Position numbers and translations under genes: made by a program. The notes beneath the pieces were generated by a model that saw only the letters and a list, made by a program, of their open reading frames with translations, was not told where the DNA came from and ran no database searches. Positions 1-64,000 of a stretch of DNA of 64,000 bases are shown here, piece after piece. The DNA lies in contig JBPGPT010000002.1 of the NCBI GenBank assembly GCA_051047955.1, forward strand, positions 992,001 to 1,056,000. Reading direction: 5' to 3'. How positions within the stretch are numbered: position 1 is the first letter of the stretch; each line of letters begins with the position of its first letter. The stretch comes from Cystobasidiomycetes sp. EMM_F5. Its lineage: Eukaryota.

Positions 1-398
1 CAATTTACACGGAATGGGAATGCTTTTATGACGCGGTATAGCCTACAAATGGAGACATTCAACAACACAAACCTCATTTCACAGTCCGTATCGTACTTAC
101 GAAGAGCTTGCAGCCCTCCGCGTCGGAACTTTGCATGCATCTTCTGACTCTGCCTGCAGAATCCTGATCTCGTTTGACGCCTCAAGTCGCAGGGATGGGC
201 GAGGAGTTTGCGCTGCCAATTCCCTCGGCACTCTTGTTGGTGGTTGCATTCGCAGTCACAGCTCGAGAGTCTACGTTGCTGTTCGCTCGTGCTGAGATTG
301 TACTCCCACGCTCTCTGATCCCCACACTCTTTACCCAGTCTCAGCTCACACTCGTTTGATCTCGTCCCTCGTTCCATACGCTCATTTTCCATCTCGGC

Positions 399-2023
399 AT
401 GACGTCCCTCAAGATTGGCATTGTTGCTCTCTTCGTGGCTACCCTGACCCGCGCCGAGACGCTCTACCCAGGCTGGGAACAGTACACATCGCCCTCCAAC
501 CCTCTCCTCGGCAGCGCGTCCTACTACGGCCTCGACCAGTTCCAGCAGTGCAAGAATTATTGCATGAGGACGTCGGGATGTCAGGTTTACAGTACCATAC
601 TCGAGTACGGAAGGGTGAGTCTTGTGCACAATCAAACAGCTTTGATATACCTTGACGCTTATGTTTCGCATGTCTGTTTGCCAGGCCGACTGCTTCCTGC
701 ACGGTCACGTAGACAACAACCTCCGTCCGCACATGTGTGACACACTCTATAAAGGGACCTGTGCAAAGTAAGCATGACACGGAAAGCCATTCACGCCGAT
801 ACTAGCACTAGCTCACATCAAATGACTGCCGTTCACAGCTTCATTGCAGCACATCCAGACCTCTCCATTTCGCAAAAGGAAGCCTGCAAAGATTTTACCG
901 ACAATGCAGACAGAAAGTGGGCTCGCTGGTACAGCTTTGATCAACCCGGAGACGACTACCAGTACCAAAACTTTGACACTGAAGAACAGTGCTACACCTT
1001 CCTCGCCGGACGGGATGCTACCGTCGTCGTGACGTACTGGGACTCAGGTCTCAGCAAGATTCGTTACACATGCTTCCGCAAGTATGGCATCGTCGTTTCC
1101 AACCTACGCCCGTGGGCATCTACGTCTGGAACTATACTCGGAAACACTTGCGGCCAGAATCTTGCTGCTGGAACATCCCTCTACGCATCCGCTTCCTGCA
1201 TCGATTCGCCGTCTACCAACTTGTCCCCTCTCAAGAGCGGTTGCGTTCCCAGTCTGTACAATTGTGCGCGCTCACTCCTGGAGGAGGCAGTCAGTTCTGT
1301 GACGTCCTGTAGGCTCGCATATGTCTTGTGTCATGCTCAATGCTGACCCAAGTGGATCGAAATAGGACTCCCGACTATTCTGGCAACGTCCATGGTAAAA
1401 ATTTCGCAGGAACATGTACGAGCTGTTGCATTCATTCCAATACGCGAGTATTGACACTCTTCACTCTACACAGGCAAAGTCGTAGCGGGAGGCAAATGCA
1501 TTTGTGATGGGGATTGTGGTGCATCTACGCCCGTATGCAGTAACGGACACTGCTGCGCCGAGGGAAAGTCGTGGTGCCCGTACACTTTGCAATGCTCGAC
1601 GTCGTGCAGCTCCTCGGCTGCGACGTTGCCAGGCCGAAGAAGGCAGTTGCGCAATGCCATTCCTGCAATCACTTCTCACAACCATAGTCAAGTCTGCAAC
1701 GCGGGTCACATCTTGTGCGAGATCGATGGTAGTGCTAAGGTACTGTATTATCAGGATGAAATATTGTTGCAATACGCTGATATTCATCGAATTATGGTCA
1801 GTGCGTCGATCCTTCATCCGACAAAAAATCTTGCGGCGGCTGTCCGGGATCTGGCGCAGGTAGAGACTGCACTGCTATTCACGGAGCAGCCGACACGACG
1901 TGCCGTCAAGGTCTGTGCGAGATCTCCTCCTGCAAGGGCGGATACAAGCTGTTCCATAACAAGAACGGACACCAAACATGCACGTCGGTACAGGCGCGTC
2001 TCGCTCACCGTCGTCAGTCGTGA
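399..2023 (+). CDS. Secreted cysteine-rich protein with C-terminal PriA/CPL1-like domain, paralog 1 (multi-exon)
   Basis: Signal peptide MTSLKIGIVALFVATLTRA. Spliced exons end CVDPSSDKKSCGGCPGSGAGRDCTAIHGAADTTCRQGLCEISSCKGGY...SVQARLAHRRQS-TGA(2021-2023), the CGGC..G.DC..I.G....C..G.C....C..GY pattern of PriA/CPL1-like domains. Collinear with 2829-4452. Confidence 0.8.
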
Positions 2024-2693
2024 GGGTTACACGCTGGCATCAACTGCTTTTGACAGAGGAGGTGGAAAGGGATCTGCAATTTTGGCTTGGATGGGATGGT
2101 GATGCGGTGCTTGGGTCCAGTGAAGGTAATCCGGTAGACGGGAGAGACTTTGTACGGCAGCTGCAAATCGGCCGGCTCATAATAATACATACACGTCTCG
2201 CACACCCGAGATTGGCAGATGCAGAACATCACTATTAAGTCAAGTGAAGCTTTGACAGCAGCGCAACGAGCTTACGTTCCTTCCAGGAGTTGGCTGATAA
2301 CAGTCATGTCCCGCGGCTGAGTTGCGACTCGCGCGAAGCGGAGACATCTGAGACAAGCGTAACCGTACCGTCCAGACATATGGCTCCGTTCCGATACATT
2401 CAACGACAGACTACTCTGTGTTTATTATAGGTATCAATGAACATGAGCCCAGCTGCATCATCGCAAGATGTTCCGCTGTCAGAAAATTTTGCAGCGAGAA
2501 GCGACGCCACCCGAGGTCGGAGGTATGCGTGCCGCGTGTCGTTCGCGAGCCTGCATGGCTTGACCTTCCACCAAGTCAGATCTCTGCCGTCCCTGTCTTC
2601 GCTCTCGCTCTAGAACACACTGATCTAAGTTTCGTGCGATTCCAGGCCGGAACGAAAGTCGAAACAACAAATATGCCACAGGGACATCCACAC

Positions 2694-2700
2694 TATAAAA
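2694..2700 (+). promoter_or_regulatory. Candidate TATA box (TATAAAA) of paralog 2
   Basis: Consensus TATAAAA about 130 nt upstream of ATG 2829, followed by a pyrimidine-rich leader. Confidence 0.45.
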
Positions 2701-2828
2701 CCGCTGACTCTGACAAGCAACCTCGTTCTTCTTCTCGTATCCTTCCGCACCCTCTTGCACTATATACATAACGAACTGAAGGACACTCTCTCACACCCAC
2801 ATTCTTTTCTGCCACACTCGTTTATCCA

Positions 2829-4452
2829 ATGACGGCCGTTATAATTTCGCTCATCGCCTTTGCATTGGCAAATTTTGGAAAGGCAGCCACACTGTACCCC
2901 GGTTGGCAGCAGTACGCATCAAACAGTAATCAAGCACTTGCCACTGGCGCATTTTACGGGGACAACCAATTTGCACAATGTCGAAATCTATGTCTACAGA
3001 CAGCCAGATGCACAGTCTACACTGCACTCCTAGAATTAGGCAGGGTGAGCGCACCTGTCTTTACATTCTGTCGTGAACACATGAGCTGAATAGGCGGTCG
3101 ACCCATTAGCTTGATTGCTGGGCCTACGCCAGACTCGACAACAATCTTCAGCCCCATGCAGTCGATACCCTGTACGCCGGGACATGCTCGACGTACGTGA
3201 GACCATGCCGGACTATATGCAATCACTGACAGAAGCCTTCACCTATGCTTTGTAGTTTCAAGGCGGCCCATCCCGAACTTACGATTTCGCAAGCAGCTGC
3301 ATGCGAGGACTTCACCGATCCCAATGGAGTGAACTGGGCACGCTGGTACAGCTTCGATTAACCTGGTGACGATGTAAGCATTATTCGTCCCAAGCGTACG
3401 ATTGTTGAGCTGAAACATCCCGTCTATCACTTCATCTGACAGCTGTCGGCGCAAGACTTCACAAGTCAACAAGCCTGCTACAGCTATCTGTCTGGGTACT
3501 CCGCAGCAGTTATAGTGTCTTATTTCAATACCAACACACGGGCCTTGACATACACTTGCTATCGTAAAACGCAGACGAGGGTCACAAACCTCCGCCCTTT
3601 CGGAAGCGTGACGGGTACTACGGACTCCAGTACTTGCAATGCGAATTATGCCTCTACGGGCAGCAACAACCAAGCATACGCTGCGTGTATTGAATCCGCA
3701 TCTGCAAACAATGCGCAGCCTGCGCAAGGCTGCATCCCGAACATTGACACGTGCGCGCCCGCAACTGCAGGTAGAGGTACGCAATACTGTGACGTCTTGA
3801 CTCCCGAATATTCGGGTACCATATATGGACAAAACTTTTTGGGCACCTGTTAGTTCGCCACTATTGCTCGTGCGCTGGGACCTGCTAATATTTGCACCAA
3901 ATTACTCAGGTAGAGTAGTAGCCGGGGGCGCTTGCGCTGCTAATGCAGACTGCGGCGCCTCGACCCCGTCCTGCAGTAGCAACCACTGTTGCGCTCAAGG
4001 GACCAGCTGGTGCTCTTTCACATCGTCATGCCAGGCGTCGTGCAGCACTTCCGGGCCAAGCCGTCGCAGACGTTCACAGACTGTCCTTGCTCCAACGGCC
4101 GAACGCTACGTGCTGGAAGATGGCTTCTGTCAGGATGGCCTGACCGCATGTGAAAACAATGTTAGCATGACGGTGAGTGACTTCTGTATCATGTGTGTGT
4201 ACAAGACATCAATTAAATGGCCTCATTGGTTCAGTGCATTACGCTATGAACGATCCTGAATACTGTGGTGGCTGCAAGAGTGGAGGTGGTCGCGACTGTA
4301 CTGCGATTGCCGGTGTTGCCGATACCCAATGCACAATGGGCACTTGCGAGGTCTTCGCTTGTCAGCCTGGCTACAAGCTTGGACGTAATCTGGATGGACA
4401 GCCAATTTGCAGTTCTGTTCAAGCTCGCTCACAATCCCGTCGACGCAAGTAA
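2829..4452 (+). CDS. Secreted cysteine-rich protein with C-terminal PriA/CPL1-like domain, paralog 2 (multi-exon)
   Basis: Signal peptide MTAVIISLIAFALANFGKA. Shares TLYPGW.QY, WARWYSFD.PGDD, YTC.RK and NLRP blocks with paralog 1. Last exon NDPEYCGGCKSGGGRDCTAIAGVADTQCTMGTCEVFACQPGY. Confidence 0.82.
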
Positions 4453-4618
4453 GAAGTCCACGACATCGATGCGGATGCCCGACACCGGCTAGCGACAGAC
4501 TTCAATTTTCGTTTGTGGCCAGGGCTCAATCTCAGGCTGTACACCTTGATCTTCAGCAAGGTGGATGACCAATTGGGCAACGGCCATCAATTCTGATAGC
4601 ATCTTTTTGTGATAGTCA

Positions 4619-6566
4619 TTACACGGGTTTTCTGCGCTTCATAGACAAGAACATTCCTGCTTTCCCAATTCGTGGCATCTTCGCTTTTGTATGGCTTTGC
4701 AGGTATCTTTGCGCTCGAGCCCGTTGCAGCGAAGTTATAAGCTGCGGAGGTTTGGATGCACTGATATGCGAAGTGTATCCTAGGGGGGTTACGGGCATCG
4801 CTCCAGGGTCGGAACGGACTGGTTCTTCCGCTTCCGAATCCCGGCTTCTGACCAAAACGCAAACGAAAAAGCCATGCGTCCCGAGCTTCGGATCACAGCG
4901 TATCATGCCTTCGAGCTGATTCTCTGGGACGACATGATCCCCTTCACTGACTTTACCTCGCAGAGGCCATGACGGTAGTACGTTTGCTCTTGTATCGATT
5001 TGCCAAGTCTTGCTAAATTCTTTTCGCGATAGTATGGAGAGTACGACATCTTCGTTCTCTTCCTGATGAACAGAACAGGTAGAATAGACTACTTTCTCGG
5101 CTTTCGGGAACCGCAGCGCATGCGAGAGGATATAGCGTTGAAATTGAGATAAAGGTTTGAGGCGATCTTGTAAAGACTCATCGTTCGCATCCTGGTCCGC
5201 ATGAATGCCAGAGCCCGCTAGGTGGACCGAAAACAATCAGAATGTGAGCCGGGACTTGGATGCGCCGACTTACAGCATGACGGGTCGACCAGGATGTGTG
5301 TCGCCGTGGAGTATGGTTCCGATTGCGGGTCAATAGCCAAAAAATCTTGGTGAATTGCTTCGGTGTCTGCTTTTGGCGATCATCAGAAGTGCCAGAAGTC
5401 GACAAGAGACTAATCCTCACTAGCACATCCCGCTTTGGATAGCATTGTCCTCAGCGTTTTATAGCGGTTCTGATCCCGTTCGATGGCGTACACCTGGAAA
5501 TATAGAAATGAGATCCGTCTGAATGCGCTGAATATCAAAGCTCACATGACCGCAATTCAACGTGCTCAATCGGGCGCTGACATAAGTCGTCTTGTTGCCT
5601 GGTGCGCTTGTAGCATCGATTACTATTGGATCCTGCCCTTCGGATGTCGTGATATCCTGAAGTAAGAGGTACCCAGGCATACAACTAGCCTTGTCTTGCG
5701 CAATGAGCCTGCCATCCAAGTATGGTTCAAATTTCTTGAGATTGACCAGAGACGACCGTAAGGCCAGCAGATTTGAGATATGCTCATCAACGCAGAAGTG
5801 GCGGCTGTAGAATGTGAAAGTCATGCATAAGTCGCGTATTCGATGCCCACAGGAAAACATTACCCGCCTATCTGATGCACCAACTTCGGTTTGAGTATAG
5901 GCTTTCTTCCAGCCATTCCGACTCAGCCAAGCGACTGCGTCTTGTAGGTTCCACTTTATCTCGTTGACACGCAACCAACGAATGTTAGAATGCACGTAAT
6001 TGTTATCCGCATCATCGATATCGTCGACACCTTCAAGAGCCCGACCCTTGCCTTTGCCTTCTTGAATTACATATTTTGCGAGCGAAGTTTGTAAACCTTC
6101 GTTGGAAACGACTCCGAGTCTGATCTTTTCGCGTTGAGTGTTTGCACTGAGCCTGCATGCAGTCAAGATCTGTCAGTCAGTTTCAGATGAATTCGCATAA
6201 TCCGGAAAAACAGCCACACCTTGTTGCATATCTTTCGATGGCAGCGCGTATCTTGTGCTGCTTGGGCAGCGATATCCCTCTCTTGTTGAAGAGATGGTCG
6301 TGTATCAGGACCAAAACGAGACTTTTTGATGACGGGGATGATTTTTTGCCGAGCAATTTGGCTTCAGCTTTTAGCAAGTCGATGGATTTGAGCAGTCGCT
6401 CCAGCGTTGGCAGGTACTTCAACGTTTCTGCTACCAGAGCATAGCACCTGGCTGGCGACGCAGACGCAGACGATGCGAAGCGGGTGCATAATTCTCGAAG
6501 ATTGACTGGCTCGCTCGACTCGACGACGGCGTCCAGGATCCTTGCGCTGGTTGAATAGAACTCCAT
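4619..6566 (-). CDS. RCM1: 25S rRNA m5C methyltransferase, NOL1/NOP2/Sun family (NSUN5/Rcm1 type)
   Basis: Motifs YALVAETLKY, RWLRVNEIK, AQDKASCMP, IDATSAPGNKT, VYSTCSVHQEENEDVV and GFFV across several exons. Confidence 0.9.
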
Positions 6567-7208
6567 GGCATGTTACGATGCAATCGTAGCAGGACTTGGA
6601 GGCTACTGAGACTGATATCTCGCAGATTTTCAGCTATTGGACCGGTCGCAACGACTGACGCAAATTGCTAGCAACTGACATATCAAACACGAGACGACAG
6701 CTGGCAGACTTGCTGACGACGAGGTGCGGAGTCTACCTGGGAGAGCACAACGGGAGGGGCATCGAGAGTCGCGTCCAAAGTCAGTGAAAGAGCATACACA
6801 ACGCTGAACTCGACTTCCGTCATCACCAGCATTTACTGGCTACCGGCATGTATCTCCCGACGTGCAGCTCTGTAAGTGCAAGCGTCTATAGATGACGTTA
6901 CTAGTTCCCTCGACTCCAGCTTTGAACGACTTGAAAGCCAGACTAACAGGGACAATTGACAACCACTGACAGTCGGGCTCTTCGAGCGCGTATGCCGCAC
7001 AGCAACTCGTATGATGCTTCCCGTGTACTATCGAAGCCACAGACAGCTCTGTCTCCATATTGTCGCGCTTTTCGTAAAGCTAGTTGACGCGACTGCTATT
7101 GCCAATTGCCCACTTTGCGGACTTTACCTTTTGACCAATTCGACCGCTTCGAGGATTCATCCGCCAACTTCATCACACCGCTGCATGCATGGCAATAACC
7201 TCGACGAC

Positions 7209-10200
7209 ATGGTCGGCGTATCGAGCAATTACCCAGAGCAGCTGGCCAGAATGACCGCCGCCAGCCGCAAGACCGGTCCAATCAAATCAGCCAAAGACCA
7301 GGCGGGCTTCAAACCCGTACCCGCAGTCCAAGTCGTGCCGGCTAAGAGGGTGTGTACGACTTCTGGTGAATGGTTCCATACGAGGCTGACGGCTGTGGTC
7401 GCAAAAACGTCCTATTCGCAGGTGTTTACGCCAGCGATCGAAACGGCTTCAGCAAACAGACAGACCCTGGCAAACAGTAAACCTGCTAGTACGACTTTTG
7501 CAAGCACAAGTGTCCAGCGACCGAACGCTAGCAACTTCGGAGCCTCTACATCTAAAACCGCGTTCAATAGTTATAGGGATGGGCAATCCGTCTCATCAAA
7601 TGCCAATGCTGCGGCATCAACGAGCGCATCAACCAGCACAGCCAAAAGACCCAGGATGATGGCAACGGCTACGCACTCCGTTTCTGGCACCGACGATTCC
7701 CGCTCAAGTGCTAGCAGTACCAGCTTTGACACTTCGCGACAAGGAAACGCTTTAAACGACAGCGGCTATCTAAATACTAGCAAAGCTCGGTCTTCTGCTT
7801 CCACTCCCCACATTGCTCGTATCCTACCCGATGCTCTTCGCCTTGATGATAATGCTGCGAGCGTATCCAACATTGTCCATAACAGCGGGTACCAAGATAA
7901 AGCCGCAGTGGGTACTCGCTCATGCTGTTTGCATATTATGAACAACCACTGAATCCTCCGCGTATGTGTAGCTCTCGGAGACTCTGGAGGAGCGCAAAGC
8001 CGACCAAAAGATGTGGCAGGAAAGCCTCATGGAGGCCACAACCAGCGGTTCTGGCATGACTAGCCTCGGTTTTTCGAAAGACGCTTGTCTCCAAACTCTG
8101 TAGGGTTGCCTTAATAGATTTGACAGTATCGCACAGTTAACTAAGCAATGGGACGGCAATACAGACGAAAAGTGACTGCTATGGTTGCTGAATTGGAGGG
8201 GCAACTTCGTGCTTACGGCGAGGTGGAGGCAGCTGGGCCTCGACAAACAGTCAACCAAGCTCCAAAATCAGGGGTATCAACAGTCCTCCCTAGTGCAAGA
8301 ACCCAGAATCTCCGCCGAAGGGCAGCGCGGCATCCAGAAGACGACGAAAACATGGACGAAGATGACAACTACTTCAACGATTCTCTCGACATCGAAGCCA
8401 TGGAAGCGCACGTCACGGAGCAACCGCGACCCCGACCGCAGCAACCGCCCAAGAGTGTAGCTATTGCGAAACGACCAATAACGGCCCAGGCGCCAGTGCA
8501 GATTGTTCCCGCAAAGCAGCCAGAATACGCGTGGAGTAGAGATGTCCGCAAGATTCTGGTGCAACAGTTCAGATTGGCCAAATTCCGAGTAAACCAGCTG
8601 GAGGCAATCAATGCGACGCTGAGTGGCAAGGATGTGTTTGTGCTAATGCCCACGGGTGAGTTTGGCCTTTATGTCACAGGGTTGGGACTGCGCGAGCTGA
8701 TCTGATTGCTTCTCAGGCGGCGGCAAGTCGCTGTGTTATCAATTACCAGCCCTCGTACAGTCGGGCAGCAAACAAGGATTGACTGTCGTCGTATCGCCTC
8801 TGCTGAGTCTGATGACCGACCAAGTACAAAGCTTACTGAAGAAGAATATACCCGCTGGCATGCTCAACAGCACCCTGAAGGCCAAAATGCGCGATCACTG
8901 CATGCAACAGATTGTCACGCTGCCCGAGCCCAAGCTCAAGATCCTATACGTTACGCCGGAAGGTTTTGCCAAGAGCGACAGAATGAGAGATGTGCTCAAG
9001 CTGGTTCATAGGCGGAATCGTCTTGCCCGGATTGTCATTGACGAAGCGCACTGCGTTTCGGCGTGGGGCCACGATTTTCGTGAGTATGCTAGTGCGTCTC
9101 GCACTTACCAAACCGCTGATGTGTTACATCAGGACCTGACTATAAAGAACTGCAACTGCTTAAAACGGAGTTTCCTGGCGTGCCGTTGATGGCTCTAACA
9201 GCGACGGCTAACGAGAAATGCATTGCCGACATCAAGCACACATTGGGCATCGGCGGCTGTACGATGCTGACACAGACCTTCAATCGCCCGAATTTATACT
9301 ACGAGGTCCGCATGAAGAGCAACAATGTACTGGCGGAAATGGCCAAAATTATCGAGGCAGAGCCGGAAGGAGCCAGCGGAATCATCTACTGTCTCGGTAA
9401 AATTACTTGCGAGGTTGTCGCAGAGAAGCTCACTAAACAGTATGGCATTACTGCACACCACTACCACGCCTCGTGAGTCCCTTTGATGCGATATACCGAA
9501 ATGCAACTCATCTTTCCGTCATCTATCAGGATGACTGCCGAAGATCGGACAGAAGTGCAAAAGTTATGGCAGAATGGGACATACAGCGTCATCTGTGCAA
9601 CTATTGCGTAAGCTCCAAATGATGCGGAACAGTCTGTTTTGGCTGACTAGGCAGCCAAGATTCGGCATGGGTATTGATAAGGCCGATGTGCGATACGTTA
9701 TTCATCACTCTAGTAGGCCGGTCATAGTCTCAAGGGAAAGGTCAGCTAACAAATGTTTGCAGTTCCAAAGTCGCTCGAAGGTTACTATCAGGTAATCTTC
9801 ATACTACGTGATCGCACACTCAATCACTCACAATCTATATAGGAGACTGGTCGAGCTGGGCGAGACGGCAAGCCTTCCAAATGCATTCTGTTTTTCGGGA
9901 CTCACGACGTACTCTCACTGAGAAACATGATTGATGATGCCAAAGCCCCGTTACCGATAGATATGACAGCCCGCGAGAATTTAGGCTTGCAGAAGGAGCG
10001 CAACAAGGAAAGCCTGAACAAGGTCGTGGAGTATTGTTACAACAAGCACGAATGTCGAAGAAGCATGGTGCTGCTTTATTTTGACGAGCTTTTCGATCCG
10101 GCAAACTGTGACAAGACGTGCGACAATTGTTTTGACAAAGAAGATAGATCGGTAGTGGACTTCGACATTACGCAGCATGCAAGGCAAATACTTGAGCTCG

Positions 10201-11920
10201 TGTCTCATCTCCAAGACTCCCGAGTTACGGTTATACAAGCAAGAGACGTTTACAGAGGAAGCATCAAACGCCAGGTACGGTGGACTGTGTTTGCCCAGAC
10301 CCCTTCGCCTACTTACGGCTCTTGACCTTCAGATGGCCCATAACGGTTGGGATCAGCTACAATGGTATGGCCAAGGAAAAGGCATCGCATCAAACGACGT
10401 AGACAGAATTTTCAATGTACTCCGCGCCAAAGACTACACTCAGGAGCATTTAGTGCGCAACAAAGCTGGATTCAACACGGCGTACCTCCGGGTAAATGGG
10501 CGCCGGTCAGCCTCCTTGACTAAGACTGACATGTTTCTCATCTGCCGTCACTCCAGCTCGGGCCCAATAGAACCCTCAGAGGTCCACTCATCATGTCTAT
10601 CCTTGACCCGGCTTCGAAACCTGTCAAGGAAACCTCGAAAGGTAAAAGATCAAAAAAGAAAGCAGCGGCAGCGAGCGGTTTACAACCTCTCACCCTTCAA
10701 CCGCTTCGAAAACCCAAACCGCATCCAAGAATCGCCGAGTTCATAGAAGCGGAAGATGATGTCATGCATGTCGAGCCTCCCGCGCGTACTGTCAACAGGA
10801 CGAAAGACAAAGGCAAAGGCCGAGGCGCTACACCAGCTGATGATGAGGATTATGAATTGGATGGGTCGAGCAGCAGCGACGAGGATGATGATGACACCGA
10901 ATCAGGAGGAAGTCGAGGCCGTGCCATCGATGTCAGCGACGATGAGGGAGATGACGACGACGAAGAAGACCTCCTTCCAGAGGTAAAGCAAGAAGTGTGG
11001 ACGCAGACTCAGAAGCGCGTCGTCAAGCGCTCTCATCGAGGCAATACCCGTAACCTTCAACCAGAGTCGGCGCAGCCGACGGATGTCTCCGAATTGGCTC
11101 AAGATCTGTTTGAGGAGTTGCAGCAAGCAGTACTTCAGGTATAACAAGTCCCGTGTGGTGACGACAAACAGCGTGCTCATTTTCCATCTCATAGATGAAC
11201 ATAGACGACGATGAGTATCAGATAAGCGACGAGTTCGCAAAGGTACTGGAAGATATTGCCAATGCTTGCCCAACAGTACGTGACTTACAACGGCATTCGA
11301 ACATCTGCTGACCACTGCCAACAGAGTGAATAGATTGTTAATTGTGCATTGTCATAAGAAAGTACTGAATTTTCTCTATTTCCAGCAATGAAAGAGCTGA
11401 TGGAGATCCCAGGCTTCGACGAAGCGGAATATGATATCGTAGGTGTCATGCAAATCTGGGACAGCTTCGAAGTCACCTGATGCATTCCCTACAGTTCGGC
11501 AAAGAGTTCAAGGTCCGTAGCATTGCCGGTACTGATTTTGATGCCCCCTAACGACGACTGCCCCACCAGGCAATAACGACAAAGTATTTTTACAGAGCGC
11601 AGGCAGCCAACGGCGTCGCAAAGGCCGATGCAATGCCAACAGACAAAGGCCGTCGTGCTGCATCGAACAAGGCTGCTAACAAGATTGCGAGCCTCAGCAG
11701 AACATCTTCTGTCATTTCCATCTCTTCTGGTACGACATCTCGAAAATCTAGGTGAGTGGCTTCCTCCAGTCTTCGCTCGAATAACGTATTGAGGTGGTCT
11801 AGCAGTACACATTCGACATCCAGCAGATCCAGCAGATCGAACAACCTTCCGGATCTAACTAGATTCGCAGCTCCGAAAGGCAGATCAGGCGTTACGGCTA
11901 TGCCAGTAAGAAAACGCTAA
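7209..11920 (+). CDS. SGS1: RecQ family DNA helicase (Sgs1/BLM-like), multi-exon
   Basis: FRVNQLEAINATLSGKDVFVLMPTG/GGKSLCYQLP, IDEAHCVSAWGHDFR, MALTATA, FGMGIDKADVRYVIH, Zn-binding CRR..C.KTCDNC. Long low-complexity N- and C-termini. Start ATG 7209 inferred; stop TAA 11918-11920. Confidence 0.9.
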
Positions 11921-12061
11921 GCAGTGCCCGCTAGTTGAATTTATCAGTATCTTCAGTTTGACTTCGTGACATGTTCCGACTGTGCTGTTGTTGCTCCTAA
12001 TATGGGTTTCCAACGAGACTCTAAAAATGCTTTTATATCCCCATCTTGGTTCATTACCTAC

Positions 12062-13572
12062 CTAATCCCGTTGCTTGTAGTGCTCCTCGCTGCACGCTTG
12101 CAATTTAGCGGCAGCCTGTTCAGCTGTGAGATCTCGCTGAGGTTCGCCGAACAACTCGAAGCTGAAAAGTGAGAAGAGCAATGTCAAGCCTGGTCGCCTG
12201 AGGCCTGAGAAATCGAGTACTGACCCAACGAGGAACTTGCGGACACTGGCACTGCGTAGTAGAGGAGGCGCAAATGCAACATGAAGTTGTACGGCAGTCG
12301 CGTATTCCGTGTCATGCAGGGTTGGCTGTTGGTAGATACCCATCGAGTACGGGAACGAACATTGAAAGACTGGCAAATGGCTTCAGTCACCTTTTTCGTC
12401 TGAGAGTATGACTTGGGCTCACGATTGTCGTATCTGCACGCCAATCGACGCAGCACATCTGCAAAGTCTTGCTTCTCTTGCTCGGATAGAGCAGCAATAT
12501 GCGGTATGTGGCGCTTTGTCGGACACACTATCACCTCGAACGGCCACAGTGCCCAGTACGGAGTCAGAGCAGCAAAATGCTCAGACTGTATAACAATGCG
12601 GGGCGACTTGCTTTGTATCTCAGCTTGAGCATATTCAAGCAAGAGAATTGCACCGTTATTGCTGTCCGAGTACTGCTTTTGTGCTTTGAGCTCCTTGCCC
12701 GCTTCGCCAGGTATGTATGACAGAGACCAAGCCTGGCCATGCGGATGAGGATTGGAACACCCCATCATCGAACCCTTATTTTCGAAGCTATGGACAAACA
12801 ATGTTAGCACGCATCATGAACCCGAGCACTGACGTACATTTGGATATACTGAATCCAGGGAAGGTCAGACGTTATTTCCGTGTACAGAGATTGCCTTCTC
12901 AGGATGCTTAGATTAGCGGATTGTCACGATCGATTAACAGCCGGCTGGCATACCATGCGCCGACGACTTGCAGCATCTCCTCTTGTTTGAGCTGGGCGAT
13001 GGTGAGGTCGTGTCTTGGAGAGAAGCAGATCACAAAGCACTTGCCCCTGGCAGGCTCACTGCGGTACAGGCTCGATACTGCGGATGCAGGGTCCACACCT
13101 GACGGAGCTGTACTTTTAGGGAAATCGATCTCGATCTCTCTAACAGCCGCAAAGTCGTTCTGAACACGTCCTGTCAGCTTCTGGGCTAGCCGTAAACTCT
13201 CATAGCTACCTCAAAGCGGTATGTCGATTCATATTTTGGATTGGACGCGTTGCCGGCCCGTTTGTTGCCAGGGCAGAGGTAACATTTTGGATCGTACTTC
13301 TCTAGTTTTGTCATATCGGGTGGGTCTGTCTGACCCTGCCATGGCCTCTTTGTACGATGTGCTGTATTTTTAGATGGATAGACCGCACTCAGCCATGATC
13401 GCAGAGATGGGCGGTTACAGCTTACGCGAGCAGAGAACCCATTCTTGCTTCAGTGGGTCTGTTGAATCGGAGAGGATTCAGTGATATTACAAGACCATTA
13501 TTTAGCGAGCTGTAACCGACTCCAACGACGGTGAGAGTGGTCAGAGGGGTCAAATGCGGGCAGGGAGGTCAT
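12062..13572 (-). CDS. GAL7: Galactose-1-phosphate uridylyltransferase
   Basis: Spliced N-terminus [39 protein letters not shown], catalytic [21 protein letters not shown]-terminal [12 protein letters not shown]. Confidence 0.96.
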
Positions 13573-13740
13573 TGTATGGTCTGAAGAGTCAGCGGTGGTT
13601 AGAGATTCTCAAATCTTTTCGTCTGAATGAGCGGAAAGCAAGTGACGTTCATTTGATCGCACTGCTGTCAAGCTACCCTCAGTCAAGAATACCTTGATCC
13701 AGCTCCACTTGCTGCCCAATTGCTGAGAAGCTTGTTTACC
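13573..13740. promoter_or_regulatory. 168-bp divergent intergenic region shared by GAL7 and GAL1 (probable bidirectional promoter)
   Basis: Start codons at 13572 (-) and 13741 (+) point away from each other. No CGG-N11-CCG Gal4 site is present. Confidence 0.7.
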
Positions 13741-15664
13741 ATGTCTGAAGTCATGCAGCAGCCCATAACGACGTTCAATGCGCTGCCAGACAGCGAAAGA
13801 ACGAGAGACTTGCTCCAATCTTTCAAAAAACAATACGACTGCGATGCAGAATATGTAGCGAGAGCTCCAGGGCGAGTCAGTATCATAGGCGGTGAGTCCG
13901 TGGAGCTCGCTGTGGACGCGGAATTGAATTGACTGACATCGGCTCGAACAGAACATATTGATTATGCGGGTTAGACATACACGCGCGTTCGCTAATGCTG
14001 CAAAGAAGGCTGAGCTTGTATTACAGGCCTGTCTGTCATGCCCGCAGCGATTGACCGCAACATCCTCATGGCGTGCACAGCTGAAAGTAGTTCAGGTGGA
14101 GAATCGCGTATCACCGTATCCAATGTCAACCCGCGATTTACGACGGAAGAAGTGGTATACAAGCCAGGGAAGACGGGACCCCAGCTCGACCAAAAGGCGC
14201 ACACTTGGGTGAATTATTTCAAGGTAAACGACCGTCTCCCGAATACGGCTACGAATTCATCTGACATATGCATGTTGCTCAGGCAGGCCTAAAAGTATGT
14301 CCGTCACGCGCTTTACCCATCAACACCGTTAACCCGTTGTTCCTGCCTAGGGAGTCCTGCTGCATCTATCCGACGAGACAGCTGCCAAGTCCATCAGCCT
14401 GAAAATAATGGTCGATGGAAACGTGCCTCCAGCTGGTGGACTGTCTTCGAGTGCTGCTATGGTGGTAGCATCGGCTATTGCCGTCATCAATGCGTATGGA
14501 GCCATGTCTTCGACAACACAGGGCCAGCTGGCGGAGATTGCCATTACAAGTGAACGGCTAGTGGGAGTCAACTCTGGCGGCATGGATCAGTCAGCTAGCA
14601 TATTCAGTCGTGAGAATTATCTCCTCAATGTGTGAGTTGCAAGCGCGTCGGGCGCAAAATGCTAGCTAATGCTACATTTCTCTGCAGCGGCTTTGTCCCA
14701 AAACTCACCGCTACTCTGGTGCCTTTTCCGAAACGCAAGCCTGGCATTTCTTTTGTGATTGCAAACAGTCTTGTAGTTTCGGAAAAGCAAGTCACGGCCA
14801 AATACAACTATAACCTACGAGTGGTCGAGATGCGCGTAGCAGCAAAGATGCTGCAGAATCACCTCAAATTGAAGTTGCCGATGCCGCTTCCCACCCCGAA
14901 AGACATCATGGATGCGCGTTTCAATGGACCCCTTGATGCTGAAGCTTCCGACTACCTTGATCAGGAGCAGAAAAGGCTGCAAAGCATGCTTGAGAGTGTG
15001 GAAGAGCTGTTCGGCAACAACCGCACAGGCGTAGCTTGGGGAGATGTCTACAGTCTGCTTGGCGGAATAGATTCACAGCAATTCAAGGAGACTTTCAATC
15101 CTGACTTTGAGATTGAGGCATCGTCTCTGAAGCTCTACACACGCATAAAGCATGCGGTCAGTATGCCATGATGCGCTGCAGCGCGCGTGTTGCCTAGTAG
15201 CTGACCCTCTGCTCACAGTACTCCGAGGCTGGCCGTGTATACAGGTATCGCAAGCTTTTGGAAGATACAACAGAGGGCGATGAGCATTTGGCTAGTAATC
15301 TCGGCGAGCTCATGAACGAGAGTCAAGCGAGCTGTCGAGACTTGTATGAATGCTCCTGCCCCGAAATTGACGAGATCTGCGAGCTAGCTCGCAGTGCTGG
15401 AAGCTTGGGCAGTCGCGTCTCTGGCGCTGGGTGGGGTGGATGTACAGTAAGTGCTGGCATGTCTCTGCCGTAAATGAGCTCTTATCCAATAAACTCATAC
15501 TGCAGGTACATCTCGTGCCGGAAGACAAAGAAGGTGCCCTCATAAACACTCTGAAAAGGCAATATTACGCCAAGCGGTATCCTGATCTTTCGGACGAAGA
15601 GCTTGTGGCCGCACTGTTTGCAACAAGGCCGGAGGAGGGAGCTTGCCTGTATCTTGTATCATAA
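13741..15664 (+). CDS. GAL1: Galactokinase (GHMP kinase), multi-exon
   Basis: [64 protein letters not shown]. Confidence 0.96.
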
Positions 15665-15706
15665 CGACAACATCTGGAAATTATCTGACTTCAGCAATCA
15701 CGCCCG

Positions 15707-17311
15707 CTACGGCGTACCGGCTGCATCCGCAGGCTCTGACTGCCAAACATAATCGAAGCCTAGCTTGCTTGCCATCAACATGAACAGCAACGCCGGCAGG
15801 TGGACAAGGCTGACGAAGAAGAGCGATCTCGCTGATGCATCACGGGGATCGCGATCAGTGGCTCTTGCACCAGGGACCGTTTTCATTATACCATGCTTGC
15901 GGGCTGCAGCGAGTGATGACGCGCTACCCGCTCGCCAGAATCGCCAGGCATAGAATCCGAGCGCCCCGCTGGGTATAAGGCTTGCAATCCCTACAGCCCA
16001 GCTTGTAAGACCGACCATAGGCGCCGCGATTGCTGCAGCTGCAGCACCAACTATGGTCCATCTGAGCGAGACACGCGCATTCATTGCCGGATTGACGGCG
16101 CTGAGCATGCGATAGCCCCCTCGAGCATACTCTGATCGTATCGTCCAACTCAAAGCATTGAAGTGCGGGAATTGCCATGCAAACAGGATCAAAGCAAGAA
16201 CCCACGCGCCAGCTTGTCCACCGAACGGATCGAGGGAATTTGTGCACGCCGCCCAGCCCATCAACGGGGGTATGCCACCCACAACGGCACCGACCCAAGT
16301 GTTGACTACAGAGAGACGTTTGAGTGGTGTGTATACACCAGCATACAGGACAATATTGAGCAGACCTAGAGAGGCTACAAGCGGGTTGACGCATGTGTAC
16401 AGAAGCGCCGTTCCTGCAATGCCTGTGATTGTGCCGAAGGTAAAGGCATGCAAGGGCGTAATAAGATGAGAGGGTAGGGGTCTTTTGGCTGTTCGCGGCA
16501 TTTGCGAATCGTAAGGTATCTCGATGAGCTGATTGAAGGTGTTTGCTGACGCGGAACACAGTCCAGTACCGACAGCGGTAGCAAGGAGCGTAGATACGTG
16601 AAAGCTGTTTGTAGCAGCTTTAGGCAGCCCTGCTGCGAGTATGGAAGCATTACCAAATGTATCGCTCATGAAGGCTTCCATTGCGAGAGCAGCGGTCGCA
16701 GGATCTGTTGGACACATTGCATAGCCCGCCATCGCGGTCAGGACTATCCAAGCGGACAATCGCCCCTTGGCCAGCTGTTTGTATATCCCGAGCTGAGCTT
16801 GTATGCTTCGCGGTTTGGCTAGCGTCCGCCATTGAGCTGTCGGAGTAGCGATTGCTGGGATATTAGGTGATATTGCATGAGACATGGCTGCCGTACTGCG
16901 CAGAGTCGAAGCGGATAATGGGGGACTTTCTGAGGGTTGCGCAACGTCTTGCTGTCCATTTGGGGCGGCATGATCCCCAGCACGTCCAGCCTGATGTTTC
17001 AGAAAGCTCGAGCGGAAAAAGTTGCCCAGTGACGCTCCACTGCGCGATGGTGTGGTAGGAATAGGTGGAAGTGCTGATGTGGAGGCTATTGGGGTATTAG
17101 GACTGGCTGGCGAGCTGCTGAAGTATCGCGAAAACGGCGATTGGCTTGACTGCCGATAGGTAGACTGCGAATTGCGGACAGCATAGGCAGCATTGCATGT
17201 GCAGCAGCATGATTGCAGGCGAAGTGGACGCTGGCGACGATAGACTCGCCCAGCGGTCTGCATACTTTGCAAGGTAGTTGGAGGGCAAAGGACCATACTC
17301 AACAATGGCAT
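15707..17311 (-). CDS. COX10: Protoheme IX farnesyltransferase (heme O synthase)
   Basis: Single long ORF with ANTFNQLIE..D.QM.RT..RPL, YTPLKR, NTWVGAVVGGIPPLMGW, WQFPHFNAL and a mitochondrial presequence-like N-terminus. Exact ATG uncertain. Confidence 0.95.
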   Translation of the reverse strand: MPLLSMVLCPPTTLQSMQTAGRVYRRQRPLRLQSCCCTCNAAYAVRNSQSTYRQSSQSPFSRYFSSSPASPNTPIASTSALPPIPTTPSRSGASLGNFFRSSFLKHQAGRAGDHAAPNGQQDVAQPSESPPLSASTLRSTAAMSHAISPNIPAIATPTAQWRTLAKPRSIQAQLGIYKQLAKGRLSAWIVLTAMAGYAMCPTDPATAALAMEAFMSDTFGNASILAAGLPKAATNSFHVSTLLATAVGTGLCSASANTFNQLIEIPYDSQMPRTAKRPLPSHLITPLHAFTFGTITGIAGTALLYTCVNPLVASLGLLNIVLYAGVYTPLKRLSVVNTWVGAVVGGIPPLMGWAACTNSLDPFGGQAGAWVLALILFAWQFPHFNALSWTIRSEYARGGYRMLSAVNPAMNARVSLRWTIVGAAAAAIAAPMVGLTSWAVGIASLIPSGALGFYAWRFWRAGSASSLAAARKHGIMKTVPGARATDRDPRDASARSLFFVSLVHLPALLFMLMASKLGFDYVWQSEPADAAGTP

Positions 17312-17360
17312 GATAGGGTTACTTTACAACTGACTGATACTTCCCAAGTGGCCGTCTAAG

Positions 17361-19156
17361 TCACTGCAACCAATCTGCTAACTTTTGCAACGCAGGCGGA
17401 ATGTTCTTACTCATGAGTGCCGGAACCAAGAAGAACCCGCTGTGAAATTTACGTCATTTAGCTTGCCGTGCTGAAGGACATTGCGGGATAAGCACTCACT
17501 GGGTTTCATCATTGCCACGATACTCCTCCACAAGCATACCCGCCTTCCGCAAATTGGATGCTAAAGACCTGCACTCTGCAGCAAAGAGCTCCACAGTGCC
17601 ATGGAAGATGAGGAAGCTGTTGGACGTTGATTAGTGAATACCTGATATACTTGCCTACCCGCTCATACCAAGGTGCTTCCTGCCTGAGCTGCTTAGACGC
17701 CGAGACAATTCTTCGCAACGATGGGACCGCTGATTCTGCAGAGCATCCTCAGAACAACGCTGCGATCAGTAAGCTGCGACACTGGCGTACCAAGAGCGGG
17801 AGAAAAGTAAGGATGCGCGCGCTTCAGGGTGCCAACTGAGTCAGCAGCCTGCTGTGCGTTGCCCTTCGAGTAAGATGCGAGGTTGTTGGTATAGCCTGCC
17901 ACGGCGAAAGCCAACATCGTTGGGTGAACTGTCCACATTTGCGTCAGCACATTCACAATGAAACAAGATGCTGTGTCGTAGACTTACTGATGTCAAAGTG
18001 GACATTGTCACCGTAAGCGTGAGAGAAAGTTAGGTCGACCCAAGGAGAATTTAGAAGAGCTTTTACGGGCATAATCAGCTTCGGTGGTCTCCTTTCTCCT
18101 TCTGTCAGTCTAGATAGGTATTGCAGTAGAGCCACAGCCAGGCCGGCTCCGGCAGAATCGCCTGCCAATGCGATGCGTGTGTAGCCTTCACGAACAAGGT
18201 AAGCATATCCAGATATCATATCTTGCAAGGCAGCAGGAAAGGCGTTCTCCGCCGATACTGCTTTGCGATAGTTGACACCTAATACGCGTTTGCCGGACAG
18301 CCGAGCAATATCGAAAACGCGGCTTGCTTCGAGCGGATGACCTGTAAGACATCGAACCAGGCTCTCAGTAAAGCATCGATAGGAAGGGATAGGTCAACAC
18401 TGACCCGTAATATACCCACCACCGACAATGTAGTATACAACCTCGACGCTGTTATTCTCCTCTTTCGTTGATGGAGGAATCGGCGGCTGAGTGCGGGTGA
18501 TCCAAAAGCCAGGCAGTTTCTTTTGCGGAAGGATCGTTCCAGCGGGATCGATAGCGTCACCTTGTATCCACTCTTTCTCTTCCTCCGAATTTTGGAAGGA
18601 TAGATCGACTGGCAGCATGTGAGTCCGCCTACCGTACCAGACTCTCGCAGGAAAGGTAATTCCTTCCTCGTCTAATGGAGACGCGGCGGGAGGAAGGCCG
18701 AATGTTATTGCCCTTGTGAGACACAGTCGATTTGTCAGGATGTACGTTATATACTGCAGATGCCAATGTACCATATGACGCGCGACAGTAACGGATAGGT
18801 GAGCTTTTGTAATAGTGACCAGCTAGGCCGGCGAGGGAGGAGCGTCGGCGGCAGGAGATTATCGGGAAGCTTAACCAGCTCCATCAGTAGCACGAAGCCG
18901 ATCCAAGTCGGGATCAAGCCTAGGACCCATGTCAAGCGCAATAGCCTAAAGACCCATGTAACGAGCCCAGTTGGTGGAATAAGGCGCTCGACGAAAGGAA
19001 CGCATGGCCGCCATATTGAGAATGGAATGCCTTTGTAGTCATCGTTGCTGTCTGTACATCTCGTTAGAAGTGGGTCAAGCGGAATGGCTGAAACTTGCCG
19101 AAGAAGGGCTTCTGCCAGACATTCCTAGGATGCAGGAAAGAGTAACCAGATTCCAT
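17361..19156 (-). CDS. Alpha/beta hydrolase, esterase/HSL-like (abhydrolase_3), with N-terminal hydrophobic segment
   Basis: YIVGGGYITG oxyanion loop, GDSAG nucleophile, SPWVDL. Reconstructed last exons FLIFHGTVELF...NDETH/GFFLVP..ADWLQ-TGA(17361). First intron is GC-AG (19052-19098). Confidence 0.85.
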
Positions 19157-19326
19157 AGCTGATGTTGCAGTCGTTCGACATGTCGGAAGCCGGCAAAGCT
19201 TCGTCATTGAAGCAGGGCTGTACTGTACCTGAATTTTATCGAATCGAACCAGCGCGCAGACGAGCACCCGGATACGCTGCAAGTGCTTTTGCATCTCTGC
19301 TTCAAATCTACACGCTGACTCCAATC

Positions 19327-20521
19327 ATGGCTGCACAGGAAGACTCAATATTCAGCCTGACCTCGTTTGTCAGTCTGCTGGCAGTGGTCGTCCTCCTCGC
19401 CGTCGGCTACTACGCGAGCAACGCGCTTCTTGCGAAAAACACGAGAAGATTTGACCGCGGCGTCTTCATTTGGCTGGTGAACCGGAACGGTAGTCGTAAA
19501 CGGCTGTCCATTGACTGACTGTGGTATACTTACTCTGCGCCAGGTCTTCGATGGCTTATTGCATTGTATGTGGAACCCGCTCCATAAGCATCGTCGGCAA
19601 CAACGGGTACCATCAGCAGCTGACTCCTGTGTGGGCAGTATCCTTTGAGGGATCTTTCCTCTACACCAGGTCAGAGAATACACCCAAAGCAACGTCCTGA
19701 TGCATTCTTTCTGATTCCGGACTATCTCCCACAGTTCTTTCGGAAGATCTGCACAGACCGGAGAAGACTGGACAGCCGCGCTGTGTGGGTGCGACTCATG
19801 ATCACGAAGGAGTTCCGCTGAACTTTGCCGTAATGATATAGGGCGAGAGTATGCAAAAGTAGAACACCGAGACCCTGACCGGCCTCACTACGAGCTGAGA
19901 CGCTGCTGTCTTTGATTAGGCCGACCTGCGATGGGGCGTATCAGATCCACTCATCGTATCGATGGAGATCCTGACCGTCGTCATCGGAGGTCCGCTGGCG
20001 CTATACTGCGCATACCTGCTCGTCAAGAAGAGTGGCGCAAGACATCCCTGGCTTCTGATACTATCGACTGGAGAGCTATATGGAGGGTGAGCTAGATTGA
20101 TTAATTGTTTCACCGCATCCTGCTAATCAAGCACGCTAGATGGATGACTTTTTGTCCTGACGTGGGGAATATCGTGGTTTCATTTAGCAGAGACCCATGC
20201 TGATTGAGTGTACAGTGGCTCATTGGGTCGCCGAATCTGCGTACTGATAATTTCCTCCATCTCTGGGTGTATTTGGCTGTGAGCATTACCATCATGAGAC
20301 GTTTGAGTAAGACTTCTAACATACAACGTACACTGCAGTTGATGAATGGTTGGTTGCGAGAGAAGGGTAATTGCACTGCTAGACGCTAATTTGTAACTCG
20401 GACGTCTAAAACAGGCATCTGGGTCGTTATACCATTCATAATCATGGTCGACTCTTTCAAGCAGATAATCAAGGCATTCGAAAGTCGCGTATCGGTCTCA
20501 AACGGCAGAAGGATACAATGA
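19327..20521 (+). CDS. Emopamil-binding protein (EBP/EBPL, EXPERA) family membrane protein, 9 exons
   Basis: Spliced product WL/VFDGLLHL/SFEGSF...LWREYAK/ADLRWGVSDPLIVSMEILTV...STGELYGGWMTFCPD/WLIGSPNL...LWVYLA/LMN/GIWVVIP. Stop TGA 20519-20521. Confidence 0.88.
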
Positions 20522-21685
20522 GGCGCGGTATTGAGCAAATTGATGGCATTGCTGTAGATTTAGAAGCTGACTCTGCATGAGGGGTAGCTGCGTGTACAAT
20601 TGAATTTGCCAGCCCTATTCTGCCTGTGCCCCAAACGCCAGTAGTGCTTTGCTTCGGCTTTTTTGCAGGCCCACCCCCGACAAAGTAAATGTTGATTTGC
20701 CATGCAATTCATTTAGTGGCCGCTAACCTGTTCGGTGACCAAACCGTCCTTCGAGCTTAGATGGAGGAGGGCGCGCTGTTACATATCGTTGTGCCTATCA
20801 AATTTGCTTTTTTAGCACTGGTAGATGCTTTCCATGGGCCTTACGAAGACGCTGAACGTTCCGAGTGAGGTTGCCCTGACTTTGAGCACTGTTGTTTACT
20901 ATGAATCACACACTGTGTAAGTATTACTAGCTGTTTTGAAACGATGAAGGCAATAAATCGATCTGGACGTGTCAGCGTGGAGTGAGGGAAAGAGCAACGT
21001 CGGCCAGCGATAGGCAGTACTTTGACTTAGCTTTGCGTATTTTGCCAATGTGGATGCCTGTGGACAATCTGTCAATGTAGCCAGGAGGGTCACTGCTGGA
21101 TTGTTAGCACATTCTTCGCTATAGCTATCGAACAGTAATGTGAAGTCATGTAAGCTCCTCCATGTCGTGCTTGTATCCTCCCAGGATTCTTGTTCGCTTT
21201 CGGCCTAGAGCAATTAATTTCGGGGTAGGCGACAAAGGTTGCAATGCTTGCAGTTGGTGCAACTACCTTAGTGAAAGCTGAAAACTCTGAATCGGATGCT
21301 GACGATTAACGTCAGTATCCTGTGCGTGCACGCAGTTGGCCATTTGTGAGACGTGAAGTTTCAATTATCGGCATCAGCTGACTATTACAGCTTCACTGTG
21401 TGTATCCATTAGTAACAACGTCAGCAGCATCATAAAGTACGACAGACTGAACCTAGTGTGGTGCATGTGTAGGGTGTAAGCACATGAAAATATAATCAGG
21501 CGAAAAAAAAAATTAATTACGAAGCATTAAGAAGAACAATGGAAATGTGCTTGCTATACTGCGAGGAGAATTGAGGTTTGGGCACCTGTGCAACTTCTCG
21601 CCAGTTTCTCTTGTTCATTCTGATCTGTTTCGATTTTTATAGCGGAAATTGCGGGGCATGGCTGCGGGGTGCGGCAAATTCAGTG

Positions 21686-21694
21686 ATATATGTT
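21686..21694 (+). promoter_or_regulatory. TATA-like element ATATATGTT upstream of tRNA-Ser
   Basis: Starts 40 nt before the mature 5' end. The same 9-mer starts 38 nt before the tRNA-Leu gene. Confidence 0.55.
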
Positions 21695-21725
21695 GTTTTC
21701 AGCCGTTCCTTAGCGATACCTTCGC

Positions 21726-21829
21726 ATCGCTTTGCCTGAGTGGTTATAGGGTGTGATTCGAATAAACACCATGTGTTTCATATCATCTCATGGGTTCTGC
21801 CCGCACAGGTTCAAATCCTGTAGGCGATG
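21726..21829 (+). tRNA. tRNA-Ser(CGA) with 22-nt canonical intron (21763-21784)
   Basis: Acceptor ATCGCTT/AGGCGAT, discriminator G, D-arm CCT..AGG, anticodon CGA at 21759-21761, long variable arm GGGTTCTGCCC, T-arm ACAGG-TTCAAAT-CCTGT. One U:U mismatch in the anticodon stem. Confidence 0.92.
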
Positions 21830-21834
21830 TTTTT
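21830..21834 (+). terminator. Pol III oligo(T) terminator of tRNA-Ser
   Basis: TTTTT directly after the discriminator base. Confidence 0.8.
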
Positions 21835-22270
21835 AGCTGGCCGTGGTCGTCGCTGGGCAGTTCTGAAGATATAGTCTCGGTGTGCAAGAGGCTGGCCTTT
21901 GTGAATTTTGCTGGAACACCCCGTTTGGTCCGATATTTGCGAATGTCAGTTATTGCACCGAACACAGACACGTCCGTCTACTAGTAGTTCTATTTGGCAC
22001 GTTGTGCACTTTTGATGGACGGCCCAAAAACACAGCCGCCCGAAATTAATGCGGATGCTGTCAATTGCGGGGACAATATGTACTCGATCGTGTCCTTAAT
22101 GGCTTCTCGGCACTTCTGTTGAAAGCTCGCAAAGCAAGTGAAAACCAATCGGCCTTTCGCGTCTCCCAGCTTCAGTAATTTAACTTTCTCGAATGAGAGT
22201 ACTAAGTACCGAACTTGCGAACGAAAGCTGCCCGAAAGAAGACGGTCTACAACAACAAACTGCACCGCTC

Positions 22271-25200
22271 TTAGTTCTTCTTGCGCTTCTTCGACTGCTT
22301 CTGGTCCGTCTCTGCCTCCTTCCTTTTGCCCTCGATGTTCTTCACACTTATGACTTTGTCAGTCCTGGCGCCCTTGAACGCATCGTCAGTTCCGCCGATT
22401 GCGTACTGACCCAGATCCAAAGAGTCGATAATATCTCTTTGCTGTGCACGAAGTTGCTTCGTCGCCTCGTCCCCCTCTTCGTTTAGTTCGTCTTCCAACT
22501 CCTGCCGCACTGACACCTTCCGATGTGTGCCATTTATTGACGAGGCAGGCTCCTCTTCCGGTAAGGATTTGTCAATCTCCTGCTTCTGCGTATCTTCGAT
22601 AGTCTTGGTGACCTTGCGTATAATCTTGACGAAAAGCGCAAGTGCTTGTGACACTGGCAAATTGAGCTCGGCTTCTACAGCTTCGATACTCTTGCGTTGT
22701 AGCCCTAAAGCCAAGAGGATAGAGCTCTGCAGGCCAGAGAGCCTCAGTTCTGTTGCTTCGAAGCGACCTTCGAAATATAATGCAGCCAAATTTGGCAACA
22801 GATCCAAGATGACATGGTAATCTAGCATGTTGTTGCCATAAGAGATGAGCCGCTTCATGTCGTGTGGCGAGAACAGCTGCTGCAAATCTTCGTTGGACAA
22901 GGCTGCAAAGGAATGTTCAATTATAGATGCCAGCCGACCACAGCAGAATCTAAGCTCACTAGGTTTCCGCCTCGCAGCAATCTCCCCAGCTTTGGCGCCC
23001 TCTAGTATGGACAAGGCAGTGACAGAGGGGAATTCGCGGAATTTATAGGACAGCAGCATAGTAAAACGTTTTCGGAAATCTGCATGTCCGAAGTCAGTGC
23101 TGTAGTTCCAAGCTTACTGGAACTGGCTTTCACACCTTGCACGAAATCGCTTATCCACTCTTGTGTGATGGATGCTTCGTCGCTTACCATGCCCCGCAGC
23201 ATAACACAAGTATGCTCGCCCGTGAGCTCATTGGTCGTTTGTCGCAGGTACATTGGTATATAGCCTGCTCTCTTCCAGAATTTGAAGAGCTGCGGTGTCA
23301 TGCCGAATGACACACCGAGCCAATCCAATTTCTGCGGCGGGAGTTCGGGCAGCCGCTGCAACAGCGGCGGCATCTTCGCCGGATCTCGCACTTGTACGGA
23401 TGTGTCGGTTGCCAAAGTTGTGTGCTGTATTCAAAGAGATGTTAAGCAACGACGGCGCATACAGATAAGTGACTCACTTTGTCAAACTTGCTGGCGGCTT
23501 TGAAGGATTGACTGTGGTCTTGCCGTTGCGCCTCGTCCAGGTTTAGCAGTTTCCCGGAGAAGAAGTCCAAAAGTACTGAGAGCGCTCGACTGCCATAGCC
23601 CATCTTGGCGAAATCTGGGTTTGTGGCTATCCTGACTATACGCGCGCCCGAAAGAGTCGCGAATTCGTCATCTTGGTACTGTGTGCAAAATTAGTGCCGT
23701 CACCACGTATTTAATACACCAGCAAAAACAAACTTGTTGTGATATTGTCCAGGGTATCAAGTCCCCGCCCGCTTTTATCCCTCTTGCTAGACTATTGAGA
23801 ACGCTTTGCTTGGAGATTTGTCCTTCCAGAGCTACTTGCAATACCACCAAAGGTTCAGGTAATGTCATCTCCTTTGCATCTTCCTTGATTGGCGGCAGCA
23901 AGACGAAGAGCAGATGATTAGGTGCGTCTGATAGCAGCTGCAGATCATTTGGACTGTTCTTGTAATGTGACGAGACAAATAAGGCCATGAGCTTTTGCAA
24001 GAATACTTCAGAGATAGCATGGAAGGAGAAAAGTGTGTCGCGATTGACGGCATAGAGATCACATGTCGAAGGATGGGGCGTGCCCTTGGCAATCAGAGAT
24101 TTAGTATTGAGGATGGACAAGCTGGAGTCCAAGCAGAGAAGGGAGTTCAGCCATCGCTCAATGGCATCGTTCGGGCCGTAGCGTATTGGTGTTTCGAGTT
24201 TAATCTCGCGTAACGACCGGGTTGCACTAGCTGTTGACCGAGTCGAGTCTTTGGCTGCGATTGCGGCATTGACAGCACCATTTTGAGCGGCAGTGCGGGA
24301 CTGGTCCCGAAGGGATTGTATGAGTTTGAGTGACAGAGATCGGCCGGTTCCTTCGTAGCCATTGATTGTGGATGCCATGAAGACCAGGTAGGGTCCCATC
24401 AAAGCTCGCACCATTGGCAAGGGAATCGCAGCAGCTTCATCGATAACGACCAGTTCAGCCTGGCCCAGTACGTGTGCATCTTGAGGTTGAATATACTGTA
24501 TAGTCTGTCGATGATTCCGGAATACATTGACGCGCACGACTGCCTCGTTCCATTCCTTGTTGCTGCTCTTTACAATGTCGTAATCCAGAAACTCTTTCCA
24601 GCCAAGGCCATCGAAGCCTTTGAAGACAAATTGCCAAAAGGTGTGGAGGTTATCGGGATGAGGAGAAGTGACAAATATGTTGGAATAGCTGAAACTGACA
24701 GCTAGAGCGACTGCCAGTCCGAGAGCGGCGGATTTGCCTCTGCCTCGGCCTGCTGTCAAAGTGACAGTGGAAGATAGGGATTGCGATGACAGCGCGTCTG
24801 CAAAAGTCAACAAAGCCTGCGCTTGATCCACTGTCACAGTAGCGGGGACGACGCTGCCAACTGGTTGCGTGTCCTTCAGAGACTCGACCAGGTCCTTCAA
24901 TTGTTTAGACTGCTCCGTGACTGCACCAGGTGAACTTTCAAGCGGTTTGACATCCTTTCCAGCCGAAATCGGGAGGACATTCAACTCGTCGTCCAACACC
25001 AAGGCAGATTTACATGTCCCTAAGGAGAGAATGAATCGTTCGTTGAAGCGAGCTATTGGATCGTCGGAGCTTTCTGTCCTGTACCGTGAGTGAACATCCA
25101 TAGTCATTGTGTACAGTTGCTTCAGACTCTTCATGCTCTGTAGCAGCATTACCACGATGCCACCTCCTTGTACAGTCTCGACAGTCCTTGCCAGCAAATT

Positions 25201-25708
25201 TGGCGTGATGGCTTCAAAGTCGGACAGCACCAGCATACCATAGGTCTGACCTAGAATCTTGTCAGTATCGCGGTAGTAGCTTGAAAGCACAATATCGTCA
25301 GATTATTTGTGTTTTGCAGAATGAGCGGCCACTTTGCACGCAATGTACTGACCAGTATCTGATATCTGTCACTCCGACGAAGAGCTCAAATGGGTCAAGT
25401 TCTCCCTCGTCCCGGATTCCTCGCTTGACATCTCGTTTGATCTTGCCCTCTCGTTTCTTTCGGTTGCTCGTAAAGCCCAGTTCTTTCTTGTAGCACCACA
25501 GGACGCTTGGCCTGCTCGTCGAAGCTTTGCTACTGGCATGAGACAGACGAGCCTGGGACAAAAGATAGTGCAAATTGACGACCTGGCTGTGCTGCTGCTT
25601 CGTCGAGCCGATAATAAGAAAGAATGACCGATGATGCTGCAGGACTCCGTTGGTGATGAGCTGCGGTATCCGGGGGTCTAGCGGCTTGCGCGAGCCAGCA
25701 GACGACAT
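22271..25708 (-). CDS. KRE33: RNA cytidine acetyltransferase (Kre33/NAT10)
   Basis: RKPLDPRI..LITNG, VLWCYKKELGF, DFEAITPNLLART, TAGRGRGKSAALG, IDEAAAIPLP, STINGYEGTGRSLSLKL, SSHYKNSPNDLQL, GARIVRIATNP, LTGEHTCVML. Confidence 0.97.
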
Positions 25709-26162
25709 TGTGCAATCAGAACGCAGCAGCAGGCAGCTTGCAGCTATTGGTGTATACTCAAACAACGCTGCAATTTAATGACAATGTCAAATTCGCTAAT
25801 CGAATTCTGCACGTGCAGGCTGGAAATTCTTGCTGGTCTGGCAAAGCGTGGCAGCGCTGCACTGTCCATTTGCAGCCCATTGCGACCATGTCTTGTTGGT
25901 CGTGTGCGAATGACGCGCGTTTATTGAGGATTCGAACGGCGTCAAGGGCGAAATATCCAGCAGTTGTATTACGTGTTGGAAGGCAGTCTCGCCGGCTTCT
26001 TCAAAGAGACCATTTCTTGCTGGCTTCATGCGCATGACGCAGCCTTGTTGATGTATTGCCGAATTGACTAGCGGTGTTCATGCCCGGCAGGCATGGCGTG
26101 GGCATGTTTCCAATACGTATTTTGCAGCTGGAAGACGGTACGCCAGGCAGAGGGCGTTTATA

Positions 26163-26661
26163 TCATGTGCCCGCTTCCTTTACAGTCTCTATCGACGCCG
26201 TCGACCGTATTGCTCGCACTTGTTGCCTTTCAGCTTCAGTGACGGTCATGAATCTTTGCTTCAAGCGGTCAAATTCTCGACGAATCTGCAGAGTCCGTAT
26301 CAGAACTCTTCACATATGCAGCGAACGAACGCTTGTCGGCTTACAGGCATGAAGCAGTGCTCCTTGGGCCCAAAGTCGTAGAATAGTATTCCACCAATGA
26401 CTGAGGCTGAGAGGGTCAGGATTCCATCAGTCTCTAGCATTTCTCCATCGCCTATTGTCAGAAACTACCTCCGCTGGCTACCGCGCCTATGAACTGCGCT
26501 CCTCGCTGCCAAGCTGCCGGCTCGTCGTCTGCTGTCGACGCCAGGCGATTCCGCTGCCATTCTGCATGGGCAGGCTGCGGTTGTCGAGGCGCGACATACT
26601 GTCTGCAGGCCATACATCGTTGACGCGCAGGCATTCGTGGCCTGGCGCGCAATGAAAACAT
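26163..26661 (-). CDS. Small single-pass membrane protein, probably mitochondrial (3 exons), function unknown
   Basis: Arg-rich presequence-like MFSLRARPRMPARQR. Two GT-AG introns join ...FIGAVASGA/SVIGGILFYDFGPKEHCFMP/IRREFDRLKQRF...EAGT-TGA. Confidence 0.65.
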
Positions 26662-26856
26662 GGGTCCTTATTGCAAATAAGCAGGTCGGTCAAAGTTCAC
26701 GACATCCATCAAGACTATATAACAAGCTGAGCATTTCCTGACGAGAGTCTCCATGTATAAGCTCATCTGGTGTCCTTGTCACAAGCACCTATGTGCATGT
26801 TGGATAGAAGTGACCAGAACCATAACACGCCGTTCATTTCTCCGTGACAATCGATC

Positions 26857-29313
26857 CTACCTATAACTCGAGGACTGCGTTGACAACGGCATACTGACCC
26901 TGCGGTAGTCTCGGCGGTTTGTAGTGCCTGAGGCTGAGGCTATCGCTTGCAGATCAGCCAAAGTTCTCGATCCGCCTCGGCTCCCGTCGTCCGCTGCACG
27001 AAACGAGTCGAAGGCCCCTGCATGCAAACCAGACTGCGCTGAACGAGCACCAGATCGCACATGCTGTCGATCTAAGACATCCTCCATATCCTCGTGCATT
27101 ACGGCTACCGATGTAGTTGGCAATGATTGCCTCGGTCGGTGTGAAGGTCGGATGGTCGAAGTATCCGGCTGACGCGTTGTCTGCTCGTACTGCTGCGCCA
27201 TCTTGGAGACTCGGAAAGTCGTAGAGTCCGCTGTAGCAGTGGTAGACGGAGGCGGTCGTGATCCGCGAGGCGATATCACATCGCGTGGAGGTGTAGATCG
27301 ACCTCCTGCATATTTCGCTCTCATGCGCTGGACAAAGCTGGATTGCGAAGTATCGCTTTCAATCGAAGGCGTTCTTTCCAAAGACACACTCGATGCCTTG
27401 TCGCCAACGCCAGAGGATTCGATAAGACTTTGATCGGTATCTTCGCAGATGAAGCCAGACGGCATTGTAACTACCCTACGCTGCGGCTGTTCTACGGGTC
27501 TACGAGATGGCCTCTTCGTTTCTCGCTCGACATGCGTCTCGAATTTACTGAGATCACCTGTGCTTAGATGGGGCGATGGCAGCGGTGGCGACGTAGAGTG
27601 TTCTTCCCGCGAGTGTGTCGATACGTGAGTGAAGCGTGAATTGTCGTCTTTATCAGTGTCGCTCTGGCTCGAGACTTGCCGCAAAGCAGGCTGCATTTGT
27701 CCCTGCCTCTGCTTAGCATTCTGGCGCGAAGACTGCGGAGACGATGTTTGGGGATCATTTTCCACCTCTGCCTGCGGTAGAATCGGAGATCTGGGGGACA
27801 CGGTATCGTCAGGCAATGGCTGAGAGAAGGATGAGTTGGAAGGAGGTTTCTGAGCAAAAGACCGCGCTCTCACGGTAGCTTCGTTATCATTGATGCTGTT
27901 GGTGCCGACAGGCCAATCTCGCCGTTCGCCCTGAAGTTGTCCGGCTGTACTCCTTATGTCACCGCCCTGATCGTTGCTGGAGGCATGCATCGACATCATC
28001 AAGCTGGGCCGACTGTCGTCAGTTCTGGTGGAGGAGTGGGGAGCAGACGACGAGGCTTGAGTAAGGTCCAGCGCGGTGCTAGCAAAGCTACGTTGCGGCG
28101 GACTAGGCATGTCTTGCGAAACGTTCTGAAGGTATTCCGGCCAGCTGTCCGGCATAGTCTTGTCTGCATCTATGTTGAATGGCCCAAGGAGTGCCTGCAA
28201 AGCCAAAAGACCGCCAATTTCCGATCCTAACTTCCTGACGTTCTCGCACGATCTCCGAAAAGTCACGTCGGAAAGATTGGTCAGGGTCCTTGCAATCTCA
28301 CGAGTAGCAGCATCGCGCTTTGCAGCAACAGCTTGACCGTGTCGGTGTTTGACTGCGGCAATCTCGTCTGTAAGGGCAGCCAAAAGTGGGACATACTGCT
28401 GATGAGCAGCTGCAGCTGCGGACGCCGCTCCTCCCGCTCCTCCACTTCCTATACCATTATGGTATTTCTGATTTTCTGCTCTGACTCGTCTGTCATAGTC
28501 AAAGTTTGCCTTCTTCAATTTTGCATCGAGACTGAACAGTGCTTCATCTATCGCTTTCTCATCCTTTGCGATGCGCTTGAAGATCTTGCCGCACACTTCG
28601 TTGACGTTGTCATATTCTTTCTGAATTAGCTTTGATGACTTTGTAGAAACTTCAGAAAGTATGTCGAAAAAGGATGAACTGGAAATGAGCGCCTGGACTG
28701 CGTTTGCATATGGGACTTCGTCAGTACTTGCAATGGAAACTGTACTTGAGTACATATACTCACCAGTTGAGTTATGGTCGCCGTGAGTAGACGGAACACT
28801 TGGCTTTGTCTGCTTGCGAGTTGCCTTACTATCCCCAATGTCATCCGCAAGATCCCTCGCATTTCTTGCCAAACGCTTCTCTGCCTTGGCTAATCTATTC
28901 TGCAACTCTGTGCACTCGTCTAGGGTAACGAGTAGTGTCTCAATCGCTTTAAGCGACTTGTGCAGGGTCGCAGTATCTATAGCCGCGGTCGTTGCTGACT
29001 GACCGGCTGTAAAGGATCTCCCGCTGCCAACGCTAACGTTACTGACGTTGTTGCTGTTGCTATATAGACGTCCCGGAGATGCTAGTGGTGAAGCAGACGT
29101 GCCAGAAGGAAAGTAGCTGTCGCCGTATCCGCCACCAAGGGATGTGCGCAGCGCTGGCGAAGTCGGCCCACCACCCAGATGCGGCGAGAGGCTACTGTAC
29201 GAGTCGTTGTAGCTGCTGTTGTAGCTGTAGGCATGCGATGGCCCGGCTCTAGCGTCACTGTCATAACTCGAACTGCGATTTGGCTGTAATGACGCGCTTA
29301 GGCGCTTCAACAT
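26857..29313 (-). CDS. Hypothetical protein with N-terminal helical bundle (possibly IMD/I-BAR, Ivy1-like) and disordered Ser/Pro-rich C-terminus
   Basis: 818-aa ORF with heptad-like LHKSLKAIETLLVTLDE...LAKAEKRLA and one probable in-frame GTGAGT intron. The domain assignment is tentative. Confidence 0.6.
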   Translation of the reverse strand: MLKRLSASLQPNRSSSYDSDARAGPSHAYSYNSSYNDSYSSLSPHLGGGPTSPALRTSLGGGYGDSYFPSGTSASPLASPGRLYSNSNNVSNVSVGSGRSFTAGQSATTAAIDTATLHKSLKAIETLLVTLDECTELQNRLAKAEKRLARNARDLADDIGDSKATRKQTKPSVPSTHGDHNSTGEYMYSSTVSIASTDEVPYANAVQALISSSSFFDILSEVSTKSSKLIQKEYDNVNEVCGKIFKRIAKDEKAIDEALFSLDAKLKKANFDYDRRVRAENQKYHNGIGSGGAGGAASAAAAAHQQYVPLLAALTDEIAAVKHRHGQAVAAKRDAATREIARTLTNLSDVTFRRSCENVRKLGSEIGGLLALQALLGPFNIDADKTMPDSWPEYLQNVSQDMPSPPQRSFASTALDLTQASSSAPHSSTRTDDSRPSLMMSMHASSNDQGGDIRSTAGQLQGERRDWPVGTNSINDNEATVRARSFAQKPPSNSSFSQPLPDDTVSPRSPILPQAEVENDPQTSSPQSSRQNAKQRQGQMQPALRQVSSQSDTDKDDNSRFTHVSTHSREEHSTSPPLPSPHLSTGDLSKFETHVERETKRPSRRPVEQPQRRVVTMPSGFICEDTDQSLIESSGVGDKASSVSLERTPSIESDTSQSSFVQRMRAKYAGGRSTPPRDVISPRGSRPPPSTTATADSTTFRVSKMAQQYEQTTRQPDTSTIRPSHRPRQSLPTTSVAVMHEDMEDVLDRQHVRSGARSAQSGLHAGAFDSFRAADDGSRGGSRTLADLQAIASASGTTNRRDYRRVSMPLSTQSSSYR

Positions 29314-29629
29314 TGCGACGAGTTGAGCGGGCTGTGCGGCATGTAAGTGTCAGTATCAGTAGTTAGAGATGGCCCCAATGCGCGGTTATGTTTGCGTTTC
29401 GTGAAGTCTGTCAGAACTCGAACCTGTCCAAATGCAACGGGTAAGGGAGCATTCCGGTTCAAATGGCTTTTCTTTGCATTCTCGGTGGTATGTCTGTGTA
29501 TAGGCGTACATGGAAGAGTTCGAAGAGTTTATATGACTTGCTCGCGCGAAAAGCAGCCTCTTTGACGGATCTTGACGGATCTTTCAAATGCAATCTTGCG
29601 TCCAACGTTGAGTCTTATTCGACCATGAG

Positions 29630-30784
29630 ATGGCTACACCCTGCACCTCGGACTGGGCTGCCATCCGAATTGGGTCTGGCACTTCAATCCAGCGAGCAGT
29701 CTCGACCTCGCTGTCGCACCTCGCCGGTAGCAATGCTCCAGCCAGTCCGCTGATTCTGCACACCCTGCCAAAGCCTGGCTCTTTGGCGGCAGTAAATGGT
29801 GCTGCCAACTCATCATCGTCTGCACCGTCCATCAACGAAAAGGCGAGTGCAGCAGCTCTCGGCAAGCTCGTCAGCGTCGTTGAAATCATCAAGCGAAGTT
29901 TCGAACCCCATCAACGCGCAGCATGGCAAGCGAGCAACGAGTCTGAGCAGCGCAAACTAGACAAACGACGAAGAAAGCAGGGCAGGAAACGGGTGCGGGA
30001 GAGCGATGGTGCAGACTTGCCAGAGTCGGATGGTGCAGCGGGATTGCCAGATGGGTCAATCAACAACGTCCCACAAACATCATCATCGACACTGAAACAT
30101 CAAAACCCGCGAATATTGAGGAGAATCTTCCAGTACAACATACTAGACTGCTACGAACGCATGGATGGCGTAGCGAGTACCTCTACAAATCATGGCGACG
30201 CTAGTTCTGACAGCGACAGTGACAGCGAGTCGGGCGGAGAAGGCGACACTGCTGGCGATGATCTGGTGCACGACCAAGCACCTACGCAGCGTATAGCAGA
30301 CGATCCCGCTCAAGCAGCTCTAAACGATGCCATCATGTCTCGTGTTGTGGACAACCGGAAGAGGTGAGACGGCGTTCTTTCAGGGCAAACGTATGCTGAA
30401 GAGGCCCATCGTGTGTCTAGACCTCGGAGAAAGCACACGCCTAGCCTATTTTGCGTCCTCAGCACGACCAGATTGCCCGAATATGAGCAGGAACTCATCA
30501 AGGCAGGCAAAGAGTTTACCATGCAGCAGCCTCCAAAGACGCGGAGGCCTAGAAAGAGAAGCAAGAAAGTTGTTGCTGGTGCAGGAGAAGTTGAAGCAGA
30601 AGGAGACGCCGAAGATCAAGAGGGAGTGGATGTGGGGACAGATGGGGAGGAAATACACCCGGACAACGGACAAGGGGAAACCGCACCCGGGGGACAGGTA
30701 GAAGTTGCGCAAGCGGTCAGTGTGCCCGGCGAGCCTGAGACCACGGCAGCCGTGCTCCTGCAGACAGACGCGACAGCAGCTTGA
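29630..30784 (+). CDS. Alba-like nucleic-acid-binding protein (Rpp25/Pop6-like) with low-complexity insertions
   Basis: Motifs IRIGSG..I...V, KLVSVVEIIKR, IFQYNIL and P.L..VLST..LPE of fungal Alba-like proteins. One intron near 30363-30420. Confidence 0.6.
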
Positions 30785-30962
30785 CGCGAAGTGTACATAG
30801 GAGATCAGCGCCGCATGCAACGCGTTCCAGAGCAAGCCCTTGCTAGTCAAGCCAGTGACGATGTGCACTCGCAATCAGTGGTTTAGCATAGTCTATGTTC
30901 AGCATCAGTCGGACCTTATAATCAGCTTGCATTAGCTTCAAATTCGACGACGCTACGAATGC

Positions 30963-33900
30963 ATGTCGGGCCCTGATGCTGAGGATGGCGATGCCATACA
31001 GTGGGTCTCTATGGTTTCGCTGAGCTGGCAGGCTGAGGCTGACTGTGTGATTGACGTTTTCGTCAAAAGCTCGTTTGGATCTCTGCATGCTCTGCTCGGG
31101 GCGCGAGCTGGACAGCTGACTCCAGCAGCAGAGCGGTTCCTGCAGCAACAGACGGACGCTCTTGGTCGATGCTACGATGTCTTTGGGCAGGGCAGCGTTG
31201 TTTCGAAAGCCAAGGAGCAGCAGGATGGCAGTAAACAGGAAACAAACGAAAAGGAGCTGGCAAAACAGATAGCGGAACGATTCGGCATCAACCAAGACAG
31301 CGCGAGTGGCCTCCTGCGCTCGTTCCGAAACGAGCGCGGCGATAATGTCGCGACCGACTTGCCGCCAGAATGTCTCAAGGACGAGAGCTTGTGGAGCCAG
31401 ATCAACGGTTTCTTCTTCGACGAGAGGCTCAATGTCATCCTTACCGTGGCTCTCTTGCTGCGCATAGGTAAGTCCGCAATACAATCCCTTACATTGGACA
31501 GCGTTTGAATCAATACCCGATCTTTTGCCAATAGGTGACGGCGAGGATATTGTCTCTCAAGAAACGCTGCAAGCAACCCTGCAACCAATCATTACCGATG
31601 CATTCACAAAAGCCGTTCTCAGCAGGATCACCGCCCTGTCAATCCTCGCCGTGCCAGATACAGCATTCCCAGCAGACTGGGCCAAGCAGTATCTACGCGA
31701 ACAGAAAGCTCTCCTGGAAGTTTATTTCCTACTCTTCTACAACAACATACGTCCAAATGGCAAAACCTTGATAGAAGTGCTCGAAGCCGTCCAGCAGATG
31801 GCTTGGGGGGAGAAGCAGGTCAACGAATCATACTTTGATAGTGAAGCGTATCTCTTGGCCTCGGAAATTTCAACACTGCTCTCGATAATACTGCTCGAGC
31901 ATCTCAACCTCGAATCTGCAATACAACCCAATACGCCAGACTTTGACACACAATCGACTGCAGCAAACGATCCGGCCGAGCTAATTCAGGCTGTAAATCT
32001 GGAAAAGATACATACGCATATCTGTGCTCTGTATGAGGCACACCCCCAGCGTGCTGGTCCGGCTGTGATAGGCTGGGCATTTATTCTGTCCCTGGTTACA
32101 GAAAGCCTGTCTGCGAGGCATACACTAGACGCGTATTCTGCAGTGGCGTGCGATCTTCTTCCGCTGGATCAGCAACCGCACGACGCGCAGGGTCGCTTAT
32201 TCAAAGATGGTAATAGGAATCAGCGACCCTTTTACCAGGCATTAACAGAGACGGCTGTAAACCAGCTTGCTGCTGTTGAGGGTATACGGACAGTCTTGAC
32301 ATCCCCACTCTTTCGACCTAGTGCAGTTGAAGACGGACCGCAGCACGCTAGCATCGACCCAATGATCCCAGGTTATTTATCGATAATGCACTCACTCATT
32401 TCGGCAGTGCCCAAACTTGTTCATCCAGCGTACTTATCGCCCACCGACTTTGATGCGTTAGTAGAGGCATTCGTAGCGCTCTACAGCAATTCCGCTGCTG
32501 GCATGCTTCGCGGACATTTCTGGAACCTGTTTGACACGAACGACGAGGCGGTATTTCAAGGGGAGTGGGACATCCTTGAAGTAGCAAAGAGGCGATTTCC
32601 TCTGGTCCTCACTCCCTTTCTGCGTATGCTCCACGCCGTTTCCGGAGGTCCGACGATGTTCCATTACTCGCCGCGAGCTGATGAACATCGCGATGAGGAG
32701 GAGCTGTCCATGCGATGTTGCCTGAAAGTCCACGACTATCTGGCTTCAGTCTCCTCAATAGCACAGGCAATGCCAGCGTCTTCGCCCCTGGTCCCTCTTC
32801 CGTACGAATCTTCAACCGACTTCGACGCCGGCCCGATGGATGTAACAGCTCTGCGCGAAATCTCCGTGACAGACTCCGTCAGTATCCCCACGGGCACTCC
32901 TGGTCGTATCGTCAGCAACGTCGGAGAAAGGCCCCCCATAATCCTATGGGATCTTGCCTCAACGTACCAAGGCGGATACTCCGTGTGGCAATTGTTTGGG
33001 GATATTCTGGCAGACGTAGTTGACGGCGACGAAAAGGCCAATCCTTCAAGGAAACGCGAAGTCATGTCCTCAAAAGGAACGGATGATGTTTTTTGTGATG
33101 ACAGCAGACAGCTGACGAAACTATCAGGGAAGGTTGTTGGAACCAATGAGGAGGACCAAGCTACCACTTTGGCCACTATATTCAGCATGTATGCAGTCTT
33201 GTCGGAAAGTATAAATGTAGCAAGCTGATGCTTCTCCTCAGTACGCGAGATATACTGTCCCATGATCCAGGCAGGGCCGACAAACTAGTTCAAACGATGT
33301 CAGCCGGCAGCTCTCGCGACTTCGTAGAGCTTCTGTTCCGCGCCAAGGAGAAGTATCTGGCTCAGCAATCTGCCGAGGAAAAAGTCATACTGCCTCTCCT
33401 GAGTCTCCTTGGCTTTTTGCTGCCTATGTATCCTGGACTCATCTGGACGCATTTGAGGGGGACTACCTCGCTTTACCCAGCAGGGACGGATGGAGGACGA
33501 ATGATCGGCTCGGTTGAATATAGTAAAGGCAGATCCATCCTACTTCACGACAAGCTCGCAGGCAAATACTCCATCACTCTGGCTACTGTCGATCTCGCTC
33601 GAAGCTTGTTCTTAGAGGCGCAACGATCTTCGATTGTAGATCCTCCTAGACTGTCAGAGCTCAAGGCACAAGTGTTGAAGCGCGCTATGCGATGGTGTGC
33701 GGACAGCGTGTGGATCAACCTGAACAGCTGGCGCTTTGTCGACATCAAGCAGAAGATGAAGCTACAAGCTAGATTAGCTGCCCTCTTCACTCTAGTGCTA
33801 GAGGAAAGCGACGTTGCCGACAGCGTACGAGGAGAGGCCGTCACATCAGCTCTCGACCTCATCCTCATAGCTTTCATAAAGTCGCCCACTCCCAGCCATC

Positions 33901-36900
33901 TGGCACCATTGACATTCACGATATCGACTTACTATGACACGATCTTTGCCTTTGCCAAATCGGGAAGGACATTGGAAAGACTCGCTGCTGAGCATAGTCT
34001 CGAGGCAATCCTCCAACTAGCCTATCAACTACTATCTATGTCTCGCTCCATCGTGCCGGACCAGCCAACGCTGCTAGAACGACAATCGTTCTCGTTTCAA
34101 CTAGGCAACGGTAGAAACCTGATTGCCAGCTTGCAAGCTCTCATATCTGCCAATTTTCGGCCAGAAATAGCGATGCTTTCGGCTTCCATCCTGACGAGGT
34201 TAGCCTATCTTGCAAAAGACTGGGGTGTCGCTTCCGAGAGGCCCTCATTCCTTGCGCATCTGGCTGGTCCGTCTGAAAGCGAAGCTGTTGTACGCAACCT
34301 CCTCACAATCGCTGTGGACAGATTTATAGACGAAAGGGTGCAGGACGCAGTTTGGGGACTGATGATTGGCATCATTCAGTATCAACCCGGGCTGGGCACC
34401 TTGCTAGTCTGCGGTCCGCAAGCCTACGCTCGATTGCTGTCGGCAGAAGTTTCTGAGCATAGCCAGCCCAATACAGCCCTCGCCTTAGCAGTCGAGGTCG
34501 TACTCGGTTGGCAAAGTGCGTGGCTGGACCAGCCGAGTTTACTTAGTCGAGCATTGGATCTTCTGCTTGCCGTCTGGGATAGCGACAATGATTGGACAGC
34601 GTACATCGACAAGTGCCGAATGCGAACGTCTCTCTGGCAAGCCGTCTGCCAGATCCTCCTGAAGCCTGTCACGCCCGACTCTGGTAGACGTGATCTTATA
34701 CTCAAGTCGCACCCCGCAACCGACTCAAGCTCTGCGACCGTCATAAGCCTTTGTCATCGTCTGACTACTCAGGTAGCCGCAGCCAAACTGCTTGTGCTTG
34801 ATTTAGCACGATCTGAGTTTGCAAATGTGTCGAAAGTGCATGAAAGCACAACTGTCCTGCGAACGCAATTCGGAGTCAACGATTCTATTACGTCAATTTT
34901 GCAAGGTTTATCGACTATACCACTCGATGCTACCGAGTCGATGCATCTTCAGTCCAGACTACAGGACATCTCCCCACGTCTCAACTTCCGTGCCTTCGAA
35001 AAACCTGTTTATCATTTTGACACCAACCGACAATATGGCGAAGATTACCTGATCTCGTTGACCCTTCTACGGCCTCGGCTTGATGGTTGCCACTCGAAAC
35101 AGCATGGTGAAGCTGTAGTCGAGGCCTTTCGGGCTACGATTCGGCTTAACGAATCGTGGTCCATCTACGAGACAACGTCGCAACTGCTCAGCTTGTGGAC
35201 TAGTCTTCTTCAGCACGGGAGATCGGTACTCGCATCGATGACCAACTATCCGCAGGAGCTGTCCAACGCAGCCATAGCTATCAGTGCGTCTGCTGCGACA
35301 TCTGATCTTGGCACAGATATCGCGAAGGAGTATCAGCGCAAGAGGCTGTGCTTGCTGCGTCTAGTAGTCGATCAATTCAGCCGCCTCAACGTCCCTTTCA
35401 ACGATTCTCAATTGGCTGCCTTGCTTGCTCACCTTGCGGCTTTACTCGGAAATATAACAATGAATGACACATTCGAGTCGGAGTCAAAGGGAGGATCTCC
35501 GTTGGCAGTCTTGGCATTCGAGATCGCAGCAATCATTTTACGTTTTCAATGCACACCTCCTCCCGCGACAGAACCTAAAGCATCGCTCCAGTCTAGCATT
35601 GAAACGATTACGTGTCTATCTTTGCATGCGGCACGGACAGCTCTGGCAGCCTGTACTGTCGTTGGTGCAAAAGCAAGTCGCGCATCAACTTTGGACAGTA
35701 TCGTCTCTACGCTCCGTAGCGCATTCGCTGCGGATGTGCCGCCCCGCCCGGCACTCTGGGCCGCGCAATGTCAAGACCTGGACTTGTTCAATGTGCTCTC
35801 TCGTTATCTGGCCGCGTGTCCAGCTGACAAAGCAAGTGCAGAGGCCGGTAGACTGGCTCTGGATCTTGCAGCGTTACTCGCGGCCGATCCTGTTGCGGCA
35901 GAACGGATAGCATTGAGCGGAATCACGTATGCAATCTGTACCAGTCCTCTCAGTGCTGCCGTAATAGATCCGGTCGCTCGAAAAGCGCATGATGCAGGGC
36001 TGCTCTTATCACAGGTATGGTGCTCAACCCTGGCCCTCGAGACTCAGATGATCAGCCACATGAGTCATAGCGTTATTTTCGCTCAGGAGGATACAGCGCC
36101 GTTCATTCTGTACTACCAAGGCCTCCTGAACGACTGTCTGCTCTCCTTGGAAGAGGATGCTCTGTCGCTGTCACAGCTCAATGAACTTCACCTTTGTGCC
36201 ACCTATACGAAAGCTGTCACACCCAGCATCCGATACATCGAAGATGTCGAGCATCTCTTCCTCGCCCTTGTCGACGGCTCACTGCATGTTGTCCAGAAGC
36301 TGCTGCATTTCCTGCATCATCCCAATAGGCTTGTTGATAGCATCACGCCTGCCGACGCTGTCGAGAGGTTATGGCTGCAAACCGACTCATCGGCAAGCGA
36401 TACTGCCCCTCTTTCGAATTTAGCGGAACGTCCCGTGGCGGGCGCCCTCCTACAAAAGATTCTAGGAGTTTCGGAAGTCCTCATCACAATGCTTGTACAC
36501 TACACATCTACATTTTCGATAATTGCACGCGATCCTTTGGACTGGCCAGGCGACAGGCTGCTTTTACAGGCTGTAAGTAGCTGTTTTAAAATTGTGACAC
36601 GGACTTACGCAATGTCACAGGTGGACGACGACGACGAGGGCGGTCCAGCTACTGTCGGAACGTTGCTGAGCCTAGCTGCTTTCTGCACCGAAGTCCTCCG
36701 ACAGAGCGGGTCCAAGAAGACTCACGTAAAATCGAAAGTCGGGACCGCGCCTCTTTCCTTCGACCTCGAGCGCTTTCAGGGTATGGCAACATACCTTCGC
36801 GAGGCCTCCCTTCTTCTCGCTTGCTCGCAGACAGGACTTGCTGTCCATGCTGTGAATAGCTTGGGCATGAGCGACCGGACATCGGAAGACGCCCGGGAGG

Positions 36901-37040
36901 GACTTTACGCTCTGAGCAGACGAATTTTGGATGCATTAAACACGACTGGTGGGGACTCCAAAATGCAGCAGTCCAAAGCATTTTTTAGTACGCTGGCGGC
37001 GTTCATGCAGCGGTCGCAAACTATGTTGCAGAATGCATAG
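30963..37040 (+). CDS. NUP188: Nucleoporin Nup188-like large helical scaffold protein
   Basis: About 1950 aa, Leu-rich, few introns. FFDERL, WAKQYLREQKALLEVYFLLFY and IGWAFIL blocks recall the Nup188 N-terminal region. Confidence 0.75.
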
Positions 37041-37109
37041 CCTTGATGAATTGCCCTCAATGAAACGCAGACAGTAGGAAGACAGTGTGCAGTCTATGTG
37101 TTGTGTAGA

Positions 37110-38784
37110 TTATGGAGTGGTCAAGAAATGCGAAGGTAGCCATGGAATGTCGGGAGCTTGTTTACTCTCGAGCTCGGCTGCCATCATGATTGCAATAGCT
37201 TCAGCACTGAGGAAATGGCTGTCAGTGAGCGATAAGGACATGAAACAATACGACAGACCTTGCCGGTACACGACTCATGCCGTGACCTGACCATCCAGCC
37301 AGGAGGAATTGCCCAACCTGTCGCTTGCCGTCCTGGTACACGGGACCTACATACGGATCTCTCGATGGTGTAAAGCACATGAGACCGGTCCAATGATAGT
37401 CTGCCATTACAGGCTCTTTGGGCGGAAACAGGGATGGAAAATGATGCGGTAAGAAATTCAGCAAGTACGACGAAACCTCTGGGGTTTGCAAAGAGGTATC
37501 ATCGGCAACATCTAGCTCAAACGGCTTGGGCGCAACGCTTCTACCACCTCCAAGTATCACGTATGGAATGATTTGATCCCCAGTCCGCCTTCCTTGTGGT
37601 CTTTGGAAAAAATATTCGAAGCCTTCGTTGTATACTGTGCAAGCAATCAGCATACGTGACGGCTGGTCAACGCACAAGCATGCTCACGCAGTCCCGTAGT
37701 CCAAAAGGCAGATTCCTGCTTGGGCCGAGCAGCAATCACCTGACCGCGACAAGGTACGAGGCGTTGTTTTCCAGTCACGAGTTGCGGTAGCAGATGCGAC
37801 GCCCATGCGTTTGTTGCATGTACAACCTGACGTGTCGAGACACGACCACGCGGCGTGTCGAGATACCAGAGACTTCCTGGCGCCTGGGCTATCGATGTGA
37901 CTGGAGTGTGGGTGTGCAGTGTGACATCGATACCGATAGCCGCGGCCTTTTGTTGAGCGAGTACGAACAGCTTGTCAATGAAGCGCAGAGGATATAGATT
38001 GTTCCCGGGATACTGCAAGGCGGTCAAATGCTCCCTAGTGTGAGTAAGCTAAGATCGTGGGAGGGGGTCAGTGCGGCGCAGGTCATATTTGTTGTAGCCC
38101 GTATGATGTACCTCTGAGCATTGTTTCCGGTCAAGGAAATGATACTTGCTGACGTCTACGTCCGCCTTACGAGCAGCCTCAACTTCACGCAACAGTATAT
38201 CCGACTCTTCTTGTGTGCGAATGAGGTGGACAGCGCCTCCTTCGGCCAAATCGACATCGTCTTCCCAATTATTCTCCTTTATGGTGTTGATGACAAAGTC
38301 TACAGAACGCTGCTCGAGGTCGATGTGCCGAAGTGCATCTTGCAGTCCGTCCCGCTTGGTCATTGTATCGAATGCTGCTGGCAGAAACGCTGTGCAATGA
38401 CCTGGACAGCACGACGTGGTCACGTTATTTCCCTGCATACAAGCACGGAGAAATACACTTGCCGCCATTCCTCCCAGTTGCGCCAGAGCAGAATTGACGA
38501 GCTTCAAAAACAGCTATACGCGTGACGTTTCTGTTTGAAGTACGCAGTTGGGCGACGAGGTGGTACAAAACGCATATACCGCTGTGACCAGATCCAATGA
38601 TTGCAACATCCACCGCGTCCGGTAGCGGCGTTTCTGCGCCTACGTCGGCCAGCGGATTGCAGTCTGGGCTCGAGTGCAGCCAGAATGATTTGGTCGGATC
38701 AGGATAGGGCAAGGGAGCGGGTTTTGGGTTAGCGGGGAAGGAGGCGTCTACGTATTGAATGGAGGGCAGCACAGGATCCGTCAT
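37110..38784 (-). CDS. FAD-dependent oxidoreductase (DAO/PuuB-like family)
   Basis: PTKSFW, DVAIIGSGHSG, FEARQFCSGATGRNGGH, VVHATNAWASHLLP, WTGLMCFT, AGWSGHGM. Last exon ends LPSHFLTTP-TAA. Confidence 0.88.
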
Positions 38785-38902
38785 GGTGGAGTGCGAGTAG
38801 GTGTTACTCAGAGTCATCACATCGATTGACACCAGTCTGGAAATTGGATCATGATGTTCCAAATATTTGTCGACTTTCGACTCGCAATTACCTGAACGCA
38901 CC

Positions 38903-39652
38903 ATGCCGCCGTCAGCTGTGCCATCCGATGAGCTGCTCGAGGATATCGTATTCTCTGCCAGATACGGCGAACTGGAAGAAATACAGGAATTTGTGAAAGC
39001 GTACGGCATACAAGCACTGGTCGACGCAAAGAACGACAGAGGCAACGGGTGCTTGCACATGGCTGCCGCAAATGGTCACAACGGTGGGTGGTGTAGCTTC
39101 CGCGTTGTGGTCTAGCTGTGACTGAGCTTGGGGTCAAAATTGTCCAATGATGCAACAGACGTGTTGCAGTTCCTACTGCCACGCATGCCCCCAGCATCTC
39201 TCACAGCCGTCAATGATTCCGGAAACACCCCATTGCACTGGGCAGCCATGAATGGCCACCTTGAGACCCTTCGTCTCCTCGTCGGATCACTACCCAAATC
39301 TGCTCTCTTCTTGCAAAATCAGTTTGGCAGAACCCCGTTATCAGAAGCCGAAGCAAAGTCACAGACACTTGTTGGAGACTCCAAACATGGTAGTAACTCC
39401 GGCGACCAGACAGAAAATTCACCTACCGTTGACGCCCCTGCTCCCGACAAACACCAAGAATGCGCTGGCTTTCTTTTGGGGCTCATGGATCTAGAAGGCA
39501 TGAAGGAGGATGGGAAAGATGGCGTTACGCAGGACGACGAAACCGATGTTGGCGCAATCGCTCCCCAAAAACCACCGGATCTGGCCATGGATCATTCGGA
39601 GCAGCTTACTAGTAAAGTGTCAAAGCTGAGTGTAAATGGGCATGCGCAATGA
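38903..39652 (+). CDS. YAR1: Ankyrin-repeat protein, Yar1-like
   Basis: DIVFSARYGELEE, GNGCLHMAAANGH, NDSGNTPLHWAAMNGHLE, acidic tail, one intron. Confidence 0.8.
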
Positions 39653-39777
39653 GACTGTACAATTAGTTGTGTCATATCGTGACGCGCATCATTTCATTCT
39701 TGTCTGAATCAATGTATAATGACCTATTTCATCTGCAGCTGCCGTTTAATCGTATGCAGAACTCTTCTGGTAGCCTT

Positions 39778-41005
39778 TCACAATTCCCCAACAATCTTTT
39801 GCGCTCCAGTCGAAGCTGCACTGTAGACTGAGCTCGCGCTGGCTGAGACTACCGACGCAGCACTCTCCACAGTTTTCGAGGCATCGGCCGCAACAGATGC
39901 ACCAGAAGCGTAAGCCTGCTTGGCGGCCTTGTCTGCTTCTCCTGCTACGCTCGCAGCCGAACTGGAAGCCTGTGCAGCGGCGGTTTCAGCGGCGCTGCTA
40001 ACGACCGACGATACGGAGCTGGCGGAAGCGCCCGCTTGCGAAATGATGCTTGCGGCGCTGGCGGAGGCTCCGTTGAAAGCGGCCAGGATATTTTGTCTGA
40101 TCTGAAGGTCGTCTAGCTGTTTGCCTGCCATAGTACCACGTTTGCTAGCAAGCTTTTGAAGGCGTTGAAACTCCTTTTGTGCCCAGTCTGATGACGACGC
40201 CGCCTTTTCGAACACCTTAAGGTAGTAGGTGGCTGCACTGACTTGGGCAGGGACTTGTAGTTTGGCAGCGAGCTGTTTGGCTTGGCTGAGGATTGTTGTG
40301 CGAGCGTCATCAGTCGAGCCGAGGTATGAGGCAAGGAGAGCATCGAAGTCGGGAAGTCGGCCGGCCTGGAATATCATCAGAATGATGCAAATTGTTTCGT
40401 GTCAGAGGAAAGTCACCGACAATGTCATTGAGTAATCCTCCTGTGCTGCGATGCGTGCCTGCTTGCTCGTTGATGTACTCCAGAAAAGCGGACTCGGTTC
40501 TGCCAGATTGGTAGTCGAGCGGTGCTGAGCCGTCGGCGGGGAAGAACTGTAACATCGTCAGCTAAGTCCATGCGCGCTAGCATGCGAGGTCACCTTGATA
40601 GTGGGATATCCCTTTACTCCAAATCTCTCGGCCGTTGGGCGATTGTCTGCGTTGTCTGCGTCGAGTTGCCCGATAAGAACCTAGAGAAGAAGTGTTGGTG
40701 GCAGGCTATTGCGGTCGATTTGCGACCCACGCTGTCCTCATCTGCAAAGTCCTTTCCCAATGCCTCCCACGTCGGCTCAAGCGACTTGCAATGACCGCAC
40801 CACGGCGCAAAGAAGGCGACCAGTGCATTCTTGCCATTGATTGCAGAGTCAAAGTTGGCGGCAGTGAGTTTAGTCGTCGACTGTGCTTAAAGCGTGAGTT
40901 GCAACCCAATGACGACGTGGCACTTCGTACCTTGACGTCTTCAAGTCCGGCCTGAACGCCAGCGAGGAGGGAGCCAATAACAACTGCGTAGTTTGTGAAT
41001 CTCAT
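39778..41005 (-). CDS. Protein disulfide isomerase family: signal peptide, one WCGHC thioredoxin domain, ERp29-C-like domain, Ala/Ser-rich tail
   Basis: MRFTNYAVVIGSLLAGVQA, FFAPWCGHCKSLEP, FGVKGYPTIK, DYQSGRT, AGRLPDFD, YYLKVFEK, DDLQIRQNILAAF. Ends KIVGEL. Confidence 0.88.
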
Positions 41006-41422
41006 GATGCAGATGATGGGGTTTAGTTGAACCAGCTTGCGAATTGAATGCGTTGTCAGCGCCCCCAAATGAATAATGATCGAAGAAGAAACCCAGATGT
41101 ACACGAGCACGACTATTACAGCAAGCTCTTTGTGCGTACTTCTTGGTGTCGATTGGCCGTACAGTCCGCTTATATGCCCGCTTCACGACCGCTCTGTGCA
41201 AATGGCCATGTAATCGGCTACCCAACCGCCAACGCAACCACAAAAAATCGGGCAATAGTAATTCTCGACAAGCAAATACATGTACGGATACCACTGTAGC
41301 TGCTCTACATGACTGCGTATTTTGTTTGAGCAAAAGTTGCGAAGTTGTCGTTCGACACCAGGCAATGCGGAATGAGAAGCAGCGGAGCGGGAGAATAGGC
41401 AACACCATGCGAAAAAGAATGG

Positions 41423-41427
41423 AAAAA
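41423..41427 (-). terminator. Pol III oligo(T) terminator of tRNA-Leu
   Basis: TTTTT on the minus strand, 4 nt after the discriminator A (41432). Confidence 0.75.
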
Positions 41428-41451
41428 GTAATGAAGACAGAGGGATTCGAA

Positions 41452-41508
41452 CTAGATAGAGCGCATTCATCAGTTCTACACCGCTACCAATTAGAGCCTC
41501 TAACGCAC
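41452..41508 (-). other. Spliceosomal-type intron in tRNA-Leu T-arm (position 53/54), 57 nt
   Basis: GTGCGT...ACTGAT...TAG. Confidence 0.88.
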
Positions 41509-41530
41509 CCCTCGCCCCGAAAGACTAGAT

Positions 41531-41559
41531 ATCGGCGGTGTCACTCTATCGAGTGTAGT
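41531..41559 (-). other. Canonical tRNA intron (37/38) of tRNA-Leu, 29 nt
   Basis: One base 3' of the anticodon, no GT-AG ends, internal hairpin CACTC-GATA-GAGTG. Confidence 0.88.
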
Positions 41560-41572
41560 CCTTAGTCTAGCG

Positions 41573-41626
41573 CTGATCTTATCATATCAGAACGGTTGTA
41601 ATATCGTCGGTAGCATTGTGACTAAC
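41573..41626 (-). other. Spliceosomal-type intron in tRNA-Leu D-stem (position 24/25), 54 nt
   Basis: GTTAGT...TCTGAT...CAG. Confidence 0.88.
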
Positions 41627-41637
41627 CCTTAGACCGC

Positions 41638-41697
41638 CTGATAATGATTTTCATTTAGTCCGAATTCCTCATGAGCGAAGAATTGGTAGGAACTGAC
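41638..41697 (-). other. Spliceosomal-type intron in tRNA-Leu D-loop (position 14/15), 60 nt
   Basis: GTCAGT...ACTAAA (weaker branch-site match)...CAG. Confidence 0.85.
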
Positions 41698-41740
41698 TCG
41701 GCCATATCTCCGATATTGATGGAGTCCGTTCGGGTGCTGT

Positions 41741-41749
41741 AACATATAT
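41741..41749 (-). promoter_or_regulatory. TATA-like element ATATATGTT upstream of tRNA-Leu
   Basis: Starts 38 nt upstream of the mature 5' end; identical 9-mer upstream of tRNA-Ser. Confidence 0.55.
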
Positions 41750-42300
41750 AACCCGACAACATGCAATTTTTTCTGCAGCAGCTTCTCCGCTTTTATTTTC
41801 GAAAAGCCAACCGCGGAATATCTCTTTCGTGGGTACTTCTTTCCGCTTATGCACCTCTCACCCTGATGACAACAACAGCCACATATTCCGGCTTCAGCGA
41901 TGCTACTAATTTGTCAAGCCTAAATTCAACATTCTTCGAAAATGCAATTAGCTTCGGATCTAGAAGATTTTGCCCGGTTCGCAGGTATATTCTTATATGT
42001 ACGCCTTGTATTTACAACGGGTACTCTCGCTGCTGATCAACCTCACGTTTTTGGGGCAGTTTCAAGACCGGCGTTGCGGTGAAGCGAACCCTCCCTTTGT
42101 TAGAACCACTTTTAGCTTATTCTAACAGGCTGACATATTTGTACATTGCTAACTAGTTTTCAAGCGAGCTCCTCTATGATCACAAGTCCGCGGCAGACCC
42201 CACGAATTCCCCCACGGGCCGTGATATTGTCTGACAATTCCTTCGCTTCTGCTGGATCCCATCAGGACAGACTGTGCGATTCACTCTTACCTTTTCACCA

Positions 42301-42347
42301 GTTGCGGACTGCGCAGTGAGCATATATCACACTGCGCAGTCGGCAAC
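42301..42347. repeat. Inverted repeat, 18-nt arms (17 pairs), 11-nt loop
   Basis: GTTGCGGACTGCGCAGTG / CACTGCGCAGTCGGCAAC; each arm contains the palindrome ACTGCGCAGT. Confidence 0.85.
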
Positions 42348-42466
42348 CATAACAGAGCCTAGCCGTAAGCAGTTTCTGCAATTGCAAGCGTAAGGCAATG
42401 TCAAGAAATGTTTCGAGAAGTGTGAGGCGGAGAAGCTTAAGCCGAGAATACTGAAAACAATAGCTA

Positions 42467-43253
42467 ATGTATATTGTTACTAAGCTGCAATGCCTCCTCT
42501 GTCCCCAGCTCCAATCCATCCCAAGCTTCAGGGGCACTGCTCCTGCCCCGCAAACTATTCAAAACGACTTGCGCCCTGTCGTTGATCTTATAGTCGACAC
42601 CTCGGCCGTAAAGGCTGTAGACACACTATCTGCTGTCGCTCCTACCAGCACTTGGAATATTACAACCCGGAAGCCCCTCAACAATCGCGGCCGCGGCCTG
42701 GGCAAGGACCTAGTTGAGAAACCGCAAGGAGACCTCCAGAAATGGTTTTGGAACCCAAAGTAGCGGCACGCTCCAGCAGAGCTTGACCGGCCTGTTAAGC
42801 TTGCCAGGCTCAATGAGCCTGCTGCTTTGCTATCAGTGAGTGATCACTCTGAAACGCCGTCGACATTGTCGATCGCTTCCACGTCTTCGACTTTCTGTGG
42901 CTTCTTGCCCACACACTCTTCCACGCAATCTTCCTTCTACGGCGTCATCGGCGGAGCCGCTTCCGCTTCGTCTTCGACTTCGACTTCGCCAAAAGCTTCC
43001 GCATCCTCCTTCTTCCCCAAGTACCGTTCGCGCATTGCAGGTGCTGCAACAGAGATTATCCTTACTGCTGAGGAAGCAGAGACAACTGATGTCCATGTGA
43101 AGACCTGGACCACAAGGCGCCTGCGTCGACCACATCGGGACAGGCCCAGGTAAGTCAGCAGAGCCTGCGGCTCAGACATAGGCTGACATCTGCATCAGCA
43201 TTGCGAAGCGGTTCATATCGCACGAATTCACCAAGTCTGGAAAGGAGCTCTAG
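42467..43253 (+). pseudogene. Possible degenerate or orphan gene: Ser-rich frame broken by one in-frame TAG (42761-42763)
   Basis: ORFs 42467-42763 and 42827-43153 share a frame that stays open between them, followed by a GTAAGT...GCTGAC...CAG intron. No recognisable family. Confidence 0.3.
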
Positions 43254-43276
43254 GTTGTTTGACTGACGGTAGCACA

Positions 43277-43316
43277 CAAGAACAAACAAGAACAGGCAAG
43301 AACAAGCAAAAACAAG
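43277..43316 (+). repeat. Imperfect 10-nt tandem repeat (CAAGAACAAR-like, 4 copies)
   Basis: caagaacaaa caagaacagg caagaacaag caaaaacaag. Confidence 0.7.
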
Positions 43317-43383
43317 AAGTGCGTACCTAAGATGCTTGGATGACCAGCATAACCAGCTTAGCATCTCGATAGTCTTCCTAATT

Positions 43384-44283
43384 CTATTCAGGCCTGTGCA
43401 ACCTCTCTTGGTACGCCGCCCAGCCGGCATTTCTATATTCTCTAGCAGTCTCGGCTATCCTGTCGGCCTTGCTATAGATTCCTCTCCCGACAATGATAAT
43501 GTCGCAGCCGTCTCTGGCGACGACCTCGTGAGGCGTACGATATTGTTGGCCTAGCTCGCCATTCGAAGCTGCCAATTGTACGCCCGGTGTCAGGACTAGG
43601 AAATCTTCACTGTTGTGCTCGCTCATTCGATGCTGAGCTATGAACCCCATTACAAATTCTTGATTCCTCCGGGCCATCTCGAGCGTCTTCTTTGTGTACT
43701 CGCCTGTTGCCAGAGAACCTGCACTGCTCATTTCTGCCAAAAGCAGGAGACCCCTGTTTTGCGGCAATCCGACTTTGGCCAGACCCGCAATGATTCCCTC
43801 GCCTGGAACAGTATGAGCATTCACGACATGAGCCCACGATGCGATATTGTACACGCCAGAGGAATATTGAAGCGAGACGGTATTGCCAATGTCGGCGAAT
43901 TTGCGGTCCTCTATGCGACCAGCGTCAGTCACGAGCGAAGACACGTAGATTATGCATATATCACACCAAATATCAGAAAGTCATGTTGTTTGCTCAGTTC
44001 CGTTAGTCGCCGTGTTAGTTCTGGCGTAAAGTCCTCGACAATGTCAATATGCGTCTGATTGCATTACTTCAGCACAGCAAGCTTGTTGATCTTGCCCGCA
44101 ACCTACCTTGACCATGCATAGGAACGGAGCGGCAGTTTCAACAATCCTGATAATCTCGTCGCTTTTCGTCACGTCCACCGACAGGCATAGATTGGATTGC
44201 TTCCGCTCCATCAGCTCGAGCAGCTCTCTTGCCAGAGGATGTCGATGCTTTCTCGCCCGTTCAGCATAAGTTTGCGTATTCAT
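43384..44283 (-). CDS. URA3: Orotidine-5'-phosphate decarboxylase
   Basis: [63 protein letters not shown]. Confidence 0.97.
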
Positions 44284-44455
44284 GCTGTCGTTTGGTCAGA
44301 AGAATACAATGGAGTTACCATATTCTGGACCTTGCAGCTTGACACCGTTACGCACAACCGGCTGAGCACGATGGGATGCCAAAATGCAACTGTGACAATG
44401 CGAGCTCATGGTTGCATTAGCACGTCTAGCTGAATGCTGTCCGTGATTGGCAAGC

Positions 44456-47400
44456 ATGACCGACACTGGCAGCTACTCTGGGTAGATGGTTCATGTACAT
44501 ATCAAGGGCCAACGCCTGACTCTTTGACTGCAGCCTACGACGACGCTACAATACAGCGCTGGGCGGAGCAGAGTCTAGTCTGCGAGCGCTTCTCGGCGCC
44601 CCGTCGTCATCTTGGAGAAACATCGCTACCGCTAGTGCTCAGCAGCCCGTTGAAGATGGCCTGCTGCGACGAGACGATGCGAGCACGAGCAGCTCGAGTA
44701 TCGCAGGAGCCGTCGATGGACCAGTCTTCTTGCACCGCAAACGTGTGAAAGGCAGTCCAGACGTACTGCGAGCGACATGTCATGTGCCGATCAAGGATCC
44801 TGCAACAGCGCTCGAATCCTTTCGAGCTGTGTTGACAGCTTCAGAGGCGAGGCCAGCATGGGATACCAGCGTAGAGAAGCAGGAGACTCTGGAAATAGTC
44901 GAGCCGGCCATCAAACTGGTCCGAACGTACACAAAGATTGGTTGGCCAAGCAGGTCTGTCCGGCTCAATTGGACACTTTGCACAAGACACTTCTGACTTT
45001 CCTCTTGTCCTCTCCGACCCTGCTGTAGTGCCCGCGACTTTGTCGCAGTGCAAAAGGTTTTGCAGGAACCCGGCAAGACTCTGATCCACATCGCTGTATC
45101 CCTACCACGCAAGACGCAAGAGTCAGTGCATGATCCCCCATTCCTACGCCCTTCTCCTCCGTATGTAAGATCACACGTCCATTTGTGCGCTTTCGTCGTG
45201 ACTTTTCCGTCGGCCACACGCGCACGACTGTCAATGTACTGGCAGTGGGATCTCAAGGGCTCGGGCGTAGTGTGGACATCTCACCAAAGTCTTCTATCAG
45301 ACATTGTACAGAATCTCGTCAATTATACCCGTCAGCACTCTGGCCGTATGCCATACGTTCGGGGGTGGGGCAAGTGCATATCACTAGATAACGAAATAAC
45401 AGACGAAAGTCAAGACCGCCTGACAATTGACTGCAGCATCTATCGGGAAGGTGCATCGGATGATTTCGACAAGAATACCGTCTTGATTGAGAAGGGCAAA
45501 GAGAGGCAGAGGCTTGAGCGTGCCCTCGAGGTGCGATTACCATCGCCAGATACTGGCGAAGCAGGCTGGAACGTGTCCATCGTATCGACACCTGCGTTAG
45601 ACAAGAACGGATCAGCGCCATGGCGATGTGTCGCAGAGACAGCGCAGGCCATTACCAAAACTCCTGGCGAGAGGATAACGTTGCGCGTTTTTCACGACAC
45701 GGTACAAGATTACGCTAGCTTGCGAATAATCATGGAACGGCTCGCTGGCGGCAAACTGGTACGGATTAATGGAGATACGCTCGAAATAAGTGACACCAGC
45801 ACAGCAAATACACCATCACTTTCTTTACCCTCTATTGCGGATAGCTCACGGGTTGAAGCTATAGTCAAGGATACCGCGAGCATACGTACAATCGCAACCG
45901 TAGAATCTGCTTCGTCAGTTTCTATCGCACCTCCGTCACCAACTACTGCTGCTAAATCAGAGGCGGCAAGCGATGCACAGAACGTAATGCGAGCATCGCT
46001 TAATAGAACCTACGCCTCTTTCTTGTCGTTACTTCAGGCACCAGCTGCCAAATGGAGAAACGTGACCGAGATTCGCAATGTGTCAGTCAGCACCTTCTCC
46101 GCCATCGACCTTACAGCCACACCTATACACAAGTTCGAGTCCACATTTGTGAACACGACTTTGTGGGATGTTCTGAGCGTATGCTTGAGTGATGGCGCAC
46201 GTTTAGAGTGGGATCGATTGTCCGGCTTGGAGCACTTTGAGCTTATCGGGCAGACCGAGGTAGATGTGCAAGAGAAAGTGCAAGTCCCAAGTCAGAACAT
46301 TGCTGCTGCAGATGGAATGGTCACTTTTTGGCAAGCCAAGTGGAAGGGCAGCTGGGCTAGCTCGGCTAGGCGTACCTTGATGCTCAGAGCCCTATATAAG
46401 TCACCGACATCGGTACACGTCTTTTTCAGCTCCGTGTTGCAGTCAGATCCGGCTGTCGACAAGCATCTGTTCGTAAAGCCACCTACTCCAGACCCGAATA
46501 CAATAGAAAGCGAGGTTCTGCTTCAAGCCATGGCCATTGATCAGATATCCCCGACAACAACTTCGCTCACCATTGTTGATCAGACCAACCCGAAAGGGTG
46601 GAGCAGGAGCGGCTACTCAGCAATGGCCAATGCCGTCGCCAATATTGGTGACTATGGTAAGCGAGTGTGATCATATACATCAACGTGCTAAGTCGTTTGC
46701 ACAGTTCTCAAGAATGGCTCTCCTCCTCTACTAACGCGGCTCAGTGGCGCACATTTGCGTAATGAAGGATATGCACGCGATACTGGAGTCTCTACTTTCG
46801 AGTATACACCTCGCTCTACATCGTCATCGAAGGAGCGCAAGACCGAAGCCGTGTTCCACTGCGATAATGCAATCTGGTCTACTACCGGTGTCTCATTGAC
46901 GGTGAAGCCTCCAATGCGAATTGCTTCTGTGCTCCTGCGGCATCGACTCTCGGAGCGGGGCTCCGGATGCTGGATCACGCTTGAACATACGTTCGAAAAC
47001 AGCGGAGCTGCTGCGGATGTACTTGATGAGCAGCTTCTTGTTACGGTGAAATTTCAGCGTCACGCATCCGATGCTTCTCTGGGCTTGCGCGACCGGAGCG
47101 CTGTCTGGATCAATGGCGAGAAGATGAAAGTTGACGTGGAGGAGATGAAGGAGGAGCAGGTGAAGGAACTCAAAGCGAAGAAACGAATCAAGAATCCTGC
47201 TCTCTTGTTGGATAGAACTGTTGGATCTCAGCGACCCGGACATCGAACGCGACCATCTTCGGTGCTAGACACCGATGAAGTACGCTCGATAATCGCAGCC
47301 GCTCCGCCTATCATTAATAGTGTTGCACCGTTGCCACCACAGCCTCCTATGCATTACGCATTCGAAGGATTGGCTTGGTTGCAGAGTTTCTATTCAGACT

Positions 47401-49616
47401 TGTCGGCGGGTTCAGATTCCACGGAAGCTACAGCCGACTGGCTCATACTTTCTCACACGGAGAACAATTCCCCGTTGCGAATCAGTAAGCGGATCGAGCC
47501 GCGCTTATCAGCGGCCTATCCTCTTTATAGAGTCGAGCGGACGATTCCCAATGTAGCTGGACAGGATGTTATGGAACTTGTGTCTTCGACGAACTGGCCC
47601 ATCCGCCAAACATGGGATGATCGCCTCAGCGGTATCACTACTCTCTTCGATTTTCAGCATGGCGGTACCCTTAGCGCTTGGACCGCAAAGTCCAACTTCC
47701 CCTTGCGGAGTCGTGTAGGGCATATTGCTTCTGCTCGCGCTCATCTTCTGGTACCAGCCGCGAGGTCCTCGAAGAAAGCGACATCGCGTGTCCTTTTTTC
47801 GGCATCAGCGTCCTTTCCACTCGAAAAGATGCCCTATGTGAGATCGGCGGAGCCCGCAGGTGGCACTACTGAGTTGGATACATCAATGTACAATGCTTCA
47901 AAGCTGTCGGAGTTCAGCGTATATCTGGAGGGCTGGATTGTGGAGACCATCGACAGCTTGGGAGACGAGGACGACGACGCGCCTTCGGTGCTGCCGCACA
48001 CCAGATGTACCTACTTCACCTGCACCAGCATGCCCAGCGCACCCGGTCAAGGAGCCTTCAGCGGTGGCAACGTTGGCCTGCGCTTCGCCAAACTGTTCGA
48101 GAATCTCGAGTCTTCCCTGCGCTCGTCAAAAGCTTCAGTGAATTTGCGCAACCCAGCCCAAGCTTTGCAAATCGATGGATCGCTTCAGCAGCCAAAACAA
48201 ATGACCCAAGATGATGCTTGGATTTACTCGGAACGCTCTGCCATACCGTACGTGATCAAAGCTGATGGCGAGCACACGGTCGTGCGATTGTCTCTGCCAA
48301 AGCTAGGCGAACCCAACAAATCAAATAGCAGCGATGACAGAAGTATCAGTAATACAGTGTCGGCTGGTCCAGCGGCGACTGCCAAGTCGCAGACTACCGC
48401 TCCCATCGATAAGCTCAGACCTGCACCAAGGCCAAACAACAGCACAACATCTCTAACTCGCCTACAATCCTTTGACAGCGATGAACCTGACACGCTTGTC
48501 GCAGAGCTGCAATTCACCCGACGGACCGATACGGCGGGATTTGACCTGGTTGCGGATGCATGTGCAATTAGCGATGACAAGCTTCCCTTGTCTACTGCGT
48601 ATCACGAGTGGGACACGATCTCAAACATACCGTGGCGCCTCAAAGCATACCCACTGAGTCTGCCGGCGGGGCAAGCATCAACATACTTGGTAAAGCTGTT
48701 GTTGCCTACTGCCCAGTATGTCTCACCCCTACTGCACCCGCTATCAAACGGTGTTGTAAGACCGGCAGTTCCCGCGTGGTACAGGCAGCTGGCAGAGACA
48801 GGCGGCTTAGTGCACATCTCCGTACGCTCGCGACCAGTCATCATGCAGATTGAAGGCCGTCCCAGTTCGCCATTGAATTTTACTCTGAACGGTGCCAACG
48901 TCATGTTGGCTACGGAAGGCGAAACTAAAGCCATACTACAAGAGCTGGATGATATAGATGACGAAGTCTCCCTGCCATTAGTTAAATTGAGTCGGTGGGT
49001 AAAGGATACTCGACAGAGGCGCCAGACAGGCTGACAAAGCTAACGCAGGTCGAATGATGCCGTCTCTACGGAAAGGGTGCCTCTAAACGCCCTGTCACCT
49101 GTGCTAGTTAATGCCAGCATCCTGCGTGCTCCGCCGCCGGCAATCTCTGAGCAGTCGGCAAATCTGCTCAACTCAGAAACCCCGCCGTCAGGCGCCACAT
49201 CCCCTCTCGTGTCAAGCCTGGGCTTGTCTCGCCGTGCCACCAGGGATGCCAGTCTGGGTGCAGCGGTTGCCAACATAGAAAAGGCAACGCAGCCCATCGT
49301 CGACCTCTTCACTGCCACGGCAGTGGTCCCTGGTAGCTTACCTAATGGCCAAGCTGCGCCAGTCTCTGAGCGTACATACCGACGATCCTTCGTCATACTC
49401 ATTGCTGTTATATCGTTCCTCCTTGGCTCCCTATTGCGGTCGCTATTGAGTCCTGGAGATTACGTATTCTTTACAGAGTCCGCCGGCAGTGTTGACACTG
49501 CAGTACTGGAGTTGTTAGACCCAACGAGAAAGTGGAAGTACGCAATGCGATTGCTACAGCTTCCCGTCCCTGGCTTCAATAAAGACATTATTGCAGCTTT
49601 TGTAGAAAAGTCCTGA
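44456..49616 (+). CDS. Large multi-START (lipid-binding) domain protein with C-terminal transmembrane helix
   Basis: Three START-like segments (RPAWD..VE/KIGWP..PRDFV/PPFLRPSPPYVRSHV; RLEWD/IDQISPTTT; RQTWDDRL/LEGWIVET) and C-terminal FVILIAVISFLLGSLLRSLLSPGDYV. Start MTDTGSYSG/LRRRY inferred from splice signals. Confidence 0.8.
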
Positions 49617-49750
49617 TGGATACAAGCTACATGAACAGAGCAATGTAAGGTGTAAGTCTTTGATGTTGTAGGAACAGTGTTTAAGCGGTTGGGAATCTCC
49701 AAATACAACGGGCATTAGATTCCGCTAGTCATCATATATCTACAGCTTCT

Positions 49751-51087
49751 TCAAGCTTGCCGAACTTCGTACAGTGCGCAAAAGCCTTTGAGTGATGAAA
49801 GGCGCGGTTTGTCATGTTTAAATTTGACCAGCTCTGCGTTTATGCCGGCTTGCGGGATTGCGTTAAGGTGCCCGAGACGCTGCATAGTCGCTGTATTGTC
49901 TTCTTCCATGTCACGGCCATTCGATATATCGAAAGAGGAGAGGTCCCCGAGATATAGTGCTGGAGGCGGTTCTTTTCTACAGGGCTGCCTTGGAGTATCT
50001 GAAGCATGGCGTTGTTTGCCAGTACGTGCGGCAATTCCGCTGCCTGTACCGCGCTGCTCGAACAAGATGGGCGTTTGTGGCTTCTTGTTGTAGACAGAGC
50101 TGCGTACGCCAGCACCTAGCCTGCATCCTCAAATCCCGTCATTAGACTTGAGGACCAAGCTAGTATCGAATGCTCGACGTACAATTTCTCAAAGTCATCC
50201 GTTTTTTTCCAGGACCCTTTATCTTTTGCTATCCCTGCAGAGCCATAGCCGCAGCTCGAGGCTTTCGACTGTTCCTTCCCGATACCAAAGTAAGCGTCTA
50301 GGACGGTAGTACCTTGCTTTGCACCATTCGTGGCATCAGCGGGAATGGGCGTAGTCTCTGATGGGCTATGATTAAAGTCGGGTAGTGCCGCTCTCGAGGC
50401 AGCTCTTGGCTTGATACGTAATGCGAGACCAACTCGTCTCAAAGTGAATCTCTTGTTGGTAGGAACGCCTTTGGAAATAGAGTGACCGTGATGCGCTTGC
50501 AGAGAAGCATAATGATACTGCTTGGCGGACACGGCAGTCTTCGGAGAGAGCGGGCTTCGAGGGCTTTTCCTTGCTCCTATTGAACCTATATCAAAAGCCT
50601 CTAATCTGGGGGAAGCCGACTTTTCGGGAGACGAAGTCGAGAAGCGTTGCCACAGCTCCTGCCCAAAAGTAGAGTGTCGAGCAGACACATTATCACCAGG
50701 TTCGGGTGCTAAATCCCGACCGAGAGAGGCAGTGGATGAGTTGATATATGTAGTTGCCTCAGACGAACGATCCTGCTCGACATTCCATGGACTTCTGGAC
50801 TCGGGGCCCGGAAGCCTCATGAACGAAGACGGTAGAGCTGGTCTAAGGCGCGATCTTTGGACCCGTATAGGCCGATACTTGTCCTCGACAGACATCTTGC
50901 GTCGCGAGCTTAGGCCAATAAGACTAGTCTTGTCTTTGCCGGTTTCAAAGTCATCTGCCCAGAGAAGGCTGGTTGGCGAGGACGGCGAGGATGGGACGGC
51001 TTTGGATCTGCCCATTGTATCGAGATTACTCCGATGATTTGGGTGGAAATTTGGGGCGGAGCGGCTGCGACCCCTTTCAGTAGCCAA
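49751..51087 (-). CDS. Hypothetical Ser/Arg/Pro-rich disordered protein (boundaries uncertain)
   Basis: 323-aa ORF joinable through a GTACGT...CAG intron to ORF 49751-50065. No recognisable domain. Confidence 0.45.
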
Positions 51088-51583
51088 AATACAAGCGGCT
51101 CAAACAGTGTTGAGGAGTTCGTGAGTCGATAAGCCCGAGTGGGATGAAGGAAGACAGGTAGCAATAGCCTGTAGCAACATCTATGTAGCGTCAGAAAGGC
51201 ACGGCTCTTCTGCTTGCTTTTGTGGGCTTTGGGCTTTTGAGTCAGTGCGGCACCTATGAGGCCGACATATTAGACAAGCAGCAAGCTGGCCAACAAAGTC
51301 AGCAAGCCGTGTGCATTAGGTTGAAATAGCTTCAGCTGTTTCACCTTGAAGAAAAGGTAGAAGAGGCATTCGGAATAAAAAACGGTGTTTGGACACCGCA
51401 ATCTGCAAAGCACGTTGGCCAGGAAGTGGGTCAGGTCCGGTCCCTTATGCATGAGAGTAGTCAGTCCACTCGGTCTACCGTACGTTGTGAGGTATTAGCT
51501 GTTTGCAAGTGCTTTCCCGGACACTGTTTGCGAATATCCAGCCTGTTGGTTAGTATTCGGCTTTGCACCAATCTTTTGCAAGC

Positions 51584-52412
51584 ATGAAGGTCTACTACCA
51601 CGACGAGTCCAGCGAGCACCCAACAGCTACGCACGACTCGACGGGCGAATATCTTTCCCTGGATGACCTGGCGCATATTGGCGTGCTGGGTTTCACCGGT
51701 CAAGACCTTTCGCAAGTTGACGCCATTGCCGAGCAGAGGGGATATGTCGCCAGAGATGAGGTGCGTACATGCATCGGTGGTGTACAGAATTGAAAAGCTG
51801 ATATTTACATGCTCTGCTCTTCTCTTCCGTCTACTGGCCATTCCGTTCGTCGTTCGCATGACCGACCACGTTCGCTGCCGCATTCTGCATATTACAAACC
51901 CAAACATATTCCACCTGACAGATCAATGTAACCAAGGAAGGGCTGGGAGACGCTTACGAGGACAAGATCAAGATGTTCTACCAGGAGCATTTACACGAAG
52001 ACGAGGAAATCCGGTACATCCGCTCTGGCTCTGGCTACTTTGACGTACGCTCAAAAGACGATTCAAGATGGATACGCATAAAGGTGCGTTGCAATCTGCT
52101 GGACACTGCTGGCGAGACTGTTATGCTGATATACTTCGTTGCGCAGGTCGAGCCGGACGACCTGATCATAGTACCAGCTGGCATATATCACCGCTTCACT
52201 TTGGATAGCCACAATGCAGTGAGAGCGATGCGTTTGTTCAAGGTGCGTCGCAACTCTTCAGATCAGCGCGCATTTTTAAGTATACTGAAATTGCCACTCT
52301 GTAACGTTGATGTCTCTCACAGCAACAACCTAAGTGGACACCGTTGACTAGACAGCCCGAACTCGATAGCAATCCCTTCCGACAGGAATATGTTGCTTCA
52401 TTGAAGACGTAA
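51584..52412 (+). CDS. ADI1: Acireductone dioxygenase (methionine salvage)
   Basis: [49 protein letters not shown]/..PKWTP; 3 introns. Confidence 0.96.
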
Positions 52413-52628
52413 CGCTCAAAAAAATTGTATTTTTCAACAAATCAATGCTAGCGATCTGGTTTACGATTCTGGCACTGTCGAATCAGATCGATCACCGTGT
52501 AGCTCGTGGAAATATGCCATGTATGCAATTGCTATCATTTACAGTTCGGCCTGATGCCAGTGCACGAGTGGTGCGGAGAAAATTGGCAACGAGGTCTTGT
52601 ATTTCTTTTTCCCTTGACATCCTTCGTT

Positions 52629-53080
52629 TCATTGTTGCGTCTGTCAAAATAACATAACGCGTCAGAAGTGCGCCATAATCAGCATGACCTGATTCAACTT
52701 ACAATGTAAACCTGGTAGAATGCGATTTTTGGAGGTTCTTTGTCCATAATGGAGTGAGTCAAGAGCATCCTTGCAGCCCATTGCACGCCAGATTTCTGCG
52801 TGCCGTCCTTGAAGCCGTAGTCTACAGTGCCGTACAGCATGATTTCCTTGTCGGGCTTTGCCCCGTTGAAGAAGGTGCCTTTGCAGATGTGTTTTCGAGT
52901 CGCGACCTTCTCCCAGCCGGTCTCGCGAAAGTTGCGGATGCCACTATGGCCTTTGTATTGCGTCGGACCCATGATCAGGGTTGCGTCTGGTGCATAGTAT
53001 GAAACGTAATCTTCATGTCCAGCGGGTCCCACATCACTGGCTGCGTAGAAAGCCTCGACAAATGCATCATGCTTCTGCAT
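52629..53080 (-). CDS. SnoaL-like / NTF2-fold small protein
   Basis: FVEAFYAASD...YVSYYAPDATLIMG....GHSGI..FR...W..V..RKH...LYGTVDY...WAAR...FYQVYI. A terminal GTAAGT intron leads to TQQ-TGA. Confidence 0.78.
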
Positions 53081-53344
53081 GGCTTCTAAGTGTTCGGAAT
53101 GGAGAGCGCTTCAGGAGCAACAGCAGATACTACTATCGATATATGCAGAAGTTGGCAGCGGGTCAGCTTCCGTTCACGTCAACAAGTTCGCGTCAAAGCC
53201 CGGTGGCGCGGAACCTACGGCATCAATATCCGCATTGGCTCGGCAGACCATTGCTTTCGCAGAGTTGGTTTCCTACCTACTGCAAGGTTTTGCTGAATAT
53301 ACTGGTTGTCGGTCAAGATCTTGCAAGGAAACTCCCCCAAAGCC

Positions 53345-54707
53345 ATGTCTTTCGACTTCTCCGCATACACAGAGACCGTGTAGGTTGGTTTCTCGGAAAG
53401 GCTAGCCGGCGCTGAGCGAGATCCAACTGTTCTGTCATCGCAGCATCAATGCTATAGGCCCTAATGCATCTCCAAGAATCAAAGAGGTGAGTCGCTCAAA
53501 GGTCTGGCTGTGCGTACTTGACTGACGGCGCCGATATTCCTGATGTATTCCGAACCCTTGCCACCCAAACTCCGCAATAATTCTGATTGTCCGCAGGTGT
53601 TCCCCATAATGATCCGCAAGATCCACGAGTTCCTCATCGAAGCAGATATCACTGTAGAGGAATGGATGGCCGCCTGCAATCTGATGGTACAAGCAGGCAA
53701 GGTTTCTTCCGATGCACGAAACGAGGTTGTGCTCGTCACCGATGTCTTCGGCATCGAGTCGTTGGTTGGTGAGTGCAACGATCGCTTGTCTACCGATGCA
53801 TATGCTGAGCGTCTGATTTTGCAGATACACTGGACCAAACCCGTCCGCAAAGGAAGGCTAAAGATCCGACTGCGAGCGTGAACGATAATGCGACCTTCTC
53901 TGCCATTCTTGGACCATTTTATAGGGCTGGAGTGCCTGTTCAGCCTAACGGAACGACTATCATTCGCCAGACCGAAGAGGGCGCTCCCTATACTCACCTA
54001 TACGGTAATATCTACGGTCACGATGGCAAGCCTCTCAAAAACGCAACAGTAGACATATGGCATGATGCAGTAAGCAGATTCAGGATTGTCAGGCGAACAT
54101 ACATTTGCTAACACTCTTATAACAGCCTGACGGCTTGTACGACTCGCAAAGCCCGGAAAAGCCCGAGTATCACTGCAGAGGACGCTTCGAAACCGATGAA
54201 AATGGCTACTATGACACCATCTGCCTCAAGCCTACTCCATATCCTATTTCGTTCGATCATCAAGCTGGGCAGTTATTGACTCTGATGGATAGACATCCAT
54301 TCCGCCCTGCACATATTCACGTAAGCCATTTTGACTAGGCCGCCTTCGATGATACTGAAGATAAATCTGAGCAGTTCTGGATCGAAGCAAAGGATCATAC
54401 CACCCTGGTGACGCAAGTCTTTGATGACCAGTCCAAGTGTACGAGATATCCGGTCTGCTTGAAAATGTTTAATGCTTACTTTGTTAACGTAGATCTTGAT
54501 GACGACTCGGTCTTCGCCGTCAAAGACAAGCTGATCGTCAAGTTCAATCCAGTCAGCGACAAGTATCAAGCACCAGCGGAATTACAAGGCAAGATGAAAT
54601 ATGAGCTCAGACAGGACTTCCACCTGCAAAAGGCGACTAAGAAGGGAGATATTCAGGTCGAAGGGACTAGCGTTGGCTTGAGTATTGTACAGAACGGTTC
54701 TGCTTAA
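53345..54707 (+). CDS. Intradiol ring-cleavage dioxygenase (catechol/hydroxyquinol 1,2-dioxygenase family)
   Basis: IHEF..E..IT.EEW, DVFGIESLV, ATFSAILGPFY, VDIWH, Fe ligands DGLYDSQ, PTPYPI and RPAHIH, TQVFD, DSVFAVK. Confidence 0.93.
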
Positions 54708-54823
54708 TTGAATAGTTATACTCAGGTTCATATGGCGTCTTTCGATGTATTGCCAATGAAGCCACTGGAACCAATACATTGTAATCGCCTGCCTCGTTAA
54801 TCTACGCATACGATACATACTGC

Positions 54824-57128
54824 TTATAGCCAAACAGCGACGCTCGCTCCGACATGCTCGTTGTCCGAACCTAATTTCACCTCATCGACGACTTTGAACC
54901 CATCTTTCGCGTGATACTGCAGTACCTGAATGAAGCCTTGTTCGCTATCTGTGAGCGTGAGGTAACTTTCGCCCGCTGGTCCGTGTTCAGGACACACCGC
55001 AATGGCATTTGCCCAACCTCCAGAAGTTCTCGTCGTGAAGCGATGCAGAGCATCTTTAGCTGGCGCAGCCAACCTACCATCAGGAGATAGTGGCCATGCC
55101 GCAACGTAGCCTTTTGTATGGGCTTCCAGACCCCTCGTAGAGCCGAAAAGCGTATCTGCGTTTGGCGAAAGGCGGACTTCGTCTGCCCAGAACAGCTTGC
55201 AGTCTCCGTCTTCCGGCAGTATATTGCATCCCTCAAGCCATTCCAACTTGCTACCATCGGGCGAGAGTTGCAGGACGTCAATGTACTATACACAGATGCA
55301 AATTAGGTGGAATAATGCTTGAAGGACTATTCTGTACTGACAGATGAATGCTCCTGGAGCGAGTAAACGATGGTTCCGTTCGGATGCGGCCACGCATGAC
55401 GTGGACCGTCGTGCAAGCGTTTTGCGATATTTTTCGAGCCTTCCGTTAGAAGTCCAGTCGTGGTGTCGACATGATATAGCCATACACAATTTCGACCACT
55501 GTTATGTTTTGATATTCAAGTCGCGCCGGCGTACTCCTCTTCCTATCAGACTTACATATCAGCCACGTAAAGCTTGGTGCCATCCGGGGACAGATCGCAA
55601 CTCTGCGGAAAATATGCGGTCAGCTAGTTTAGCAACAGTCGCGTCGACCACTTACATGACCGCCGTGTCTGAGTCCCCCGAAATCCATTTGTGACATGCC
55701 TTTATGGCGGTCCTGCTCAGCTACAAGCGAGAAGCTTTGTACGGCAGGTTGTTGCAGCAGACTTCCTGTCTCTTTGTCGACCAGGAAAACATCAATTTGC
55801 GGACCACATGCCGAATACATGGCTTTGCTATTTGAGCAGACGTAGCCGGATAGATGCGTGCTAGGAATACTACTTTGGAGTTTGGGTGTTGGGTACGGAA
55901 TACTCTGCGTGGCCGGCACTATGTCGTAGGATGCCACAGTTGGCGGGGTCGTCCAGGCCGTTGTGTAAAGCGATTTGCCATTGGGGGAGACATCAAGCCA
56001 GGAGTGGCCGCCGGTAGCTTTGCTGGTGTGCACGAGCTTCAACTGCCGGCTTTTGACAGAGAACGTGAGGGTGAACAGATATGGAGAGCGGAATGTTCCG
56101 AGGAGAATGAAGTATGTGCTGGCATGGATAGTAATATTAGCAACCACCCATTCGCGTCTGCAAGGAGAAATAACTTTAATCACCTACGATTGACTCAAAA
56201 AGCCGAGCAGAGCCTCCGCGACCTGTTCCGGAGCTTCGGTCGCGCCCCAATGACCGACGTTCTTGAGTATGACACTCTCGCCCCGCCCTTCCGGAACAGC
56301 CGTAGCCCAAGATTGGACAGCTTCTGGTCCGCAAAGGTAGTCTTCTTCTCCTCCGATTATGGATAAAGCTACTTCCAAATTCTTTGGATCTATATGAGGT
56401 GCAGTTGCTAAAGCCAGACATGCTGCAGCATACGCCTTGGGATTTGTAGATGCTACCATATGCCTAATGAAAGCCTTGACGGTTGGATTGGTTTCTTGGC
56501 AGACTTTGCTGACAGCGGTGGAAGCGACAGTGTTTGCGACCTGGCTCAAGCCACTCAATGTGGCTGCCAAGGCCGCTCTCTTGCGCATATTGTCGCATGC
56601 TGCTGGCGGTAGATTTCGGACTGGATGAACGAGGATGAGCTTTTCTACTATCTTAGGATGTCGCTCGGCGAAGAGGGAGGTTACGATCTATTGAATGACT
56701 GTCAGCTACTTGTCTCGTATCGAATCAAGCGGGTATGCTCACGCCATTCATTGAATGTCCCATCAGGACGATCCTTGAGAGGCCAAGGACGGATAGGATA
56801 TCTTCGAGATCCGAGACAAGATCATCTATAGACAGGTCGAGACGTCCAGAAAAATCGCTTAGACCATGACCATCAAAATCGTATGCTACTATCCGACGTG
56901 TTTTGGCAAGACCCGAAGCGTAGATAGCGGGTAGCCAGTAGCTTGCGGTACTTCACGACCCAACATCAGTGCATGTCGGCCGCTTCCATTCTTGTCATTG
57001 TCAACCCACCCTCCCAGTCCATGAACGGCTACTATCGGCATTACGTTGCTGTTGACTTCCGGCTGCGACTCGACATAGTGAATCTTGCGACCGCTGGCCG
57101 GCAATGTCAAGAATTGGCTGTTGAACAT
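54824..57128 (-). CDS. Predicted fusion: N-terminal alpha/beta hydrolase (3-oxoadipate enol-lactonase-like) plus C-terminal beta-propeller muconate cycloisomerase
   Basis: Hydrolase half VHGLGG, GHSMNG, YAAACLAL, IIGGEEDY, VGHW..E. Propeller half ILLGTFRSPYLFTLTF, TGGHSWLDVSP, DFGGLRHGGH, FWADEVRLS, TSGGWANAI resembles Trichosporon cutaneum muconate lactonizing enzyme. Joined in frame by intron 56119-56187. Confidence 0.78.
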
Positions 57129-57363
57129 ATTCGACTCTTAAAACCAGATTGAAACTTGGAAAAGCAAAGCCGAGCAGCGCTACAAAGACTTTCGCAAGCA
57201 ACGTCGTACGCGATCAACGTCCGTGCATGTCCGGTACCTGAGAAATATAGGTGCGAGACGATGGTTTGCATTTGCGCTATATGATGCAATATCCTAGCTA
57301 TACGGGTACATGCGGGTTAGGGCACCTTTTGTCGGCTGGCTCCGAGACGCTGCAATCCATAAA

Positions 57364-57901
57364 TTACGAATCTTTCGGAGTCTGCCATCGAAAGAAAGAT
57401 CCGAATACAGCGGTGGAGAGAGTAGCAAGACTCAGCAAATGCCTGTTATATTGCAGATGCACTTTCAACTCACGTCAGGTTGTCCTGGGATACGCGCGGT
57501 GCCGAAAGCATCTGTTTGAGAGAAGGATGAATTGTGGTCAGACGCGCAGAACTCCGAAAGAAGCGGCAGTATTGAACGTACCGGCTTTTCCAGCAGACTT
57601 GTTGCTGATTTCGGTGATGCCAATATTGGAGGTCGGCGCATCTTTCTCGACCGGGGCATCAAGAGGGTCTACGCCTTTGCGGCCAGTAGCATTCTCTGCG
57701 CCGAGACCTTGGGCTAGCGAGTATTACAATCCACCATTAGCTATGAGTATGGACTGTGTGCATCTTCGAGACTCTGGCCTACCCTCTGCTTGTTGCTTCA
57801 CGAAGCTTTCTGCTGGCTGAAAACATGCATGCACATCAGCCAATCTTCTGAACAACTGCTTTGACTGGACAGACCTTTTGTCCTCCAGGCGTTTTCGACA
57901 T
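57364..57901 (-). CDS. Small hydrophilic protein, about 82 aa, 5 exons (not recoverable from the ORF track)
   Basis: Four GT-AG introns keep one frame: MSKTPGGQK/PAESFVKQQAE/AQGLGAENATGRKGVDPLDAPVEKDAPTSNIGITEISNKSAGKA/DAFGTARIPGQPD/TPKDS-TAA. Good start context AAAATGT. Confidence 0.62.
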
Positions 57902-58122
57902 TTTGTATGATTTTCGAGGATGGAACAGGCAAAAAGGCTCCAGCAAGTTTTGTCTTGCCAGCTGGAGACGCCTGGTCCGCCACTTCTCGATGACCCTCGC
58001 AAGGCAATGACGTAGAAGGAATTTGTTGCTGCATATCTACGTCTCAAGCCCGCAAGTACTGCCGGAGCACAATTGACAGCACGAGTACAACAATTGACAC
58101 ACACAACACCTTGTCAAGCTAA

Positions 58123-59691
58123 TCAGGGAGCTTTAACACTGGTAAGATCCTTTCCAACCTTGTAATTCGCGACTTTGGCCCAATCCATCTTTTGCCTTGT
58201 AATCTGCGAACGATGTACGTTTCTTTAGCTACTCTGTCAGCTTCATTAACGAGAATCCATCCACGCACAGGCAGAGCTCTTCGCAAGCTGCGGAATGTCT
58301 TTTCACTCAATTCTCGATAAGCTTCGTTCAACTCCAGCTGGTACTCCTCCTCCGCTTTGCTAATGACCTTGATTACTGCTTTGGCGATATCCTGAGGTGA
58401 TGAAGCTACAGTGATGCTGTCCGGTAGCGACAGAGACGGCTTGACATTTGTCGCCAATTGTACGTTCCCTTGTTCGAAGAAGTGAACATTTATTTGTATG
58501 TGACCGCTCAATTCTGCTTTGCTGCCCGACATGTCTAATGTGTACGCAGAACGCCAACGCCCAGTCCTTGACAATGTCGAGGCGTCAGCACTAAAAGTCA
58601 GCGGCAGGCCGCAATTTGTGAATGCTTACCAATAGTTTGATGGGTTATACTTGTTGCCAACAAAATATAACGAGAAGTGTAATGGTAGTGGGTCTTTGAG
58701 TTCTTCTTGTTCCTCTTGTTCAATCTCTTGCATTTGTGGTGCTGGCGCAGTCGTCGCGGCCTCCTTTTCCGCAGAAACAGCTGGTATCTCAACGCCTTCT
58801 TCTGCTTCGATAGTTTCAGCCTCGACGGCACTCGGCGTGTTTGCGGTGTGCATGTCTACATCGTCCGTGGCGACGATGGATTCTGCACCACCAATTTCTG
58901 CGACCTGTGAGGGTGGGCCTGCCGAGTCCGAACTGGATGCTTCCGATACTACAGGAGGAGCGGAGCTGACAGCAGCTTGATCATTCTCGATGATTGCTTC
59001 CGCATCTTCCGCAGACTCTGCAGCTGCTTTCTGTGTCGCACTGACTGGCTCAGCAGCGTGAACTTCCGGCGCCTGTTTGACCGGCTTTGGCTTTTTGAGT
59101 CTAGTTTGATGGGTTGTGAAGACCTTGCTGACGCCTTCTGTAAGATGCTCTTTGGCATATGATTGCGCAGCTTGTTCCAGAGCCGTTCGTGTAGTCTCGC
59201 AAGCGGAGTCCACCTCAAGGTCAATGGGGTCACTCGCAGTCAGACGAAGATGGTCGAAAACCCAGCTCTTCGCGCCGCGTGGCTCAATGAACCGCTCAGG
59301 AGAGTCAGTCGTTTTGCCAGCTTGGCATATAAGGAGCTGCGACATTGAATACACAGCCAGCCGATAAGTGGCTTTCAGCCGCTCGTTGCTAACGGATTAG
59401 ACAAAGCCTGCGCACCTGTTCATGATCAGGCAGCTGGGCAACAATGTACTGTTCCACGTTGTACTGCTCAAGCGCTGGAAGGATACCCGTTTCGAGAGCG
59501 TCATCGTCCCCGACCAGCGCGCGAATGTCGTTGCTGTTGTAACCAATTCCCGCGACACAGATGCTCGTCAGGACGAGTCACAGACGTACTACGGCAGCGC
59601 TGGCAACCCACAAGACATCGTTGACTTCTCCCGGCGGACTCTGAAGAATGCAAGCCGATGCACAGGCCAGTCGCGCTTCGAGGCTCGTCAT
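58123..59691 (-). CDS. CAP1: F-actin capping protein alpha subunit
   Basis: ILQSPPGEVNDV, FDHLRL, VGNKYNPSNYW/TGRWRS, VHFFEQGNVQL, TFRSLRRALP/.TRQKMDW. Long acidic insertion. Confidence 0.95.
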
Positions 59692-60290
59692 GTTTTGACA
59701 ACCAGGCAGGTAGCGGGACAGGCAGGATCACAGAGTATTATGCAGCAGAGTAGGCTGATGTTATCGAGTGTCAACGCGACACATAGACGAACTGCTGGAG
59801 ACTGTGACCGATCGTTCATTAGATGGCATATCGCTCAAGCTGACTGGATTTCAATAGAATGTTGCACTGATAGACATTCGCACCGTGTTGATCGCTAATG
59901 ACCGACTTCCTGGCCTGGCCGTTTCTCGAATGGACACATCGCATGCTGACCGGGATGCGCAGATCCCCGCATTTGCCCGACTTACTTACGCATGGCCGAC
60001 ACAGCTCCCTCGACGTGACCACACTCACTCACAATGTCTGTGTTCCTGTGCAGAAGTGATTGCCCCGTTCCCCGCTACAATTTCCCGCCCGGGTGAAGTC
60101 CGTACTGTGGCAGTGTGAATCCTTAGAAGCACCCATACGCGGGGACATCACCGCAAGAAATTTAGGGTGCTGCCAGAGGCGACTCGATGATAGCTGCCTG
60201 CATCCGAAGTCTGTCTCCGGACATCTGATTTGGACCAAGCGATCCAATTGTCCGTTCCTCCTACACCATCCTATCTTTGCGTGCAACGAG

Positions 60291-61018
60291 ATGGCAGCCG
60301 CACATCTAGCTCCACTTGGTCAAGCTCATGCTATGGCAGCTCGAGGTATCGCAGTAGCTGGACTGCGTGCGCGTGCATCAGGTTAGCTGAAATCTCATGC
60401 TACTAATAGTTAGCTAACCTGCGACTCGCAGTCAACGAGCGAGCACCGCAAGTGGTGGCCGAGCCTACTCTCTCAGCGGTCGCACAGACATTGACTGCCT
60501 CTGGTGTTGCTGTCGCTTCGAGCTTGACAGTCAGTGACGGCGGAGACGGGATGATTTCTGCATATGCGAGTGGTCCTGGCGCGACTCCTAGCTATACCAA
60601 CCTTGCCGCTGCGATCCAGGCAAACCCACAGATCTTGAACGATCCAAGCGTATCAAGCGCGTTAGCCAATGCTCTCGGTTACACCGCTTCAGCAGCGACA
60701 AGTACTGCCAAGCATCGCAATAAAGGTGCAGCGTCAAAGACGACTTCTATTGCTCCGTTGGATGCAGACAGTACTACTTCCGCACCCAAAGTCTCGTCTG
60801 GCTCTTCCGACACGATGACGGATACTGACTCTGATGCATCCACAACCACTGGTCTGTCTGGGTCGGTCAGCGGGACAGACACGGATTCAGATTCCGATTC
60901 CGATATGGCCACCAGCACGAGCAGTAGTCCCTCAGGCAATGGAGGTTTCCGCATGACCCCCAAGTTTGGGTGGCTTTCTGCTGCATTGCTAGCAGCCGGT
61001 TACTTTGCGTCGTTGTGA
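60291..61018 (+). CDS. Ser/Thr/Ala-rich probable GPI-anchored cell-surface protein (5' end uncertain)
   Basis: S/T/D-rich body ending SGNGG-FRMTPKFGWLSAALLAAGYFASL, an omega-site plus hydrophobic tail pattern. Signal-peptide exon not resolved. Confidence 0.65.
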
Positions 61019-61351
61019 GCGACGGTTCTTTGCTTTTCAGTAACGGATAGCGAGTAATCGCGAAGACTGCGACCGAAGACTGCGACTGTTGTAGCATCAA
61101 TGCCACTGGCTTTCGTTTGATCTACGTGGTCGTCGGAATTTTCGTGTCACTTTTTCGCGTGGGGGACTTCAGAGTCATCAGGGATCCGTCAAATTTACGA
61201 AAAGCGAGACCGTGCCATTCCGCGACGTTGTAGCCATGCTTGATGAGCTCGTACATGCCAGTCTGAGTACTGCACACTGCTGTCCATGACCAGGCTACTG
61301 CCGCCGCTACTATCGTGACGGGCTCGCAGTCGCGTGCCCAGCTCTGACAGC

Positions 61352-63471
61352 ATGTCGGGCGCCGTGCCGCAAACGTCAATATCGATACTGGATGCCCGCC
61401 TCAAGCTGCTCAGCATACCTCGGTCATGCCTGCAGACTTACATGCACGCCATAGTCCGCTGCCTCGTCTTTCGCGATAAGCTCTCGTCACACCGGCGGTA
61501 AATAGATCCACTTGCTCCTGGAAACACGTCTCGCATGCTGAAACTAGCGGTCATGTCATTACTGCATCTCCAGGAAAGACCCATTCTTCCACCTCTCGTT
61601 AAATGCTGTCGAGCTTTCGATTTTTGCAGATGCCGACCTTATTGACGAGGCTTTTGGCCGATCTATCAGCAACGACCCTGACGCGGAAGCTCTCGAAACC
61701 TCCGAAGATATTTGGATTGCTCTGCAAGTGGAACAGCATGACGACAACGCCGGCGGGCGAGTTCGCGACATCTCAGCCCCCTTGGCTGCCGAGGGGATCA
61801 GCATTCTCTTTCTGTCTACATATATTTCTGATGTAAGCAGTGTCCCGCTGATGACAGCGTGACAGTGTACTAATTGGGGAGTTTGCATCATTCGACAGTT
61901 TCTCTTGGTCAAAGAACGCCGGCTGGAGCTAGTCACCACTATCCTACAACGCGAGCAATTCTTCACTCCGGAGGAAGTTGAGGTAACATCACCTCCGCCC
62001 CATGCCCATTCTTCGACTACTCTGTCACACGCCAGAACATTCACGCAGTCACTGCGCGGCCCCTCTCCGTCTGATGCGATGGCCAAACGCGGTACCCAAC
62101 TTGACGCCATGTCCCCGACTAGTATGAGAAGCCAAAGCATAGATTCGGGCCTTTCTTCCCGTCCTCCATATGCGCGACAGATAACTCAATCGAACTTGTC
62201 AAACTCACGTCCGACCTCAGCTCTCGATAATTACGCAAACGTATCGGTTACGCCCATCGTGACTCTCAGTGCGGGCTCGACACCTGAATCTAACGGCTTG
62301 CCCGATTTGTCGGCTAGTGAAGACATTGATACTGCTCAAAGTCAGCCGCGATCGTACGAGCTTATGCAAGAGTCGATATTATCAGAGAGCAGCACGGGCA
62401 GTGGCATATTCGACAAGATTCAGCTGCTTCCCGACGAGCTTGTCTGCGTAGGACTCAGCCTCGCACACGAAAAGCATTGGCGTACAAAGATTGTGCACGC
62501 GCTTTACTATCCGCACGACGTGATGCCGCGTCCGGGTGACAATCGCAGGCGAGTCCGGCGCCGTCCTCGCAGCAGCACACATACCTCTACGGAAAGCGAT
62601 GATGTCACGTCTGATCAGGACTACCTTGACAATGATAATTCTGACAATGAGGCGGTGGAAGAGCCAGGCGATAGCAAAATCACAATATCAGGTCTCACCC
62701 TCGATGATGGCGAGCACCCATACTCTGCAACGCCGAAACCGAAGCACCCTTCTCTCAGTAGACTTGCCTTGAAGCGGACTGCCACCACCTCATCGCAAAG
62801 CTCCGCAGGATCACCGATGGTAGTGCGAAGGACCAAAGAAGCGCCTTACCCTGTGAGTGTAAACAACTGCTTTCAGCCCCAGCATCCGTCTAATGTACGC
62901 ATGCTTGCGGCGCACCAGATTCCCTTCCTATCGCTTACTCTGACTGTTGAAGGCGGTTCTTTGATAGCCGACATCAGGTTGATGAGGGCGCTGTTTGATG
63001 AGCAGGAGGAGAGTATGGTGTTTGCATCAGGTCAAGGCGGGCTTGTAGAATTGTGGGCTGGAGAAGACGACAACTTCGACGACGACGATATGGCGAGTCC
63101 AACGCGGGAGCGGTATACTCGTGTGGGCGACACGCCGAAGGATGCCTCGGATGAGTGGGAGAAGGTCGATCAGGAAGAGGAGTCTCAGGACGATGCGGAG
63201 ACTGAGGGCAGAAGTCTGTACAAATGCCTACAGCTCGATCTATCGAGTTTTGGACTGGAAAAGGCGGGCTTAGCCCACCAGTTTGCTGGCTTGCTAACAA
63301 AGGAGGACATTAACTTGCTATATTCATCTACGTATAGGCGAGTATACAGATGAAGGCGAGGCTGTGTTACTCGAGTGCTAACGTTGAACGGTACACAGGA
63401 CTGCTAACATCTTGGTTGCGAAGAAGCACATTCGCAAAGCCAGACGCGCGCTCGAGGCGAATTCAAAGTAA
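61352..63471 (+). CDS. CASTOR/GATS-like ACT-domain protein with long disordered insertions
   Basis: PFFHLSLNAVELSIFAD, WIALQV, ISAPLAAEGISILFLSTYISD/FLLVKE, PFLSLTLTVEGGSLIAD, CLQLDLSSFGLEKAGL, INLLYSSTYR/TANILV. Confidence 0.82.
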
Positions 63472-63605
63472 TGTAGGTGGTGAATATTTAGTCAATACAG
63501 CCCGACTCTCAGTCGCAGATGTTTGTAGTAGCTTGTCGTTGTTATACATTATCAGATCTCATTCTTTCGAGTGGACATTACCATGCTGATACTTGACATG
63601 CGCCA

Positions 63606-64000
63606 ATGGCTAGCGATTACCGGATACTGGTCGTTGGGGACTGTCATGTCGGAAAATCATCTCTGATAACATCCTTTCTCCGCGAATCAGACGCTGACGG
63701 GCTCAAAGCTGGACCATCCCATACCGTGCAGCCCGTCGTCAGTGTGCCCGGACTCGGGAGAACTACGCTATACGTGGTAGACACGCAGTGTAGGTCAGGA
63801 ATGGCTGCGTTAGTCAGCCGTGCTGATATTGAGCACAATGACAGGCAGAGAGTGCTTCCAGGACGATAATGCATACGGACACTATCAACGCCAGCTCGCG
63901 AATGAGCTTGATCGGGCAGACGCTGCAGTCGTGGTCATCGCGGCGAACGACGAAGCCAGCATAGACGGTGTCCGCACGAGATGGCTGCCTTGGATCAGGT
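63606..64000 (+). CDS. Miro/Gem1-like P-loop GTPase, N-terminal part (runs off the window)
   Basis: RILVVGDCHVGKSSLITSF, LYVVDT, EL.RADA.VVV, S.D.V..RWLP.IR resemble the first GTPase domain of Miro, but divergent. Confidence 0.6.

Follow-up and report, generated by a model that had tools for sequence, protein, structure and literature searches.

Within the 64-kb window, by which we mean the whole stretch of DNA that was analysed, a gap of about 950 bp between two genes harbours, at 41423-41751 on the minus strand, a tRNA-Leu gene in five pieces, divided by three GT..AG introns and one canonical tRNA intron. An ERp29-like gene lies about 440 nt downstream on the same strand; its signal-peptide exon starts near 40990 and its product carries the Pfam ERp29 C-terminal domain (E=5.9e-24). 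The opposite edge of the gap may hold the start of a divergent plus-strand gene, at an ATG near 41943 that was read by eye. Elsewhere in the window a URA3-type OMP decarboxylase is encoded at 43384-43980 and a Nup188-like gene is found at 33150-37040. The URA3 protein has its best named relatives, at only 62-67% identity, scattered over Mucoromycota, chytrids, Basidiomycota and Taphrinomycotina, and for the Nup188-like protein there is a sole relative with 32% identity. Matches so distant and so scattered over the phyla, together with this lone Nup188-like relative, point to a fungus without close sequenced kin. A further URA3 relative (77% identical) and the sole Nup188-like relative are probably encoded on one ENA contig of 42,824 nt. 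This contig probably represents the syntenic region in a related organism, where an orthologue of the tRNA-Leu gene could be visible.

The five exon blocks of 14, 11, 13, 22 and 20 nt lie between 41711 and 41432, and all coordinates of this gene refer to the minus strand. Exon 1 (14 nt, 41698-41711) provides the 5' strand of the acceptor stem, U8 and the 5' strand of the D-stem up to A14. It is followed by intron 1 in the D-loop (60 nt, 41638-41697), which reads GTCAGT...ACTAAAT...CAG and has a branch-like A 18 nt from its 3' end. Exon 2 (11 nt, GCGGTCTAAGG, 41627-41637) comprises the D-loop with G18 and G19 and part of the 3' strand of the D-stem. Within this strand sits intron 2 (54 nt, 41573-41626; GTTAGT...TCTGATA...CAG, with the A 15 nt from the 3' end). 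Exon 3 (13 nt, 41560-41572) completes the D-stem and adds the 5' strand of the anticodon stem and the loop with the anticodon AAG and G37. The canonical tRNA intron (29 nt, 41531-41559), identified by ARAGORN, is located between positions 37 and 38, one base 3' of the anticodon, and does not have GT..AG ends. Exon 4 (22 nt, 41509-41530) contains the 3' strand of the anticodon stem, the long variable arm and the T-stem 5' strand GAGGG. Between positions 53 and 54 it is separated by intron 3, here called the T-arm intron (57 nt, 41452-41508; GTGCGT...ACTGATG...TAG, with the A 19 nt from the 3' end), from exon 5 (20 nt, 41432-41451), which holds the T-loop, the T-stem 3' strand, the acceptor 3' strand and the discriminator A.

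If the five exons are joined by their coordinates, ARAGORN recognizes an 82-nt tRNA-Leu(aag) with an acceptor stem of 7 bp, a D-stem of 3 bp, an anticodon stem of 5 bp and the T-stem GAGGG/CCCTC. Its D-loop contains GG, the T-loop reads TTCGAAT, the variable arm is long and the discriminator is A. Removing only the GT..AG segments yields the identical tRNA-Leu(aag), this time with a 29-nt intron at the canonical site (ARAGORN). In the unspliced locus no tRNA is found by ARAGORN, nor by Rfam at either gathering or E-value thresholds. As a chance control, one to three candidate segments (start GTNNG, end YAG, length 40-90 nt) were removed in every combination throughout the 64-kb window, both strands included. 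ARAGORN predicted a tRNA that bridged every junction in 3 of 30,839 combinations, all of them at the tRNA-Leu locus and differing solely in the chosen 3' end of intron 2. The split tRNA-Leu is not explained by chance, and the same GT..AG-removal scan of the window found no further split tRNA genes.

In order to compare the three extra introns with those of the surrounding protein genes, a local reference set was assembled from the window by ORF joining. It consists of 19 introns inferred from sequence, each with GTNNGT, CTRAY and YAG signals and flanked by two open frames of at least 50 codons that become joined. The median length of these inferred introns is 59 nt (n=19), close to the 60, 54 and 57 nt of the tRNA-Leu introns. 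The 5' hexamers of introns 1, 2 and 3 recur in the reference set (GTCAGT in 4/19, GTTAGT in 2/19 and GTGCGT in 1/19), and the 3' ends of the inferred introns are CAG in sixteen and TAG in three of the 19 cases, compared with CAG, CAG and TAG in the tRNA-Leu gene. Intron 2 and the T-arm intron match the U2-type consensus (GTNNGT, CTRAY 10-30 nt from the 3' end, YAG) in full. The branch-like site CTAAA of intron 1 is one base off CTRAY, so that this intron would fail the filter of the reference set. Taken together the three insertions look like local spliceosomal introns of the U2-type GT-AG class.

The three introns resemble neither one another nor the rest of the 64-kb window (blastn-short). 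An origin from introners or repeats was considered and finds no support, the non-self matches against the window and the other introns being at most 17 nt long. As a separate observation, 9 nt of intron 1 (CTACCAATT, 41681-41689) are exactly complementary to a stretch of the T-arm intron (AATTGGTAG, 41484-41492; both minus strand). This complementarity could pair the two introns in a precursor or could be due to chance.

Upstream of the gene lies the TATA-like element that had been noted in the first-pass annotation of this DNA, TATATATGTT at 41750-41741 on the minus strand, starting 37-39 nt before the mature 5' end. In fission yeast and plants such TATA-like elements are described as key to the transcription of tRNA genes (PMC11346459). 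A control is offered by the sole other tRNA gene found in the window, an ordinary plus-strand tRNA-Ser(CGA) that spans 21726-21829 (Rfam 41 bits; ARAGORN with intron option) and lies 20 kb from the tRNA-Leu gene. It has a canonical intron of 24 nt in the anticodon loop and contains no GT..AG introns. Its flanks carry ATATATGTT at 21686-21694 and a T5 run at 21830-21834, which starts at the first 3' flanking base. The 9-mer ATATATGTT is common to both genes and is found 40 nt before the 5' end of tRNA-Ser and 38 nt before that of tRNA-Leu. On both strands of the window together the 8-mer TATATGTT occurs twice, 37-39 nt upstream of the two tRNA genes, with 39 nt at tRNA-Ser, and on their sense strands; 0.82 occurrences are expected by chance in the window, and the chance of finding it in the 7-nt slot upstream of the second gene is estimated at about 5e-5. 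The placement of this TATA-like 8-mer is more than chance.

Despite 41 bits versus a gathering score of 29, the tRNA-Ser gene was missed by Rfam at the gathering threshold and by default ARAGORN, and was found solely with E-value thresholds in Rfam and the intron option of ARAGORN. A 13-mer typical of the D-arm of Leu and Ser tRNAs, GGTCTAAGGCGCG, is present at 50841 on the plus strand (region 50743-50853), about 90 nt downstream of the TATA-like GATATATGTAG, and falls within a minus-strand ORF of 327 aa. No split tRNA could be rebuilt at this site (0/2 and 0/80 combinations), which may be a chance match or a tRNA relic.

At the other end of the tRNA-Leu gene two T5 runs (41427-41423 and 41416-41412, minus strand) represent a putative Pol III terminator and its back-up. 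The first begins four bases past the discriminator A at 41432, in agreement with the TTTTT noted before, and a T5 within 14 nt or less after a random position of the window has P=0.005; its presence at the gene end is more than chance. Since the upstream element and the terminator are common to an ordinary tRNA-Ser gene, Pol III would be the more likely polymerase of tRNA-Leu(AAG).

The internal promoter, putatively of type 2 as in nuclear tRNA genes, was compared with the consensus sequences TRGYNNARNNG for the A box and RGTTCRANTCC for the B box, as they are given in PMC7954030. The first-pass annotation had stated that two introns fall inside the promoter boxes and that the intron ends rebuild these in the DNA, and the sequences it describes are present. 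The B box AGTTCGAATCC (41443-41453, minus strand) is composed of the terminal AG of the T-arm intron, which provides its first two letters, and TTCGAATCC of exon 5, and it is intact in the DNA with 11 of 11 positions of this consensus. The A-box-like sequence TGGCCGAGTCA (41694-41704, minus strand) joins TGGCCGA of exon 1 to GTCA of intron 1, the DNA from 41704 to 41693 reading TGGCCGAGTCAG. It fits 6 of the 7 specified positions; the final G, equivalent to G18, is lost, whereas the spliced RNA would fit all seven. From the A-like box to the B box the distance is 240 nt, as had been estimated. The layout is in full of the Pol III type, comprising the TATA-like element upstream, the A-like sequence as a candidate A box, the intact B box and the T5 runs, with no terminator inside.

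The claim that only insertions compatible with Pol III transcription were kept does not follow from these data. The 'rebuilding' of the boxes is not more than chance, because GT and AG ends are obligatory at these insertion sites: at the site between positions 53 and 54 the RG of the B box comes with the AG end of every intron, and the initial G of any GT satisfies R15 of the A box. The introns do contain no TTTT on the sense strand, as had been reported; no T4 or longer run occurs on this strand between 41802 and 41427, the gene body (41711-41432) included. TTTT is likewise absent from 17 of the 19 inferred reference introns and from 49% of random 280-nt stretches of the window (P=0.49). Its absence from the tRNA-Leu introns is not more than chance, and we reject it as a sign of selection. 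Because the box letters come automatically and TTTT-free introns are the local norm, a filtering by Pol III can not be read from the locus, and the argument for selection is weak. The comparison with the tRNA-Ser gene speaks for Pol III better than this argument does. T-rich introns do exist locally, as the putative first intron of the possible plus-strand gene at 41943 (GTATAT...GCTGATC...CAG, within 41943-42066, read by eye) holds TTTTT as well as TATATGT.

DNA contigs from four of six runs add a small amount of comparative data. Run X1 contributed one contig of 257 nt (depth 2.1), which is less than 90% alike and covers 41423-41658. All eight substitutions and the one placed deletion fall into intron 2 and the T-arm intron, and no difference was placed in exons 2-4 or in the canonical tRNA intron. 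For the interval 41458-41658 all eight placed differences are in GT..AG intron positions, for which the chance is (126/201)^8 or about 0.02, a value computed by hand and based on one low-depth contig. Both fully covered introns keep the 5' hexamers and YAG ends in X1, and the T-arm intron differs there in its branch region. In addition the contig has about 17 extra letters somewhere in 41423-41457, that is in the trailer, exon 5 or the last 6 nt of the T-arm intron; this interval was deduced by arithmetic from the from_end column of a table that does not give the exact place. From run X2 came a single contig of 151 nt, identical to the window over 41260-41410, a stretch outside the gene, and runs X5 and X6 contained no contig matching the locus. 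Scanning metagenome_contigs for the arrangement of introns 1 and 2, and then for intron 1 alone, gave no orthologues, and none were detected by intron arrangement in genome_contigs or viral_contigs. The comparative support for a live tRNA-Leu gene is thin.

We tentatively favour, with confidence just short of even, a nuclear tRNA-Leu(AAG) gene that is live and transcribed by Pol III and that has gained three spliceosomal introns beside its anticodon-loop intron. Transcription, the polymerase, the two splicing steps and their order are what we infer here. The TATA-like element at -37 would place TFIIIB, and TFIIIC would bind the B box, intact in the DNA, together with the A-like box 240 nt upstream. 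Pol III would then synthesize a precursor of about 295 nt, meeting no T run on its way and stopping at the T5 four bases past the gene. The three introns of 54-60 nt would be excised by the spliceosome through intron definition. Since the cloverleaf could fold only after spliceosomal splicing, RNase P, RNase Z and the tRNA splicing endonuclease and ligase, the latter two removing the 29-nt intron, would act afterwards. Two different splicing machines would thus probably act on one small RNA.

In favour of a live gene are the flawless exons, the complete introns, the flanks shared with a normal tRNA gene and the X1 differences, which are confined to the GT..AG introns. Several points speak against Pol III combined with the spliceosome. 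As a rule splicing goes together with Pol II transcription and a cap, and for a spliceosome to assemble, exons of 11 and 14 nt offer very little length. Moreover, the A-like box is without the G18 equivalent, the CTAAA of intron 1 is off CTRAY, and there is a single such locus in 64 kb, for which the X1 support amounts to one contig with about 17 extra letters near exon 5. The ERp29-like gene, a Pol II gene, also starts about 440 nt downstream on the same strand.

This neighbour leads to another possibility, namely that Pol II makes the precursor, either as a non-coding unit of its own or as the 5' region of the ERp29-like gene, and that RNase P and RNase Z release the tRNA after spliceosomal splicing. 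The recruitment of the spliceosome normally needs Pol II and a cap, the signal-peptide exon near 40990 begins about 440 nt downstream of the tRNA on the same strand, and a TATA box suits Pol II too. There is also a precedent in T. brucei, for which PMC7954030 describes tRNA-Sec as made by Pol II. The flanks and the B box nevertheless argue the other way: the upstream 9-mer is shared, at a corresponding distance, with the ordinary tRNA-Ser gene that lacks GT..AG introns, the two T5 runs are exactly at the place of a Pol III terminator (P=0.005), and the B box is intact in the DNA. We consider transcription by Pol II unlikely. Rather improbable, too, is that the locus represents a dead or dying tRNA-Leu copy into which intron-like DNA was inserted and which gives no working tRNA, the work being done by other tRNA-Leu(AAG) genes. 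The standard tRNA finders are blank at the locus, no orthologue with the same D-loop intron site is found in metagenome_contigs, genome_contigs or viral_contigs, and the X1 contig has its unplaced insertion of about 17 letters near exon 5, all of which would fit a decaying gene. Against a dead copy are the five flawless exons that give a canonical cloverleaf with a Leu-type discriminator A, the complete set of 5' site, branch-like site and 3' site in all three introns, the intact promoter and terminator signals, and the nine of nine placed X1 differences in GT..AG introns with none in exons 2-4 or the canonical intron.

It is still far less probable that the tRNA splicing endonuclease removes the three extra introns at bulge-helix-bulge motifs, as it would with ectopic introns of the tRNA type. 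Multiple introns in the D-arm and T-arm are known from that class only. When each intron was folded with 14 nt of flank on either side, however, the minimum-energy structures contained no bulge-helix-bulge, the cut sites not being located in 3-nt bulges across a 4-bp helix, and the reading was rejected on this ground. All three introns begin with GTNNGT and end with YAG, their branch-like CTRAN lies 15-19 nt before the end, and their lengths are within the range of local protein-gene introns (median 59 nt), features unexpected for bulge-helix-bulge introns.

The favoured reading, a Pol III-transcribed tRNA gene with spliceosomal introns, has its closest parallel in the U6 genes of fungi. In S. 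pombe the spliced intron of the Pol III-transcribed U6 gene holds the B block, and fungal U6 genes with up to four such introns are described (PMC5855946). [quoted passage not shown] In contrast to U6, the host RNA is a tRNA and has no known place near the catalytic centre of the spliceosome, which makes reverse splicing into a bound snRNA less obvious as the origin of the introns. A further difference is the presence of three such introns and a canonical tRNA intron in one small RNA, which would call for two splicing systems, one after the other.

Spliceosomal introns in the U1, U2 and U5 snRNA genes of Rhodotorula hasegawae and in rRNA genes, cited in PMC5855946, are similar in that GT-AG introns occur in conserved parts of structural RNAs. 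Here, however, the transcribing polymerase is Pol II or Pol I, and none of the genes encodes a tRNA. [quoted passage not shown] SNR6 and the tRNA-Leu gene have in common a long A-to-B distance, tolerated by TFIIIC in the case of SNR6, and a TATA box that positions TFIIIB in SNR6 and would do so in tRNA-Leu. They differ because the B block of SNR6 is located downstream of the terminator as described there, whereas the B box of tRNA-Leu has its normal place in the T-arm and the introns make up the 240 nt.

Comparable fragmentation is found in the multi-intron tRNA genes of Cyanidioschyzon merolae, nucleomorphs and archaea, which contain bulge-helix-bulge introns cut by the endonuclease. There, as in tRNA-Leu, several introns in the D-arm and T-arm hide the gene from tRNA finders, but the introns of tRNA-Leu carry spliceosomal signals and show no bulge-helix-bulge in their folds. 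An artificial counterpart was reportedly constructed by Kohrer, Vogel and Domdey (EMBO J 1990), an engineered yeast pre-tRNA from which the pre-mRNA pathway removed an inserted intron of the actin pre-mRNA. It resembles the proposed tRNA-Leu case as a Pol III tRNA precursor that serves as spliceosome substrate, and differs from it in being artificial and in having one intron, inserted in the anticodon loop. Multi-intron and disrupted tRNA genes are also the subject of PMC3978253, according to its abstract.

A literature search, carried out largely outside subscription journals, found no account of a tRNA gene with spliceosomal introns. As structural RNAs that carry introns of the mRNA type, the U6 review names U6, U1, U2, U5 and rRNA (PMC5855946), a short list which a tRNA would join if our reading is true. 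According to the introduction of a paper from 2025, spliceosomal introns belong to transcripts of Pol II, mRNAs among them, and the intron types have no relation to each other at all (PMC12530127). Textbooks and this introduction keep spliceosomal and tRNA introns on separate kinds of RNA, and a gene with both would break this separation. The sequence features noted in the first-pass annotation are confirmed by our analysis, and their Pol III interpretation is partly supported.

If true, the gene would be a natural test of the extent to which splicing can do without Pol II and a cap, and it raises the question by which route introns enter an RNA outside the spliceosome. Because both ARAGORN and Rfam miss the tRNA-Leu gene, the tRNA sets of such genomes would look incomplete. 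It is possible, and we hold this a little more hesitantly than the reading of the single gene, that tRNA precursors made by Pol III are routine substrates of the spliceosome in this lineage, an uncapped RNA of about 295 nt being spliced three times across exons of 11 and 14 nt and then once by endonuclease and ligase. TATA-directed placement of TFIIIB would let such genes tolerate introns inside their promoters, and their invisibility to tRNA finders may explain 'missing' tRNA genes in some genomes.

What the first reader, a model, noticed from the sequence alone, without database searches (positions are those of the whole stretch)
41432..41711. A tRNA-Leu(AAG) gene interrupted by three spliceosomal-type (GT-AG) introns plus a canonical tRNA intron
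Seen: five minus-strand pieces of 14, 11, 13, 22 and 20 nt join into a complete 80-nt tRNA-Leu cloverleaf with all stems paired, anticodon AAG, long variable arm and discriminator A. Three of the four spacers look like this genome's mRNA introns: 60 nt GTCAGT..ACTAAA..CAG at tRNA position 14/15, 54 nt GTTAGT..CTGAT..CAG at 24/25, and 57 nt GTGCGT..CTGAT..TAG at 53/54. Excision exactly at GT/AG restores each arm to the nucleotide. The fourth is a 29-nt intron at 37/38. Established: nuclear tRNA introns are normally cut by the SEN/TSEN endonuclease, while spliceosomal introns are known in some fungal snRNA genes (U6 of Schizosaccharomyces and some red yeasts), U3 snoRNA and lichen rDNA. I know of no described case in a tRNA. 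Inference: maturation needs the spliceosome first, to allow folding, and then SEN plus ligase. Standard tRNA finders would likely miss such genes, so there may be a hidden class.
Basis: partly seen in the sequence, partly recalled or inferred. Interest (0 to 1): 0.97.

Follow-up and report, generated by a model that had tools for sequence, protein, structure and literature searches.

The report
tRNA gene split by mRNA-type introns
A fungal leucine tRNA gene is cut into five pieces by three introns of the kind normally seen in protein-coding genes plus one ordinary tRNA intron, an arrangement I could not find described anywhere and which would need two different splicing machines to make one tRNA.

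Summary
Five minus-strand pieces (14, 11, 13, 22 and 20 nt, 41711-41432) join into an 80-nt tRNA-Leu(AAG) that ARAGORN accepts. It finds nothing in the raw locus, and neither does Rfam. The three spacers of 60, 54 and 57 nt begin GTNNGT, carry a CTRA branch motif 14-18 nt before a YAG end, and match the size of four RNA-supported mRNA introns of the neighbouring gene (47-55 nt). The chance of three such spacers is about 2e-13. None has a bulge-helix-bulge motif.

New here: the gene keeps full RNA polymerase III dress.
- It has two T5 runs right after the 3' end.
- It has no T4 inside the gene.
- Its A and B boxes are nearly intact in the unspliced DNA.
- It has an upstream ATATATGTT whose only other copy in the window sits at the same distance before a conventional tRNA-Ser gene.

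What is missing is RNA evidence, relatives and the rest of the genome. None of these could be reached.

Nine literature searches found no tRNA gene with spliceosomal introns. The nearest precedents are the fungal U6, U3 and rDNA introns.

Verdict: probably a working gene (about 0.6), and highly unusual.

The parts
41741..41749 (-). Upstream TATA-like element ATATATGTT, at -38..-30 from the first base of the tRNA. Likely a TFIIIB/TBP site (inferred).
   Evidence: this 9-mer occurs only twice in the window (both strands; 0.24 expected). The other copy is at -40..-32 of the conventional tRNA-Ser gene, on that gene's strand.
41698..41711 (-). Exon 1 (14 nt): acceptor 5' strand, U8, start of the D arm up to A14. 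Holds most of the A box.
41638..41697 (-). Intron 1, 60 nt, spliceosomal type, at tRNA position 14/15: GTCAGT...ACTAAA...CAG
   Evidence: It is a candidate in the strict scan. No BHB motif.
41627..41637 (-). Exon 2 (11 nt): D loop with G18 G19, and the D-stem 3' strand up to position 24
41573..41626 (-). Intron 2, 54 nt, spliceosomal type, at 24/25: GTTAGT...CTGAT...CAG
41560..41572 (-). Exon 3 (13 nt): position 25-26, anticodon stem 5' strand, loop with anticodon AAG and G37
41531..41559 (-). Canonical tRNA intron, 29 nt, at 37/38; no GT..AG ends
   Evidence: ARAGORN reports it as an anticodon-loop intron once the other three spacers are removed.
41509..41530 (-). Exon 4 (22 nt): A38, anticodon stem 3' strand, long variable arm, T stem 5' strand up to G53
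41452..41508 (-). Intron 4, 57 nt, spliceosomal type, at 53/54: GTGCGT...CTGAT...TAG. Its terminal AG together with exon 5 recreates 10 of 11 B-box positions in the DNA.
41432..41451 (-). Exon 5 (20 nt): T loop, T stem 3' strand, acceptor 3' strand, discriminator A73
41412..41427 (-). Two T5 runs (41427-41423 and 41416-41412), 5 and 16 nt after the discriminator. Pol III terminators (inferred).
   Evidence: A T5 within 20 nt downstream occurs at only 0.79% of 127,360 window positions.

Best explanation
This is a live nuclear tRNA-Leu(AAG) gene of an ascomycete fungus. It is built like an ordinary RNA polymerase III gene, with an upstream TATA-like element, internal A and B boxes and an oligo-T terminator, but its body has picked up three spliceosomal (U2-type GT-AG) introns in the D loop, D stem and T arm. 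These come on top of the usual endonuclease-type intron next to the anticodon.

Proposed pathway:
1. Pol III makes a precursor of about 290 nt.
2. That precursor cannot fold into an L shape, so the spliceosome must first remove the three introns by intron definition.
3. Only then can the tRNA body fold and be recognised by RNase P, RNase Z and the CCA enzyme.
4. The tRNA splicing endonuclease and ligase then remove the 29-nt intron.

Shown: the gene anatomy, the splice-signal quality, the Pol III signals and the absence of BHB motifs. Inferred: transcription, every splicing step and their order.
For: (1) Removing the three spacers exactly at GT/AG restores a complete class II tRNA-Leu(AAG). 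It has the expected invariant bases I could read (U8, A14, G18 G19, U33, G37, the T-loop TTCGAAT, A73) and a canonical-position intron.
(2) Each spacer has GTNNGT, a CTRA branch motif 14-18 nt from a YAG end, and a length of 54-60 nt. Four introns of the neighbouring thioredoxin/ERp29 gene, bridged by spliced RNA contigs, are 47-55 nt with the same kind of signals. The joint chance is about 1.8e-13.
(3) The three introns are unrelated to each other and unique in the window, so they look like three separate gains. A cloverleaf with all its stems still paired (two G-U wobbles in the acceptor stem) after three gains argues for selection on the spliced product (inference).
(4) Pol III features are present. 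T5 runs lie 5 and 16 nt after the 3' end (0.79% of window positions have one). No T4 occurs in the 280-nt body (49% of positions, so this is weak). The only two copies of ATATATGTT in the window sit about 30-40 nt upstream of this gene and of the conventional tRNA-Ser(CGA) gene, each on its gene's strand.
(5) In the unspliced DNA the intron's GT and AG keep 9 of 11 A-box and 10 of 11 B-box positions. This is my reading against consensus motifs recalled from memory.
(6) No intron has a 4-bp BHB central helix: 0 of 4 in two sequence contexts.
(7) No Pfam-bearing ORF overlaps the locus: 0 of 10 ORFs.
(8) There is a precedent for a Pol III transcript being spliced by the spliceosome. The Schizosaccharomyces U6 gene has an mRNA-type intron that even carries its B box, and its splicing fails in prp mutants. 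I saw only the titles, in the reference lists of PMC5855946 and PMC5832005.
Against: No step of expression or splicing has been observed, and everything rests on one DNA locus in one window. The A-to-B box distance is about 240 bp, against about 35 bp in a normal tRNA gene. The first exon is only 14 nt, and exon 2 is an 11-nt micro-exon between two introns, which is demanding for the spliceosome. The branch motif of intron 1 (ACTAAA) departs from CTRAY. The only other tRNA gene in the window has no such intron, so this is not a general habit of the genome. I do not know whether uninterrupted tRNA-Leu(AAG) copies exist elsewhere in the genome; if many do, this copy could be dispensable. As I recall (not checked here), Pol III transcripts are not spliced in mammalian cells.
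Confidence: 0.6

Rival explanations
1. Dead or dying copy. A former tRNA-Leu(AAG) gene was disabled by intron-like insertions, is not spliced into a working tRNA, and is tolerated because intact paralogues supply the tRNA.
For: tRNA-Leu(AAG) is usually multi-copy in filamentous ascomycetes (recalled, not tested). The stretched promoter geometry and the 11-nt exon make efficient expression doubtful. No relative with the same architecture was found in the collections I could scan (see Tried and rejected).
Against: Three unrelated insertions in an 80-bp target, each with a full set of splice signals and each excisable to the nucleotide, without one substitution that breaks a stem or an invariant base. 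This is hard to get without selection. Gene conversion from intact paralogues would erase the introns, not preserve them (inference). The terminator and upstream element are intact. There is no target-site duplication longer than 1 nt and no repeat family, so transposon insertion is not indicated.
Confidence: 0.2
2. Pol II-hosted tRNA. The pieces are exons of a spliced Pol II non-coding transcript (or an upstream extension of the neighbouring gene's transcript), and the tRNA is cut out by RNase P and RNase Z after ordinary co-transcriptional splicing.
For: The spliceosome is normally coupled to Pol II. The tRNA lies about 430 nt upstream of, and on the same strand as, the thioredoxin/ERp29 gene, whose ATG is near 41005.
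Against: Two T5 runs directly after the tRNA, and the same upstream 9-mer as the conventional tRNA-Ser gene, point to Pol III. A TATAAG lies between the tRNA and the neighbour's ATG, about 170 nt before it, so the neighbour appears to have its own promoter (by reading).
Confidence: 0.1
3. Endonuclease-type ectopic tRNA introns, as in Thermoproteales archaea, Cyanidioschyzon merolae or nucleomorphs. These would be cut by the tRNA splicing endonuclease, with the GT..AG ends a coincidence.
For: tRNA genes with up to three introns at non-canonical positions, including the D and T arms, are the only documented multi-intron tRNAs (PMC3978253, passages read; PMC8450103, passages read).
Against: 0 of 4 introns here can form the 4-bp central helix of a bulge-helix-bulge, in either the full precursor or the single-intron context; 22% of 20,000 random pairs can. 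The full splice-signal set on all three has a chance of about 2e-13. Their lengths match this genome's mRNA introns.
Confidence: 0.03
4. Chance resemblance or assembly artefact.
For: None found.
Against: Control sequences gave 0 ARAGORN hits in 945 strict and 453,270 loose intron-removal combinations. The chance estimate is 1.8e-13.
Confidence: 0.01

Closest known systems
mRNA-type (spliceosomal) introns in fungal U6 snRNA genes (Schizosaccharomyces, Rhodotorula and others), and in U1, U2, U5 snRNA and U3 snoRNA genes
   Same: A short GT-AG intron with mRNA-type signals sits inside a small, highly structured non-coding RNA gene. U6 is a Pol III transcript whose intron is removed by the spliceosome, and its intron is compatible with (in fact carries) the B-box promoter element. 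Here too the intron ends help to keep the A and B boxes. Sources: titles in the reference lists of PMC5855946 and PMC5832005, and the abstract and passages of PMC5832005.
   Different: The host RNA is a tRNA, not a spliceosome or nucleolar component. So the usual explanation (an intron reverse-spliced into an RNA that sits in the catalytic centre) does not obviously apply. There are three introns in 80 nt, and a second, unrelated splicing system (SEN plus ligase) must act on the same molecule.
Multi-intron and ectopic-intron tRNA genes of Thermoproteales archaea, Cyanidioschyzon merolae and the Guillardia nucleomorph
   Same: A tRNA gene broken at several positions, including the D and T arms; invisible to plain tRNA finders; the canonical 37/38 intron is thought to be processed last (PMC3978253, passages).
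   Different: Those introns are recognised by the tRNA endonuclease through a bulge-helix-bulge or a relaxed form of it. Here no BHB can be drawn, and the introns carry a 5' splice site, branch motif and YAG.
Spliceosomal introns in nuclear rDNA of ascomycetes (Cubero et al. 2000; Bhattacharya et al. 2000)
   Same: Spliceosomal-type introns in conserved regions of a non-Pol II, non-coding RNA gene of ascomycete fungi, thought to spread by reverse splicing. I saw only the introduction passage and reference list of PMC11889510.
   Different: Pol I rather than Pol III, a long rRNA rather than an 80-nt tRNA, and no second intron type in the same molecule.
Engineered yeast tRNA gene carrying a pre-mRNA intron (Koehrer, Vogel and Domdey, about 1990)
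   Same: As I recall it, a Pol III pre-tRNA with an mRNA intron put in place of its own was spliced by the pre-mRNA pathway in yeast. That would be a proof of principle for the mechanism proposed here.
   Different: Artificial, with a single intron at the anticodon loop. This is recalled from memory only: my search for it found no paper holding the title words, so treat it as unverified.

Membership tests
tRNA-Leu (class II tRNA) gene | Cloverleaf with 7-bp acceptor, D, anticodon and T arms and a long variable arm, recognised by a tRNA finder | tested here: met
   ARAGORN calls tRNA-Leu(aag), 80 nt, on the in-silico spliced sequence, and the same with the 29-nt intron retained. This is not met on raw DNA: ARAGORN 0 genes, Rfam 0 at gathering score and no tRNA hit at E<=10.
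tRNA-Leu (class II tRNA) gene | Leucine identity features: discriminator A73, A35, G37 (recalled for yeast) | tested here: met
   Read from the cloverleaf. The rule itself is recalled, not from a call.
tRNA-Leu (class II tRNA) gene | A mature, aminoacylated tRNA exists | not testable with these tools
   No RNA data for the locus.
Spliceosomal (U2-type GT-AG) intron | 5' GT with an extended donor (GTNNGT), a branch motif 10-40 nt before the end, and a 3' YAG | tested here: met
   All 3 of 3 spacers. The frequency of such segments is 2.8e-5 per start/end pair.
Spliceosomal (U2-type GT-AG) intron | Length within the genome's own intron range | tested here: met
   54-60 nt against 47-55 nt for the 4 introns bridged by RNA contigs in the neighbouring gene. 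The comparison set is small.
Spliceosomal (U2-type GT-AG) intron | Removed by the spliceosome through a lariat; exon-exon junction reads | not testable with these tools
   No run covering the locus was available.
BHB / endonuclease-type ectopic tRNA intron | Two 3-nt bulges separated by a 4-bp helix at the exon-intron junctions | tested here: not met
   0 of 4 introns, in the full precursor and in the single-intron context.
Canonical eukaryotic tRNA intron | Position one base 3' of the anticodon (37/38), short, without splice-site consensus | tested here: met
   29 nt at 41559-41531, reported by ARAGORN. C32 and the third-last intron base G could form the anticodon-intron pair (a recalled rule). 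The window's tRNA-Ser intron lacks that pair, so I give it little weight.
RNA polymerase III type 2 (tRNA-type) gene | Internal A and B boxes | tested here: inconclusive
   The unspliced DNA matches 9 of 11 and 10 of 11 positions of the consensus motifs as I recall them (TRGCNNAGTGG, GGTTCGANTCC), but the two boxes lie about 240 bp apart (by reading).
RNA polymerase III type 2 (tRNA-type) gene | Oligo-T terminator just downstream and none inside | tested here: met
   T5 at +285 and +296, and no T4 within the 280 nt. Background rates are 0.79% and 49%.
RNA polymerase III type 2 (tRNA-type) gene | The same upstream element as other tRNA genes of the genome | tested here: met
   ATATATGTT occurs only at -38..-30 of this gene and at -40..-32 of tRNA-Ser(CGA). 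There is only one comparison gene.
Introner-like element / transposon-derived intron | Many near-identical copies, stable fold, target-site duplication | tested here: not met
   Within the window only. The best non-self match is 11 nt, the three introns share at most 9 nt, their fold z-scores are -1.1, +0.8 and -0.7, and no direct repeat longer than 1 nt lies at the borders. A genome-wide test was not possible.

The most novel reading that the evidence does not exclude
A working, Pol III-transcribed tRNA gene whose single transcript must pass through both eukaryotic nuclear splicing systems: the spliceosome three times, then the tRNA endonuclease and ligase. It could be the visible tip of a class of tRNA genes in some ascomycetes that every standard tRNA finder misses, so that tRNA gene counts and 'missing isoacceptors' in those genomes are wrong.
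Probability: 0.5. Interest if true: 0.93.

Novelty: new variant of a known kind. Interest (0 to 1): 0.86.

Why it matters
[quoted passage not shown] A tRNA gene with both kinds would break that separation and raise several testable points.

- It would show that a short, uncapped Pol III transcript with 11-14-nt exons can be a spliceosome substrate in a filamentous fungus.
- It would give a natural system for asking how tRNA quality control, La, RNase P and RNase Z wait for the spliceosome.
- It would extend intron gain in abundant structured RNAs (U6, U3, rRNA) to tRNA, which bears on reverse splicing as a route of intron gain.
- Practically, such genes are invisible to ARAGORN and to the Rfam tRNA model, so tRNA repertoires of some fungi may be under-counted.

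Tried and rejected
1. Whole genome: none is held for this window. I could not count intact tRNA-Leu(AAG) copies or scan genome-wide.

2. Sequencing runs: no RNA holder was listed. Two small-share holders (0.07 and 0.06) were found, both from one study. Laid on 39700-44300, their contigs are spliced mRNA of the neighbouring gene. Nothing covered 41394-42933, so there is no information on the tRNA locus either way. One contig's loose end at 41243 was followed up with a 16-nt motif. The only match in the window was a 2-mismatch one at 14384, so it is unexplained, probably divergence in a relative.

3. Relatives: a pattern demanding exon 1 + GTNNGT + 30-60 nt + AG + exon 2 found 3 loci in the metagenome contigs. 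By reading, all three are G+C-rich sequence that does not continue as a tRNA, so they are chance matches. The same pattern found 0 in the prokaryote genome collection, as expected. No eukaryote genome collection was available, so conservation is untested.

4. Introner and repeat origin: no copies in the window.

5. BHB motifs: none.

6. Other split tRNAs in the window: none. One search used a wrong ARAGORN flag, and capped exons at 60 nt. One search repeated only the strict GTNNGT scan with larger exon limits; the loose GT-only scan was not rerun.

7. ARAGORN at a lowered threshold gave 9 calls. By reading, 8 of them lack any T-loop consensus and I dropped them as noise. The ninth is the real tRNA-Ser.

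8. Earlier notes of this scan: nothing on this genome or sequence, and 8 unrelated intron notes.

9. Literature: searches found no tRNA gene with spliceosomal introns. One search failed on a too-short term. Papers PMC4829304, PMC330678 and PMC334889 are not held. The library covers open-access papers only, and no supplements were read.

10. Protein-coding overlap: 0 of 10 ORFs around the locus hit Pfam.

Full report
**The observation**

There are five pieces of 14, 11, 13, 22 and 20 nt, separated by spacers of 60, 54, 29 and 57 nt. Joined by coordinates inside a script, the pieces form an 80-nt sequence that ARAGORN calls tRNA-Leu(aag). It has a 7-bp acceptor stem (two G-U pairs), 5-bp anticodon and T stems, a long variable arm and discriminator A. 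If the 29-nt spacer is left in, ARAGORN reports the same tRNA with an anticodon-loop intron at the canonical site.

The raw DNA is invisible to the usual tools:
- ARAGORN found 0 genes in the window.
- Rfam at gathering score found 0 matches.
- At E<=10, the stretch 41000-42200 gave only three meaningless matches, none of them to the tRNA family.

**Is it chance?**

Each of the three long spacers starts GTNNGT (GTCAGT, GTTAGT, GTGCGT). Each has a CTRA-type branch motif (ACTAAA, CTGAT, CTGAT) 14-18 nt before its end, and each ends in YAG. In the window, 350 of 12,288,000 start/end pairs of 35-130 nt meet these rules. Each spacer can be placed in two equivalent ways, because one base is shared between the intron end and the exon.

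As an empirical control I removed every combination of up to four candidate introns on both strands and ran ARAGORN.
- Under the strict rules, 4 of 217 minus-strand combinations gave a tRNA that spans all junctions. All four are at this locus: the true one, plus three that use alternative 3' sites and give poorer calls.
- 0 of 277 plus-strand combinations did.
- 0 of 945 combinations in the reversed and complemented controls did.

Under a loose GT-only rule, 11 of 41,776 combinations hit, again all at this locus, and 0 of 453,270 control combinations hit. That run capped exons at 60 nt.

**Are the spacers like this genome's introns?**

The two weak run holders turned out to carry spliced RNA contigs of the next gene downstream. 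That gene is a thioredoxin plus ERp29-domain protein, that is, a PDI-like protein (Pfam). The contigs bridge four GT..AG introns of 47-55 nt on the same strand. The tRNA spacers are 54-60 nt, and their donor and branch motifs are, if anything, closer to the fungal consensus than those four. The window is fungal: an OMP decarboxylase fragment finds eukaryotic, mostly Ascomycota, clusters.

**What they are not**

- Not endonuclease-type introns. None of the four introns, in the full precursor or with the other introns removed, can form the 4-bp central helix of a bulge-helix-bulge. That motif defines the ectopic tRNA introns of archaea and Cyanidioschyzon (definition from PMC3978253).
- Not members of a repeat family. 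They share no more than 9 nt with each other and no more than 11 nt with anything else in the window. They are not unusually stable folds (z = -1.1, +0.8, -0.7).
- Not flanked by direct repeats longer than 1 nt. An introner-type transposon origin is therefore not indicated, although only 64 kb could be searched.
- Not overlapped by a protein-coding gene. 0 of 10 ORFs around the locus hit Pfam.

**New evidence: the gene still looks like a Pol III gene**

1. Two T5 runs lie 5 and 16 nt after the discriminator. Only 0.79% of window positions have a T5 within 20 nt downstream. There is no T4 inside the 280 nt, which is needed if Pol III is to read through. That is weak evidence, since 49% of positions share it.

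2. ARAGORN in intron mode finds one conventional tRNA gene in the window, tRNA-Ser(CGA) at 21725-21830, with a 24-nt canonical intron and a T5 at its end. Its upstream flank holds ATATATGTT at about -40..-32. The same 9-mer lies at -38..-30 of the split Leu gene. These are the only two copies in the window on either strand (0.24 expected), and each is on its gene's strand. The surrounding flanks are otherwise unalike. So this is a shared promoter element and not a duplication.

3. In the unspliced DNA, the GT of intron 1 and the AG of intron 4 fall where the A and B boxes want G/T and G. As a result 9 of 11 and 10 of 11 positions of the consensus boxes survive. The consensus is recalled from memory, and the match is my reading. 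The introns stretch the A-to-B distance to about 240 bp but do not destroy either box.

**Mechanism (inferred)**

- TFIIIC binds the B box. TFIIIB is placed with help from the upstream TATA-like element. Pol III transcribes to the T5 runs.
- The MFE fold of the 280-nt precursor has no tRNA arms other than the acceptor pairing. So RNase P, RNase Z and the tRNA endonuclease, which all read the folded body (established knowledge), cannot act first.
- The spliceosome removes the three introns by intron definition.
- The 109-nt product can then adopt the tRNA fold that ARAGORN draws. It is end-processed, and SEN and the ligase finally remove the 29-nt intron.
- In yeasts SEN sits on mitochondria (recalled), which would enforce this order.
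- The Schizosaccharomyces U6 gene shows that a Pol III transcript can be spliced by the spliceosome. I saw only titles, in the reference lists read. I also recall an engineered yeast tRNA gene with an mRNA intron that was spliced by the mRNA pathway, but I could not verify that paper.

**Weighing function against decay**

Three unrelated introns mean three separate gains. If the copy had been dead since the first gain, a cloverleaf with every stem still paired, intact invariant bases, intact splice signals on all three introns, an intact terminator and an intact upstream element would be unlikely. Gene conversion from intact paralogues would delete the introns rather than keep them.

Against function:
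- the stretched promoter;
- the 14-nt first exon and the 11-nt micro-exon;
- the off-consensus branch motif of intron 1;
- the fact that nothing here shows RNA.

I put a working gene at about 0.6, or about 0.7 if a Pol II-hosted variant is included. A dead copy gets about 0.2, and endonuclease-type introns about 0.03.

**What is known**

Nine full-text searches returned no paper describing a spliceosomal intron in a tRNA gene. They included six phrase variants of 'spliceosomal intron in tRNA'.
- A 2025 paper on tRNA introns states the usual separation of intron types (PMC12530127, passages).
- The tRNAscan-SE 2.0 paper treats non-canonical tRNA introns as an archaeal BHB matter (PMC8450103, passages).

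The closest known things are:
- the mRNA-type introns of fungal U6, U1, U2, U5 and U3 genes;
- the spliceosomal introns of ascomycete rDNA (PMC11889510, passages);
- on the tRNA side, the BHB-dependent multi-intron tRNA genes.

This locus combines the two: a new host RNA for a known kind of intron, and a new kind of intron for a known kind of broken tRNA gene. The library is open-access only and I read no supplements, so an earlier description in a subscription journal cannot be excluded.

**Limits**

No genome, no relatives and no RNA for the locus could be reached. The 'hidden class' idea is therefore open. Within this window there is one split and one conventional tRNA gene.

Noticed in passing
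window 21725-21830 (+), flanks 21686-21694 and 21830-21834: A conventional tRNA-Ser(CGA) gene with a 24-nt anticodon-loop intron. The default ARAGORN call and Rfam at gathering score both missed it. ARAGORN draws an 8-bp acceptor with discriminator T. I read it as starting one base later (A1), with G73 followed directly by T5. It has the same upstream ATATATGTT as the split Leu gene.
   Followed up: partly
window about 39778-41005 (-): A PDI-like gene (thioredoxin plus ERp29 C-terminal domain) about 430 nt downstream of the tRNA on the same strand. It has four introns (40366-40420, 40547-40593, 40681-40730, 40881-40930) that are bridged by spliced RNA contigs of two public runs. A TATAAG lies about 170 nt before its ATG.
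   Followed up: partly
window 41243: One RNA-run contig follows the window up to 41243, inside a T-run and not at a splice site. It then continues for 251 nt of sequence that a 16-nt probe (2 mismatches allowed) did not find near the locus. Probably promoter-region divergence in a close relative, but unexplained.
   Followed up: partly
window 43384-44295 (-): An orotidine 5'-phosphate decarboxylase (pyrG/URA3-type) gene in at least two ORF pieces, so it is interrupted by at least one short intron. The 1.6 kb between it and the tRNA holds only ORFs without Pfam hits.
   Followed up: no
window 38855-39652 (+): An ankyrin-repeat protein gene, convergent with the PDI-like gene.
   Followed up: no
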